This document shows, in pieces, positions 1-64,000 of a stretch of DNA of 64,000 nt. The stretch lies in assembly GCF_003790525.1 (NCBI RefSeq), contig NZ_CP033635.1. One strand, 5' to 3'. Under the pieces are notes generated by a model. It was given only the letters and a program-made list of their open reading frames with translations. It was not told where the DNA came from and searched no databases. Positions within the stretch are counted from its first letter, which is position 1. Each line of letters starts with the position of its first letter. The DNA comes from Escherichia coli (GTDB lineage Bacteria; Pseudomonadota; Gammaproteobacteria; Enterobacterales; Enterobacteriaceae). A program made the position numbers and the translations under genes.

Positions 1-118
1 CCGCGCGTTCCGATACCAGTTGATAGTTAATGATGAAAAAAAGACCAATAAATGACAGTGCTGCCAATAAAAATAAAATTATCAGCCTTATCTTTATCTT
101 TTCGTATAAACTCAGCAT
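1..118 (-). CDS. pdeI: c-di-GMP phosphodiesterase PdeI (YliE), N-terminal ~39 codons only; gene runs off the left edge
   Basis: Minus-strand translation from an ATG near 118 reads MLSLYEKIKIRLIILFLLAALSFIGLFF..., recognisable as the YliE N-terminus; position downstream of gsiD matches E. coli synteny. Not in ORF track (partial). Confidence 0.7.
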   Translation of the reverse strand, partial: MLSLYEKIKIRLIILFLLAALSFIGLFFIINYQLVSERA

Positions 119-294
119 GTTAATACATTTAACAAAATAACTGTCTGAACGCTGTGCCGCTGCAAAATAGTCCCTTGCTGCGGCTTTTTAACCAAATTAC
201 CCGATTCTACAAAATCAGCAGAAAGTTACAACACTTGCTTAGGGCAATAATTTCCTGTGAGGTGATTACCCTTTCAAGCAATATTCAAACGTAA

Positions 295-1206
295 CTATCC
301 TTTAATTTTCGGATCCAGCGCATCGCGTAAACCATCGCCCAACAAATTGAACGCCAGTACGGTCAGAAAAATAGCCAGGGCCGGAAAAACAGCGACATGC
401 GGCGCGATAACCATATCCGCTCGTGCCTCATTGAGCATTGCTCCCCACTCTGGTGTCGGCGGCTGCGCACCGAGGCCGAGAAATGACAGGCTGGCGGCAG
501 AGATAATCGAGGTACCAATGCGCATGGTGAAAAACACCACGATAGAAGAGACGGTCCCAGGCAGGATATGACGCAATAAAATGGTCATATCGCTGGCACC
601 AATACTGCGTGCTGACTCGATAAAGGTTTGCTGTTTCAACACCAGCGTGTTGCCGCGCACCAGCCGGGCAAACGCGGGGATGGAAAAAATGGCGACTGCG
701 ATAATCACGTTAGCAATGCCGCTTCCCAACACCGCAACAACAGCGATCGCCAGTAAAATACCCGGGAAGGCAAACAGCACATCGCAAATACGCATGATCA
801 GCCGATCCCACCAGCCTTCATAATATCCAGCCAGCAAGCCCAGCAACGTCCCGATCGCCGCACCGATAAACACGGCAAACACGCCCGCCGCCAGCGAGAT
901 TTGCGCACCAACCAGGACACGGCTGAAAATGTCGCGCCCCAGTGAATCGACGCCAAACCAGTGCTGCAAAGAAGGTCCGTTATTCAGATTGTCATAATCA
1001 AAATAATTTTCGGCGTCATAGGGAGCGATCCAGCGTGCAAAAATGGCCACCACAATCAATAAAATAACGAATAATGCGGCGGTCATCGCCATATGCTGAC
1101 GGCGAAATCGTCGCCAGAATTCATACCACGGTGTACGCACCTGGTCAGGTTTGACCAGTGGCATGGCGTTTAACACCGCCTGACGTCGCCAGTTAAATAG
1201 TCGCAT
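295..1206 (-). CDS. gsiD: glutathione ABC transporter permease GsiD
   Basis: 303-aa ORF, DppC-type permease sequence; last gene of gsiABCD cluster. Confidence 0.93.
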
Positions 1207-1208
1207 CC

Positions 1209-2129
1209 TTACTTGTACCTGATAGCCGGGTTAATGGCGGCGTAAAGCACATCCACCACTAAGTTGATAAGAATAAATTCCAGCGAGAAAAGCAGAATTT
1301 CCGCCTGAATCACCGGGTAATCGCGCATTTCTACGGAGTCAACGAGTAAGCGTCCAAGTCCGGGCCAGTTGAAAACTTTCTCCACCACGATAGAACCACC
1401 GAGCAAAAAGCCAAACTGTAAGCCCATCATGGTCACTACCGGGATCATCGCGTTACGTAGCCCGTGTTTGAGGACAACCCAGGTTTCGCTCACCCCTTTC
1501 GCCCTCGCGGTACGCATATAATCTTCGCTTAAAACATCGACAAACGACGCGCGGGTAAAGCGCGCCATCACGGCTGCCACTGCCGCGCCGAGCGTCAGGG
1601 AGGGTAAAATGTAGTGCTGCCAACTGTCTGCTCCCACGGTAGGCAGCCAGCCCAGTTCAACGGAGAATACCTGAATTAAAAGCATCCCCAGAGCAAATGC
1701 CGGAAACGAGATCCCCGACACCGCAATGGTCATACTCAATCGATCCGGCCAACGGTTACGCCAGACGGCGGCGATAATTCCCGCCGCCATACCAAATATC
1801 ACCGCCCAGACCATACTGGTTATGGTCAGCCACAGCGTTGGCATAAAGCGGCTGGCAATCTCATCAGCAACCGGACGACGCGACACCATCGACAGGCCAA
1901 AATCTCCCTGCACAGCATTGCTGATATAGTGCCAGAACTGGTGATACAGCGGCTGATCCAACCCCAGCTGCTGACGCACCAGTTCTATAACCTGCGCATC
2001 AGCTTCGGGCCCGGCAATTAATCGCGCCGGATCGCCGGGCAGCATATGGACAAATAAAAACACCAGCACCGAGACGATAAACAGCGTCGGAATCAACCCC
2101 AGCAAGCGTTTGATAACGTAATTAAGCAT
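1209..2129 (-). CDS. gsiC: glutathione ABC transporter permease GsiC
   Basis: 306-aa ORF, DppB-type permease; 2-bp gap to gsiD. Confidence 0.93.
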
Positions 2130-2146
2130 TCCACTCCCTGCGTTGC

Positions 2147-3685
2147 TTATTGCAAATCTGCGTCTTCAAAGCTGAAGCCGGTGTCTGGCATGATCCAAAA
2201 ACCGGTCAGGTTTTTACTGTGTGCCGACACCAGTTTTTCTACCACCAGCGGGATCCACGGCGACTCTTGCCAGATGATATCCTGCGCCGCCTTATATAAA
2301 CGGGTCTTTTCCGCCGGATCATTAGTTTTTAGTGCCTGAGCCAGGAAGTCATCCACCTGTTTATTGCTGTAAAACGCGGTATTAAACAGCGTTGGTGGCC
2401 AGTTTTGCGAGGCAAACAGCGGCGATAGTGCCCAGTCAGCTTCGCCGGTTGAAGCCGACCAGCCAGTGTAGAACATCCGCACGCCGCTCTCTTTTTGCCC
2501 TTTACCTTCGACTTCTGCCGCCCGCTGTCCGGCATCCATCGCAGTCACCTGGGCTTTAATCCCGACCTGCGCTAACTGCTGCTGGGTAAATTGCAGCACT
2601 TTCTGCGCGGTGCTGTGGTTATGTGACGACCACAGCGTGGTACTGAAACCGTTGGGATATCCCGCCTCTTTCAGTAATTCGCGCGCTTTCACTGGATCGT
2701 AAGGCCACGGTTTATAACTTTGCGCATAGGCGATACTCGGCGGTACCACACCAGTAGCTGGCGTTGCATAGCCCGCGAAGGCCACTTTCACCAGCGCCGG
2801 GCGGTTAATGGCGTAATTCAGCGCCTCACGGACCTTCGGGTTATCGAACGGCTTTTGCGTCACGTTCATACTGATATAACGCTGCATAATTGACGGACTG
2901 GCCATCAACTCGATATTTTTGTTTTTCTCCAGCAATGCGGCCTGCTCGTAAGGAATGGGGAAAGCAAACTGCGCTTCACCGGTTTGTAGCATTGCCGCGC
3001 GGGTGTTGTTATCCGCAACCGGACGCCAGGTTATGCTGTCCAGTTTGGGCAATCCTGGCTGCCAGTAACCCGCGAATTTTTTCACCTTCACAAAATCGGT
3101 CTGATTCCAGGTATCCAGTTCATACGGCCCGGTTCCCACCGGATGAAAACCAATATCCTTGCCATATTTTTCCAGCGCTGCCGGCGAAATCATCGCGGTC
3201 GCCGGATGGGCAAGAATATTAATAAACGCTGAGAACGGCTGTTTGAGGGTAATCTTTACCGTTGTTGGATCGATCGCTTCCGTTTTGGCAATATTCTTAT
3301 ACAGGTTGTAGCGTTTAAGATGATTCGCCGGATCGCTGGCCCGGTCCAGATTCGCTTTTACCGCCGCTGCGTTGAAGTCGGTTCCATCCTGGAATTTAAT
3401 TCCTTCCCGCAGTTTCACGGTGTAAGTAAGGCCGTCATCGGAAACGGTATAACTCTCCGCCAGCACGTTTTTCAGTTTCATCTCTTTATCCAGACCGAAC
3501 AGCCCCTGGTAAAACGATTTCGCTACGGCCTGAGATAACGTGTCATTCGCGTCATATGGATCGAGCGTGGTGAAGTTCGATCCTACCGCCACCACCACAT
3601 CTTTGGCAGCGAATGCACAAGATGCCATCAACGCTGTCGCAATGCCCAGCGCCACTAACCCACTACGGTGTACAGCTCTTGCCAT
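2147..3685 (-). CDS. gsiB: glutathione-binding periplasmic protein GsiB
   Basis: ORF 2147..3952 trimmed to internal Met 90 ([26 protein letters not shown] signal peptide), giving 512 aa; the longer ORF is an in-frame extension that would overlap gsiA. Confidence 0.9.
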
Positions 3686-3704
3686 TTTATTCTCCGCCTG
3701 AATG

Positions 3705-5576
3705 TTATCTACGCATGAATGCGTATTCTGATTGTGGTTGTGCGACGTAATGCCCCGGCCCGACGCATTGCAACGAGACGGCTGCAACCTCTTCGCCACG
3801 CAGATGAATATTGCTGGGAAGATCGTCCGACAGCAGTACACGCTGCGGTCGTTGTCGGGACGGTTCAGCGACCGGAACTGCCGCCAGTAATTTACGCGTA
3901 TAAGGATGCTGCGGGTTTTCGAAGACCGCGCGCCGTGGACCAATTTCAACAATTTGCCCGAGATACATCACCGCCACACGATGACTAATCCGCTCTACCA
4001 CGGCCATATCGTGGGAGATAAACAGATACGCAATGCCGAAATCACGCTGGAGATCGAGCAACAAGTTGATAATCTGCCCGCGAATAGAAACATCCAGCGC
4101 CGAGACGGCTTCGTCGGCAATGATCACTTTTGGATTCAATGCCAACGCGCGAGCAATGCAGATGCGCTGGCGCTGACCGCCGGAAAACTCATGCGGGTAA
4201 CGCCAGGCATGTTCAGGTAACAGGCCCACGCGCTCCAGCAACCACGCAACACGTGCAGCCGCTTCTTTACCTGGCAATAAACCGTGTACGCGCAGCGGTT
4301 CGATAATCGAATCACCGATGGTCTGACGTGGGTCCAGCGAAGCGTAAGGGTCCTGAAAAATAAACTGAATATCGCGGCGCAATGCCTGAAGTTTACCGGA
4401 TGACAAGGTATCGATTCGCTGACCGTTAAAGATAATTTCGCCGCCCTGCGATTCGACCAGGCGCAGCAACGCCCGCCCGGTAGTGGATTTACCGCTGCCA
4501 GACTCGCCCACCAGCGATAGCGTTTCACCAGGCCAGAGATCAAAACTGACTTTCTCAACGGCATGCACTTCCCGCGTTACGCGATTCAACAAACCGCTGC
4601 GCAAAGGGAAACGGGTGACCAGATTACGCACCCGTAAAACAGGTTCGCCATCCACCACCGTTTTCTGCTCGATGGGTGGCTCCTGTTTCGCTGGATGTTC
4701 AAGCGATATCAACGGGAAACGTCGGGGATAATCTAACCCTTTCATCGCACCAAGTTGCGGAACAGCAGCTAACAGCGCACGGGTATAAGGATGTTGCGGT
4801 GCATGAAAAATCTGTTCGACGCTACCCGTTTCCACCGCCTCGCCCTGATACATCACCAGAACCCGATCGGCAATCTCTGCCACCACGCCCATATCGTGAG
4901 TGATAAAGATAACGCCCATCGACATCTCTTTTTGCAATACTTTGATTAATTGCAGGATCTGCGCCTGAATAGTGACATCCAGCGCGGTGGTTGGCTCATC
5001 GGCAATCAGCACCGCCGGGCAGCATGACAGCGCCATCGCAATCATCACTCGCTGGCGCATCCCGCCAGAGAGTTGATGCGGATAACGTGAAAGAATGGTT
5101 TGTGCCTCCGGAATGCGTACCTGATCCAGCATCCGCTTCGCCTCGACCATCGCTTCTTCACGACTGGCGTTCTGATGCAGACGAATTGATTCGGCAATCT
5201 GTTCACCCACAGTAAATACCGGGTTCAGCGATGTCATCGGTTCCTGAAATATCATCGCCATATCCGCACCGCGCACATGGCGCATTTGTGCAGCGCTCTG
5301 CTCGCTAAGTTCAATCACTTCGCGACTGCGCCGCCGCAACAGCATTTTATCGCACTGTACTAAACCGCCCGCCTGTTCCAACAGACGCATCAATGCCAGC
5401 GCAGTCACTGACTTACCGGAGCCGGATTCGCCAACAATTGCCAGCGTCTCACCGCGTTGCAGGCTAAAAGAGAGATTGCGGACCGCAGCTATTTTCTGCT
5501 GGTCCTGCATAAAGGCAATATTCAGATTTTCAACCGCCAGCACATCACCGGCATCAAGTTCATCACTGTGTGGCAA
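3705..5576 (-). CDS. gsiA: glutathione ABC transporter ATP-binding protein GsiA (two fused ABC ATPase domains)
   Basis: Two Walker A motifs (GESGSGKS twice). Conserved N-terminus (L/M)PHSDELD begins at a TTG codon at 5576, 36 codons inside the ORF-track start; overlaps iaaA 3-prime end by 14 nt. Confidence 0.88.
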
Positions 5577-6528
5577 CGGTGTCCCCTTTTTCACGGTAGA
5601 TACCGGTGGTTGGCGTATCGCCTGCGTAGCCCCAGGCGCGATACATTCCTTCGGTGTTAAACGGTAGCGCGACGTTACCTTCATGGTCGATAGCGATTAA
5701 GCCACCGCTACCGCCAAGCGCAGGGAGTTTTTCCATTACTACCCGCTCGCAGGCTTCCGCGAGACTTAATCCGCCGTAATCCATTAACGCGGCGATGTCA
5801 TATGCCGCCAGCGCGCGGATGAAGACTTCGCCCGTGCCGGTACAAGAAACCGCCACACTGGCGTTATTGGCGTAGCATCCGGCACCCACTAAGGGACTAT
5901 CGCCAACTCGTCCGGGTAATTTATTGGTCATTCCGCCCGTGGACGTGGCTGCCGCCAGATTGCCGTCTAAATCCAACGCCACGGCCCCCACGGTGCCCAT
6001 TTTCTGTTTTTCATCCAGTGGCGCACCGCTATGGTCGAGGACTGTTGCCCCTTCCTCGCGCGCTGCCAGTAGTTGTTCATAACGCAAAGGCGTGGAGAAA
6101 ATCTCCGGTGAGACGCGCTCCATGCCATGAGCAAACGCAAAATTTTCTGCCCCTTCGCCAATCATCATCACATGCGGGCTTTGCTCCATCACCAGCCGGG
6201 CGGCAAGAACCGGATTACGCAGATGACTAACGCCCGCCACCGCACCGGCTTTCAGGGTGTTACCATCCATCACACAGGCGTCCAGTTCATGGGTTTCATC
6301 ACGCGTAAAGACAGCGCCAATTCCGGCGTTAAACAGTGGACACTCTTCCAGCAGACGCACCGCTTCCGTCACCACATCCAGCGCACTTTCGCCCGCTTCC
6401 AGCATTTTCTGCCCGGTTTCAACAATGGCAGACAGCGCCTCGATGTAGCGTAATTCCTGTTGCAGACTCATCTGCGCGCGGCTAATTGCACCTGCGCCGC
6501 CATGAATTGCAATGACTGCTTTGCCCAT
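5563..6528 (-). CDS. iaaA: isoaspartyl dipeptidase / L-asparaginase family Ntn-hydrolase IaaA
   Basis: 321-aa ORF with plant-type asparaginase signature; upstream of gsiA. Confidence 0.92.
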
Positions 6529-6731
6529 AGTATTCGTCCATTAAGGGTGGCTCGCCACTTTTGCTATAAATATCAGAATTTTTATGAATTACTCATTCAA
6601 TTTTTGAATATAGAAAGATGGATATGGCATGTAAAGGCAGGAGCCAGCGCTACGCCCGAGGTGGCATACAGTCTGTGGCGTTTTTCTGACATAATAGGCA
6701 AATTCGATTTTGCCTCCGCAGGAGTGTTTTC

Positions 6732-7967
6732 ATGGAATTTACCACCGGATTGATGTCGCTCGACACCGCGCTTAATGAGATGCTTTCTCGCGTTACCCCA
6801 CTGACCGCCCAGGAAACGCTGCCACTGGTTCAGTGTTTTGGTCGTATTCTGGCGAGCGATGTCGTTTCGCCACTGGATGTCCCGGGGTTTGATAACTCCG
6901 CTATGGACGGCTACGCGGTGCGTTTAGCCGATATTGCCTCCGGGCAACCGCTGCCCGTTGCCGGTAAATCCTTTGCCGGTCAGCCGTACCATGGTGAATG
7001 GCCTGCGGGTACCTGCATTCGTATTATGACCGGTGCGCCGGTGCCAGAAGGCTGCGAAGGGGTGGTGATGCAGGAGCAGACTGAACAAACGGACAATGGC
7101 GTGCGTTTTACTGCTGAAGTGCGTAGCGGGCAAAATATTCGCCGTCGCGGTGAAGATATCTCTGCAGGTGCGGTTGTTTTCCCGGCGGGGACTCGCCTGA
7201 CTACCGCTGAACTGCCAGTGATTGCTTCGCTAGGGATTGCCGAAGTTCCGGTGATTCGTAAAGTGCGTGTAGCGCTTTTTTCTACCGGTGATGAACTCCA
7301 GTTGCCCGGTCAGCCGCTGGGCGACGGCCAAATCTACGATACCAACCGTCTCGCCGTACACCTGATGTTAGAACAGTTGGGATGCGAGGTAATCAACTTA
7401 GGGATTATCCGCGACGATCCCCATGCCCTGCGCGCCGCATTTATTGAAGCCGACAGCCAGGCGGATGTGGTGATCAGTTCCGGCGGTGTTTCAGTGGGTG
7501 AAGCGGATTACACCAAAACCATTCTTGAAGAGCTGGGGGAGATCGCCTTCTGGAAGCTGGCGATTAAACCAGGTAAACCGTTCGCGTTCGGTAAACTCAG
7601 CAATAGCTGGTTCTGCGGCCTGCCGGGCAACCCGGTTTCAGCAACGCTGACCTTCTATCAACTGGTACAGCCTTTGCTGGCAAAACTAAGCGGCAATACC
7701 GCCAGCGGCCTGCCCGCGCGCCAGCGTGTGCGCACGGCATCGCCTCTGAAGAAATCGCCAGGACGCCTTGATTTCCAGCGCGGCGTGCTGCAACGCAACG
7801 CCGATGGCGAACTGGAAGTGACGACCACCGGACATCAGGGTTCACATATATTTAGCTCCTTTAGCCTCGGCAACTGCTTTATCGTGCTGGAACGCGATCG
7901 CGGCAATGTGGAAGTGGGCGAATGGGTGGAAGTAGAACCGTTTAACGCGTTGTTCGGAGGCCTGTAA
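6732..7967 (+). CDS. moeA: molybdopterin molybdenumtransferase MoeA
   Basis: 411-aa ORF; stop overlaps moeB start. Confidence 0.95.
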
Positions 7968-8716
7968 TGGCGGAACTCAGCGATCAGGAGATGCTGCGCT
8001 ACAACCGGCAAATCATTCTGCGCGGCTTTGATTTTGACGGCCAGGAGGCGCTGAAAGATTCTCGCGTGCTGGTAGTGGGCCTGGGCGGCCTCGGCTGTGC
8101 AGCCTCGCAGTATCTGGCAAGCGCCGGTGTCGGCAACCTGACGCTGCTCGACTTCGACACGGTTTCGCTCTCCAATCTGCAACGCCAGACGCTGCACAGT
8201 GATGCCACGGTCGGGCAACCGAAGGTGGAATCCGCCCGTGACGCCCTGACGCGGATCAACCCATATATCGCGATTACGCCAGTCAATGCGCTGCTTGATG
8301 ACGCTGAACTTGCTGCGATGATTGCAAAACACGATCTGGTGCTCGACTGTACGGATAACGTTGCAGTACGTAATCAACTGAACGCAGGCTGTTTTGCCGC
8401 GAAGGTGCCGCTGGTTTCCGGCGCGGCAATTCGTATGGAAGGGCAAATCACGGTCTTCACTTATCAGGACGGCGAACCGTGCTATCGCTGCCTTAGCCGT
8501 TTGTTTGGCGAGAACGCGTTAACCTGCGTAGAAGCAGGCGTGATGGCACCGTTAATCGGCGTAATTGGTTCGTTGCAGGCAATGGAAGCAATCAAACTGC
8601 TGGCAGGTTATGGCAAACCAGCCAGCGGGAAAATCGTGATGTACGATGCGATCACCTGTCAGTTTCGCGAAATGAAACTGATGCGCAATCCGGGGTGTGA
8701 GGTGTGCGGGCAGTAA
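7967..8716 (+). CDS. moeB: molybdopterin-synthase adenylyltransferase MoeB
   Basis: 249-aa ORF, ThiF/MoeB fold with GLGGLG nucleotide motif and C-terminal CxxC pair. Confidence 0.95.
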   Translation: MAELSDQEMLRYNRQIILRGFDFDGQEALKDSRVLVVGLGGLGCAASQYLASAGVGNLTLLDFDTVSLSNLQRQTLHSDATVGQPKVESARDALTRINPYIAITPVNALLDDAELAAMIAKHDLVLDCTDNVAVRNQLNAGCFAAKVPLVSGAAIRMEGQITVFTYQDGEPCYRCLSRLFGENALTCVEAGVMAPLIGVIGSLQAMEAIKLLAGYGKPASGKIVMYDAITCQFREMKLMRNPGCEVCGQ

Positions 8717-8791
8717 CTGCCACCTCCAGGCCAGATAAGACGCGGCACTCCGCCACGTCATCAGCAATTTATGAGGATGCAGAACGTCCGG

Positions 8792-9454
8792 TTAAATCGA
8801 CGTTCTGCCAAACGCACCCAGCCAGTCCTGTTCAAACTTCGCCACAGCGGCATCAACCGCCGGATAGCTAATCATCTGTTGTGCCACATCCAGTGGCAGA
8901 GTAATTGATTCACATCCTGCCAGTAAGCAGTCCAGCGCCTGACGCGGGGTTTTGAAACTCGCTGCCAGCACTTTCGCCTGCGGCGCATGCATTTTCAATA
9001 ACTGGTGTAAGTCGGTCACAGTCTGAATACCGCTACCGCCCTGAGCATCAATACGATTAACGTAAAGCGCAACATATTCTGCACCTGCCAGCGCCGACAT
9101 CAACCCTTGTGCCGCGCCATATACCGCGGTTCCCAGCGTCGGAATCCCTTCCGCTTTTAACATCTTAATCGCTGCCAGCCCCTCGGCGGTCACCGGAACT
9201 TTCACCACGATATCCGCAATAATAGAACGCAGCTTAAGCGCGTCATTCACCATCCCTTCGGCAGTGGTAGCCATTACCTGGGCAAACAGACGCCCCTGAC
9301 CGCCCATCGCTTCATGAAGTTGCGGAAGCACAACCTCCAGCGGTTTTTTACCCGCGGCGATAATGCTTGGGTTAGTGGTCACACCCGCTAGCGGAAAAAT
9401 ACGTGACAGCGCCTTCACCGCAACAACGTCTGAAGTATCCAGATACAGTTCCAT
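8792..9454 (-). CDS. fsaA: fructose-6-phosphate aldolase 1
   Basis: ORF 8792..9526 trimmed to Met 25 ([10 protein letters not shown]...), 220 aa, transaldolase-like. Confidence 0.9.
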
Positions 9455-9584
9455 AACCATCCTCAAAATGTACTTTTTGTCTGAATGTAGACTATCACGG
9501 GAAAACTCTCTGAACAGTTGACACACATCAATCTAACTTTCATTCGAAAGTATTTTAATGTTTGAACGAAACAGAGAGGCAACT

Positions 9585-10484
9585 ATGATTTTCAATATTC
9601 AGCGCTACTCGACCCATGATGGCCCCGGTATCCGCACGGTCGTATTTCTTAAAGGCTGTTCGCTGGGCTGCCGCTGGTGTCAGAACCCGGAAAGCCGAGC
9701 CCGCACGCAGGATCTGTTGTATGACGCACGACTGTGTCTGGAAGGCTGCGAGCTGTGCGCTAAGGCCGCGCCGGACGTGATTGAGCGCTCGCTGAATGGT
9801 TTGCTTATTCATCGGGAAAAGTTAACCCCGGAGCATCTGACAGCGTTAACCGACTGCTGTCCGACACAGGCGTTAACCGTGTGTGGTGAAGTGAAAAGCG
9901 TTGAGGAGATCATGGCGACCGTTTTGCGCGATAAACCGTTTTACGATCGCAGCGGCGGCGGCTTAACACTTTCTGGCGGTGAACCCTTTATGCAGCCGGA
10001 AATGGCGACGGAGCTACTGCAAGCCAGCCACGAGGCCGGCATTCATACTGCGGTAGAAACCTGTCTGCATGTGCCGTGGAAATATATCTCCCCTTCTCTG
10101 CCCTATATCGATCTGTTTCTTGCCGATTTAAAACACGTCGCCGACGCGCCGTTTAAACAGTGGACCGACGGTAACGCCGCCAGGGTGCTGGATAATCTGA
10201 AAAAACTCGCTGCGGCGGGGAAAAAAATCATCATCCGCGTACCGCTGATTCAGGGCTTTAATGCCGACGAAACCGCTGTAAAAGCCATTACCGATTTTGC
10301 CGCCGACGAGCTGCACGTTGGCGAAATCCATTTCCTGCCCTACCACACGCTGGGCATCAACAAATATCACTTACTTAATCTGCCCTATGACGCCCCGGAA
10401 AAACCGCTTGATGCGCCAGAACTGCTCGACTTTGCCCAGCAGTATGCCTGCCAGAAAGGGTTAACCGCGACCTTACGAGGATAA
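9585..10484 (+). CDS. ybiY: glycyl-radical enzyme activating protein (PflE/YbiY), radical SAM
   Basis: ORF trimmed to Met 10 ([37 protein letters not shown]); CxxxCxxC radical-SAM cluster plus ferredoxin-like Cys; precedes ybiW. Confidence 0.9.
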
Positions 10485-10489
10485 CAACC

Positions 10490-12922
10490 ATGACCACACT
10501 GAAACTGGACACGCTCAGCGACCGCATTAAAGCGCACAAAAATGCGCTGGTGCATATTGTGAAACCACCAGTCTGTACCGAGCGCGCGCAGCACTATACC
10601 GAGATGTATCAACAACATCTCGATAAGCCGATCCCGGTACGTCGCGCGCTGGCACTGGCGCATCACCTGGCGAATCGCACCATCTGGATCAAGCACGATG
10701 AATTGATCATTGGCAACCAGGCAAGCGAAGTTCGCGCCGCGCCGATCTTCCCGGAATATACCGTCTCCTGGATCGAAAAAGAGATTGATGATCTGGCAGA
10801 TCGTCCCGGTGCTGGTTTTGCGGTGAGCGAAGAGAACAAACGCGTTCTGCATGAAGTGTGCCCGTGGTGGCGCGGTCAGACCGTACAGGATCGCTGCTAC
10901 GGCATGTTTACCGATGAGCAAAAAGGTCTGCTGGCGACCGGCATCATTAAAGCGGAGGGCAATATGACCTCCGGCGATGCGCACCTGGCGGTCAATTTCC
11001 CGCTACTGCTGGAAAAAGGTCTTGATGGTCTGCGTGAGAAAGTGGCGGAACGTCGCTCGCGCATCAATCTGACGGTACTGGAAGATCTGCACGGCGAGCA
11101 ATTCCTGAAAGCGATTGATATCGTGCTGGTGGCAGTCAGTGAACACATTGAACGTTTCGCTGCCCTGGCGCGTGAAATGGCCGCGACCGAAACCCGCGAA
11201 AGCCGTCGCGATGAACTGCTGACGATAGCAGAAAACTGCGATCTTATCGCCCACCAGCCGCCGCAGACTTTCTGGCAGGCGCTGCAACTGTGTTACTTCA
11301 TCCAGTTGATTTTGCAGATCGAATCTAACGGTCACTCAGTATCGTTTGGTCGTATGGACCAGTATCTCTACCCGTACTATCGCCGCGACGTTGAACTGAA
11401 CCAGACACTGGATCGTGAACACGCCATCGAGATGCTGCATAGCTGCTGGTTAAAATTGCTGGAAGTGAACAAGATCCGCTCCGGCTCACACTCAAAAGCC
11501 TCTGCGGGAAGTCCGCTGTATCAGAACGTCACCATTGGCGGGCAAAATCTGGTTGATGGTCAACCAATGGACGCGGTGAATCCACTCTCTTACGCGCTCC
11601 TCGAATCCTGCGGTCGCCTGCGTTCCACTCAGCCTAACCTCAGCGTGCGTTACCATGCAGGAATGAGCAACGATTTCCTCGACGCCTGCGTACAGGTGAT
11701 CCGTTGCGGCTTCGGGATGCCGGCGTTCAACAACGACGAAATCGTGATCCCGGAATTTATTAAACTCGGTATTGAACCGCAGGACGCTTACGACTATGCA
11801 GCGATTGGTTGTATCGAAACCGCCGTCGGTGGCAAATGGGGCTATCGCTGTACCGGCATGAGCTTTATCAACTTCGCCCGTGTGATGCTGGCGGCGCTGG
11901 AAGGCGGTCGTGATGCCACCAGCGGCAAAGTGTTCCTGCCACAAGAAAAAGCGTTGTCGGCAGGTAGCTTCAACAACTTCGATGAAGTGATGGACGCGTG
12001 GGATACGCAAATCCGTTACTACACGCGTAAATCAATCGAAATCGAATATGTCGTCGACACCATGCTGGAAGAGAACGTACACGATATTCTCTGCTCGGCG
12101 CTGGTGGATGACTGCATTGAGCGAGCGAAAAGTATCAAACAAGGCGGCGCGAAGTATGACTGGGTGTCTGGCTTGCAGGTCGGTATCGCCAACCTCGGCA
12201 ACAGCCTGGCGGCAGTGAAGAAACTGGTATTTGAACAGGGCGCGATTGGTCAGCAACAGCTGGCTGCCGCACTGGCGGATGACTTCGACGGCCTGACTCA
12301 CGAGCAGCTGCGTCAGCGGCTGATTAACGGTGCGCCTAAGTACGGCAACGACGATGATACTGTCGATACGCTGCTGGCTCGCGCTTATCAGACCTATATC
12401 GACGAACTGAAACAGTACCATAATCCGCGCTACGGTCGTGGTCCGGTTGGCGGCAACTATTACGCGGGTACGTCATCTATCTCCGCTAACGTACCTTTTG
12501 GCGCGCAGACGATGGCAACGCCGGACGGGCGTAAAGCCCACACCCCGCTGGCAGAAGGCGCAAGCCCGGCCTCCGGTACTGACCATCTTGGCCCTACCGC
12601 GGTCATTGGCTCGGTGGGTAAACTGCCTACGGCAGCGATTCTCGGCGGCGTGTTGCTCAACCAGAAACTGAATCCGGCAACGCTGGAGAACGAATCTGAC
12701 AAGCAGAAGCTGATGATCCTGCTGCGCACCTTCTTCGAGGTGCATAAAGGCTGGCATATTCAGTACAACATCGTTTCCCGCGAAACGCTGCTGGAGGCGA
12801 AAAAACATCCCGATCAGTATCGCGATCTGGTAGTGCGCGTCGCGGGCTATTCCGCCTTCTTCACCGCGCTCTCTCCAGACGCTCAGGACGATATCATCGC
12901 CCGTACTGAACATATGCTGTAA
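10490..12922 (+). CDS. ybiW: glycyl radical enzyme (pyruvate formate-lyase family, PflF/YbiW)
   Basis: 810-aa ORF with C-terminal RVAGYSA glycyl-radical motif. Confidence 0.93.
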   Translation: MTTLKLDTLSDRIKAHKNALVHIVKPPVCTERAQHYTEMYQQHLDKPIPVRRALALAHHLANRTIWIKHDELIIGNQASEVRAAPIFPEYTVSWIEKEIDDLADRPGAGFAVSEENKRVLHEVCPWWRGQTVQDRCYGMFTDEQKGLLATGIIKAEGNMTSGDAHLAVNFPLLLEKGLDGLREKVAERRSRINLTVLEDLHGEQFLKAIDIVLVAVSEHIERFAALAREMAATETRESRRDELLTIAENCDLIAHQPPQTFWQALQLCYFIQLILQIESNGHSVSFGRMDQYLYPYYRRDVELNQTLDREHAIEMLHSCWLKLLEVNKIRSGSHSKASAGSPLYQNVTIGGQNLVDGQPMDAVNPLSYALLESCGRLRSTQPNLSVRYHAGMSNDFLDACVQVIRCGFGMPAFNNDEIVIPEFIKLGIEPQDAYDYAAIGCIETAVGGKWGYRCTGMSFINFARVMLAALEGGRDATSGKVFLPQEKALSAGSFNNFDEVMDAWDTQIRYYTRKSIEIEYVVDTMLEENVHDILCSALVDDCIERAKSIKQGGAKYDWVSGLQVGIANLGNSLAAVKKLVFEQGAIGQQQLAAALADDFDGLTHEQLRQRLINGAPKYGNDDDTVDTLLARAYQTYIDELKQYHNPRYGRGPVGGNYYAGTSSISANVPFGAQTMATPDGRKAHTPLAEGASPASGTDHLGPTAVIGSVGKLPTAAILGGVLLNQKLNPATLENESDKQKLMILLRTFFEVHKGWHIQYNIVSRETLLEAKKHPDQYRDLVVRVAGYSAFFTALSPDAQDDIIARTEHML

Positions 12923-13067
12923 TCTCCTCAGCCCGGCGGCGGCGTCGCCGGGCTAAATCATTCACATCATCAATTTCAGCCTCGCTTTCATTCGAAATAT
13001 AATTTGTGCTCTGCGTCACATTGTTATTACACTGTTACGGTTTCATTTTCGAGCCAGGAGCACACCT

Positions 13068-13883
13068 ATGAGCGTAAAAGTTATCGTCACAGACATGGAC
13101 GGTACTTTTCTTAACGACGCCAAAACGTACAACCAACCACGTTTTATGGCGCAATATCAGGAACTGAAAAAGCGCGGCATTGAGTTCGTTGTCGCCAGCG
13201 GTAATCAGTATTACCAGCTTATTTCGTTCTTTCCTGAGCTAAAGGATGAGATCTCTTTTGTCGCAGAAAACGGCGCACTGGTTTACGAACATGGCAAGCA
13301 GTTGTTCCACGGCGAACTGACCCGACATGAATCGCGGATTGTTATTGGCGAGTTGCTAAAAGATAAGCAACTCAATTTTGTCGCCTGCGGTCTGCAAAGT
13401 GCATATGTCAGCGAAAATGCCCCCGAAGCATTCGTCGCACTGATGGCAAAACACTACCATCGCCTGAAACCTGTAAAAGATTATCAGGAGATTGACGACG
13501 TACTGTTCAAGTTTTCGCTCAACCTGCCGGATGAACAAATCCCGTTAGTGATCGACAAACTGCACATAGCGCTGGATGGCATTATGAAACCCGTCACCAG
13601 TGGTTTTGGCTTTATCGACCTGATTATTCCCGGTCTACATAAAGCAAACGGTATTTCGCGGTTACTGAAACGCTGGGATCTGTCACCGCAAAATGTGGTA
13701 GCGATTGGCGACAGCGGTAACGATGCGGAGATGCTGAAAATGGCGCGTTATTCCTTTGCGATGGGCAATGCTGCGGAAAACATTAAACAAATCGCCCGTT
13801 ATGCTACCGATGATAATAATCATGAAGGCGCGCTGAACGTGATTCAGGCTGTGCTGGATAACACATCCCCTTTTAACAGCTGA
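13068..13883 (+). CDS. ybiV: HAD-family sugar phosphatase YbiV (SupH)
   Basis: 271-aa ORF, N-terminal DMDGT HAD motif. Confidence 0.9.
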
Positions 13884-13892
13884 CCTCTCTAC

Positions 13893-13916
13893 CGGAGCCA
13901 TGCGCTCCGGTTTTCC
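13893..13916 (+). terminator. putative intrinsic terminator downstream of ybiV
   Basis: GC hairpin ccggagc...gctccgg followed by a T-run, about 10 nt after the ybiV stop. Confidence 0.55.
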
Positions 13917-14034
13917 CTTCTTTTTACATCCTGTACATCACATCAAATCATTAAACTTGCATTAACTTATTTATAACTTATATTGTCACATGCAAATCAG
14001 TATAGTTTCGAATGAAAGTTAATGCGAGGTGGTT

Positions 14035-15300
14035 ATGGCTTCTACTTTTACCAGCGACACATTGCCTGCCGATCACAAAGCAGCTATCCGTCAGATGAAG
14101 CACGCGCTGCGGGCGCAGCTTGGCGACGTCCAGCAGATCTTTAATCAGCTAAGCGATGACATTGCCACGCGAGTGGCTGAAATCAACGCACTCAAAGCAC
14201 AGGGCGATGCAGTCTGGCCGGTGCTGTCTTATGCCGATATCAAAGCAGGTCATGTTACTGCAGAGCAACGCGAACAGATTAAACGTCGCGGTTGTGCGGT
14301 GATAAAAGGCCATTTCCCCCGCGAACAAGCGCTAGGCTGGGATCAGTCGATGCTGGACTATCTGGACCGCAACCGCTTTGATGAGGTCTACAAAGGCCCC
14401 GGCGATAATTTCTTCGGGACGCTCAGCGCTTCACGTCCCGAGATTTACCCCATCTACTGGTCGCAGGCGCAAATGCAGGCCCGCCAGAGTGAAGAAATGG
14501 CGAATGCGCAGTCGTTTCTCAATCGTCTGTGGACATTTGAAAGTGATGGAAAGCAATGGTTTAACCCGGATGTGAGCGTCATCTACCCTGACCGTATCCG
14601 CCGCCGTCCGCCCGGAACGGCCTCCAAAGGTCTCGGAGCGCATACCGACTCCGGGGCACTGGAACGCTGGCTGCTTCCAGCGTATCAGCGCGTTTTCGCC
14701 AACGTCTTTAATGGCAATCTGGCGCAATATGATCCCTGGCATGCGGCACATCGTACAGAAGTTGAAGAGTACACGGTGGACAACACCACCAAATGTTCCG
14801 TGTTTCGGACATTCCAGGGCTGGACAGCGCTCTCTGATATGCTGCCTGGTCAGGGACTGCTGCACGTCGTGCCCATTCCTGAAGCCATAGCGTACGTGCT
14901 GTTACGTCCGCTGCTTGATGATGTGCCGGAGGATGAACTGTGCGGCGTAGCGCCCGGAAGAGTGTTGCCGGTATCAGAGCAATGGCATCCACTGTTGATT
15001 GAGGCATTAACCAGCATTCCACAACTCGAAGCCGGAGACTCCGTCTGGTGGCACTGCGACGTCATCCATTCCGTTGCCCCCGTTGAAAATCAACAGGGCT
15101 GGGGCAACGTGATGTACATTCCTGCGGCACCGATGTGCGAGAAAAATCTTGCCTACGCGCACAAGGTGAAGGCCGCACTGGAAAAAGGCGCATCACCTGG
15201 CGACTTCCCGCGGGAAGATTATGAAGCAAACTGGGAAGGCCGCTTTACGCTGGAGGATCTGAACATTCACGGTAAGCGCGCACTGGGCATGGATGTTTGA
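14035..15300 (+). CDS. ybiU: DUF1479 family protein YbiU
   Basis: ORF trimmed to MASTFTSD start; 421 aa. Confidence 0.85.
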   Translation: MASTFTSDTLPADHKAAIRQMKHALRAQLGDVQQIFNQLSDDIATRVAEINALKAQGDAVWPVLSYADIKAGHVTAEQREQIKRRGCAVIKGHFPREQALGWDQSMLDYLDRNRFDEVYKGPGDNFFGTLSASRPEIYPIYWSQAQMQARQSEEMANAQSFLNRLWTFESDGKQWFNPDVSVIYPDRIRRRPPGTASKGLGAHTDSGALERWLLPAYQRVFANVFNGNLAQYDPWHAAHRTEVEEYTVDNTTKCSVFRTFQGWTALSDMLPGQGLLHVVPIPEAIAYVLLRPLLDDVPEDELCGVAPGRVLPVSEQWHPLLIEALTSIPQLEAGDSVWWHCDVIHSVAPVENQQGWGNVMYIPAAPMCEKNLAYAHKVKAALEKGASPGDFPREDYEANWEGRFTLEDLNIHGKRALGMDV

Positions 15301-15383
15301 GAGTTAATGGAAGTGAATTGATGTGGGATTAAGAAAATCGATTCGACGTTACTCAGATTGCTGACAAATGCGCTTTGTTAATG

Positions 15384-15480
15384 CCTGATGCGGCGTTAAC
15401 GCCTTATCCGGCCTACAAAGTCCTGCAGATTCAATATATTGCAGGTACTGCGTAGGCCTGATAAGCATAGCGCATCAGGC
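15384..15480. repeat. REP/BIME-type extragenic palindromes (two inverted REP units)
   Basis: gcctgatgcggcgttaacgccttatccggcctac and the inverted gtaggcctgataagcatagcgcatcaggc in the ybiU-ybiT gap; classic E. coli REP consensus. Confidence 0.7.
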
Positions 15481-15540
15481 AATCTTGCGTTTGTCATCAG
15501 CCGCCGTCACCCCGACAGTATCGGGCTGACGGATAATAAC

Positions 15541-17133
15541 TTACTCGATCCCTTTACTACGCAGATAATCTTCGTAATTACCGCTAAAGTCGATCACGCG
15601 TTCCGGGGTGATTTCCAGAATACGGGTCGCCAGGGAGCTTACGAACTCACGGTCGTGTGAAACAAAGATCAGCGTGCCCTGATACAGTTCCAGCGCCATG
15701 TTCAGCGACTCAATAGATTCCATATCCAGGTGGTTGGTCGGTTCGTCCATGATCAGAATGTTCGGCTTCTGCATCATTAACTTACCAAACAGCATCCGCC
15801 CTTTCTCCCCACCGGAAAGCACTTTCGCTGGCTTTTTGATATCGTCCTGGCTGAACAGCAAACGACCGAGAATGCTGCGTACCGCCTGCTCGTCATCGCC
15901 TTCCTGCTTCCACTGGCTCATCCATTCGAACACGGTCAGATCATTTTCGAACTCATATTCATGGTCCTGGGCGTAGTAACCAATGCGCGCGTTCTCAGAC
16001 CATTTTACGGTGCCGCTGTCCGGTTGCAGATCGCCCACCAGCGTTTTCAGCAGCGTTGATTTACCGACGCCGTTGGTACCCAGTACCGCCAGTTTTTCAC
16101 CGACTTCCAGCAGCAGGTTGAGATTTTTAAACAGTGGACCGTTATCAAACCCTTTGGTCAGACCTTCCACTTCCAGCGCGTTACGGAACAGTTTCTTATC
16201 CTGCTCAAAACGGATGAACGGGTTCTGACGGCTGGAAGCTTTCACCTCTTCCAGTTTGATTTTATCGATCTGGCGCGCACGCGAAGTTGCCTGGCGAGAT
16301 TTCGAGGCGTTGGCGCTAAAGCGGCTAACGAAAGATTGCAGCTCGGCAATCTGCGCTTTCTTCTTGGCATTATCAGCCAGCAGACGTTCACGCGCCTGGG
16401 TCGCCGCCGTCATGTACTCATCGTAGTTACCTGGATAAACGCGCAGCTCGCCGTAATCCAGATCCGCCATATGGGTACAAACCATGTTAAGGAAGTGACG
16501 GTCGTGCGAGATGATGATCATGGTGCTGTCACGCTCGTTCAGCACCTGTTCCAGCCAACGAATGGTGTCGATGTCGAGGTTGTTGGTCGGTTCGTCGAGC
16601 AGGAGAATGTCCGGATCAGCAAACAGCGCCTGCGCCAGCAGCACACGCAGCTTCCAGCCAGGAGCAACTTCACTCATCGGGCCGTAGTGCTGTTCCACTG
16701 GAATTCCCACGCCAAGCAACAGTTCACCGGCGCGAGCTTCCGCAGAGTAACCGTCCATTTCGCCGTATTTTACTTCCAGATCGGCCACTTTATAACCGTC
16801 TTCTTCGCTCATTTCCGGCAAAGCATAGATACGGTCGCGCTCCTGCTTCACTTCCCACAACTCTTTATGCCCCATGATCACCGTATCCAGCACGGTGAAC
16901 TCTTCAAAGGCAAACTGATCCTGACGCAATTTACCAATGCGCTCGTTGGGATCGAGGGAAACGTTACCCAGCGTCGGCTCTAAGTCGCCGCCGAGGATCT
17001 TCATAAAGGTGGATTTACCACTACCGTTCGCGCCAATCAGGCCGTAACGGTTGCCGCCGCCAAACTTGACGGAAATGTTTTCAAACAACGGCTTACTGCC
17101 GAACTGCATGGTGACGTTACTGGAAACTAACAC
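15541..17133 (-). CDS. ybiT: ABC-F family ATPase YbiT (two ABC domains, no permease)
   Basis: 530-aa ORF with two Walker A motifs ([18 protein letters not shown]). Confidence 0.92.
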
Positions 17134-17351
17134 AGGCGTATCCTGAAAAGAGATATGACAAACCGCGTATTATGCCATAAGTCTGAAAGAAGATCCCGTC
17201 CCCCGCTTAAGGTCTACACTCTTCCCAAAGGCAAAAAATGTGATTTCGTACACATCTGATTTCACTGTGAGCTGGAATGAACTTATAATGCGCTTCCAAT
17301 ACTCTAATATTCTCAACCCAATGGCCTGCCAGGCACAAAATCTCGCTTAAC

Positions 17352-18272
17352 ATGAATATGAAATTGAAAACATTATTCGCAGCGGCCTTCGCTGTTGTCG
17401 GCTTTTGCAGTACCGCCTCTGCGGTAACTTATCCTCTGCCAACCGACGGGAGTCGCCTGGTTGGTCAGAATCAGGTGATCACCATTCCTGAAGGTAACAC
17501 TCAGCCGCTGGAGTATTTTGCCGCCGAGTACCAGATGGGGCTTTCCAATATGATGGAAGCGAACCCGGGTGTGGATACCTTCCTGCCGAAAGGCGGTACT
17601 GTACTGAACATTCCGCAGCAGCTGATCCTGCCGGATACCGTTCATGAAGGCATCGTCATTAACAGTGCAGAGATGCGTCTGTATTACTATCCGAAAGGGA
17701 CCAACACCGTTATCGTGCTGCCGATCGGCATTGGTCAGTTAGGCAAAGATACGCCTATCAACTGGACCACCAAAGTTGAGCGTAAGAAAGCAGGCCCGAC
17801 CTGGACGCCGACCGCCAAAATGCACGCAGAGTACCGCGCTGCGGGCGAACCGCTTCCGGCTGTCGTTCCGGCAGGTCCGGATAACCCGATGGGGCTGTAT
17901 GCACTCTACATCGGTCGCCTGTACGCTATCCATGGCACCAACGCCAACTTCGGTATCGGCCTGCGTGTAAGTCATGGTTGTGTGCGTCTGCGTAACGAAG
18001 ACATAAAATTCCTGTTCGAGAAAGTACCGGTCGGTACCCGCGTACAGTTTATTGATGAGCCGGTAAAAGCGACCACCGAGCCAGACGGCAGCCGTTATAT
18101 TGAAGTCCATAACCCGCTGTCTACCACCGAAGCCCAGTTTGAAGGTCAGGAAATTGTGCCAATTACCCTGACCAAGAGCGTGCAGACAGTAACTGGTCAG
18201 CCTGATGTGGATCAGGTCGTGCTGGATGAAGCGATCAAAAATCGTTCCGGGATGCCGGTTCGTCTGAATTAA
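17352..18272 (+). CDS. ldtB: L,D-transpeptidase LdtB (YbiS)
   Basis: 306-aa ORF with signal peptide and YkuD-domain catalytic SHGCVRL motif. Confidence 0.93.
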
Positions 18273-18291
18273 TCGTCAAAACGTAAAACAG

Positions 18292-18320
18292 AGGCGGACT
18301 CATCATCCGCCTTTTTTATT
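18292..18320 (+). terminator. intrinsic terminator after ldtB
   Basis: aggcgga-ctcatca-tccgcct hairpin followed by TTTTTTATTT. Confidence 0.7.
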
Positions 18321-18330
18321 TGGCCAGACC

Positions 18331-19449
18331 CTAGTTGGCCGGGAGCATAACGAATAAAACGTATCCCACCAGCGCCGCCCACAACAGCATCGGTATCGAA
18401 TAAAGATGAAAACGCCACCAGATACGGCGATCGTTCGCCATCCGTAACGCAATCAAATTTGCCAGCGATCCGGGTAATAAACCAAAGCCCCCCACGTTTA
18501 CCGCCCATGCCAGCAGCAACGACGGCGGCACATAGTTCAGCAACAATATGGTACTCGGCACATTACTGATCACCTGCGATAAACCGATTGCCGTTAACCA
18601 TAATCCGGGTTCGGATAAATGGCTCACATTGCTCAACACGCCCTGCAAAGCTGGCAGTTGGGTCAGCAAATGGACGTCGATAAACATCGCCATAAATACC
18701 AGCAGCAGCGTCCAGTCCACACTCAACACCACGCGACGTGCCAGCAGCGCAAAGCCCGCCGCCACAATCACCAGTCCCCACAGCTCTTGTTTTAACTCCA
18801 GCGCCGTCAGAAAGACGATATACAGCCCCAGACAACTCCACACCAGCCGCGGTTTCCACTCCGGTGTTTGCACCCCCGTATGGTATTGGAGTGCCTTTCC
18901 AGGGAAACAACACCAGCACAACAGCAGGAGCGTCAGCATCATTGCGCCAGCCAGCGGTGCCATTTGGGCAATAAATCCGGCAAACGAAAGACCAGAACGT
19001 CCCCAGATAAGAATATTTTGCGGGTTGCCAATTGGCGTCAGTAGCGAACCCGCATTGACTGCCAGCGCCTCAAAAATAATCAGCCGATTAACCGGGATCT
19101 CACACAGTCTTTTTAGCGTGATAGTCAGCGGAACAACTATAAACAGCGCGACATCGTTGGTCAGAAAGGTAGAAAGCAGCGCCGCCGCCAGCACCATAAA
19201 CATCGCCAGCCGACGCTCCGTAGCAAAGCGGCGCACCATTTTGCGCCCCAGCACATCAAAATAACCGCTTAACTCCACACCTTTGGTCAGCAGCATCAGG
19301 CCGCTTAAGGTGATGATGGTGTGCCAGTCGATAGCAGCAGGCCAGGATTTCGGTGCAAAGGGCACGAAAAAGCTTAATCCGATACCAACAAGAATTAATA
19401 ACTGAAAAAAACGATCCCCTTGCAGCGTGCGTAAAAAAGGCAGGCTCAT
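18331..19449 (-). CDS. ybiR: inner-membrane transporter YbiR (ArsB/NhaD-like permease family)
   Basis: 372-aa polytopic membrane ORF; start overlaps mntR stop by 4 nt. Confidence 0.88.
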
Positions 19450-19913
19450 TTGGCACCGTGTTTCTGGGTAAACAAACGAAAAGCGTCGAGCGTCTCTTCA
19501 CTGACATGGTGCTCCATGCCTTCCGCGTCGCGACGGGCGATTTCCGGACTGACGCCCAACACCAACAAGAAATTTTCGACTATCTGATGTCGCTCGCGGC
19601 TTTCCTGCGCCAGCTTCTCTCCTTCTGCCGTTAAAAACACGCCACGCCAGGGGATCATTTCAATCAGCCCCATGGTTGCCAGTCGCTTAAGCATTTTAGC
19701 CACCGTCGGTTGCGAAACTCCCAAACGAGCAGCCATGTCTACCTGACGAGCTTCCCCCACTTCCCTGATCAAGTCAGAAATCAGCTCAACGTAATCATCA
19801 ATAAGCTCGCGCCGATGCGCCTCTCTGACCTGGCGGAACCCTTCAACGTGCTCTTCCACGTTCACTAACTGCGTCACTTTTTTTGCTGTTGGCGTACCTG
19901 CGCGACGACTCAT
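19446..19913 (-). CDS. mntR: manganese-responsive transcriptional regulator MntR (DtxR family)
   Basis: 155-aa ORF with DtxR-type HTH. Confidence 0.93.
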
Positions 19914-20020
19914 TGTGCTTCCTCATTATGGTGACGCATACCTAGCGTTCTCATTTCGTGCGCACATTGTAAACCAGAGTTGCGAAGGTACAAAAAATTA
20001 ACGTTTTAGCAATAGCTATA

Positions 20021-20040
20021 TAATATAGCCTGTGCTATAT
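20021..20040. promoter_or_regulatory. putative MntR operator upstream of mntS
   Basis: Palindrome ATAGC-ctgt-GCTAT inside AT-rich promoter DNA, resembling the MntR box core; about 60 nt upstream of the mntS ATG. Confidence 0.5.
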
Positions 20041-20098
20041 CTGTATGTAATGCAATCATCCCTCAAGGATCGACGGGATTAGCAAGTCAGGAGGTCTT

Positions 20099-20227
20099 AT
20101 GAATGAGTTCAAGAGGTGTATGCGCGTGTTTAGTCATTCTCCCTTTAAAGTACGGTTAATGCTGCTCTCTATGTTGTGCGATATGGTCAACAACAAACCG
20201 CAGCAAGATAAACCTTCCGATAAATAG
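20099..20227 (+). CDS. mntS: small protein MntS (42 aa; same locus as the RybA transcript)
   Basis: Read directly from sequence: MNEFKRCMRVFSHSPFKVRLMLLSMLCDMVNNKPQQDKPSDK with GGAGG RBS; below the ORF-track length cutoff; divergent from mntR as in E. coli. Confidence 0.75.
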   Translation: MNEFKRCMRVFSHSPFKVRLMLLSMLCDMVNNKPQQDKPSDK

Positions 20228-20498
20228 CGGCGTCGCGGTACGCCGCTTCACTCCTGCTTTTATGCAGGCACAACGCGTTTTGGTCTGAAAAACCCCACTT
20301 TTTGTCGGATTTGCAATCCCCTTCGCGAAAGATTTGTTCGTCAGTAGTTGACCTGAACGGCGGCTCGCTCTATCTTCTTGCAGCCCTGCGTATATTGCGG
20401 CTCGCGGATGCGGACCCCTTTCCCCTCTTCACGCACTCTTGCAGGTATTGACCCTTGACGCCAGGGTAAGCACATGGCGTTTGTTACGATAGTGGCAT

Positions 20499-22082
20499 AT
20501 GAATTTAACCCTCAAAGACTCGCTTGTTACCCGTAGCCGGGTATTTAGCCCGTGGACTGCGTTCTACTTTTTACAGTCGCTATTAATTAACCTCGGCTTA
20601 GGTTATCCCTTCAGTTTGCTCTACACCGCTGCGTTTACGGCTATTTTGCTTTTGCTATGGCGAACATTGCCTCGCGTACAAAAAGTTCTGGTCGGTGTCA
20701 GTTCGCTGGTGGCGGCTTGTTATTTCCCTTTTGCTCAGGCCTACGGCGCGCCTAATTTCAATACATTGCTGGCATTGCACTCCACCAATATGGAAGAGTC
20801 GACCGAAATCCTGACGATTTTTCCGTGGTACAGCTACCTGGTCGGCTTATTTATTTTTGCGCTCGGCGTAATAGCAATCAGGCGAAAAAAAGAGAATGAA
20901 AAAGCGCGCTGGAATACCTTCGACAGCCTGTGTCTGGTATTCAGTGTGGCGACATTTTTTGTTGCTCCCGTGCAAAACCTGGCCTGGGGCGGCGTATTTA
21001 AACTGAAAGATACTGGCTATCCGGTATTTCGTTTTGCTAAGGATGTCATCGTCAATAATAACGAGGTGATCGAAGAGCAAGAACGGATGGCAAAACTTTC
21101 CGGAATGAAAGATACCTGGACGGTCACTGCCGTTAAGCCGAAGTATCAGACCTATGTGGTGGTGATCGGTGAAAGCGCGCGTCGCGATGCCCTCGGTGCC
21201 TTTGGCGGTCACTGGGACAATACCCCGTTTGCCAGCAGCGTTAACGGTTTGATATTTGCTGACTACATTGCCGCCAGTGGCTCCACGCAGAAATCGCTTG
21301 GCTTAACGCTCAATCGCGTTGTCGATGGCAAACCACAGTTTCAGGATAACTTTGTCACCCTGGCAAATCGCGCGGGCTTCCAGACCTGGTGGTTTTCCAA
21401 CCAGGGCCAAATCGGCGAATACGATACCGCCATCGCCAGCATCGCCAAACGTGCAGATGAAGTGTACTTCCTGAAAGAAGGTAATTTTGAAGCAGATAAA
21501 AACACGAAAGACGAAGCGTTACTGGATATGACCGCTCAAGTGCTGGCGCAAGAGCACTCGCAACCGCAGCTGATTGTTCTACATCTGATGGGCTCGCATC
21601 CGCAGGCCTGCGACAGGACACAAGGCAAATACGAAACCTTTGTGCAATCAAAAGAAACGTCGTGCTATCTCTATACCATGACGCAAACGGACGATTTACT
21701 GCGCAAACTGTACGATCAGTTACGCAACAGCGGCAGCAGCTTCTCGCTGGTTTACTTTTCTGACCACGGTCTGGCCTTTAAAGAGCGCGGCAAAGACGTG
21801 CAATACCTTGCCCATGATGATAAGTATCAGCAAAATTTCCAGGTGCCTTTTATGGTCATTTCCAGCGACGATAAAGCGCATCGGGTGATTAAAGCCCGCC
21901 GCTCAGCCAATGACTTCTTAGGTTTTTTCTCCCAGTGGACGGGAATTAAAGCGAAGGAAATTAACATCAAATACCCGTTTATATCTGAGAAGAAAGCCGG
22001 GCCGATATACATCACCAACTTCCAGTTACAGAAGGTAGATTACAACCATCTCGGAACCGATATTTTCGACCCGAAACCTTAA
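20499..22082 (+). CDS. opgE: phosphoethanolamine transferase OpgE (YbiP)
   Basis: 527-aa ORF, N-terminal TM segments plus sulfatase-like domain. Confidence 0.9.
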   Translation: MNLTLKDSLVTRSRVFSPWTAFYFLQSLLINLGLGYPFSLLYTAAFTAILLLLWRTLPRVQKVLVGVSSLVAACYFPFAQAYGAPNFNTLLALHSTNMEESTEILTIFPWYSYLVGLFIFALGVIAIRRKKENEKARWNTFDSLCLVFSVATFFVAPVQNLAWGGVFKLKDTGYPVFRFAKDVIVNNNEVIEEQERMAKLSGMKDTWTVTAVKPKYQTYVVVIGESARRDALGAFGGHWDNTPFASSVNGLIFADYIAASGSTQKSLGLTLNRVVDGKPQFQDNFVTLANRAGFQTWWFSNQGQIGEYDTAIASIAKRADEVYFLKEGNFEADKNTKDEALLDMTAQVLAQEHSQPQLIVLHLMGSHPQACDRTQGKYETFVQSKETSCYLYTMTQTDDLLRKLYDQLRNSGSSFSLVYFSDHGLAFKERGKDVQYLAHDDKYQQNFQVPFMVISSDDKAHRVIKARRSANDFLGFFSQWTGIKAKEINIKYPFISEKKAGPIYITNFQLQKVDYNHLGTDIFDPKP

Positions 22083-22085
22083 AAA

Positions 22086-22116
22086 CAAAAATCCGCCCCG
22101 AGAGGCGGATTTTTTA
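22086..22116. terminator. bidirectional intrinsic terminator between convergent opgE and ompX
   Basis: Hairpin atccgcc-ccgagag-ggcggat flanked by an A-run on one side and a T-run on the other. Confidence 0.7.
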
Positions 22117-22130
22117 TATCACCGAAGTGA

Positions 22131-22646
22131 TTAGAAGCGGTAACCAACACCGGCAATCCAGGTGCCTACGTCAACGCTACGAATACGGCTCTGCTCGTAA
22201 GAGAAGTCCAGAGCAACGTTTTCCATCGGGTTGAACTGCAGACCAGCACCGTAGGAGAAACCGTAGTCGCTGGTGTCGTGTTTGTAGGTCGGGTATTCAG
22301 TGGTCTGGAATTTACCATAACCCACACCCACTACACCGTAGATGCTTGCCCAGTCGTTAATGCGGTAAGCCGGACCAGCAGTGATGCCGTAGTACTGGTT
22401 TTTGTTGTAGTCACCAGAGCTTGCAGTACGGCTTTTCTCGGTGTAAGTGAAAGAACCGATCACACCCAGCGGGCTGTTGTCTTCTTCATAGCGGTATTTC
22501 AGGTTGAAACCGCCCATTTTGTTCATTTGGCCCTGAGCGTCGCTCTGTGCGTAACCGCCAGTTACAGTAGAAGTCGCAGCTACGGAAGTACCTGCGGTGA
22601 AAGCCAGAACTGCGGCCAGTGCTGAAAGACATGCAATTTTTTTCAT
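22131..22646 (-). CDS. ompX: outer membrane protein X
   Basis: ORF trimmed to MKKIACLSALAAVLAFTAGTSVA signal peptide; 171 aa; C-terminal ...GVGYRF. Confidence 0.95.
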   Translation of the reverse strand: MKKIACLSALAAVLAFTAGTSVAATSTVTGGYAQSDAQGQMNKMGGFNLKYRYEEDNSPLGVIGSFTYTEKSRTASSGDYNKNQYYGITAGPAYRINDWASIYGVVGVGYGKFQTTEYPTYKHDTSDYGFSYGAGLQFNPMENVALDFSYEQSRIRSVDVGTWIAGVGYRF

Positions 22647-22998
22647 AACCACCTCAAATGTGATTCAAATAAGTCCTAAGTTTTAAATATATCAAAAATT
22701 AATGGGAAACTCTTCGCGATTTATGATGTCTAACGGGCCATTTCATGTAACAGAACGTTTCCATACACCGCTATCCATCTAAATTTAAATCACTTTTTCA
22801 GAGAACTGCGTAAGTATTACGCATGTTTTCCCTGTCATTCATCCAGATTATTCCTAATCACCAGACTAATGATTCCATCAATCCTGGCGCATTTTAGTCA
22901 AAACGGGGGAAAATTTTTTCAACAAATGCTCAACCAGCATTGGGTATATCCAGTACACTCCACGCTTTACTTAGGTTTAGATATTTGTGGGAGAAAGG

Positions 22999-23886
22999 AT
23001 GCCTGGTTCATTACGTAAAATGCCGGTCTGGTTACCAATAGTCATATTGCTCGTTGCCATGGCGTCTATTCAGGGTGGAGCCTCGTTAGCTAAGTCACTT
23101 TTTCCTCTGGTGGGCGCACCGGGGGTCACTGCGCTGCGTCTGGCATTAGGCACGCTGATCCTCATCGCGTTCTTTAAGCCATGGCGACTGCGCTTTGCCA
23201 AAGAGCAGCGGTTACTGCTGTTGTTTTACGGCGTTTCGCTGGGGGGGATGAATTATCTTTTTTATCTTTCTATTCAGACGGTACCGCTGGGTATTGCGGT
23301 GGCGCTGGAGTTCACCGGACCACTGGCGGTGGCGCTGTTCTCTTCTCGTCGCCCGGTAGATTTCGTCTGGGTTGTTCTGGCGGTTCTTGGTCTGTGGTTC
23401 CTGCTACCGCTGGGGCAAGACGTTTCCCATGTCGATTTAACCGGCTGTGCGCTGGCTCTGGGGGCCGGGGCTTGTTGGGCTATTTACATTTTAAGTGGGC
23501 AACGCGCAGGAGCGGAACATGGCCCTGCGACGGTGGCAATTGGTTCGTTGATTGCAGCGTTAATTTTCGTGCCAATTGGAGTGCTTCAGGCTGGTGAAGC
23601 ACTCTGGCACTGGTCGGTTATTCCATTGGGTCTGGCGGTCGCTATTCTCTCGACCGCTCTGCCTTATTCGCTGGAAATGATTGCCCTCACCCGTTTGCCA
23701 ACACGCACATTTGGTACGCTAATGAGCATGGAACCTGCGCTGGCTGCCGTTTCCGGGATGATTTTCCTCGGAGAAACACTGACACCCATACAGCTGCTGG
23801 CGCTCGGCGCTATCATCGCCGCTTCAATGGGTTCTACGCTGACAGTACGCAAAGAGAGCAAAATAAAAGAATTAGACATAAATTAA
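22999..23886 (+). CDS. rhtA: threonine/homoserine exporter RhtA (DMT/EamA family)
   Basis: ORF trimmed to MPGSLRKMPVWLP start; 295 aa, 10-TM EamA-type. Confidence 0.92.
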   Translation: MPGSLRKMPVWLPIVILLVAMASIQGGASLAKSLFPLVGAPGVTALRLALGTLILIAFFKPWRLRFAKEQRLLLLFYGVSLGGMNYLFYLSIQTVPLGIAVALEFTGPLAVALFSSRRPVDFVWVVLAVLGLWFLLPLGQDVSHVDLTGCALALGAGACWAIYILSGQRAGAEHGPATVAIGSLIAALIFVPIGVLQAGEALWHWSVIPLGLAVAILSTALPYSLEMIALTRLPTRTFGTLMSMEPALAAVSGMIFLGETLTPIQLLALGAIIAASMGSTLTVRKESKIKELDIN

Positions 23887-24011
23887 ATTTACATTTCTGC
23901 ATGGTTATGCATAACCATGCAGATTTTCTCGCTACTTTTCCTCTACACCGTCTTTATATATCGAATTATGCAAAAGCATATTTATTCCGAAAATTCCTGG
24001 CGAGCAAATAA

Positions 24012-24689
<678 letters not shown>

Positions 24690-24731
24690 ATCCATCGCTG
24701 ATGGTGCAGAACTTTAGTACCCGATAAAAGC

Positions 24732-24760
24732 GGCTTCCTGACAGGAGGCCGTTTTGTTTT
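24732..24760 (+). terminator. intrinsic terminator after dps
   Basis: ggcttcc-tgaca-ggaggcc hairpin followed by GTTTTGTTTT. Confidence 0.65.
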
Positions 24761-24904
24761 GCAGCCCACCTCAACGCACTTATTTAGTGCATCCATCTGC
24801 TATCTCCAGCTGATTAAGTAAATTTTTTGTATCCATATCATCACACAATCGTTACATAAAGATTGTTTTTTCATCAGGTTTTACGCTAAATAATCACTGT
24901 GTTG

Positions 24905-24950
24905 AGTGCACAATTTTAGCGCACCAGTTTGGTGCCCCAGAATGGTGCAT
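24905..24950. promoter_or_regulatory. putative NtrC binding sites upstream of glnH
   Basis: GCACCAgttTGGTGC palindrome, close to the NtrC consensus TGCACCA-N3-TGGTGCA, with flanking half-sites. Confidence 0.6.
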
Positions 24951-25022
24951 CTTCAGGGTATTGCCCTATAAATCGTGCATCACGTTTTTACCGCATCTCG
25001 ATAAATCAATGAGTTGCAAAAC

Positions 25023-25038
25023 TGGCACGATTTTTTCA
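25023..25038 (+). promoter_or_regulatory. putative sigma-54 (-24/-12) promoter for glnH
   Basis: TGGCAC-N5-TTTCA about 55-70 nt upstream of the glnH ATG, downstream of the NtrC sites. Confidence 0.5.
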
Positions 25039-25077
25039 TATATGTGAATGTCACGCAGGGGATCGTCCCGTGGATAG

Positions 25078-25839
<762 letters not shown>

Positions 25840-25876
25840 TAACGCTACGCCTGTAAGGCGCACTGGCAGTTCCCTC

Positions 25877-25890
25877 TCCCCTCTGGGGAG
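25877..25890. repeat. left copy of island-flanking direct repeat (att core) tcccctctggggag
   Basis: Identical 14-mer recurs at 52665..52678. Confidence 0.75.
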
Positions 25891-26018
25891 GATCTATTGA
25901 TATCAACTGATTTCAACAGAGCTAACCCCTCCCCCTTTAACCCCCTTTGAAATAAGATATCATCAGAAATTCCTTTTCTCTGGGGGTCAATCATATTCCA
26001 TGAACATCAAGATGATTT

Positions 26019-26040
26019 TGGGGGCTATTCTGGGGGCTAC
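26019..26040 (+). repeat. tandem TGGGGGCTAT / TGGGGGCTAC repeats (candidate integrase arm-type sites), left end
   Basis: Two copies 12 bp apart just upstream of int; a related TGGGGGTCAA at 25981; the same pair recurs at the right end. Confidence 0.55.
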
Positions 26041-26056
26041 ATTTCAGGGGTAACTC

Positions 26057-27250
26057 ATGCCACTTACTGTTCGACAAATTGAGTCGGCTAAACCTGCTGA
26101 CAAGGATTACAAACTTTCTGACGGTCAGGGCCTTTATCTTCTTGTCAAAAAATCCGGTGCCCGTTACTGGAATCTGAAGTACCGGTTTGCCGGTAAGGAA
26201 AAGAAACTGGTGATTGGTGTCTATCCTGACATATCACTGGCTCAGGCTCGTCAGAAGCGGGATGAAGCACGTAAACTTCTGGCTGAAGGTAAAGATCCGT
26301 CGTATGAAAAACAGGCGCGAAAACTTGCCATCAGGGAAAGTATGGCCTGCACATTTCGCACCATTGCAGAGGAGCTGCTTACTCATATGGCACGTCGATG
26401 GACAACAGGTTACCAGGCAGACCAGCGTGCAAGACTTGAAAATCATGTTTTCCCTGCTCTTGGAAACCGTCCTGTGACCGGGATCCGCCCCATGGAAATA
26501 CTGAACGTCCTGAGGACTATAGAAGAACAGGGAAAACTTGAAGCACTGCGTAAAACACGCCAGCTCTGTGCGCAGGTTTTTGATTATGCCATAGCAACAG
26601 GGCGTGCAACCGTTAATCCGGCATCGACACTCAGCGGGGTACTGCTTCCTCCTGAAAAACAACAGCGCAGGACGCTTTCTGAAGAACAGATAGGAGCTTT
26701 CATGTATCAGATAACGGCTTCCGGAAATCTGATGTCGCTGGCAACGCGGATGCTGGTTCTGACCGCTGTTCGCACCGGAGAACTGCGACTGGCAACCTGG
26801 GACGAAATTAATTTCACGGAGGCCCTGTGGGTTATTCCGAAAGAAAGAATGAAAATGCGACGACCGCACGTTGTGCCGCTTTCACGGCAGGTACTGGCGT
26901 TACTGGAGGAGATAAAAACACGCACTGAATCGCGTAATTCCGCCTTTATTATTCCTGGTGCATTCAGAAAAGATCTCCCGCGAAACCGCAAGTGTATCAA
27001 TGAATTCCTTGAGCAGTCAGGCTGGCATGCCCTGACAACAGCCCACGGATTTCGTCATACCTTCAGCACCATTCTCCATGACCATGATTTCAGCTCAGCC
27101 TGGATTGAACTCCAGCTTGCTCATGTTGATAAAAACGTCATGCGTGGCACTTATAACCATGCGCAATATCTGGATGGACGTCGTGAAATGATGCAGTGGT
27201 ACGCTGATTACATTGATTCACTTATGGAGAAAAACGTAAAAACGAAATAA
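26057..27250 (+). CDS. tyrosine site-specific integrase, phage P4 / CP4-57 IntA type
   Basis: 397-aa ORF with P4-integrase-like N-terminus and C-terminal catalytic HGFRHTF ... HxxR ... Y motifs. Confidence 0.9.
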   Translation: MPLTVRQIESAKPADKDYKLSDGQGLYLLVKKSGARYWNLKYRFAGKEKKLVIGVYPDISLAQARQKRDEARKLLAEGKDPSYEKQARKLAIRESMACTFRTIAEELLTHMARRWTTGYQADQRARLENHVFPALGNRPVTGIRPMEILNVLRTIEEQGKLEALRKTRQLCAQVFDYAIATGRATVNPASTLSGVLLPPEKQQRRTLSEEQIGAFMYQITASGNLMSLATRMLVLTAVRTGELRLATWDEINFTEALWVIPKERMKMRRPHVVPLSRQVLALLEEIKTRTESRNSAFIIPGAFRKDLPRNRKCINEFLEQSGWHALTTAHGFRHTFSTILHDHDFSSAWIELQLAHVDKNVMRGTYNHAQYLDGRREMMQWYADYIDSLMEKNVKTK

Positions 27251-27258
27251 GCCATCAC

Positions 27259-27308
27259 CCCCACCAACCACAGCGGTTGGTGGGGAGTTAACTACCATTT
27301 GTATTTTT
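27259..27308 (+). terminator. possible terminator after int
   Basis: 11-bp stem ccccaccaacc/ggttggtgggg with 5-nt loop; the T-run lies about 18 nt downstream, so it is non-canonical. Confidence 0.4.
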
Positions 27309-27616
27309 TGATTTCTGCCTTCAGGCGACATACTCAATATCATCTGATGAGCGAAGATACCCCACCCAAAATGATGGTAGCTTCACATCGTCATTTTCAT
27401 ATAGCAGCACACTGCTGTTCTGACCTCGTAGTCACATTTCTACAGCATCATTACCAGTCAGGCTGATTGCTCCTCATTGAAAGAATGAATCCATGACTAA
27501 CACAAAAATAGCTCTGGCCGGCTGTTACCGGTGTGAGAAGAAACTTGATACAAACTGCCGTGGGCTTTATTCTTGGAGAACTATAAGTTTTTCCAGATTT
27601 ACAACAGATTCAGCAT

Positions 27617-28672
27617 ATGAACAGATTACGCTTTGAAGTGAAGAATAATCAGGGCTGCTTCATTTTCCCGGAAACCTGGTATGAATCACTACTGGAGAAG
27701 TTTAACGAACTGCTTGACTCCTTTGACGAGGATGAGATCAGCGACAGGTCTTATATCAATGCCCTGAAGCGTATCACACAACAGGAACCGGATTTTATTG
27801 ATGCGTATGCATACATGGCATATGCCTTTCTGGAGCAGGAGACACCGCGAAAAGCGCTGAATATTGCACTCAAAGGACTGGCGGCAGGTAACCGACTGAT
27901 ACCTGAAGGTTTCACCGGTGAAATCAGCTGGTTACATCCGGAAAACAGGCCCTTTCTGAATGCCCTTTACGCCGCCATCCTCGCGAATGTGCACCTGCAG
28001 CATCATCAGAATGCTGTCATGCTCATTGATAAAATTCTGGCTTACAATCCTTCAGATAATCCGGGAGCACGCTGGTTACTGGGACCGGAACTGTTGCGTT
28101 CTGGTGACCATGAACGGGCTCTCTGTGTTCTCCGGCAGTATGCAGATGAATTTTCGCCTTACTGGTATGAGCTTGGTCTTCTGCATTTTATTAATGGAGA
28201 GCCGGTGAAGGCAGCGACAGCTTTCCGGCGCGGCTTTGCAGAAAATACTTATATCGCGGAGATTCTATGCGGAAATCTGTACCCCTTCCCGCTTGCCCTT
28301 TGGCATGATTATTCATCTGAGCCGGATACAGCCAGACAGTATTATGAAACATTCTGCCCGTTATGGGGAAAATATCCCGAGGCATTGTTATTTGTTAACT
28401 GGCTCTACAACCAGTCTGGCGTACTGAGCGAACGGGCTGAATTCATGAAGTGTGCTGAAATGCTGTTAAGGGCAGATGATCAGGAAATGAATGAAAGCAT
28501 TTTTCAGCAGCGGGAGCTCTTACGGGAAAGAATTGATGATCGTCTTTCTGAGGAAATCGTTCAGAAATTACGGACATTGAACGGGGAGGAGATCTGGCCC
28601 TGGATGTTACCGTTTTCCGGAGAACTGATCCCCGCAGACATTTGCTTTCAGAACAGTCTGAAATATCAGTAA
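27617..28672 (+). CDS. hypothetical protein, TPR-like helical repeats by eye
   Basis: 351-aa ORF; repeated A/L/Y-rich helical segments; no family recognised. Confidence 0.6.
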   Translation: MNRLRFEVKNNQGCFIFPETWYESLLEKFNELLDSFDEDEISDRSYINALKRITQQEPDFIDAYAYMAYAFLEQETPRKALNIALKGLAAGNRLIPEGFTGEISWLHPENRPFLNALYAAILANVHLQHHQNAVMLIDKILAYNPSDNPGARWLLGPELLRSGDHERALCVLRQYADEFSPYWYELGLLHFINGEPVKAATAFRRGFAENTYIAEILCGNLYPFPLALWHDYSSEPDTARQYYETFCPLWGKYPEALLFVNWLYNQSGVLSERAEFMKCAEMLLRADDQEMNESIFQQRELLRERIDDRLSEEIVQKLRTLNGEEIWPWMLPFSGELIPADICFQNSLKYQ

Positions 28673-28773
28673 TATCTGCACCAGGATGCCATTCCGGGGT
28701 CAGTAAGGATCTTCCCCCTGACCTGGACAAATGTAATGAAACTCAGCTAAGCCCCAGAAGAGCAGGCATATAG

Positions 28774-29154
28774 TCAACCGAGGTCGCTGCAATAAACCAT
28801 CGCGCTTTGATTCCCCCGATGAAGAGGTGACTGGCAGCGACTTCCTGAGCGACGACTTGTCTTTCCATCAATAGCGACTACCTGAGAAGATAAAACAGGA
28901 AGGACTTCTGAACCCCATCGCCGGAACGCAGCTTCAAACTGCTCAGGGACAATCAGCCCAAAAAGACGGGCGAATGTATCATGGGAAGGTATGCCATTTT
29001 TTAGAGGTAAAAAACTGGCGGAGCCACTCAATGCGTTGCCTGCCCAGAGCTCAATTTCCTGAAAATTATCCGCACCGACCAGCACACCACAAACGGCAAT
29101 GGTCAATGTATCAACCAGAGTGTGCCTGACTTGTCCAGGGCTGACAGGGATCAT
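28774..29154 (-). pseudogene. ISAs1-family (H-repeat type) transposase N-terminal fragment
   Basis: DTLTIAVCGVLVGADNFQEIELWAGN...GIPSHDTFARLF...VAIDGKT resembles the N-terminus of ISAs1/YhhI-type transposases; only ~126 codons, C-terminal DDE region absent. Confidence 0.6.
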
Positions 29155-29299
29155 GTATTGAGATGAATATATCGGTAACCGGCGGTATATGAGACATAAT
29201 ATATCCCTTTGATAAAAAAGGTTATGTTGACATATTTATCCTGCATGTCACGTATCATTATTTTTCATGCGATTGCCCTGCGGTTACCACCGCTCACAG

Positions 29300-29404
29300 T
29301 TAGTAAAGGACTGGGCGGAAGTGGTCAATATAAGGTTGCATTACCTTCCTCCTTATAGTCCGAATCTGAATCCGATTGAACGGATGTGGAAAAATGCTGC
29401 TTAA
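29300..29404 (+). pseudogene. IS630-family transposase C-terminal remnant
   Basis: Reading frame ending ...YLPPYSPNLNPIERMWKNAA* matches the conserved DDE-proximal YSP(D/E)LNPIE motif of IS630/Tc1 transposases; no upstream ORF. Confidence 0.55.
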
Positions 29405-29716
29405 TAGTATTGATGTTCATCTTTATGCCTCTAAAAGAAAGCATAAGATCACAACAGGCTCAGCAGGTCAATCACTCTATTTTTGTTCAAAAAACGTTCA
29501 TGATCTTGCCCTACCCAATTTTGTGGGTAAGGATATGCGATGAAATTCTCCTTGCAGTTTAATACAACCTTTCCATATTAAGCGGCAGTATTACCTGCCA
29601 GTCAGGATAATTTTACACCTAATGTTAGTTAAAATTTGTGCAACTTGAAACAATAATACTACAGTATCCACTATCGTCAGCACACCTCAAATACTATTTT
29701 TTATGAAACGTTTATT

Positions 29717-30373
29717 TTATAAATCATTATCAATCAAACTCAGGAATGTATCTCTGGCATAATTACCAACGATGTTGGTTGTTATCGCATCAAGACTACC
29801 ACCAACGATTCCTCCTACAACAGGAACAAACTTTGACATATTAATAACACCAGTAGCACCTGTTTTTGTAAGCAGTCTGAAACCGACTGCCTTATTTATC
29901 TTTACAATAATATCTTTACTAATACATCTAATTGCATTTGTTGTCAACTTTTGTCCTATCTGAATTCCTGCTTCCTTCAAAATATCTTTCGCAGCATTAC
30001 CTACAAGACAGGTATAAACAATAGTTCTGACTTTATCATCACGAATATCCTGGCCACACATGATCGCAATAGATGCAACCATCCTGACCTGAATGAAAAG
30101 GACACTTGAAATATTGGTCGGTATAGTTACTGGTAATGTAATAATTCCTCCAAGACCAGTAAGAAAACCTGATGTGGCTGACTTGGTATTTTGCCATCGA
30201 ATAAGGCTATTTATCTGTTCTTTTAAACTACTACCCGTTTTCAGATAACTTTCCGCAAGACTATGTGCCGTATCAATTCCTGGGATACCAATACCATCGA
30301 TGGATTTTTCATAAGCGTAATCCAGAAATTTTATGATTTTTGATGGCGTGAGAATATTTTCATTATCAGTCAT
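29717..30373 (-). CDS. hypothetical protein, possibly EcsC-family; glycine-rich hydrophobic segments
   Basis: ORF trimmed to first internal ATG (MTDNENIL); motifs TSGFLTGLGGIITLPVTIP and VPVVGGIVGG; AT-rich by eye; family assignment from memory only. Confidence 0.55.
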   Translation of the reverse strand: MTDNENILTPSKIIKFLDYAYEKSIDGIGIPGIDTAHSLAESYLKTGSSLKEQINSLIRWQNTKSATSGFLTGLGGIITLPVTIPTNISSVLFIQVRMVASIAIMCGQDIRDDKVRTIVYTCLVGNAAKDILKEAGIQIGQKLTTNAIRCISKDIIVKINKAVGFRLLTKTGATGVINMSKFVPVVGGIVGGSLDAITTNIVGNYARDTFLSLIDNDL

Positions 30374-30464
30374 ACAACAAAACACCTAAAAATTTCACGA
30401 TCACTTTCTAAAAACTATCTCCGACAGATATCGGAACACCAGTATTATCACCAATTAAATAATA

Positions 30465-30656
30465 TTATTTTTTGAGAAACAATTGTATTGCTCTGGCAAA
30501 AAGATTTTCTGTAATTGTAGCCTTACGTTTATAAATAACTTTCTCTCCACACACAGGACATTCATAAAATCCTGCTGTACAATTCATATGAATAATAGTT
30601 TTACTCCATTGACAATTTGTACAGATAAATGTAATGGGTGGACAGGGAAAAATCAT
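30465..30656 (-). CDS. small zinc-ribbon protein (two Cys pairs)
   Basis: ORF trimmed to internal ATG (MIFPCPPITFICTNCQ...ECPVCGEK); CxxC-type pairs; sits between the 117-aa and EcsC-like genes on the same strand. Confidence 0.45.
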   Translation of the reverse strand: MIFPCPPITFICTNCQWSKTIIHMNCTAGFYECPVCGEKVIYKRKATITENLFARAIQLFLKK

Positions 30657-30746
30657 TGGCTCACACTCTCGATATATAAATAACACTTACAGGGACATGT
30701 AAATATTTTCGATTTATCCCTATAAAAATAACTTCACCTCCAGTAA

Positions 30747-31100
30747 TCAATTCAGTTCTGTAAGACGATCGATTATTTTACGTAGTTCATCTGCAGAATC
30801 ACATGTATCCAGTGAAATTTTTATTCTAAAATTCTTTAACCAATTAGCAGCCTCCTGATCTTCACGCCATAAACGCTCCCCGCTCCAATCCCCCCTAAAA
30901 CATAGAGCAGCAATAGCCAATCCTCTGCATGCTGGCCGATTATGCTCAGATGTATTATTTTGGTTATAAAAATCGTTAATTCTTTCTACCGGAGATGATT
31001 TTATTTTATCCCACACATTGAAATTAGCTTTTTTCATCGTTTCAGCAGCAGCATTAGAAGCAAGCTTACCGAATCCCATTATAGCATCCCAAAATCCCAT
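30747..31100 (-). CDS. hypothetical protein (117 aa)
   Basis: ATG start with AAGGTG RBS; no recognisable family; AT-rich. Confidence 0.5.
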   Translation of the reverse strand: MGFWDAIMGFGKLASNAAAETMKKANFNVWDKIKSSPVERINDFYNQNNTSEHNRPACRGLAIAALCFRGDWSGERLWREDQEAANWLKNFRIKISLDTCDSADELRKIIDRLTELN

Positions 31101-31312
31101 ATATCACCTTATGCTATATAATATCTAAATGAGTATCTAATCTTTTAGAACCACTATTTGGACAATGGTTTTACGCCACTTACATCTGGTACAAATGAAT
31201 GTAACCGGGGGCTGAGGAAGTGCCATGAAGGTACGTGTCTGTTGTATTAAACTATCAAATCAGACCACACGCTGCGATTTTGAATTTAACAACGTGTAGT
31301 CAGATATTACAT

Positions 31313-32062
31313 TCAGAAGCTGTATGTAGCACCTAACGTAAATTCGTTACTTCTGACATCAACAGAGGATTTATATGTATCCTGCCCGTCTTCATACGTC
31401 AGGGTTGAATCACCTGCATCAAGATAGCGATAAGCAAGGTCAAGACTGAAATCCGGGGTGACCTCATATTTCACGCCAACACCAAGGCTCCATGCGAAAT
31501 TGTTATCATATCCCGAGTAATGTAATGAAGAAGCATCACTTACTTCACCTGATTTATTCCAGGAGGTATCGGTGTATGTTGCCTTATGATGTACCCGCGC
31601 ATAACCCAGTCCGGCTGATACCCACGGAGTGAAAGCACTGCTGTTTCTGAAATCATAATACGTGTTCACCATCAGGGTATTCACGCTGAGCCTGTTTTGT
31701 GTGTCTTCCTTCCAACCATTATCTCCAGACGGGGACTCCCATGTATCCAGTGGATAGCGGGAATTCGCAGAGCCGCGACCATAGAATTCAACTTCCGTGC
31801 GTACAGGGACATTGTAGTGCTGATAAAAGTCGTATCCCACCGCAAGGCCAGCACCAAAAACCGTATCGCTCTTGTCACCGCCTTTATACTTATAAACATC
31901 ATCCCCAAAGTCCTGACTAAAGCGCTGATTATCCTGAGTGATAACAGATGCACCAGCCTTACCCGTGATATAGAAACCGGTTTTATCCGCATCTGCCAGC
32001 GTCAGCGTTGAAAACGTACCGGTAAGCGCAGCTACCGCAGTGAGTGCCAGTAACTTTTTCAC
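31313..32062 (-). CDS. outer-membrane beta-barrel protein, OmpA/opacity-like; possibly Hra/Tia/Hek adhesin-invasin family
   Basis: Signal peptide MKKLLALTAVAALTGTFSTLTLA, alternating amphipathic strands, C-terminal ...GATYSF with terminal aromatic; GTG start; ~249 aa as for Tia/Hek-type proteins. Confidence 0.6.
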   Translation of the reverse strand: MKKLLALTAVAALTGTFSTLTLADADKTGFYITGKAGASVITQDNQRFSQDFGDDVYKYKGGDKSDTVFGAGLAVGYDFYQHYNVPVRTEVEFYGRGSANSRYPLDTWESPSGDNGWKEDTQNRLSVNTLMVNTYYDFRNSSAFTPWVSAGLGYARVHHKATYTDTSWNKSGEVSDASSLHYSGYDNNFAWSLGVGVKYEVTPDFSLDLAYRYLDAGDSTLTYEDGQDTYKSSVDVRSNEFTLGATYSF

Positions 32063-32377
32063 AATCCACCTCTCCTGATGTTTCCTTCAGACATATGAAT
32101 TTGTCCAATTTTAAGACGGATTTCTCATTGGTAAAATGAATTGTACAGATCGTATCGATCGACAAAGTCGATCGTTAAGCAGAAAAAAGATTTATCGTCA
32201 GCGAAGATTTGTTTATGGAAATGACTGAAAAAACGGGTTAAAAAACAGACTGTTCTGTCCATGTGAAACGGGAAGTGACGGGATAAGACGTTATGTGAGG
32301 ATTGTTACGGGAAATGCTGTTTTACGTTGTTAAAATGTAACTCCGCAATGAAACTATCCCCTGTGGAGGTCCTGTAA

Positions 32378-32731
32378 ATGAACAAAGCACTCTCTTCCAT
32401 TCTGCTCATCTTCGGTATCTGTGCATCATCACTGGCCGCTGAAAAAAACAGAACCGTCAGTTTTCCACGATGTGAAGTACAGGAAGCATCAGCTGTTGCA
32501 GCCAGCGTCAAACGGGACTATCTCCAGAAACAGGTATTTCAGTGGAAAGATGATCAGGAAATTCTCGGTCAGCAGCGTCCCGTTGTCTGGGTGAATCTTC
32601 GTGAGCCGGTAAATAAAGGTGATAATGTCATCACAGTGCATCTCACTGCCCGTGGAAAGAAAGCAGATATTCAGTATCGTGTGCGCGTTGACTGTAAGAA
32701 CGGAAGTGCTACCTGGCAACGCCAGGGATGA
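32378..32731 (+). CDS. small secreted hypothetical protein
   Basis: 117-aa ORF with N-terminal signal peptide (ILLIFGICASSLAA). Confidence 0.45.
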   Translation: MNKALSSILLIFGICASSLAAEKNRTVSFPRCEVQEASAVAASVKRDYLQKQVFQWKDDQEILGQQRPVVWVNLREPVNKGDNVITVHLTARGKKADIQYRVRVDCKNGSATWQRQG

Positions 32732-32777
32732 ACGGGTGAAGTTGAATACAGAGCCCGAACGAACGGGCTCTCCATAC

Positions 32778-33350
32778 TCATCGTATATAACTGAATGCGG
32801 TGATGACGTGTTTCACCCCCGCCACGCGACTGGCGATATCAGCAGCAGCCTGTCCTTCCTTCTCTGTAACTCTCCCCATAAGAAAGACTTCACCATTCTC
32901 CGTCAGTACCTTTACATCTGACAGTTTCACCCTGCTGCTCTTCAGTAACTGTGCCCGGATTTTTGTGGTCAGCCACGCATCAGTAGCTGTTTTATCAGCC
33001 CGAAGTGGTTTTCCCGTCCTTATTTCATTCCATACCTGCACAGTCCCCTCAACACCATCTGCAATCTGACGGGCTTTTTCACCTGCACTACGGTCTGGTG
33101 CCTGCCCTGTCAGCAGTACAGTGCCCTGGTATGCTGTGACGATGATTCGCGCATCCCCCCTGAGTTGTGAGTCCTTCGACAGCGCACGGCTGACCCTTGC
33201 TTCCAGAATTTCATCATCAATCTGCGTTCCCGCACTTCGGGGGTCCACTGACACTTTAGTACCCACAGCAGCCGTACCGACCAGCGCAGCGGCAACACAA
33301 CCCTGTAACAGCAACAGAGTCGAAAGAAAAGGCAGAAACCAGCGTTGCAT
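32778..33350 (-). CDS. BON-domain lipoprotein, DolP (YraP) paralog
   Basis: Trimmed to MQRWFLPFLSTLLLLQGC lipobox start with GGAGG RBS; sequence closely parallels DolP/YraP (two BON domains, ...ASRVAGVKHVITAFSYIR). Confidence 0.75.
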   Translation of the reverse strand: MQRWFLPFLSTLLLLQGCVAAALVGTAAVGTKVSVDPRSAGTQIDDEILEARVSRALSKDSQLRGDARIIVTAYQGTVLLTGQAPDRSAGEKARQIADGVEGTVQVWNEIRTGKPLRADKTATDAWLTTKIRAQLLKSSRVKLSDVKVLTENGEVFLMGRVTEKEGQAAADIASRVAGVKHVITAFSYIR

Positions 33351-33673
33351 GGCAGAATCCTCCACGGTCTGATATCCGGAATTTCGCAGTATGACGGCAG
33401 GAATCAGCCATCACAGATACCACAAGCTTCAGAGAGTAACGAAAACGTTAAAGGAAACGGAAGTGCCTGAATGTAAAGAACGGGGAACCACACAGGGTAT
33501 GGACAAACATAATAACAATAACAGGATGAAAATATTGAATAAAAAATAAAAACCGAGACATCATCATTTGCAGTAATAGCCACCTCCTTACCGAAAAGTG
33601 TGAGTTGCCGGACATTTTTTAAACGCATGATAAGGTCTGATGATACAGTCACCCTGCAACCAGGAGGTACATC

Positions 33674-33967
33674 ATGCGTATACGTGTTTTTGGTTACCGG
33701 CACTGCCCTTCAGTCCATCGCATCATGCATCACGCAACGCGAATCCCCGATGAAATGGAACCGGATGTTGTGTTTATTGATGTCGCGAAGCACAGTGTGA
33801 CGCTGCGGGATATGGCTGACCGTGCAGGCTGCCCGGTGGATAACTTCCCGTGTGTGTTTGTTGATGATGTCTATCTGGAGCCCCTCCACCAGAACCGGGC
33901 AAACCGCACTTTACATACTGCTGAATATTTATTACCGGATATGGACAATCGCTTTCATTCGGGATAA
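33674..33967 (+). CDS. hypothetical protein, possibly thioredoxin-fold / glutaredoxin-like
   Basis: 97-aa ORF with strong AGGAGG RBS; MRIRVFGYRHCPSV... layout resembles a glutaredoxin-type N-terminus with single Cys; weak. Confidence 0.4.
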   Translation: MRIRVFGYRHCPSVHRIMHHATRIPDEMEPDVVFIDVAKHSVTLRDMADRAGCPVDNFPCVFVDDVYLEPLHQNRANRTLHTAEYLLPDMDNRFHSG

Positions 33968-34091
33968 AAAATACTGCGCGTTCCTGGTTTATTTTGCGTT
34001 GCTGTCATGACGTGTTTGCCTTCATTGCCGGGATCGCGCACTTTTTGTTATAACTCCCCGGAGGACACTGTCTGTAATCAGATGGAAACCT

Positions 34092-34526
34092 TTATCTCAG
34101 TGATGTCCTGGTTAATACAGAATACTGCCCCGGACCAAGTAACATAATGGCAATCCCCCCCATGAAATACAGCATTTCATTTTCAAGCCCCCACGCCCCT
34201 ACTTCAGTCAGTGTGAAAAACTTCCCTGTTCCGACCAGAAGCGTGGCAACAATCAGTGTCAGCGCATAAATCAGAGCAGCAGGTCTGGTAAATATCCCAA
34301 GAATGATAAGTACCGGAGCCACGATTTCACCAATATACACACCATAGGCAATAAATCCTGGCAAACCAGCATCCTGCAACATTGATATAATCCAGTTGAC
34401 ACCGTGCTCTATTTTGGCCACACCATGGAACAGCATCAATATACCAAATGTCAGTCTCAGCAACAGAAGACCTGTATCCGGGTAGTCTGTCAGTCTGGTA
34501 AAGAACATATTTATTCTTGCTGGCAT
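34092..34526 (-). CDS. DoxX-family inner membrane protein
   Basis: 144-aa ORF, 4 hydrophobic helices, DoxX-like pattern. Confidence 0.65.
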   Translation of the reverse strand: MPARINMFFTRLTDYPDTGLLLLRLTFGILMLFHGVAKIEHGVNWIISMLQDAGLPGFIAYGVYIGEIVAPVLIILGIFTRPAALIYALTLIVATLLVGTGKFFTLTEVGAWGLENEMLYFMGGIAIMLLGPGQYSVLTRTSLR

Positions 34527-35126
34527 AAAAAACCTCGTTAAACGATAACAGATAATGAAGAAACTATTATCGTTGAGTCGACACCATCAATTGACCAGAT
34601 ATTTCTGACATTCATAATCAAAAAATTTGACAAAACTGTAAACGTTCGCTTTTTATACCAACACAGAATCCACTCAGTCACACAACCTGTATGCGTCATT
34701 TCCTGCTGTTATTTAAAAAATTTCTCACGTAACAGACATTTCAAAAAAACACTAAAAAATACCAGAACAATTAAGATAATATTACGATCAAATAAGTAAA
34801 AGTCTTTTGTCTGTTATTTTTATTTTCTGTGATTACTGTCATTCTTTCACCACTTTAATTAACATCGCATAATAATCCGGGAGGTGGATAAGATATGAAA
34901 ATTAACTATCCTTTACTGGCGCTGGCGTTGAATTATTACCTGTAGAGCTCACTCCGGATGAGCAGAAAGAACCGATGGTGGCTCTTACTCCACTTTTATC
35001 CACTCCTTCACACAGCACTGTCAGTGCAGGTGCCTGAAAGATCTCGTTCCGTCACGGTAAAATGACGCTGGAAAATTCTTCACCAGAACTGCTCACTGTG
35101 TTAATTCGTGAACTGACCTGGGGGGA

Positions 35127-35285
35127 ATGCGTGGTACCCTGCTGTACGGACTAATCGGAACCTGTCGGTTGAACGGTATCGATCCGGAAGCGTATCTGCG
35201 CCATATCCTGAACGTTCTACCGGAATGGCCTTCCTGCATGGTTGATGAACTCCTGCCATGGAATATGGTGCTCCCATTGGGGTAA
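35127..35285 (+). pseudogene. IS66-family transposase C-terminal remnant
   Basis: MRGTLLYGLIGTCRLNGIDPEAYLRHILNVLPEWPSCMVDELLPWN matches the conserved C-terminal tail of IS66-family TnpC; upstream frames are disrupted. Confidence 0.6.
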
Positions 35286-35411
35286 GCGTCAATACGGCGT
35301 TCGCTTAACTTAACACTTACTTTCAAAGCCTGATATCTGTCCTACGCTTTTCCTCAATACCACATCGCCAGCAGGAAACAACCTAATGCCTGTGTTGGGG
35401 TCTGAATTACT

Positions 35412-35430
35412 AATGATAATCATTTGCATT
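35412..35430. promoter_or_regulatory. Fur box upstream of the sitA-like gene
   Basis: AATGATAATCATTTGCATT, close to the Fur consensus GATAATGATAATCATTATC. Confidence 0.65.
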
Positions 35431-35433
35431 GTG

Positions 35434-35471
35434 TATAGCTTATGCTATAAAACATAGCCGTTGCTATGTTT
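35434..35471. promoter_or_regulatory. tandem MntR operators upstream of the sitA-like gene
   Basis: AAACATAGC-cgtt-GCTATGTTT, a perfect match to the MntR box architecture, preceded by TATAGC-ttat-GCTATA. Confidence 0.7.
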
Positions 35472-35503
35472 GTTCTAATTTTACTCACTATAGGTACTGA
35501 ATT

Positions 35504-36418
35504 ATGCACTCAATAAAAAAAGTAACCATGCTCCTGGGGTGCCTCGCCCTCACCTGCTCGATAGCATTTCAGGCGAGTGCAACTGAAAAATTCAAGGTCA
35601 TTACAACATTTACCATCATCGCAGATATGGCCAAAAACGTGGCTGGAGATGCTGCAGAAGTCTCATCCATAACCAGGCCCGGTGCAGAAATTCATGAGTA
35701 TCAGCCTACCCCTGGCGATATTAAACGTGCGCAGGGGGCACAACTGATTCTCGCCAACGGTATGAATCTGGAATTGTGGTTCCAGCGCTTTTACCAGCAT
35801 CTCAGTGGGGTTCCAGAAGTGATTGTCTCTTCGGGTGTGACGCCAGTAGGGATCACCGAAGGCCCCTACGAGGGAAAACCTAACCCTCATGCCTGGATGT
35901 CGCCAGATAATGCTTTGATTTACGTCGATAATATTCGTGATGCGTTGATAAAATACGATCCGGCAAATGCAAAAACATACCAACGTAATGCCGATACTTA
36001 TAAAGCCAAGATTACCCAAACCCTTGCCCCCCTGCGTAAGCAGATTGCTGAACTCCCTGAGAATAAAAGATGGATGGTCACCAGTGAAGGGGCTTTTTCT
36101 TATCTCGCACGCGATTTGGGGCTAAAAGAGCTTTATCTGTGGCCGATAAATGCCGATCAACAAGGAACACCCCAGCAGGTACGTAAAGTGGTTGATATAG
36201 TGAAGAAAAATAATATCCCAGCGGTATTTAGTGAGAGTACGGTTTCCGATAAACCAGCGCGTCAGGTTGCGCGTGAAACCGGCGCACACTACGGCGGTGT
36301 GCTCTATGTCGATTCCCTGAGCACAGAAAACGGCCCGGTACCTACGTATATCGACCTTCTGAAGGTTACTACCAGTACGCTGGTGCAGGGAATTAAAGCC
36401 GGGAAAAGGGAGAAGTAA
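35504..36418 (+). CDS. sitA: metal (Mn/Fe) ABC transporter periplasmic binding protein, SitA/YfeA/MntC (TroA) family
   Basis: 304-aa ORF with signal peptide and TroA-like metal-binding fold; Fur and MntR boxes upstream as in sitABCD/yfeABCD operons. Confidence 0.75.
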   Translation: MHSIKKVTMLLGCLALTCSIAFQASATEKFKVITTFTIIADMAKNVAGDAAEVSSITRPGAEIHEYQPTPGDIKRAQGAQLILANGMNLELWFQRFYQHLSGVPEVIVSSGVTPVGITEGPYEGKPNPHAWMSPDNALIYVDNIRDALIKYDPANAKTYQRNADTYKAKITQTLAPLRKQIAELPENKRWMVTSEGAFSYLARDLGLKELYLWPINADQQGTPQQVRKVVDIVKKNNIPAVFSESTVSDKPARQVARETGAHYGGVLYVDSLSTENGPVPTYIDLLKVTTSTLVQGIKAGKREK

Positions 36419-36552
36419 TGATGCAATCTGCGGGTATTGTCGTTAATGGCGTTACTGTCACCTGGCGAAACGGGCAGAAAGCACTGCGCGATGCATCCTT
36501 CACAGTACCAGGCGGATCTATTGCCGCTCTGCTTGGGGTAAACGGTTCCGGT
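36418..36552 (+). pseudogene. truncated metal ABC transporter ATPase (sitB-like), first ~45 codons only
   Basis: ATGA overlap with sitA stop; N-terminus typical of an ABC ATPase (VTVTWRNGQKALRDASFTVPGGSIAALLGVNGSG) breaks inside Walker A (GSGE in place of GSGKST); downstream sequence is unrelated. Confidence 0.7.
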
Positions 36553-36900
36553 GAAATCGTCTTGACACGTTTCTGGGCTCGTCATCAGCGGTTGTTGCGA
36601 ATGATCGCCGCCCTGCGATGGTTGATTTATTTTATTGCGCCCCGGCGTCTGCCTTGCCAGGTACCGGAGGCGGGCTCTGAAGGACTGAGTAGGGTGAGCG
36701 CGTCAGGCCGCGAAGTACTGACACGGGAGTTTGTGGCAGGCAGTGAAGTCCTGACCAGGGTAAGGGAGGCGCTGACGTGCAGGTCCTGACTGTCAGCCAG
36801 GCGCATGGTGACTGACTTTCTCAATAACCCGCTGTCAGGCGCTCAACGCCCGACAGCAGGCCATGGCCCGGTGTGCAAAGACCTGACGGCAGGTGTTGTG

Positions 36901-37221
36901 TCACCCGGAGAAGGTAAATCCCTCAAGAGGCAGCAGCTCAGCCAGTCGGTCCTCAGGCCACTCCGGCAGGCGCGTCAGTACGTCCGTCAGCCAGGCATGT
37001 GGCTCCAGACCATTACGCTTTGCTGTTTCCAGAAGACTCATTATCTGTGCCGCGCGTTTGCCGGCCATCAGCGAGCCTGCGAATAACCATGCCTTTCGCC
37101 CCAGCGTGACCGGGCGGATGGCTCGTTCGCAGATATTGTTGTCCGGTGGCACAGAGCCATCATCCAGAAAACGGCACAGCTCATCAGGTCGTTTCAGGAT
37201 ATAGCTGATAGCCTTATGCAA
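36901..37221 (-). pseudogene. IS66-family transposase C-terminal fragment
   Basis: NNICERAIRPVTLGRKAWLFAGS...LLETAKRNGLEPHAWLTDVLTRLPEWP matches the conserved IS66 TnpC C-terminal region; N-terminal two-thirds missing. Confidence 0.65.
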
Positions 37222-37694
37222 TGGACTGTCTGGCGGACCGCCTGCTCCTGCTCTTGACGGTTTTTTGCCTTGTATATCAGGTTATAGACGAGAAGATTGT
37301 CGTCTTCGTGGTTTCCGTCAGGAAAAGAGAATGCTCAAAAGTGTATAGTAAGGCGGTCAAACGCATTCGCTGAAATAAGATGTGTCACTTCAGCTTTGCG
37401 TTAACACGACTATTTTTCATCACTCAAGCGGTAGTCCCGGTGACTCACACGTATACGAGTCACCGCTTCAGATTTGAGTATCCGAATTTAAATCAGGGAC
37501 ACAATGGAAGAAGCGAACACTTTCGCATCCTCTTCCTGCAATTCGCAGACTGTCACTCTGCGTCCAGTTCCCTCTTTCCTCAGCAGGTACCAACGCCAGG
37601 CTCCCGACAAAGGTTGACCTGAAACGACCAAATACACAGGAAACAAAATACTGTCAGACAGAACGAGGCGTGCTATACATCACGCCTCAATGCT

Positions 37695-38684
37695 TCAGTG
37701 GCTGATTTTTTTCAGCTGTTCTTCACTCAATCCCGTGATTTTCATGATGGTCTGAAGCCCCATTCCTTCAGCCAACATATTACGCGCCGTTTCCAGTTTG
37801 CCTTCCAGTTGTCCTTCGAGTCGCCCTTCGGCACGGCCTTCCATTCTGCCTTCCATTCTGCCTTCTAGCTTACCGCGCTCCATACCCTGGGCAATACCGC
37901 GCTCAAATCCCTTGACTTCCCCTTCCTGCTTCAGTTGTTCAGCCAGTGTCATTATGTTGCCCTCATGCTGTGGCAGCCGCTCCGCCAGCGTCTGCAAAAA
38001 CCTTACCGTCACATGTTCACTGCCGTTCAGCAGATAGTGGAACAGAGCCTTCGCCAGCTCTTCATTCAGTGAAGTCTGTATCAGCTGAACCAGCCTGTCC
38101 ATCTGCAGCATGATGTCGCGGCTGCGGCTGTGTTTCATCAGCAGCGTCAGTGCCCCCATTCGGCGGTGTTGCATTATCTCATCGTCATCCAGTACCGTCA
38201 CGTCCACCAGGTGGAACGGTCTGGTGTAGATTTTAGCAGCAAGTTCCGGATTTCTGAAACACTCCAGCCAGTTCATGCTGTACGGGTACGGGCTCCGCTC
38301 ACCGTGGTAGAATAACAGCGGGATCACCAGCGGCAGCTCATGGTGCTGTTCAAAGTGACGCTGCATCGCCGCCACCGCATATCTGAGCATCCTGAACGCC
38401 ATAAACGCGTTTTCCGTACTCTGGTGTTCCGCGAGGCAATAAATATACCCCTCCTCACCGCTGACGGTCTTCATGCTGAACAGCGCATCGCACGCATACT
38501 GTTTCAGATCCTGGTCCACAAAGGTACAGGGCTCCAGCCGCAGCGTCGACAGATCACACAACTGCCGGTATTCCGCCGGAAGATGCAGTTCAACAAAATC
38601 ACGGGCCACCTCTGCTGAGGCCATAAACGCCCTGAAGGCGGCATCATGCGGCGTGGGCGTATTTTTCTCTTTCCTGCTGCTCAC
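37695..38684 (-). CDS. Rpn-family (YhgA-like) recombination-promoting nuclease / PD-(D/E)XK putative transposase
   Basis: 329-aa ORF with characteristic Rpn N-terminus (HDAAFRAFMASAEVARDFVELHLP) and C-terminal EGR(M/A/L) tetrapeptide repeats. Confidence 0.7.
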   Translation of the reverse strand: MSSRKEKNTPTPHDAAFRAFMASAEVARDFVELHLPAEYRQLCDLSTLRLEPCTFVDQDLKQYACDALFSMKTVSGEEGYIYCLAEHQSTENAFMAFRMLRYAVAAMQRHFEQHHELPLVIPLLFYHGERSPYPYSMNWLECFRNPELAAKIYTRPFHLVDVTVLDDDEIMQHRRMGALTLLMKHSRSRDIMLQMDRLVQLIQTSLNEELAKALFHYLLNGSEHVTVRFLQTLAERLPQHEGNIMTLAEQLKQEGEVKGFERGIAQGMERGKLEGRMEGRMEGRAEGRLEGQLEGKLETARNMLAEGMGLQTIMKITGLSEEQLKKISH

Positions 38685-38918
38685 TGTTTATCTCTTCTGA
38701 ACCAGGTAACATTAACAGAACATGTTTCAGGATATCCGCGCAGTGCGGAACATTACGGCTCACCACTGTGACGGCGGATCATCGCCACCCAGTATCCGAC
38801 AGACCCCTTACTTTGTTCGTAAACATCCTTCCTGCCCCCCTGAATCTCCAGACAACCAATATCACTTAAATAAGTGATAGTCTTAATACTAGTTTTTAGA
38901 CTAGTCATTGGAGAACAG

Positions 38919-39284
38919 ATGATTGATGTCTTAGGGCCGGAGAAACGCAGACGGCGTACCACACAGGAAAAGATCGCAATTGTTCAGCAGAGTTTTGAAC
39001 CGGGAATGACGGTCTCCCTTGTAGCCCGGCAACACGGTGTGGCAGCCAGCCAGCTATTTCTCTGGCGCAAGCAATACCAGGAGGGAAGTCTTACTGCTGT
39101 GGCCGCAGGAGAACAGGTCGTTCCTGCCTCTGAACTTGCTGCTGCCATGAAGCAGATTAAAGAACTCCAGCGCCTGCTCGGCAAAAAAACGATGGAAAAT
39201 GAACTCCTCAAAGAAGCCGTTGAATATGGACGGGCAAAAAAGTGGATAGCGCACGCGCCCTTATTGCCCGGGGATGGGGAGTAA
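38919..39284 (+). CDS. insC: IS2 transposase OrfA (InsC)
   Basis: [56 protein letters not shown]...; ORF-track ORF trimmed to Met 16. Confidence 0.9.
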
Positions 39285-40147
39285 GCTTAGTCAGCCGTTG
39301 TCTCCGGGTGTCGCGTGCGCAGTTGCACGTCATTCTCAGACGAACCGATGACTGGATGGATGGCCGCCGCAGTCGTCACACTGATGATACGGATGTGCTT
39401 CTCCGTATACACCATGTTATCGGAGAGCTGCCCACGTATGGTTATCGTCGGGTATGGGCGCTGCTTCGCAGACAGGCAGAACTTGATGGTATGCCTGCGA
39501 TCAATGCCAAACGTGTTTACCGGATCATGCGCCAGAATGCGCTGTTGCTTGAGCGAAAACCTGCTGTACCGCCATCGAAACGGGCACATACAGGCAGAGT
39601 GGCTGTGAAAGAAAGTAATCAGCGATGGTGCTCTGACGGGTTCGAGTTCCGCTGTGATAACGGAGAAAAACTGCGAGTCACGTTCGCGCTGGACTGCTGT
39701 GACCGTGAGGCACTGCACTGGGCGGTCACTACGGGCGGCTTCAACAGTGAAACAGTACAGGACGTCATGCCAGGAGCGGTGGAACGCCGCTTCGGCAACG
39801 ATCTTCCGGCGTCTCCAGTAGAGTGGCTGACGGATAATGGTTCATGCTACCGGGCTAATGAAACACGGCAGTTTGCCCGGATGTTGGGGCTTGAACCGAA
39901 GAGCACGGCGGTGCGGAGTCCGGAGAGTAACGGCATAGCAGAGAGCTTCGTGAAAACGATAAAGCGTGACTACATCAGTATCATGCCTAAACCAGACGGG
40001 TTAACGGCAGCAAAGAACCTTGCAGAGGCGTTCGAGCATTATAACGAATGGCATCCGCATAGTGCACTGGGTTATCGCTCGCCACGGGAATATCTGCGGC
40101 AGCAGGCCAGTAATGGGTTAAGTGATAACAGGTGTCTGGAAATATAG
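39242..40147 (+). CDS. insD: IS2 transposase OrfB (InsD), DDE catalytic subunit
   Basis: 301-aa ORF overlapping insC in the -1 frame, as in IS3-family frameshift arrangement. Confidence 0.9.
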
Positions 40148-40291
40148 GGGCAAATCCACCTGAATCTGAGGCAGCACCTGGCACGGCTGGGACGGAAGTC
40201 GCTGTCGTTTTCAAAATCGGTGGAGCTGCATGACAAAGTCATCAGGCATTATCTGAACATAAAACACTATCAATAAGTTGGAGTCATTACC

Positions 40292-40441
40292 GTGTTCCCG
40301 ACAGACGACTCGGTGAAAAAAGTGGTGTGGCTGGCAATCCAGTCTGCGTCCCAGAAATGGACGATGCCGTTGAAGGACTGGCGAATGGCAATGAGCCGCT
40401 TTATTATCGAGTTCGGTGACCGCCTGGACGGTCACTTCTGA
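40292..40441 (+). pseudogene. IS256-family (mutator-type) transposase C-terminal remnant
   Basis: VFPTDDSVKKVVWLAIQSASQKWTMPLKDWRMAMSRFIIEFGDRLDGHF* matches the conserved C-terminal tail of IS256-family transposases; immediately right of IS2. Confidence 0.6.
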
Positions 40442-40473
40442 GAAAAGGCATTTACACAGAATCCTAAACAGGC

Positions 40474-41211
40474 TCATGTACAGCGCTGTACCGGGCAATG
40501 GGTAATACCGGTCACAACCGGTAACCCCAGAGACAATGCAACTGTTTTTAACGCAATATACTGGCCGGATGTATCACCCCGGGCAGCCTGAAAACACCTT
40601 TCCACCCGGCATTGTCCGTCAGCACTTATCACCCGCCATGTCTGTTGCAATAAATCCACCCGTTGCGAACATTCTTCATCAACCGTGGCACTGACCCGTG
40701 GATGGCAAATGCTCGTCTGGCTGAGCAGCAACAGGCATCGCATTGTTGCTCCTCCATGTTGTTCCCGCAACCAGCGTAATACCACCGGTGGTGCTGGACT
40801 GGCCGTGTGATTACGTTCAGTAATACGCTCGTGCACCTGTCGGTAAAAGGAAGTACAGAATGCATGAATCTGTTGTCCGTTGATGTTTCCTTCTGCCGAA
40901 TGGAGTGTGAAGTGGACGGCCAGCAGACGCGGCCAGTGATCCACCGCCTGCTGAATAAAACGCCGGATTTCCACCGGCTCTGAAAGTACGGTTTCGGTTA
41001 TTTGCACGATTTGATCCCCTTGAATGTTGCTGAACCGGTGTCGGTACGCAGGAAAGCACGCCGAGACCGGTACGATGCCTGTTACAGCGAAGAACGAGGA
41101 ATGACAGACGGGGGCAGCAGGTCGCCAGCACCAGGGACAGGGCTGATTTCCACAATACCAACGCTGGTATTTTGCACATTGCCAGCGTACCGGCATTACA
41201 ACACGTTTCAT
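40474..41211 (-). CDS. hypothetical protein, weakly YagK/YfjJ-like (third paralog)
   Basis: 259-aa ORF trimmed to Met 15; central segment RLLAVHFTLHSAEG... resembles the RVDLRFP-type region of the two adjacent YagK/YfjJ-like proteins; competing frames exist. Confidence 0.4.
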   Translation of the reverse strand: MKRVVMPVRWQCAKYQRWYCGNQPCPWCWRPAAPVCHSSFFAVTGIVPVSACFPAYRHRFSNIQGDQIVQITETVLSEPVEIRRFIQQAVDHWPRLLAVHFTLHSAEGNINGQQIHAFCTSFYRQVHERITERNHTASPAPPVVLRWLREQHGGATMRCLLLLSQTSICHPRVSATVDEECSQRVDLLQQTWRVISADGQCRVERCFQAARGDTSGQYIALKTVALSLGLPVVTGITHCPVQRCT

Positions 41212-41432
41212 GCTGCTGCCCCTCGTGATGCCTCGATTCGTTGCTGCATCCACTGCTCCACTTCACTTTTGTACCAGCGGCTGCTGCGCCCCAGTTTGAT
41301 GGGTTTAGGGAAATGGCCTTCACTGATCAGCTTGTAAAACCATTTGTCGGTCATACCAGTGAAGCTGGTGATGTAGTTCATGTCGATCAGGGGATCGTCG
41401 GCACGCAGCAATACGCTGTCGTGACCTGTCAT
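41208..41432 (-). CDS. alpA: AlpA-family (P4 Vis-like) transcriptional regulator
   Basis: Small ORF with FTGMTDKWFYKLISEGHFPKPIKLGRSSRWYKSEVEQWM, the AlpA/Vis HTH signature; start codon uncertain (Met 5 or Met 22). Confidence 0.7.
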   Translation of the reverse strand: MTGHDSVLLRADDPLIDMNYITSFTGMTDKWFYKLISEGHFPKPIKLGRSSRWYKSEVEQWMQQRIEASRGAAA

Positions 41433-41512
41433 TGAGGTCAACATGGTCAGAATGTCCTCTGTGAGATTTATGAATGTTGGGCAAATGCGGGTGAATCTGC
41501 TGAGCTGAGCTT

Positions 41513-42115
41513 TCAGAGCTGGCCTGCTACGGGATACCAGGGATTACCGGCGAGGTAACGGGCTTCCGGATCGCGCACACCACGACGATCGCGGGCGAAA
41601 TCACTGAACGCCCATATCAGCTCTTTGAGTCTCTCTTCGCAGTCCGGTGAACAACTGTCCAGCACCACATCCCGGGTTATCTGTTTCTGGTACGGTGCCG
41701 CTTCACCCGGTGAGGCGAAGCCCAGCACGTTGCTCCAGGCATCCAGAATCAGCCGATCCAGTTCAGGGCCGTCGAAATACTCCTGCCTGACGCACAGCAC
41801 CACGTGGTATTCCGGCTTTTCAGGATGACGTGTCAGGAGCCAGCAGAGGTCACGTCCGGGGGTTGCATTCATCAGGTCACTGACGGTTTCAATAAAGGCC
41901 ATACCGAACCAGGTCCTGCGGCTGCTGAAGGTATTATCGGGTTCCCACGGCAGACGAAGCAGGATACGTCGTATCCGGGAGCCGGACTGCTCACGCAGCG
42001 CACGGTCAAGAACGCCAATAACTTTGTTCTGATACGAGGGCCAGAAGGGTGCCATGCTGTCGTCGAAATAAGAGAAAGTATTCACAGGATATGCTCCGTT
42101 ATGCGCAGCCCACAA
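41513..42115 (-). CDS. YagK/YfjJ-family protein (inovirus Gp2-like domain)
   Basis: 200-aa ORF, TTG start; island-associated family typically next to alpA. Confidence 0.6.
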   Translation of the reverse strand: MWAAHNGAYPVNTFSYFDDSMAPFWPSYQNKVIGVLDRALREQSGSRIRRILLRLPWEPDNTFSSRRTWFGMAFIETVSDLMNATPGRDLCWLLTRHPEKPEYHVVLCVRQEYFDGPELDRLILDAWSNVLGFASPGEAAPYQKQITRDVVLDSCSPDCEERLKELIWAFSDFARDRRGVRDPEARYLAGNPWYPVAGQL

Positions 42116-42417
42116 CGCGTCCTGCCCGGGGATGGATGGGCTGACGGGTTACAGGCTGCGGATGAGGTTGATGGAACAGGTGAAGAACCGACGCTGAGCG
42201 GGAATATCAGGGAAGAACATTCAGGGTGAATGAACTCCGTTGACTTCGGTTCACATCATTAAGCAGGGCGGTAAGGTTTTACCGACAGATTGTTTCCGGG
42301 TGCGGAAGCAGATACCGCTGCTGACTTCATGACGGGTTATCAGAATACGGGATAAGGGCATTGGCTGACTCTCTTACCGTGGCATAAGTTCAGGTACCGG
42401 ATACCGTTTTACCGACC

Positions 42418-43149
42418 TCACCTGCCATCCAGCAAACGCCCCGGCCCACGGCTGCAACCATAATTACGCTGACCGGAACCATTATGCTGCTTCGTTTTAT
42501 TTTTCACGAGATAACTGGCTCTGTTCCTGGCTTTCTGCATCGCTGCCACATCACCACGCTTGATCCAGAGAACAGCGGCTTCACCCGGCTTTTTTTCTGA
42601 AGCCTTCCTGGTATCAGAACATCCACCCGACAAAGGCGTGTCATCGGAAGAAGGGCGAGCATCAGACGATGCTGGTTTACGAAAAGGCTTCCACCTGGAA
42701 AAATGGACCAGGCCATCGCCTTGCCAGGGCTCAAGATGCAGAGCGCTGCACCATGCCTCCTGGATCATCGCCGCCAGCGAAGACGGTTCGCTGAAATCCC
42801 CGAGCGAGCACCAGGTATCTTTGTTGAGCAGCAATATCACGTGATAATGTTTCCTGTTTTCTTCCTCTCCGAACTCCCGGCACCAGAAATAACGCAGGCT
42901 GGTTGCATGCACACGCTGACTGGCACGTCGCTTATGCTGCTGGTAAGCCTGGATTTTGGCTTTCAGGGATTCGAAAAAACGAGAAATCACCGCTGAATCC
43001 GGATCGGGATCCATGATGGTGACAGGCATATACTCAGGGAAACGTAAATCCACCCGGATTAACGAGACGGCACGGTGCTGCGACAGGGCACTGTCGAGAA
43101 GGCTGTCAAAACGGGATAACCAGTAAGCATTGTGTATTGGTTGATTCAT
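42418..43149 (-). CDS. YagK/YfjJ-family protein (inovirus Gp2-like domain)
   Basis: 243-aa ORF; ...SLIRVDLRFPEY... motif; paralog of 41513..42115. Confidence 0.65.
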   Translation of the reverse strand: MNQPIHNAYWLSRFDSLLDSALSQHRAVSLIRVDLRFPEYMPVTIMDPDPDSAVISRFFESLKAKIQAYQQHKRRASQRVHATSLRYFWCREFGEEENRKHYHVILLLNKDTWCSLGDFSEPSSLAAMIQEAWCSALHLEPWQGDGLVHFSRWKPFRKPASSDARPSSDDTPLSGGCSDTRKASEKKPGEAAVLWIKRGDVAAMQKARNRASYLVKNKTKQHNGSGQRNYGCSRGPGRLLDGR

Positions 43150-44722
43150 GATGAGAGATCTCCGTTGATTTGGATTGACTTCACATCATTAATCACCGCG
43201 GTAAAACTTTACGGCATCATGTCATTAAGCAATGCTACAACTCTCTGATTAAGAGTGATTGAAACGGAACAAACCATCCCGGAACGAAAAGATAATCCTG
43301 CACACAGCAGCAAAACACGCAACAACAGCATGAATGGATTTAAAAACGACATGGACGACGAGAAAAGCCTGAAGGGAAAAGGATCCACAGAACATTCGAA
43401 CAAAACACCAGAAACGCAACCAGAACGCTTCCTGGCAATGCAAATCAACAACAACACCAAAACCTACAGCTTAATCACACAACTCAATCACGAATGCGAA
43501 TGACACGTTTAAAACCTGTTTACAGATAACGTCGTAACAAGATCATCCCCATCAGAATCGATTTTCTTATCTTGAGTATGTTACTTTTCAACATACCTAA
43601 ACGATTAACCACCGATAACGTAAATCTCATCTGAATCAAAACACCAAAACCAATCATCACGTTTTCGACAGAAGAAAAACACCACATCATGACAAAAAGA
43701 ATGACCTTACACGGAAAAGAAAAACGTCAGGAATCGTTAATGCATACCTCAATCTGATTGTTATCAAAACATCCAGAAAGTCGTTTAACAGAATCGTCGT
43801 AAGCACATCGAAAAGAACGTCAGATCACCTCAGGAAAGTTCGGGTTGATTTAGCGTAAAGATACTTTTCTCAGCTTAACGTCGAAACACAAACCAAAAAC
43901 CACAAACAACCAAAGCTCAGGAAAGGTTAAACGTCACATCAGTAAAATCGAATAGCAGATTGATTGCTTAAACAGGAAGGATTGTTTTACAGCAGCATTA
44001 AACTGATTTAGTTAACGTAAAATCAGAACTGACAGGTTTACTAACTTGGATGTGTATCAGTTCAAAAATGTGTACAGCAATGCGTAATGAAACACATTTA
44101 AAGGAGATTAATGGGAAAAGTGTGTAAATGCGTAAACATGCACTAATGAATCACTGAAGGAATACATACAAAACGACTTAATGAAAACATAAAAGGACCT
44201 AATGGAAAAGGTGTATATAATACCATATCCGACATTCTCAACATCTTAAGACATCCATGCAGACTGAATGTTGGTTTCAGTTTTTCACGGTAAGCATGAA
44301 TCTTTTCTGTTCAAAAGCAGAGCAGATTTACTCTGGAATTATTTTTCTTACTCCGTATTCTGTACAGCAAAAACTTGTGCTAACTTTACAGCAAACCATC
44401 ATAATCAGCGTCTGTAGTCCCATCGCTTTACCCCATGAAAGTGAATCCATATGATGCGAGAGAGATAAGTCATCGTATCCGGTAAACACTGCTAACCATA
44501 ACATAAGATCATTCAGTCAGTTTTATCTCTGAACTGACGATTATGGCATGCTCATTTATATGGCTCACAGAGGAGTGTTATTATCTGTAAGCTTTAATCA
44601 TCAAATCACATGACCATACCAAACTGGCGCTATATCAGCTCATTTGACACCCCTTCCCTTTAGATTTCTTTATGTGTTTTTTGTCGATAATTAAAATGTA
44701 ATATGAATTTAATATTTTTACA

Positions 44723-45946
44723 TCATAAACACCATTTAAAACCATTATCCTGAACATCATACAACAATATATTTTTACTAAAGCATGAATTGTATATTTC
44801 TATTAATTCAGGAAAATTATCAGGATTCACCTTTAAATTCACCTGAATGTTACGCCTAATTTCACCCAGCAGTTTTTCATGCGTGAATTTTATTATTTCT
44901 TTATCATAATCTATAAATTCACACATGTTTTTTATGAATTCAAACCCTTTTCCTGTATACAGTTTGATGAATGCCACAAGAGCAAACATTTCAAGATGCA
45001 GCCATAATGCCACGTGAGTTTTTCGCAAAGTATAAAAAATTGAATTCACCTCTTTTTTACTTATTGCTCTTTTGTACTGTGAGTGTGCCAGATTCAGTAG
45101 TGGCAATTCTCTCTCGATAAATGAAAGTGAAAAAGGCGGGTAAATTGATGTCGGAAATATTTTAGGTCTTATGATATTTTCTATTTCCACCATAAATCTA
45201 TCCATAGAAAGAAAATCATTTTCTTTTTTTATTCTGGTATAGAGACCGCCTTTATTTCTTACTGCGACTTTTTTTCGTGCTACCCCCCCCAACACTTCCT
45301 CTAATTGTTTATTTATCTTCGTATCATTAAATACAACCATTCTTCTTATCATCCTGGGAAGGATGATAATATCAGAGCTTGAATCACTTGAACGGTAATT
45401 ATTATTGATCCATGCAACTTCAAGTTGAAGTATCGGAACATTAAATTCTCTGGGGTTAATAACTCTCTGATATTGTTTTTTGTATGCGTTTTTATTAAGA
45501 TATTCTCTGCTGTAGAGAAACTTATAGCAATATAATCTGACAATATCCTTTATGTAAGATTTAAATGAGTCACCTGTAACAGATATATTTTTTCTGCTCA
45601 GTAACTCCTGTGTATTGAGCCATTCCCGTGACCGGAGTACTCCCTTATGAAGACTTTTTCTTACTTGCATTGAACTGCGCAATTGATGTAATATTTTTGC
45701 GTCCTCAACAATTCTCTTTCCCGTTTGATTTCTTGCAGCATCTATTACTCTGTCAAATATCTCCCGGTCCAGACTTTTGTCATATTTACTGATTATACGA
45801 CAAATATTCCTGACCCGACGGTTCTCTTTATTTCGTTTCCATAACTGATAATGATCATCACATAACCTCAGGGCATTTGCCTCATCAAATTCTGAAACAG
45901 GATTGCTGCATTTTTTATTCCGACAGATACCTTTGTTTTTAGCCAT
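44723..45946 (-). CDS. hypothetical protein (407 aa), AT-rich orphan with Cys-rich N-terminus
   Basis: Long uninterrupted ORF in strongly AT-rich DNA; N-terminal CRNKKCSNP...CDDHY suggests a metal-binding motif; no family recognised. Confidence 0.6.
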   Translation of the reverse strand: MAKNKGICRNKKCSNPVSEFDEANALRLCDDHYQLWKRNKENRRVRNICRIISKYDKSLDREIFDRVIDAARNQTGKRIVEDAKILHQLRSSMQVRKSLHKGVLRSREWLNTQELLSRKNISVTGDSFKSYIKDIVRLYCYKFLYSREYLNKNAYKKQYQRVINPREFNVPILQLEVAWINNNYRSSDSSSDIIILPRMIRRMVVFNDTKINKQLEEVLGGVARKKVAVRNKGGLYTRIKKENDFLSMDRFMVEIENIIRPKIFPTSIYPPFSLSFIERELPLLNLAHSQYKRAISKKEVNSIFYTLRKTHVALWLHLEMFALVAFIKLYTGKGFEFIKNMCEFIDYDKEIIKFTHEKLLGEIRRNIQVNLKVNPDNFPELIEIYNSCFSKNILLYDVQDNGFKWCL

Positions 45947-46046
45947 ACTCTTCTTCCCGTCAATGGAAAATTTTTCACGTCCATATTACCTGACTGAGAG
46001 ACCGGATTAATGTGATCCGGTTCAGTGAAATCAACAGGATACCGGT

Positions 46047-46931
46047 ATGTCATTCAGCCATTCTTCCCTTTCCGCACACGTAAAATCACATCTGACCTTT
46101 CTTCCTGAAGAAATACGCCAGAAAATCCTTGAATATCTTCACAGCGTCATTCAGTACGAACCCGTGATTGGCATTATGGGTAAATCCGGTGCCGGAAAAA
46201 GCAGCCTGTGCAATGCCATTTTTCAGTCCCGTGTCTGCGCCACGCATCCACTGAACGGCTGCACCCGTCAGGCTCATCGTCTTACCTTTCAGCCTGGTGA
46301 ACGCAGAATGACGCTCGTCGATCTGCCCGGCACTGGCGAAACACCACAGCATGATCAGGAATACCGGGCACTTTACCGTCAGTTACTGCCCGAACTGGAT
46401 CTGATTATCTGGATCCTGCGTGCTGATGAACGTGCGTATGCTGCCGACATCGCCATGCATCAGTTTTTACTGAATGAAGGTGCCGATCCCTCGCGTTTTC
46501 TGTTTGTTCTCAGCCATGCTGATCGCATCCACCCGGCTGAAGAATGGAACAGCCAGAGCAACACGCCATCCCGTCAGCAGGAACTCTCACTGGCAACAGT
46601 AACAGCCCGGGTGGCAACCCTGTTCCCTTCATCATTTCCGGTACTCCCCATAGCTGCCCCTGCAGGCTGGAATCTTCCGGCATTTGTGTCACTGATGATC
46701 CACGCCCTGCCACCACAGGCAACCAGCACGGTTTATTCGCATATCCGGAATGAAAAGCGCACTGCGCAGGATCAGCAACACGCACAGCAGGCTTTTGGTG
46801 ACGCCATCGGCCAGAGCTTTGACGCGGCCATTGCCCGGTTCAGCTTTCCGGCCTGGATGCTGCAGCTTCTGCGTAAAGCCCGTGATCGCATTATCCGCCT
46901 GCTGGTCACACTGTGGGATCGCCTGTTCTGA
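46047..46931 (+). CDS. YfjP/YeeP/YkfA-family GTPase (CP4-type island protein)
   Basis: 294-aa ORF with P-loop GKSGAGKSS and DLPG switch motif. Confidence 0.8.
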   Translation: MSFSHSSLSAHVKSHLTFLPEEIRQKILEYLHSVIQYEPVIGIMGKSGAGKSSLCNAIFQSRVCATHPLNGCTRQAHRLTFQPGERRMTLVDLPGTGETPQHDQEYRALYRQLLPELDLIIWILRADERAYAADIAMHQFLLNEGADPSRFLFVLSHADRIHPAEEWNSQSNTPSRQQELSLATVTARVATLFPSSFPVLPIAAPAGWNLPAFVSLMIHALPPQATSTVYSHIRNEKRTAQDQQHAQQAFGDAIGQSFDAAIARFSFPAWMLQLLRKARDRIIRLLVTLWDRLF

Positions 46932-47116
46932 ATTTCCCCGCTTTTTGACCGGCACAGACGATGACCAGGGAACGCATTTCCGGCGGCTTTACCACAATGC
47001 TGAAGGGCTTTTGGTAAACCTCATTCATTTCATCCATCAGGCAGCGTCTTCTCCGGGAGATGCGGCTTTTTCATTGATTACGTCAGTCAGTCTTAACCAC
47101 TGATAAGGAGCAAAGT

Positions 47117-47935
47117 ATGCGATTAGCCAGTCGTTTTGGTTATGCGAACCAGATACGCCGTGACCGTCCGCTGACACATGAAGAGCTGATGCACCATGTG
47201 CCCGGGATTTTCGGGGAGGATAAGCACACCTCCCGGAGCCGGAACTATACATACATCCCCACCATCACCGTGCTGGAAAGCCTGCAACGGGAAGGCTTTC
47301 AGCCGTTCTTTGCCTGCCAGACCCGCGTGCGTGACCCGGGACGCCGGGGATACACAAAGCACATGCTGCGTCTGCGCCGTGACGGGGAGATAAACGGACA
47401 GCATGTCCCTGAAATCATCCTGCTCAACTCCCATGACGGCACCTCCAGCTACCAGATGCTGCCGGGTTACTTCCGGTTCGTGTGTCAGAACGGATGTGTC
47501 TGTGGTCAGTCTCTCGGAGAGGTGCGTGTCCCGCACCGGGGAGACGTGGTGGACAGGGTCATTGAAGGGGCTTACGAGGTGGTGGGCGTGTTTGACCGGA
47601 TAGAGGAAAAGCGTGATGCCATGCAGTCACTGATTTTACCACCACCGGCTCGTCAGGCGCTGGCACAGGCCGCCCTGACTTACCGTTATGGTGACGAACA
47701 TCAGCCCGTCACCACCGCCGACATTCTGACACCACGACGCCGGGAGGATTACGGTCAGGACCTGTGGAGTGCTTATCAGACCATCCAGGAGAATATGCTG
47801 AAAGGCGGGATTTCCGGTCGCAGTGCAAAAGGAAAACGTATCCATACCCGGGCCATTCACAGCATTGATACCGATATAAAACTCAACCGCGCATTGTGGG
47901 TGATGGCAGAAACGCTGCTGGAGAGCATGCGCTGA
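47117..47935 (+). CDS. DUF932-family protein (YfjQ-like)
   Basis: 272-aa ORF in the canonical position after the GTPase. Confidence 0.65.
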   Translation: MRLASRFGYANQIRRDRPLTHEELMHHVPGIFGEDKHTSRSRNYTYIPTITVLESLQREGFQPFFACQTRVRDPGRRGYTKHMLRLRRDGEINGQHVPEIILLNSHDGTSSYQMLPGYFRFVCQNGCVCGQSLGEVRVPHRGDVVDRVIEGAYEVVGVFDRIEEKRDAMQSLILPPPARQALAQAALTYRYGDEHQPVTTADILTPRRREDYGQDLWSAYQTIQENMLKGGISGRSAKGKRIHTRAIHSIDTDIKLNRALWVMAETLLESMR

Positions 47936-48016
47936 TGCCGTTTCCCTGAGTGAGGGAATCATTCAGCTTTCGTTCCTGAAAAACACACATTTATTTGTTA
48001 TTTAAGGAGTTATCTC

Positions 48017-48457
48017 ATGAAAACCGTTTCTCAGAATACCCCCACAATTTATTCAGCTACAACACCAGAGAATAATCCGCCTCAGTTGGTTGCCAGCCTC
48101 GTCCCTGATGAACAGCGCATCAGCTTCTGGCCGCAGCATTTTGGCCTCATTCCACAGTGGGTGACCCTGGAGCCCCGTGTCTTCGGCTGGATGGACCGTC
48201 TGTGCGAAGACTACTGCGGTGGTATCTGGAATCTGTACACCCTGAACAACGGCGGCGCATTTATGGCCCCCGAACCGGATGATGATGATGACGAAACATG
48301 GGTACTGTTCAATGCCATGAACGGTAACCGCGCTGAAATGAGCCCGGAAGCCGCCGGCATTGCTGCCTGTCTGATGACGTACAGTCATCATGCCTGTCGT
48401 ACGGAGTGTTATGCCATGACGGTTCATTATTACCGTCTGCGGGATTACGCCCTGTAG
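48017..48457 (+). CDS. antirestriction protein, KlcA/ArdB family (YfjX/YeeR-like)
   Basis: 146-aa ORF with acidic stretch (PEPDDDDDE) and pattern typical of CP4-island antirestriction proteins. Confidence 0.7.
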   Translation: MKTVSQNTPTIYSATTPENNPPQLVASLVPDEQRISFWPQHFGLIPQWVTLEPRVFGWMDRLCEDYCGGIWNLYTLNNGGAFMAPEPDDDDDETWVLFNAMNGNRAEMSPEAAGIAACLMTYSHHACRTECYAMTVHYYRLRDYAL

Positions 48458-48511
48458 CATCCGGAATGCAGCGCCATTATGCGCATCATTGACTGAAAGG
48501 GGGCCGGAACA

Positions 48512-48988
48512 ATGCAACAGATTTCCTTTCTGCCCGGAGAAATGACAACCAGAGAGCGCAGCCTCATTCAGCGGGCCCTGAAAGCCCTGGACCGCCATCT
48601 TCATGAACCCGGCGTGGCCTTCACCTCCACCCGTGCGGCACGGGAATGGCTGATTCTGAACATGGCGGGACTGGAGCGGGAAGAGTTCCGGGTGCTGTAC
48701 CTGAACAACCAGAATCAGCTGATTGCCGGTGAAACCCTCTTCACCGGCACCATCAACCGCACGGAAGTCCATCCCCGGGAGGTGGTTAAACGCGCCCTGT
48801 ACCACAATGCCGCTGCCGTGGTGCTGGCACACAATCATCCGTCCGGTGAAGTCACACCCGGTAAGGCAGACCGGCTTATCACTGAACGTCTGGTACAGGC
48901 ACTGGCCCTGGTGGATATCCGGGTGCCGGACCATCTGATAATCGGTGGCAGCCGGGTGTTCTCCTTTGCCGAACACGGTCTGCTTTAA
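48512..48988 (+). CDS. RadC-like JAB/MPN domain protein (YfjY/YeeS/YkfG-like)
   Basis: 158-aa ORF with JAMM-like HNHPSGEVTPGKAD motif. Confidence 0.8.
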   Translation: MQQISFLPGEMTTRERSLIQRALKALDRHLHEPGVAFTSTRAAREWLILNMAGLEREEFRVLYLNNQNQLIAGETLFTGTINRTEVHPREVVKRALYHNAAAVVLAHNHPSGEVTPGKADRLITERLVQALALVDIRVPDHLIIGGSRVFSFAEHGLL

Positions 48989-49077
48989 TCCGTCACCGTC
49001 ACAACCACCTTCATATTGTCACTTCAGTTTCTCTTTCTCAGCTGTTTCTCACTTTCACATTCAGGAGGACTGTTCTC

Positions 49078-49299
49078 ATGAAAATCGTCACCCGTGGTGA
49101 AGCCATGCGCGTTCACCGTCAGTATCCGTCATCCCGTCTTTTTCCGTTCTGCACCGGTAAGTACCGCTGGCACGGCGGCACTGAGGCGTATACCGGTCGT
49201 GAAGTGCAGGATATCCCCGGCGTACTGGCCGTGTTTGCCGAACGCCGCAAGGACAGTTTTGGCCCGTATGTCCGGCTGATGAGCGTCACCCTGAACTGA
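49078..49299 (+). CDS. DUF987-family small protein (YeeT/YpjJ-like)
   Basis: 73-aa ORF, MKIVTRGEAMRVHRQYP...; canonical position upstream of the antitoxin. Confidence 0.65.
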   Translation: MKIVTRGEAMRVHRQYPSSRLFPFCTGKYRWHGGTEAYTGREVQDIPGVLAVFAERRKDSFGPYVRLMSVTLN

Positions 49300-49309
49300 G
49301 TCAGTGGAG

Positions 49310-49960
49310 ATGCTGATGAGCAGCATTATCACCACCACCGTGTATACGCTGAATGAACTTTCCGCCACAGCACGGGAAAAAGCCCGCGGCTGGTACCGTC
49401 AGCATCATGCTGACAGCCGCTGGTATGAAAACGTGTATGAGGACTTCAGGGCGGTCTGTGAGATTGTCGGGATTGTCCTCCGCCAGCGTGTTATCCGGCT
49501 CAGCAGCGGCAGGTTTATGGAAGAGCCGTGCATCTGGTTCAGCGGATTCTGCAGCCAGGGGGACGGAGCCTGTTTTGAAGGGCGCTGGCACTGGCAGCCG
49601 GCAACAGCCAGGCGAGTCCGGGAATATGCCCCGCAGGACCGTGAGCTTCATCGTATCACGGATGCCCTGCAGGCGGTGCAGAAGCATAACTTCCGGCAGT
49701 TACAGGCTGAAATCCGTCACCGGGGACGCTACTGCCATCCGTACAGCATGGATATCACCGTCACCCGGGACAGCCCGACCGGACAGGCAATGACAGCCGG
49801 CGCGGAAACCGTTGTCTGTGACGCCCTGCGGGACCTGGCCTTCTGGTTATACAGTCAACTGGAAAACGAGTACGACTGGCTGACCTCAGATGACGCCGTG
49901 GATGAGGCGCTTCTCATCAACGGATACACCTTCACCGAAGCCGGTCTGCGCGCCGGCTGA
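49310..49960 (+). CDS. hypothetical protein (~216 aa)
   Basis: ORF in a GC-rich segment between DUF987 and the antitoxin; start ambiguous (GTG 49304, ATG 49310 or 49316); no family recognised. Confidence 0.5.
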   Translation: MLMSSIITTTVYTLNELSATAREKARGWYRQHHADSRWYENVYEDFRAVCEIVGIVLRQRVIRLSSGRFMEEPCIWFSGFCSQGDGACFEGRWHWQPATARRVREYAPQDRELHRITDALQAVQKHNFRQLQAEIRHRGRYCHPYSMDITVTRDSPTGQAMTAGAETVVCDALRDLAFWLYSQLENEYDWLTSDDAVDEALLINGYTFTEAGLRAG

Positions 49961-50010
49961 CCCGTCATTGTTAAAACCATTCTTAACCGATTATCAGTGA
50001 GGACTTTATC

Positions 50011-50388
50011 ATGTCAGACACACTCACCGGGACAACGCATCCCGACGACAACAGCGACCGCCCCTGGTGGGGGCTGCCCTGCACCGTGACGCCCTGTTTC
50101 GGTGCCCGTCTGGTGCAGGAGGGTAACCGCCTGCATTACCTTGCAGACCGCGCCGGCATCAGAGGCCGGTTCAGCGACGCAGATGCGTACCACCCGGACC
50201 AGGCCTTTCCGCTGCTGATGAAACAGCTGGAACTCATGCTCACCAGTGGTGAACTCAGTCCCCGCCATCAGCATACCGTCACACTGTATGCGAAAGGGCT
50301 GACCTGCGAAGCCGACACCCTCGGCAGTTGTGGTTACGTGTATATCGCCATTTATCCGACACCGGCAACACCCGGAACCACCGCATAA
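50011..50388 (+). CDS. type IV antitoxin, CbeA/YeeU/YfjZ family
   Basis: 125-aa ORF; ...[20 protein letters not shown]...[19 protein letters not shown] matches the YeeU family. Confidence 0.85.
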
Positions 50389-50434
50389 CCCCGGACAGCA
50401 CTTCTTTATCACCACCTGTTACAGAGTACTTAAG

Positions 50435-50809
50435 ATGAAAACATTCCCCGACACACATGTACGGGCAACATCGCGCTGCCCGTCTCCGGTTGAAATCTGG
50501 CAGACACTGCTCACCCGGTTGCTGGACCAGCACTACGGCCTCACGCTGAATGACACACCGTTCGCCGATGAACGTGTGATTGAACAGCATATTGAGGCAG
50601 GTATTTCACTGTGTGATGCGGTGAACTTTCTCGTGGAAAAATACGCACTGGTGCGTACCGACCAGCCGGGATTCAGTGCCTGCACCCGCTCTCAGTTAAT
50701 CAACAGCATTGATATCCTCCGGGCCCGCCGGGCAACCGGCCTGATGACCCGCAGCCACTACCGAATGGTGAGCAACATCACCCTGGGTAAACACTGTGAG
50801 GTGAAATGA
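50435..50809 (+). CDS. type IV toxin, CbtA/YeeV/YpjF family (cytoskeleton-binding)
   Basis: Trimmed to [48 protein letters not shown]..., near-identical in pattern to CbtA. Confidence 0.85.
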
Positions 50810-51297
50810 TGAAACTGTCCCTGACGCTGGAAGCAGACAGCGTTAACGTCCGGGCACTGAACATGGGGCGCATTGTCGCTGACGTCGATGGTGTTAATCT
50901 CGCTGAACTGATTAACGTGGTCTGCGATAACGGCTGTTCCCTTCGTGTTGTTGATGAATCTGACCGGACCTCAGCAGACTGCATGCCACCATTTACTGCC
51001 CTTACCGGCATACGCTGCAGTACCGCACATATCACGGAACAGGACAATGCCTGGCTGTACTCGCTGTCGCATCAGACGAATGACAACGGCGAATCAGAAT
51101 GGATTCATTTTACAGGCAGCGGATATCTGTTACGTACTGATGCGTGGTCGTACCCGGCTCTGCGGCTTAAACGCCTGGGGCTGTCAAAAACCTTCCGCCG
51201 TCTGGTTGTCACACTTATCCGGCGTTATGGCGTCAGTCTCATTCATCTGGATGCCGGCGCTGAATGTCTGCCGGGTTTACCCACTTTCGACTGGTAA
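50806..51297 (+). CDS. hypothetical protein downstream of toxin (YeeW-position protein)
   Basis: 163-aa ORF, ATGA overlap with the toxin stop. Confidence 0.5.
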
Positions 51298-51316
51298 CCG
51301 GGACAAAAGACACCGT

Positions 51317-51514
51317 ATGAAATCATTAACCACAGAAACGGCACCGGATATTCTGATTGCGTGGCTGCAGGACAATATCGACTGCGGCTCCGGCATTATC
51401 TTCGACAACGATGAGGATAAAACGGATTCGGCAGCACTGCTGCCCTGTATCGAACAGGCCAGAGCGGATATCCGCACCCTGCGCCACCTGCAGCTTCAGC
51501 ACCAGAACCGGTGA
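51317..51514 (+). CDS. small hypothetical protein (possibly DUF957-type)
   Basis: 65-aa reading frame from internal ATG of ORF 50945..51514 (MKSLTTETAPDILIAWLQDNIDCG...). Confidence 0.4.
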   Translation: MKSLTTETAPDILIAWLQDNIDCGSGIIFDNDEDKTDSAALLPCIEQARADIRTLRHLQLQHQNR

Positions 51515-51609
51515 GTCTCACTCATCATCTCACTCACCACGATTCATTCCCCTGACGCCAGTCCGAATACGGCTGGCGTTTTCATTTATAAACCACAAGG
51601 AAAAATGTA

Positions 51610-52458
51610 ATGTCTGATATCACAATCCCTTATCCGGAAGCGGTCAACGGACATACGGACGTTATCTGCTCCACAGATATCCGGCACGTTGTGACGGTAC
51701 GGAATGAAGCACTGCAACAAACCGAAAGGGTTATCCGGCAACTGGCAGAAATCTCAGCAATGACAGAAAGCATAGGCGGTAAAACGGCGCGGGACTGGGC
51801 CGTGAAACAGGATTTTCGCTGTGGCTGCTGGCTGATGGAAAAACCGGAAACCGCAATGAAAGCCATCACCCGGAACCTTGACCGTGAAATCTGGCGTGAC
51901 CTGATGCAACGCTCCGGGATGCTGAGTCTGATGGATGCACAGGCGCGTGATGAATGGTACCGTTCACAGGAGGACGATAATTTCCCGGAAATCAGCGAAG
52001 CGAATATCCTGAGCACGTCTGAACAACTGCACCGTAACAGGGATGAAATGGCTGAACGGGGCGTCATCAACCTCTTCAGGGGACTGAGCCGGACGCAAAA
52101 CAGCGGGTCACCCTGTAAATTCGGCAGCAAGATTATCCTCAACAACCTGGTGAAATGGGACTGGTGGGGATTTGGTCTGAACCATGGCCCGCAGGCCGGG
52201 CGGCTTGCCGACCTGGAAAGAATGTTGTATCTGTTCAGTGGTAAACCCATACCCGATTACAGGGACAATATCCTCATTCGTCTGGATGAGCACATCCGGT
52301 CCGTTCAGGGTGAAGCGTGTTATGAAGATGAGATGTTCAGCATCAGATACTTCAGGAAAGGCTCTGCGCATATCACGTTTAAACACCCGGAACTGGTGGA
52401 GAAGCTGAATGCTGTTCTGGCGAAACATTATTCGGTAAAGTTCCATTCTTCTGTATAA
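51610..52458 (+). CDS. hypothetical protein (possibly DUF4942-type), last island gene
   Basis: 282-aa ORF; same strand as the downstream glnP. Confidence 0.55.
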   Translation: MSDITIPYPEAVNGHTDVICSTDIRHVVTVRNEALQQTERVIRQLAEISAMTESIGGKTARDWAVKQDFRCGCWLMEKPETAMKAITRNLDREIWRDLMQRSGMLSLMDAQARDEWYRSQEDDNFPEISEANILSTSEQLHRNRDEMAERGVINLFRGLSRTQNSGSPCKFGSKIILNNLVKWDWWGFGLNHGPQAGRLADLERMLYLFSGKPIPDYRDNILIRLDEHIRSVQGEACYEDEMFSIRYFRKGSAHITFKHPELVEKLNAVLAKHYSVKFHSSV

Positions 52459-52583
52459 ACTTACAGATCACGGGTATTGTGTCTCGTCCTGAACAGGGCC
52501 GACAGGTATACTGCATTCGCTGAGCCATTACAGATAATGCCTCAACTGAGTTCAATCTACCTCCATGTACAACAACAATACGA

Positions 52584-52605
52584 TGGGGGCTACATTGGGG
52601 GCTAT
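52584..52605 (+). repeat. tandem TGGGGGCTAC / TGGGGGCTAT repeats (candidate integrase arm-type sites), right end
   Basis: Same motifs and 12-bp spacing as at 26019..26040, same orientation. Confidence 0.55.
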
Positions 52606-52664
52606 ACTTTCAAGTAAAACTGATATAACCAAGATTAAACAATAAGATAGAGAATTTTCACCAT

Positions 52665-52678
52665 TCCCCTCTGGGGAG
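52665..52678. repeat. right copy of island-flanking direct repeat (att core) tcccctctggggag
   Basis: Identical to 25877..25890. Confidence 0.75.
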
Positions 52679-52765
52679 AGGATTAGGGTGAGGGGCGCAA
52701 ACCCGCTCCGGGGCCATTAATTACCCTGAATTTGATTATTTACACCACGGTAACAGGAACAACAT

Positions 52766-53425
52766 ATGCAGTTTGACTGGAGTGCCATCTGGCCAGCCAT
52801 TCCGCTTCTGATTGAAGGTGCCAAAATGACCCTGTGGATCTCGGTCCTCGGTCTGGCTGGCGGCCTGGTGATCGGATTGCTGGCAGGTTTTGCACGCACC
52901 TTCGGTGGTTGGATAGCCAACCACGTCGCGCTGGTCTTTATTGAAGTGATCCGCGGCACACCTATCGTCGTCCAGGTGATGTTTATCTATTTCGCCCTGC
53001 CGATGGCGTTTAACGACTTACGCATCGACCCGTTTACTGCGGCGGTGGTCACCATCATGATCAACTCTGGCGCGTACATTGCGGAAATCACGCGTGGTGC
53101 GGTGCTGTCTATTCACAAAGGTTTTCGTGAAGCAGGACTGGCGCTCGGTCTTTCACGTTGGGAAACCATTCGCTACGTCATTTTACCGCTGGCACTGCGT
53201 CGTATGCTGCCGCCGCTGGGTAACCAGTGGATCATCAGCATTAAAGACACCTCGCTGTTTATTGTTATCGGTGTGGCGGAACTGACCCGTCAGGGGCAAG
53301 AAATTATTGCCGGTAACTTCCGCGCCCTTGAGATCTGGAGCGCCGTGGCGGTGTTCTATCTGATTATTACCCTGGTGCTGAGCTTTATTCTGCGTCGTCT
53401 GGAAAGAAGGATGAAAATCCTGTGA
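52766..53425 (+). CDS. glnP: glutamine ABC transporter permease GlnP
   Basis: 219-aa ORF. Confidence 0.95.
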
Positions 53426-54144
53426 TTGAATTTAAAAACGTCTCCAAGCATTTTGGTCCAACCCAGGTGCTGCACAATATCGATTTGAACATTGCTCAGG
53501 GCGAAGTCGTGGTGATTATCGGGCCGTCCGGTTCCGGTAAATCGACCCTGCTGCGCTGCATCAACAAACTGGAAGAAATCACTTCCGGCGATCTGATTGT
53601 CGATGGCCTGAAGGTTAACGATCCGAAAGTTGACGAGCGCCTGATTCGCCAGGAAGCAGGTATGGTGTTCCAGCAGTTTTACCTCTTCCCGCATCTGACG
53701 GCGCTGGAAAACGTCATGTTTGGTCCGCTACGCGTGCGTGGCGCGAACAAAGAAGAGGCGGAAAAACTGGCGCGTGAGCTGCTGGCGAAAGTCGGTCTGG
53801 CAGAACGTGCACATCACTACCCTTCCGAACTTTCTGGTGGTCAACAGCAGCGTGTGGCGATCGCACGCGCGCTGGCGGTGAAGCCGAAAATGATGCTGTT
53901 TGATGAACCGACTTCCGCTCTTGACCCGGAACTGCGCCATGAAGTGCTGAAGGTTATGCAGGATCTGGCTGAAGAAGGGATGACGATGGTGATCGTGACA
54001 CACGAAATCGGTTTTGCCGAGAAAGTAGCTTCGCGCCTGATCTTTATCGACAAAGGCCGGATTGCGGAAGATGGCGATCCGCAGGTGTTGATCAAGAACC
54101 CACCGAGCCAGCGCTTGCAGGAATTTTTGCAGCACGTCTCTTAA
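53422..54144 (+). CDS. glnQ: glutamine ABC transporter ATP-binding protein GlnQ
   Basis: 240-aa ORF with Walker [10 protein letters not shown] and LSGGQQQR signature; 4-nt overlap with glnP. Confidence 0.95.
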
Positions 54145-54260
54145 CTTCTCAGCCTCCCTTTCCCCCGAAAGGGAGGCACACCAGATTCCTCTCATTTAAA
54201 ATCGCCCCTCCTCCAGCATCTATACTTATCTTTTTGCTCTGTTTTCTCACTGGAGGAGTC

Positions 54261-56486
54261 ATGCGGTGGATCCTGTTCATCCTCTTCTGCCTGCTGGGCG
54301 CACCTGCCCACGCGGTATCCATACCCGGCGTTACAACCACAACGACAACGGACTCAACGACTGAACCGGCCCCGGAACCGGATATCGAACAAAAAAAAGC
54401 GGCCTATGGCGCACTGGCGGATGTGCTGGATAATGACACCTCGCGTAAAGAGTTGATCGACCAGTTGCGCACCGTCGCCGCGACGCCCCCGGCAGAACCC
54501 GTACCGAAGATCGTGCCGCCGACGCTGGTTGAAGAGCAAACCGTGCTGCAAAAGGTCACCGAAGTCAGCCGCCATTATGGTGAAGCCCTTTCCGCCCGCT
54601 TCGGGCAACTTTATCGCAATATCACCGGCTCCCCGCATAAGCCGTTTAATCCACAAACCTTCAGCAATGCGTTGACCCATTTTTCAATGTTAGCGGTATT
54701 AGTGTTTGTTTTTTACTGGCTGATTCGCCTGTGCGCACTTCCGCTGTATCGCAAAATGGGCCAGTGGGCGCGGCAAAAAAATCGTGAGCGCAGTAACTGG
54801 TTGCAGCTTCCGGCGATGATTATCGGGGCGTTTATTATCGACCTGCTGTTACTGGCACTGACATTGTTTGTCGGCCAGGTATTAAGCGACAACCTGAATG
54901 CGGGCAGTCGCACCATCGCTTTCCAACAAAGTTTGTTTCTCAACGCCTTTGCCCTGATTGAATTTTTCAAAGCCGTACTACGCCTGATTTTTTGCCCAAA
55001 CGTGGCTGAACTGCGCCCGTTCACGATTCATGACGAGACCGCCCGTTACTGGAGCCGTCGCCTGAGCTGGTTAAGCAGCCTGATTGGCTATGGCCTGATT
55101 GTGGCCGTGCCGATTATCTCTAATCAGGTGAATGTACAGATAGGTGCGCTGGCGAACGTCATCATTATGCTGTGCATGACGGTCTGGGCGCTGTACCTGA
55201 TCTTTCGTAATAAAAAAGAGATTACCCAGCATTTGCTCAACTTCGCGGAGCATTCGCTGGCCTTTTTCAGCCTGTTTATCCGCGCCTTTGCGCTGGTGTG
55301 GCACTGGCTGGCAAGCGCCTATTTTATCGTGCTGTTTTTCTTTTCGTTGTTCGATCCGGGCAACAGCCTGAAATTTATGATGGGTGCAACGGTGCGCAGC
55401 CTGGCGATTATTGGTATCGCAGCATTTGTTTCCGGTATGTTTTCCCGCTGGCTGGCGAAAACCATCACCCTCTCGCCACATACTCAGCGTAACTATCCGG
55501 AGCTGCAAAAACGGTTGAATGGCTGGCTGTCGGCGGCGCTGAAAACGGCGCGTATTCTGACAGTCTGCGTGGCGGTAATGCTGCTGTTGAGCGCATGGGG
55601 ATTGTTCGATTTCTGGAACTGGCTGCAAAACGGCGCGGGGCAGAAAACCGTAGATATCCTGATCCGTATCGCACTCATTCTTTTCTTCTCGGCGGTTGGC
55701 TGGACAGTGCTCGCCAGTTTGATCGAAAACCGGCTGGCTTCGGATATTCATGGCCGCCCGCTACCCAGCGCCCGTACGCGTACCCTGCTGACGCTGTTTC
55801 GTAACGCGCTGGCGGTGATTATCAGTACCATCACCATCATGATTGTGTTGTCGGAAATCGGCGTTAATATCGCGCCATTGCTGGCAGGTGCCGGGGCATT
55901 AGGTCTGGCTATCTCGTTTGGTTCGCAAACGCTGGTGAAAGATATTATCACCGGGGTATTTATTCAGTTTGAAAACGGCATGAACACTGGAGATTTGGTG
56001 ACTATCGGGCCGTTGACCGGCACTGTGGAACGGATGTCGATTCGCTCCGTGGGCGTGCGTCAGGATACCGGGGCGTATCACATCATTCCGTGGTCTTCGA
56101 TAACTACCTTTGCTAACTTCGTCCGCGGCATTGGTTCGGTGGTGGCAAATTACGATGTTGATCGCCATGAAGATGCTGATAAAGCCAATCAGGCACTGAA
56201 AGATGCGGTAGCGGAATTAATGGAAAACGAAGAAATTCGCGGGCTGATTATTGGTGAACCGAATTTTGCCGGGATTGTCGGCTTAAGCAATACCGCGTTT
56301 ACACTGCGTGTTTCGTTCACCACGCTGCCACTCAAACAGTGGACGGTCCGCTTTGCCCTCGACAGCCAGGTGAAAAAACATTTCGACCTGGCGGGCGTTC
56401 GCGCGCCAGTGCAGACTTATCAGGTGCTGCCTGCTCCGGGCGCGACCCCGGCTGAACCGTTGCCGCCGGGGGAACCAACGCTTTAA
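54261..56486 (+). CDS. ybiO: MscS-family mechanosensitive channel YbiO
   Basis: ORF trimmed to [18 protein letters not shown] signal start with GGAGG RBS; 741 aa. Confidence 0.9.
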
Positions 56487-57409
56487 CGCTGGCGATTGAC
56501 AAAACGGCGGCGCTGCTCGTCGTTCATAAAGGTCCAGGCTATAAAGCGGCTCTGCTTTTGCCCCTGGGCCATCTCTTTTTTGACCACTTTCACCGCGCCC
56601 ACTTCCGTCAGAGCACGATACAACGGCGGTAAGTTTTCGCCACGAGATACCAGCGAGGTAAACCACATCACCTGCTTCGCGAAGCCTTTGCTCTCTTCAA
56701 TCATCTTTTTAATAAAAGCGACTTCACCGCCTTCACACCACAACTCCTGTTGCTGACCACCAAAATTCAGTGCATCGTCTTTGTTTAGCCCCAGGTTACG
56801 GCGTTTACGTTCACTACCTGCCCGTGCCGCAGCGGCGGAATCGTGGAATGGCGGGTTACACAAGGTCGCGTCGTATTGCTCGTTTTTATGGATGATGCCG
56901 TTAAAAATCGCCCCACTCTCTTTTTGCCGACGCAGACGAATGGCGCGGTTAAGCCCCGGATTAGCACTGATGATCGCCTGCGCACTGCTTAACGCCTGGC
57001 TGCTGGTTTCACTACCAGTAAAACGCCAGCCATATTCATGTACGCCAATCAGCGGATAAATACAGTTCGCACCAACGCCGATATCCAGAATGCTGGCATT
57101 AGCTAGAATTGATCCTGTTGCTTCTGCCAGTAAATCGGCAAGGTGATGAATATAATCCGCCCGGCCCGGTACTGGTGGGCAGAGAAAACCGTCGGGGATA
57201 TCCCAGTTCGCTACGGCGTAAAAATGGGCCAGCAACGCCTTATTGAGCGCCTTCACCGCCAGCGGATTGGCAAAGTCTACGCTTTGCTCCCCGGCGGGTG
57301 TAAGCGTGAGGAATTGCCTGAGTTCAGGATTGACCTGACAAAGCGTGGCGAGATCGTAGCGGCTGTGATGACGGTTGCGCGGATGCAACCCCGGTTTCTG
57401 GGCGGACAT
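56483..57409 (-). CDS. rlmF: 23S rRNA m6A1618 methyltransferase RlmF (YbiN)
   Basis: ORF trimmed to Met 31 ([19 protein letters not shown]...), 308 aa; SAM-MTase with NPPF motif. Confidence 0.9.
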
Positions 57410-57684
57410 AGCATTCTCCTTTAAGCAGCGGCGTAAGATACCCGCATAACGCGACAGGGTAAATATCTGGCTGCGTTTATCATTTCTATAAACCTTCACA
57501 TGGCTATGTTTTATGGCAATTCATCATAAAAATCAGCATTATGCATATCATTGATTTGTCTTGTTTTGTAAAAATATATCGTTCAAAAAACAAGCACATC
57601 TCTGTCAATTTTTTGCGTCATTTTCATCGCCCAGGCGACCTACACTTATCAGGCACTACCCGTTGTATTTATGAGGATGTCATT

Positions 57685-57945
57685 ATGAAAAAGTGCCTCA
57701 CACTACTGATTGCCACCGTCCTGAGCGGAATCTCTCTCACGGCTTATGCCGCGCAACCGATGAGTAACCTGGACAGCGGTCAGCTACGGCCCGCCGGTAC
57801 CGTTTCGGCAACTGGCGCATCAAACCTAAGCGATCTGGAGGATAAACTGGCAGAAAAAGCGCGCGAACAAGGCGCGAAAGGTTATGTCATTAATTCCGCA
57901 GGCGGAAATGACCAGATGTTCGGTACTGCAATCATCTACAAATAA
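57685..57945 (+). CDS. mcbA: DUF1471 (YdgH/BhsA/McbA) family periplasmic protein McbA (YbiM)
   Basis: 86-aa frame from internal ATG of ORF 57541..57945; signal peptide and C-terminal ...GTAIIYK. Confidence 0.85.
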   Translation: MKKCLTLLIATVLSGISLTAYAAQPMSNLDSGQLRPAGTVSATGASNLSDLEDKLAEKAREQGAKGYVINSAGGNDQMFGTAIIYK

Positions 57946-58080
57946 CCCCACCAACGTAACTGCATTCGCCTCTGGATGCAGTTTTCGTCCGATTTGTAAG
58001 CAAAAAACATCAAATATGAACGCAATGTAAATAAATGTATTTCTTTTTCGCGCAATGGGTGATAGAAAATCGCGCCAAGT

Positions 58081-58105
58081 GATAATGCTTATCAAAATTA
58101 TTATC
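58081..58105. promoter_or_regulatory. Fur box in the fiu promoter region
   Basis: GATAATGCTTATCAAAATTATTATC, strong match to the Fur consensus, ~100 nt upstream of fiu. Confidence 0.7.
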
Positions 58106-58209
58106 ACTTGCACGAACGCTATCACGAGATTAACAATGGCATCGCATCCGCAGAGATGCTTTCTCGTGGCAGTGAAAATTTCAACATATAAGAAAAAGTC
58201 ACCTGCAAA

Positions 58210-60492
58210 ATGGAAAACAATCGCAATTTCCCTGCCAGACAATTTCATTCGCTCACGTTCTTTGCCGGTCTTTGTATTGGCATCACGCCTGTGGCTCAGG
58301 CTCTCGCCGCCGAAGGGCAAATTAACGCGGATGACACGCTGGTTGTCGAAGCATCAACGCCTTCGCTTTATGCGCCACAACAATCTGCCGATCCGAAATT
58401 CTCGCGTCCGGTAGCGGATACTACCCGCACGATGACGGTGATTTCTGAACAAGTGATTAAAGATCAGGGTGCAACCAACCTTACCGACGCGCTCAAAAAC
58501 GTCCCCGGCGTGGGTGCGTTTTTTGCGGGTGAGAACGGTAACTCCACCACTGGCGACGCCATTTATATGCGTGGTGCCGATACCTCTAACAGTATTTATA
58601 TTGATGGCATTCGCGATATCGGCAGCGTCTCGCGCGACACCTTCAATACCGAGCAGGTCGAAGTGATTAAAGGGCCGTCCGGCACCGACTACGGGCGCAG
58701 CGCACCGACGGGCTCGATCAATATGATCAGCAAGCAGCCGCGCAATGATTCGGGCATTGACGCCTCCGCGAGTATTGGCAGCGCCTGGTTCCGCCGCGGC
58801 ACGCTGGACGTCAATCAGGTCATTGGTGATACCACCGCGGTGCGCCTGAATGTAATGGGCGAAAAAACGCACGATGCCGGACGCGACAAAGTCAAAAATG
58901 AGCGTTACGGCGTCGCCCCTTCTGTCGCTTTTGGCCTTGGTACAGCGAATCGTTTGTATCTTAATTATCTGCATGTCACCCAGCACAACACGCCAGACGG
59001 TGGCATTCCGACTATCGGTTTACCGGGCTATTCTGCCCCATCTGCGGGAACAGCGGCCCTGAATCATTCCGGAAAAGTTGATACGCATAACTTTTACGGC
59101 ACGGATTCCGATTACGACGATTCGACCACCGACACCGCTACCATGCGTTTTGAGCACGACATCAACGATAACACCACCATTCGCAATACTACCCGTTGGT
59201 CGCGCGTGAAGCAGGATTACCTGATGACGGCGATTATGGGTGGGGCGTCGAATATTACCCAGCCCACCAGCGATGTGAATAGCTGGACGTGGTCACGCAC
59301 GGCGAATACCAAAGATGTGAGTAACAAAATTCTCACCAACCAGACCAACCTGACCTCGACGTTCTATACCGGCGCTATCGGTCATGATGTCAGTACCGGC
59401 GTGGAATTTACCCGTGAAACGCAGACTAACTATGGCGTTAATCCGGTGACGTTACCGGCGGTAAATATTTATCATCCTGACAGCAGCATTCATCCCGGCG
59501 GCCTGACGCGCAACGGCGCAAACGCCAATGGTCAGACGGATACCTTCGCAATTTACGCCTTCGATACGCTGCAAATCACCCGTGATTTTGAGCTGAACGG
59601 CGGGATCCGTCTGGATAATTATCATACTGAATATGACAGTGCCACCGCCTGCGGCGGCAGCGGACGCGGTGCCATCACCTGCCCAGCTGGTGTGGCAAAA
59701 GGTTCTCCGGTCACCACCGTCGACACCGCCAGGTCGGGCAATCTGGTGAACTGGAAAGCCGGGGCGCTGTATCACCTGACGGAAAACGGCAATGTCTATA
59801 TTAACTATGCCGTTTCCCAGCAGCCTCCGGGCGGCAACAACTTCGCCCTTGCGCAGTCTGGCAGCGGTAACAGTGCCAACCGCACCGATTTTAAACCGCA
59901 AAAAGCCAACACCAGCGAGATTGGCACCAAATGGCAGGTTCTGGATAAACGCCTGTTGCTCACCGCCGCGCTGTTCCGTACTGATATCGAAAATGAAGTT
60001 GAGCAAAATGATGACGGAACTTACTCGCAATACGGTAAGAAACGCGTCGAAGGCTATGAGATATCCGGGGCCGGGAATATCACCCCCGCGTGGCAGGTGA
60101 TTGGCGGCTATACCCAGCAAAAAGCAACCATCAAAAACGGCAAAGATGTTGCCCAAGATGGTTCCTCATCGCTGCCCTATACGCCGGAGCACGCCTTTAC
60201 CTTATGGAGCCAATATCAGGCAACCGATGATATTTCCGTTGGTGCGGGCGCACGGTATATCGGCAGTATGCATAAAGGTTCTGACGGCGCGGTGGGAACG
60301 CCAGCGTTTACCGAAGGTTATTGGGTCGCCGACGCTAAACTGGGGTATCGGGTTAATCGCAATCTCGACTTCCAGCTAAACGTCTACAACCTGTTTGATA
60401 CCGATTACGTCGCCTCAATCAACAAGAGCGGCTACCGTTATCACCCGGGCGAGCCAAGAACCTTCTTGCTCACGGCCAATATGCATTTCTGA
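58210..60492 (+). CDS. fiu: TonB-dependent catecholate siderophore receptor Fiu
   Basis: 760-aa ORF with signal peptide, plug and barrel, C-terminal ...TANMHF. Confidence 0.95.
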
Positions 60493-60499
60493 TTCAGAT

Positions 60500-60523
60500 G
60501 TGGGGCGCAGGCCCCACTTTTTG
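60500..60523 (+). terminator. hairpin plus T-run between fiu and ybiX (possible terminator or attenuator)
   Basis: gtggggc-gcag-gccccac followed by TTTTTGG, 8 nt after the fiu stop and 10 nt before the ybiX ATG. Confidence 0.5.
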
Positions 60524-60533
60524 GAGAACTTGT

Positions 60534-61211
60534 ATGATGTACCACATTCCCGGCGTGCTATCGCCACAGGACGTCGCCCGGTTTCGCGAACAACTGGAAC
60601 AAGCCGAATGGGTGGATGGACGCGTCACCACCGGCGCACAAGGTGCGCAAGTTAAGAACAATCAACAGGTAGACACCCGCAGCACGTTATACGCCGCCCT
60701 GCAAAATGAGGTGCTGAACGCGGTTAATCAACATGCTTTATTCTTTGCCGCGGCCTTGCCGCGTACCCTTTCCACGCCGCTGTTTAATCGCTATCAGAAC
60801 AATGAAACCTATGGTTTCCATGTGGATGGCGCAGTACGCAGCCATCCACAAAACGGCTGGATGCGCACTGACCTTTCTGCCACGCTGTTTTTAAGCGATC
60901 CAGAAAGCTACGACGGCGGCGAACTGGTCGTTAATGACACCTTCGGGCAACATCGGGTAAAACTCCCGGCAGGCGATCTGGTGTTGTATCCCTCCAGCAG
61001 CCTGCATTGCGTGACACCCGTAACCCGCGGCGTGCGAGTGGCATCATTTATGTGGATCCAGTCGATGATCCGCGATGATAAAAAGCGCGCCATGCTGTTT
61101 GAACTGGACAACAATATTCAGTCGCTGAAAAGCCACTACGGCGAAAGTGAAGAGATCCTGTCGCTGCTCAATCTTTATCATAATCTGCTGCGGGAATGGT
61201 CGGAGATCTGA
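60534..61211 (+). CDS. ybiX: PKHD-type Fe(II)/2-oxoglutarate hydroxylase YbiX
   Basis: ORF trimmed to [10 protein letters not shown] start; 225 aa. Confidence 0.88.
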
Positions 61212-61284
61212 CGCTTGAACTGCCCGAGTTCGTCCCTATATTAGCTACACTTAACTGTACAAGCATTGATATGGGGAGGACGAT

Positions 61285-61551
61285 ATGGCATCCGGTTGGG
61301 CTAACGATGACGCCGTCAACGAACAGATCAACAGTACAATTGAAGATGCGATTGCTCGTGCCCGGGGTGAAATTCCGCGTGGCGAGAGCCTGTATGAATG
61401 TGAAGAGTGCGGCGCCCCCATCCCGCAGGCCCGTCGGGAAGCCATTCCTGGCGTGCGCTTATGCATTCATTGTCAGCAGGATAAAGATTTACAAAAATCA
61501 GCTTATACAGGATATAATCGCAGAGGTTCGAAAGACAGCCAGTTACGTTAA
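61285..61551 (+). CDS. ybiI: DksA/TraR-family C4-type zinc-finger protein YbiI
   Basis: 88-aa ORF with CEEC...CIHC zinc finger. Confidence 0.88.
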   Translation: MASGWANDDAVNEQINSTIEDAIARARGEIPRGESLYECEECGAPIPQARREAIPGVRLCIHCQQDKDLQKSAYTGYNRRGSKDSQLR

Positions 61552-61815
61552 CTACAACTGGCGGGATGTATAGCGAGTATAATTTGTGTTTTGCGTGGCA
61601 TTCCGTGCCTTTAACGCTGTCGTGACTGCCACGCTGCATAAAACAAGTCCATAAGTTCAACAAATAAATGGATTATCAGTATGTTAGATATCAATCAATT
61701 TATTTGAACAAGGCGGTCAATTCTCTTCGATTTTATCTCTCGTAAAAAAACGTGATACTCATCACATCGACGAAACAACGTCACTTATACAAAAATCACC
61801 TGCGAGAGATTAATT

Positions 61816-62076
61816 ATGAAAACTATCAATACTGTTGTTGCTGCTATGGCTCTTTCAACTCTGTCATTTGGCGTGTTCGCGGCGGAACCGGTAACGACAT
61901 CCCAGGCACAGAACATGAATAAAATCGGCGTGGTTTCTGCCGATGGCGCATCCACCCTCGATGCCCTGGAAGCGAAACTGGCTGAGAAAGCCGCGGCGGC
62001 CGGTGCCAGTGGATACAGCATCACTTCTGCCACCAACAACAATAAATTAAGCGGTACTGCGGTAATTTATAAGTAA
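61816..62076 (+). CDS. ybiJ: DUF1471-family periplasmic protein YbiJ
   Basis: 86-aa ORF, paralog of mcbA (signal peptide, ...GTAVIYK). Confidence 0.88.
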   Translation: MKTINTVVAAMALSTLSFGVFAAEPVTTSQAQNMNKIGVVSADGASTLDALEAKLAEKAAAAGASGYSITSATNNNKLSGTAVIYK

Positions 62077-62187
62077 TTCGTATGCTAGATCAGGCGTTTA
62101 CGCTACATTCAGCACAAGTATTTCCCTGTCTGTTTGCCGACAGACGCATATGCTCTAACCCTCATTGATCCTATGTTACCCTTGTTT

Positions 62188-62214
62188 GCCCGTCCGCCAC
62201 TGGACGGGCTTTTT

Positions 62215-62216
<2 letters not shown>
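62188..62216 (+). terminator. intrinsic terminator downstream of ybiJ (overlaps ybiC stop codon)
   Basis: gcccgtcc-gccactg-ggacgggc hairpin followed by TTTTTTT. Confidence 0.65.
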
Positions 62217-63434
<1,218 letters not shown>

Positions 63435-63440
63435 AAAGAA

Positions 63441-64000
<560 letters not shown>

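Follow-up and report, generated by a model that had tools for sequence, protein, structure and literature searches.

A hairpin and short U-tract between fiu and ybiX: a probable leaky terminator inside a Fur-repressed transcription unit of Escherichia coli

In Escherichia coli the gene for the siderophore receptor Fiu is followed on the same strand by ybiX, and the short gap between them holds a GC-rich hairpin and a run of T residues. A structure of this kind, inside what is generally treated as one transcription unit, raises the question of whether transcripts from fiu end there, run on into ybiX, or do both, and what the hairpin contributes to either message. In the window, by which we mean the whole 64,000-nucleotide stretch of E. 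coli DNA analysed, the gap is 41 bp long (60493–60533), as the first-pass annotation had stated; the T-run, which it placed 10 nt before the ybiX start, lies where it was said to lie, at a distance of 11 nt, a trivial difference. Its treatment of fiu and ybiX as one unit agrees with the 'fiu-ybiX' of Beauchene 2015 and disagrees with the RegulonDB operons in Yan 2018 (PMC6131387), which list fiu, ybiX, ybiI and ybiJ separately. All three of fiu, ybiX and ybiI belong to the Fur-1 iModulon. The 451 bp spanning the hairpin show 100% identity to E. coli SMS-3-5 (NC_010498.1), and the features of the locus are these:

58077..58077, plus strand: equivalent of the K-12 fiu transcription start (Yan 2018 supplementary TSS, K-12 841664(-))
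58210..60492, plus strand: fiu coding sequence, catecholate siderophore outer-membrane receptor (open reading frame list, SMS-3-5 RefSeq annotation)
60490–60492, plus strand: fiu stop codon, TGA
60500..60517, plus strand: terminator hairpin (probable), 5' arm GTGGGGC, loop GCAG, 3' arm GCCCCAC
60518..60522, plus strand: T-run TTTTT (U5 in RNA), 60522 being the mapped K-12 RNA 3' end
60523..60528, plus strand: ybiX Shine-Dalgarno region GGAGAA, read from the sequence and directly abutting the T-run
60534..61211, plus strand: ybiX coding sequence, PKHD-type Fe(II)/2-oxoglutarate hydroxylase (RefSeq annotation, ATG at 60534)
61285..61551, plus strand: ybiI coding sequence, third gene of the read-through transcript (annotation, operon variant b0805-b0804-b0803)
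61816–62076, plus strand: ybiJ coding sequence (RefSeq annotation)
62188..62216, plus strand: strong terminator after ybiJ (terminator scan; 9-bp stem, 7 G-C pairs, T7)

In K-12 MG1655 the same arrangement lies on the minus strand (fiu 839249–841531, ybiX 838530–839207). The two regions align without indels from the fiu promoter through ybiJ, and over this interval the K-12 position is therefore 899741 minus the window position; the published value of 841664 for the fiu start may be 0-based, and hence possibly off by 1 nt. From the fiu stop codon onwards the order is TGA, ttcagat, GTGGGGC, GCAG, GCCCCAC, TTTTT, GGAGAA, cttgt, ATGATG, and the fiu 3' UTR amounts to only 30 nt.

The hairpin, which starts 7 nt past the fiu stop codon, has a stem of 7 bp, six of them G-C pairs, and a 4-nt loop; a consensus scan flagged it as terminator-like. 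Its fold of −14.4 kcal/mol compares with −6.3 ± 2.2 for dinucleotide shuffles (z = −3.74, none of 200 as stable), and the fold of the whole gap, −19.3, with −9.9 ± 2.4 (z = −3.84, 0 of 200). The scan is permissive, returning 10 sites in 5 kb where 5.9 ± 2.5 are expected. A scan hit alone is thus not rare, and the case is built on stability, position, conservation and mapped RNA 3' ends. Both sequence elements that define an intrinsic terminator are present: a GC-rich stem-loop of the appropriate size (stem of about 5–14 bp, loop of 3–8 nt) and a U-tract directly 3' of the stem, TTTTT at 60518–60522. The tract is short because the GGAG of the ybiX ribosome-binding site comes next; Adams 2021 (PMC7815308) cites a terminator example with 8 U, by comparison with which U5 is modest.

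Three other readings of the same nucleotides were rejected. Membership of the REP or any other repeat family is excluded by the single copy of the hairpin in the window, where a covariance model gave one strong match in 64 kb, and in E. coli genomes, where the median is one place per genome; it is also unlike the REPs that adjoin it in strain NC101. A function on the minus strand was discarded because the reverse sequence, though it folds equally well (−14.6 kcal/mol), places A5 ahead of the stem with no T-run behind, and because G.T wobbles found in orthologous stems would become A.C mismatches there. Finally, ybiX could in principle start at an in-frame ATG at 60498 (open reading frame 60498–61211, adding 12 codons and overlapping the start of the hairpin); we rejected this start because the gaps of Citrobacter, Klebsiella and Kluyvera lack it and the RefSeq start is 60534.

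The K-12 sequence is identical to the window through the hairpin, T-run and GGAGAA, and the K-12 site is already recorded in two genome-wide transcript-end maps, in neither of which has it been discussed individually. The Term-seq data of Adams 2021 (Supplementary file 1) list a 'primary' fiu 3' end, meaning one no more than 50 bp downstream of an annotated gene, at 839219(-), with an average count of 43048. This position converts to 60522, the last T of the run, and the flanking sequence given by the authors puts the end at the junction of ...GGGGCGCAGGCCCCACTTTTT and GGAGAAATTG. It is listed for M63-glucose only and is absent from the two LB sheets, which presumably reflects a Fur-repressed gene derepressed in minimal medium. 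In the second map, full-length primary transcripts were sequenced by SMRT-Cappable-seq (Yan 2018), and Supplementary Data 1 of that work assigns to the transcription start at 841664 a termination site (TTS) at 839218, labelled 'novelTTS', with fiu as the sole fully covered gene. In vivo 3' ends thus fall at the end of the U-tract, and the uniform read-through lacking such ends, which would have contradicted the suggestion of a partial terminator in the first-pass annotation, is not what the published K-12 data contain; both Term-seq and SMRT-Cappable-seq ends bear that suggestion out.

The same long reads show that most transcripts made in M9 do not stop here (Yan 2018):

M9 medium: TSS reads 7627; ending at the TTS 1178; passing it 4821; ending ≤50 bp downstream 89; median read-through 864.5 nt
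Rich medium: TSS reads 143; ending at the TTS 47; passing it 3; ending ≤50 bp downstream 59; median read-through 809 nt

Among M9 transcripts that reach the fiu TTS, 19%, or about one in five, stop and 79% continue (4821/6088). The corresponding read-through in rich medium is 3/109 (3%), a figure from a small sample and a repressed promoter that is confounded with expression level. Supplementary Data 2 of Yan 2018 gives three operon variants from one transcription start, namely fiu, fiu-ybiX-ybiI and fiu-ybiX-ybiI-ybiJ (b0805-b0804-b0803-b0802), and among these variants neither ybiX nor ybiI has a start of its own. That transcripts do enter ybiX is seen also by Term-seq, which maps an M63 3' end within the gene (838863(-), count 25339; window 60878, 344 nt from the ybiX start; Adams 2021). 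This internal end, preceded by an imperfect long hairpin and ACCUUUC whose fold is unexceptional (z = −1.8), may mark RNA processing or a weak stop inside the gene. A further M63 Term-seq end lies 77 nt into the fiu coding sequence (K-12 841454(-), window 58287, count 27317), in the signal-peptide region, and may arise by premature termination or processing. There is no fiu or ybiX entry in the Rho table of Adams 2021, which covers LB only; our literature searches returned no in vitro termination assay or Rho-inhibition result for the fiu-ybiX site, and nothing on the fiu 3' end, as a possible source of an Hfq-binding small RNA, from a search for fiu with RIL-seq or Hfq.

We conclude, with a probability of about 0.8, that the hairpin and U5 form a weak terminator of the Rho-independent kind where fiu ends, within the Fur-repressed fiu-ybiX-ybiI(-ybiJ) unit. 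Polymerase arriving from the fiu promoter would transcribe the hairpin and U5, and a minority, ~20% in M9, would be released there to leave a monocistronic fiu mRNA capped by a stable 3' hairpin; the majority would read through and supply the only detected mRNA for ybiX and ybiI. The terminator would in this way decide how much of the Fur-controlled fiu transcript reaches ybiX and ybiI. The earlier idea that the hairpin sets the fiu:ybiX expression ratio accordingly survives in part: some effect is expected, only a modest one from ~20% termination in M9 alone. Stabilisation of mRNA by a 3' hairpin is standard for terminator hairpins, and here too the structure would be expected to protect fiu mRNA from 3' exonucleases, while read-through transcripts trimmed back to it may swell the fiu-only pool. 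Given such a pool and such protection, steady-state fiu mRNA may exceed ybiX mRNA by more than 20% termination would bring about.

Conservation of the element was followed within E. coli and beyond. A 36-nt segment comprising hairpin, T5 and Shine-Dalgarno region is present in 5086 of 5426 complete E. coli genomes and at least 99% identical in 5065. A YbiX scan with one genome per species gave 80 loci, nearly all with a Fiu-like transporter gene directly upstream. The Enterobacterales contribute 30 distinct gap sequences of 40–63 nt (from Escherichia, Citrobacter, Leclercia, Silvania, Kluyvera, Klebsiella, Raoultella, Pantoea, Rouxiella, Serratia and Tatumella), and each folds at the corresponding place into a hairpin of −11 to −19 kcal/mol. 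Pairing was scored in a structure-anchored table made by script, because MAFFT gaps at the ends and inside the G-run put the arms out of register; the covariance-model alignment was set aside since minus-strand palindromic matches were mixed into it. When stems are anchored at the base, 98.8% of stem cells form standard pairs across 24 distinct stems. Compensatory changes are evident at pair 2, which is T-A, C-G or G-C, and at pair 7, which is C-G or T-A, and the three Tatumella species have wholly different stems at the same site. Seven G.T wobbles pair only in plus-strand RNA, and the loops are GNRA or UNCG tetraloops in 15 of the 30 orthologues. Pairing, compensation, strand-specific wobbles and loop types together indicate that selection maintains the structure in the RNA copied from this strand, the transcribed one. 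Position is also kept: the stem begins 5–10 nt past the stop codon in 27 of 30 orthologues, and a simple motif search finds a purine-rich GGAG-like motif 4–10 nt after it in most of them. Outside the Enterobacterales, 22 of 32 sampled transporter-dioxygenase pairs have gaps of 6–56 nt without a hairpin. The intercistronic terminator is therefore a feature of the lineage and not part of what defines the pair.

The T-run is conserved chiefly in its proximal part. T occupies tail positions 1–4 in 21–28 of the 30 orthologues and positions 1–3 in 24–28; at least three T occur within the first four tail nucleotides in 25 of 30, and the distal tract is cut off by the ribosome-binding site. Weak tracts occur as TCTCA and TTGCA in Citrobacter and as CCTCC in one Leclercia. 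These observations bear on the alternative that survives best, which we nevertheless regard as quite unlikely: that the hairpin acts solely as a barrier to 3' exonucleases or a stop for processing, with ends generated by trimming of cleaved fiu-ybiX transcripts back to the stem and no release of polymerase. Neither Term-seq nor SMRT-Cappable-seq separates true termination from trimming back to a stable hairpin, and Adams 2021 ascribes many 3' ends to processing. The hairpin is kept more strictly than the distal T-run, as the CCTCC that follows the Leclercia stem illustrates; a REP-like palindrome without a T-run takes its place in Pseudocitrobacter, and a BIME is present in the same gap in ~10% of E. 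coli. An exonuclease barrier needs no T-run, however, and the T residues at positions 1–3 are kept; moreover, the mapped 3' end coincides exactly with the last U, where intrinsic termination is expected to leave it. Because the proximal U residues are conserved, release appears to be part of the function, although trimming and termination are not mutually exclusive, and, given the poor U-tracts of some orthologues and the Pseudocitrobacter palindrome, the hairpin may matter more than release.

In Pseudocitrobacter the long REP-like palindrome lies directly before the ribosome-binding site and the folded gap reaches −27 to −34 kcal/mol; it looks as if the terminator hairpin has been swapped for a stabiliser-type element. 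REP and BIME sequences are known as intercistronic mRNA stabilisers, as between malE and malF, where a stem-loop stops 3' trimming. The fiu hairpin resembles them in that a stable stem-loop placed between two genes of one transcript can shield the upstream message and tilt expression in favour of its gene. It differs in being single-copy, in bearing no likeness to the REP consensus and in having a T-run.

A regulated attenuator, in which iron or growth condition switches read-through by way of a competing RNA fold, a ligand or some factor, is very unlikely in our judgement. It draws its appeal from the contrast between 79% read-through in M9 and 3% in rich medium, where 59 reads end within 50 bp downstream, and from the condition-dependent read-through that Yan 2018 describes at other sites. 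The rich sample, however, is the 109 reads from a repressed promoter described above. The gap matches no Rfam family; no upstream segment of 5 nt or more is complementary to either arm; the sole predicted alternative pairing involves a sequence 90 nt upstream, within the translated part of fiu, and is less stable by 9.7 kcal/mol; and the stem follows the stop codon at a distance of only 7 nt. Rfam, the complement search and the folds thus reveal no mutually exclusive antiterminator, leader peptide or aptamer of the sort that marks an attenuator or riboswitch. We therefore rejected an attenuator in the regulated sense, 'attenuator' being a term that the first-pass annotation had also offered; the M9-versus-rich difference is left unexplained by this.

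It is highly improbable that the hairpin serves mainly ybiX translation, by hiding the ribosome-binding site until a ribosome on fiu opens it or by aiding re-initiation through stop-start proximity: the minimum-energy fold of the gap does pair the post-stop UUCAGA with UUUGGA, covering part of the ribosome-binding site, similar outer helices occur in many orthologues, the stem ends 4–10 nt before the purine-rich motif in most, and BIME-bearing strains keep the ybiX-adjacent copy intact while the fiu-adjacent copy has decayed, but the mean unpaired probability of the ribosome-binding site is 0.49 against 0.46 when the 5' flank is shuffled (Wilcoxon p = 0.48, 32 orthologues), so that predicted accessibility is no lower than in shuffled controls, the outer helix is absent from the BIME form, in which AAAAA precedes the stem, an intact ybiX-proximal copy fits equally well a terminator closing the 3' UTR, and the conserved T-run and mapped 3' end would go unexplained, and on these grounds occlusion by the 5' flank was rejected.

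If the element is a leaky terminator, two features of the gap may account for its leakiness. One is the short U-tract, truncated by the ybiX ribosome-binding site; low-read-through sites have a better-defined poly-U (Yan 2018). The other is the proximity of the stem to the fiu stop codon, 7 nt away, so that a closely following, terminating ribosome would sit over the base of the stem and keep it from folding. With the usual ribosome footprint, a ribosome at the fiu stop would reach about three nucleotides into the 5' arm, the very ones whose base pairs adjoin the U-tract. A precedent is the phage terminator tR2, which is almost fully repressed when placed a few base pairs after a stop codon and reaches maximal activity beyond ~30 bp, an effect attributed to the trailing ribosome (Li et al. 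2015, PMC4824070). The fiu hairpin likewise begins a few nucleotides after a stop codon; the tR2 effect, unlike that proposed for fiu, was measured directly, in reporter plasmids. By analogy with this different terminator, ribosome occlusion plausibly operates at fiu.

The gap exists in a second form, which separates the stop codon from the stem. At least 556 of the 5426 E. coli genomes (~10%), among them NC101 and ATCC 25922, carry 174 extra bp in the fiu-ybiX gap, and a similar insert occurs in Escherichia whittamii and one further Escherichia species. The 174 bp hold two inverted REPs, a BIME, and the insertion point is equivalent to a position within 60500–60517. A decayed copy of the hairpin, GTGGGGCGCAAGGCTCAC, without a T-run, lies towards fiu, and the copy next to ybiX is intact, with its T5 and the ribosome-binding site; the stem of this intact copy begins, in NC101, 181 nt past the fiu stop codon. 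Loss of the sequence from one copy to the other could have produced the short form, or an insertion that duplicated 18 nt the long one. If ribosome occlusion matters, strains with the BIME should terminate more efficiently. In E. coli BH100 an IS1397 lies inside the second REP of the BIME, and ybhJ instead of ybiX is found beyond fiu, so that ybiX no longer adjoins fiu. This position fits the preference of IS1397 for REP sequences that has been reported.

Since the stem begins 7 nt past the stop codon, read-through might depend on the trailing ribosome. A more specific version, which we consider unlikely as a whole, is that read-through is set by the spacing between ribosome and polymerase at the end of fiu together with the rate of promoter firing, and that the BIME variant removes the ribosome effect, strengthens termination and lowers YbiX. 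Were this true, ybiX output would rise more steeply than that of fiu on iron starvation, as a change from ~3% read-through in rich medium to 79% in M9 would imply.

Among characterized sites, the leaky intra-operon terminators of prs-dauA and dapA-bamC (Yan 2018) are closest to the leaky terminator proposed here. In these, too, a GC-rich hairpin and U-tract lie past a stop codon inside a multi-gene unit, and some transcripts end there while the rest extend downstream, giving rise to operon variants. The fiu site differs in being unusually near both its neighbours, with 7 nt between stop codon and stem and a U-tract that touches the ybiX ribosome-binding site, and in its high M9 read-through of ~79%. 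It is a routine member of a widespread class, the leaky terminators from which operon variants arise, and opens no new question. To the published maps the present analysis adds the covariation across genera, the finding that the stem stays constantly close to the stop codon, grounds for rejecting three rival mechanisms, and the BIME variant.

The gene pair itself has relatives in piuA-piuC and in Caulobacter cciT-cciO, which, like fiu-ybiX, are Fur-regulated, co-conserved pairs of a TonB-dependent transporter and an Fe(II)/2-oxoglutarate dioxygenase; in Caulobacter the homologous transporter cannot function without its dioxygenase partner. In E. coli with KPC-variant plasmids, removal of both cirA and ybiX raises the cefiderocol MIC above 32 mg/L, and an ISKpn8 insertion in the fiu-ybiX gap has been found in a cefiderocol-resistant mutant, where the authors read it as separating ybiX from its promoter, in keeping with a dependence of ybiX on transcription from upstream. 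Because loss of ybiX and cirA raises the MIC, because an insertion in this very gap arose in a resistant mutant and because the Caulobacter dioxygenase is required, sequence changes in the gap, the BIME included, could tune uptake of catechol siderophores and cefiderocol.

Some further observations concern the two ends of the unit. Just downstream of the fiu start equivalent at 58077, Fur-box-like repeats, GTGATAATGCTTATCAAAATTATTATCAC, can be seen by eye at 58080–58108; they exceed three mismatches, and a search with the 19-bp Fur-box consensus allowing up to three returned no match. At the far end, the terminator at 62188–62216 is probably where the longest variant, fiu-ybiX-ybiI-ybiJ, stops. 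The ybiJ-hcxB gap (62077–62216) has a weak Rfam match to anti-hemB, 18.9 bits against a gathering score of 49.5 (E = 0.59), which is probably due to chance, and closes with this strong terminator (62188–62209, then T7). The stem at 62188–62209 is identical to the one that closes the 3' end of the K-12 region annotated with the ZbiJ sRNA, and K-12 carries, just after ybiJ, ~93 extra nucleotides with two REPs that are absent from the SMS-3-5-type sequence of the window.
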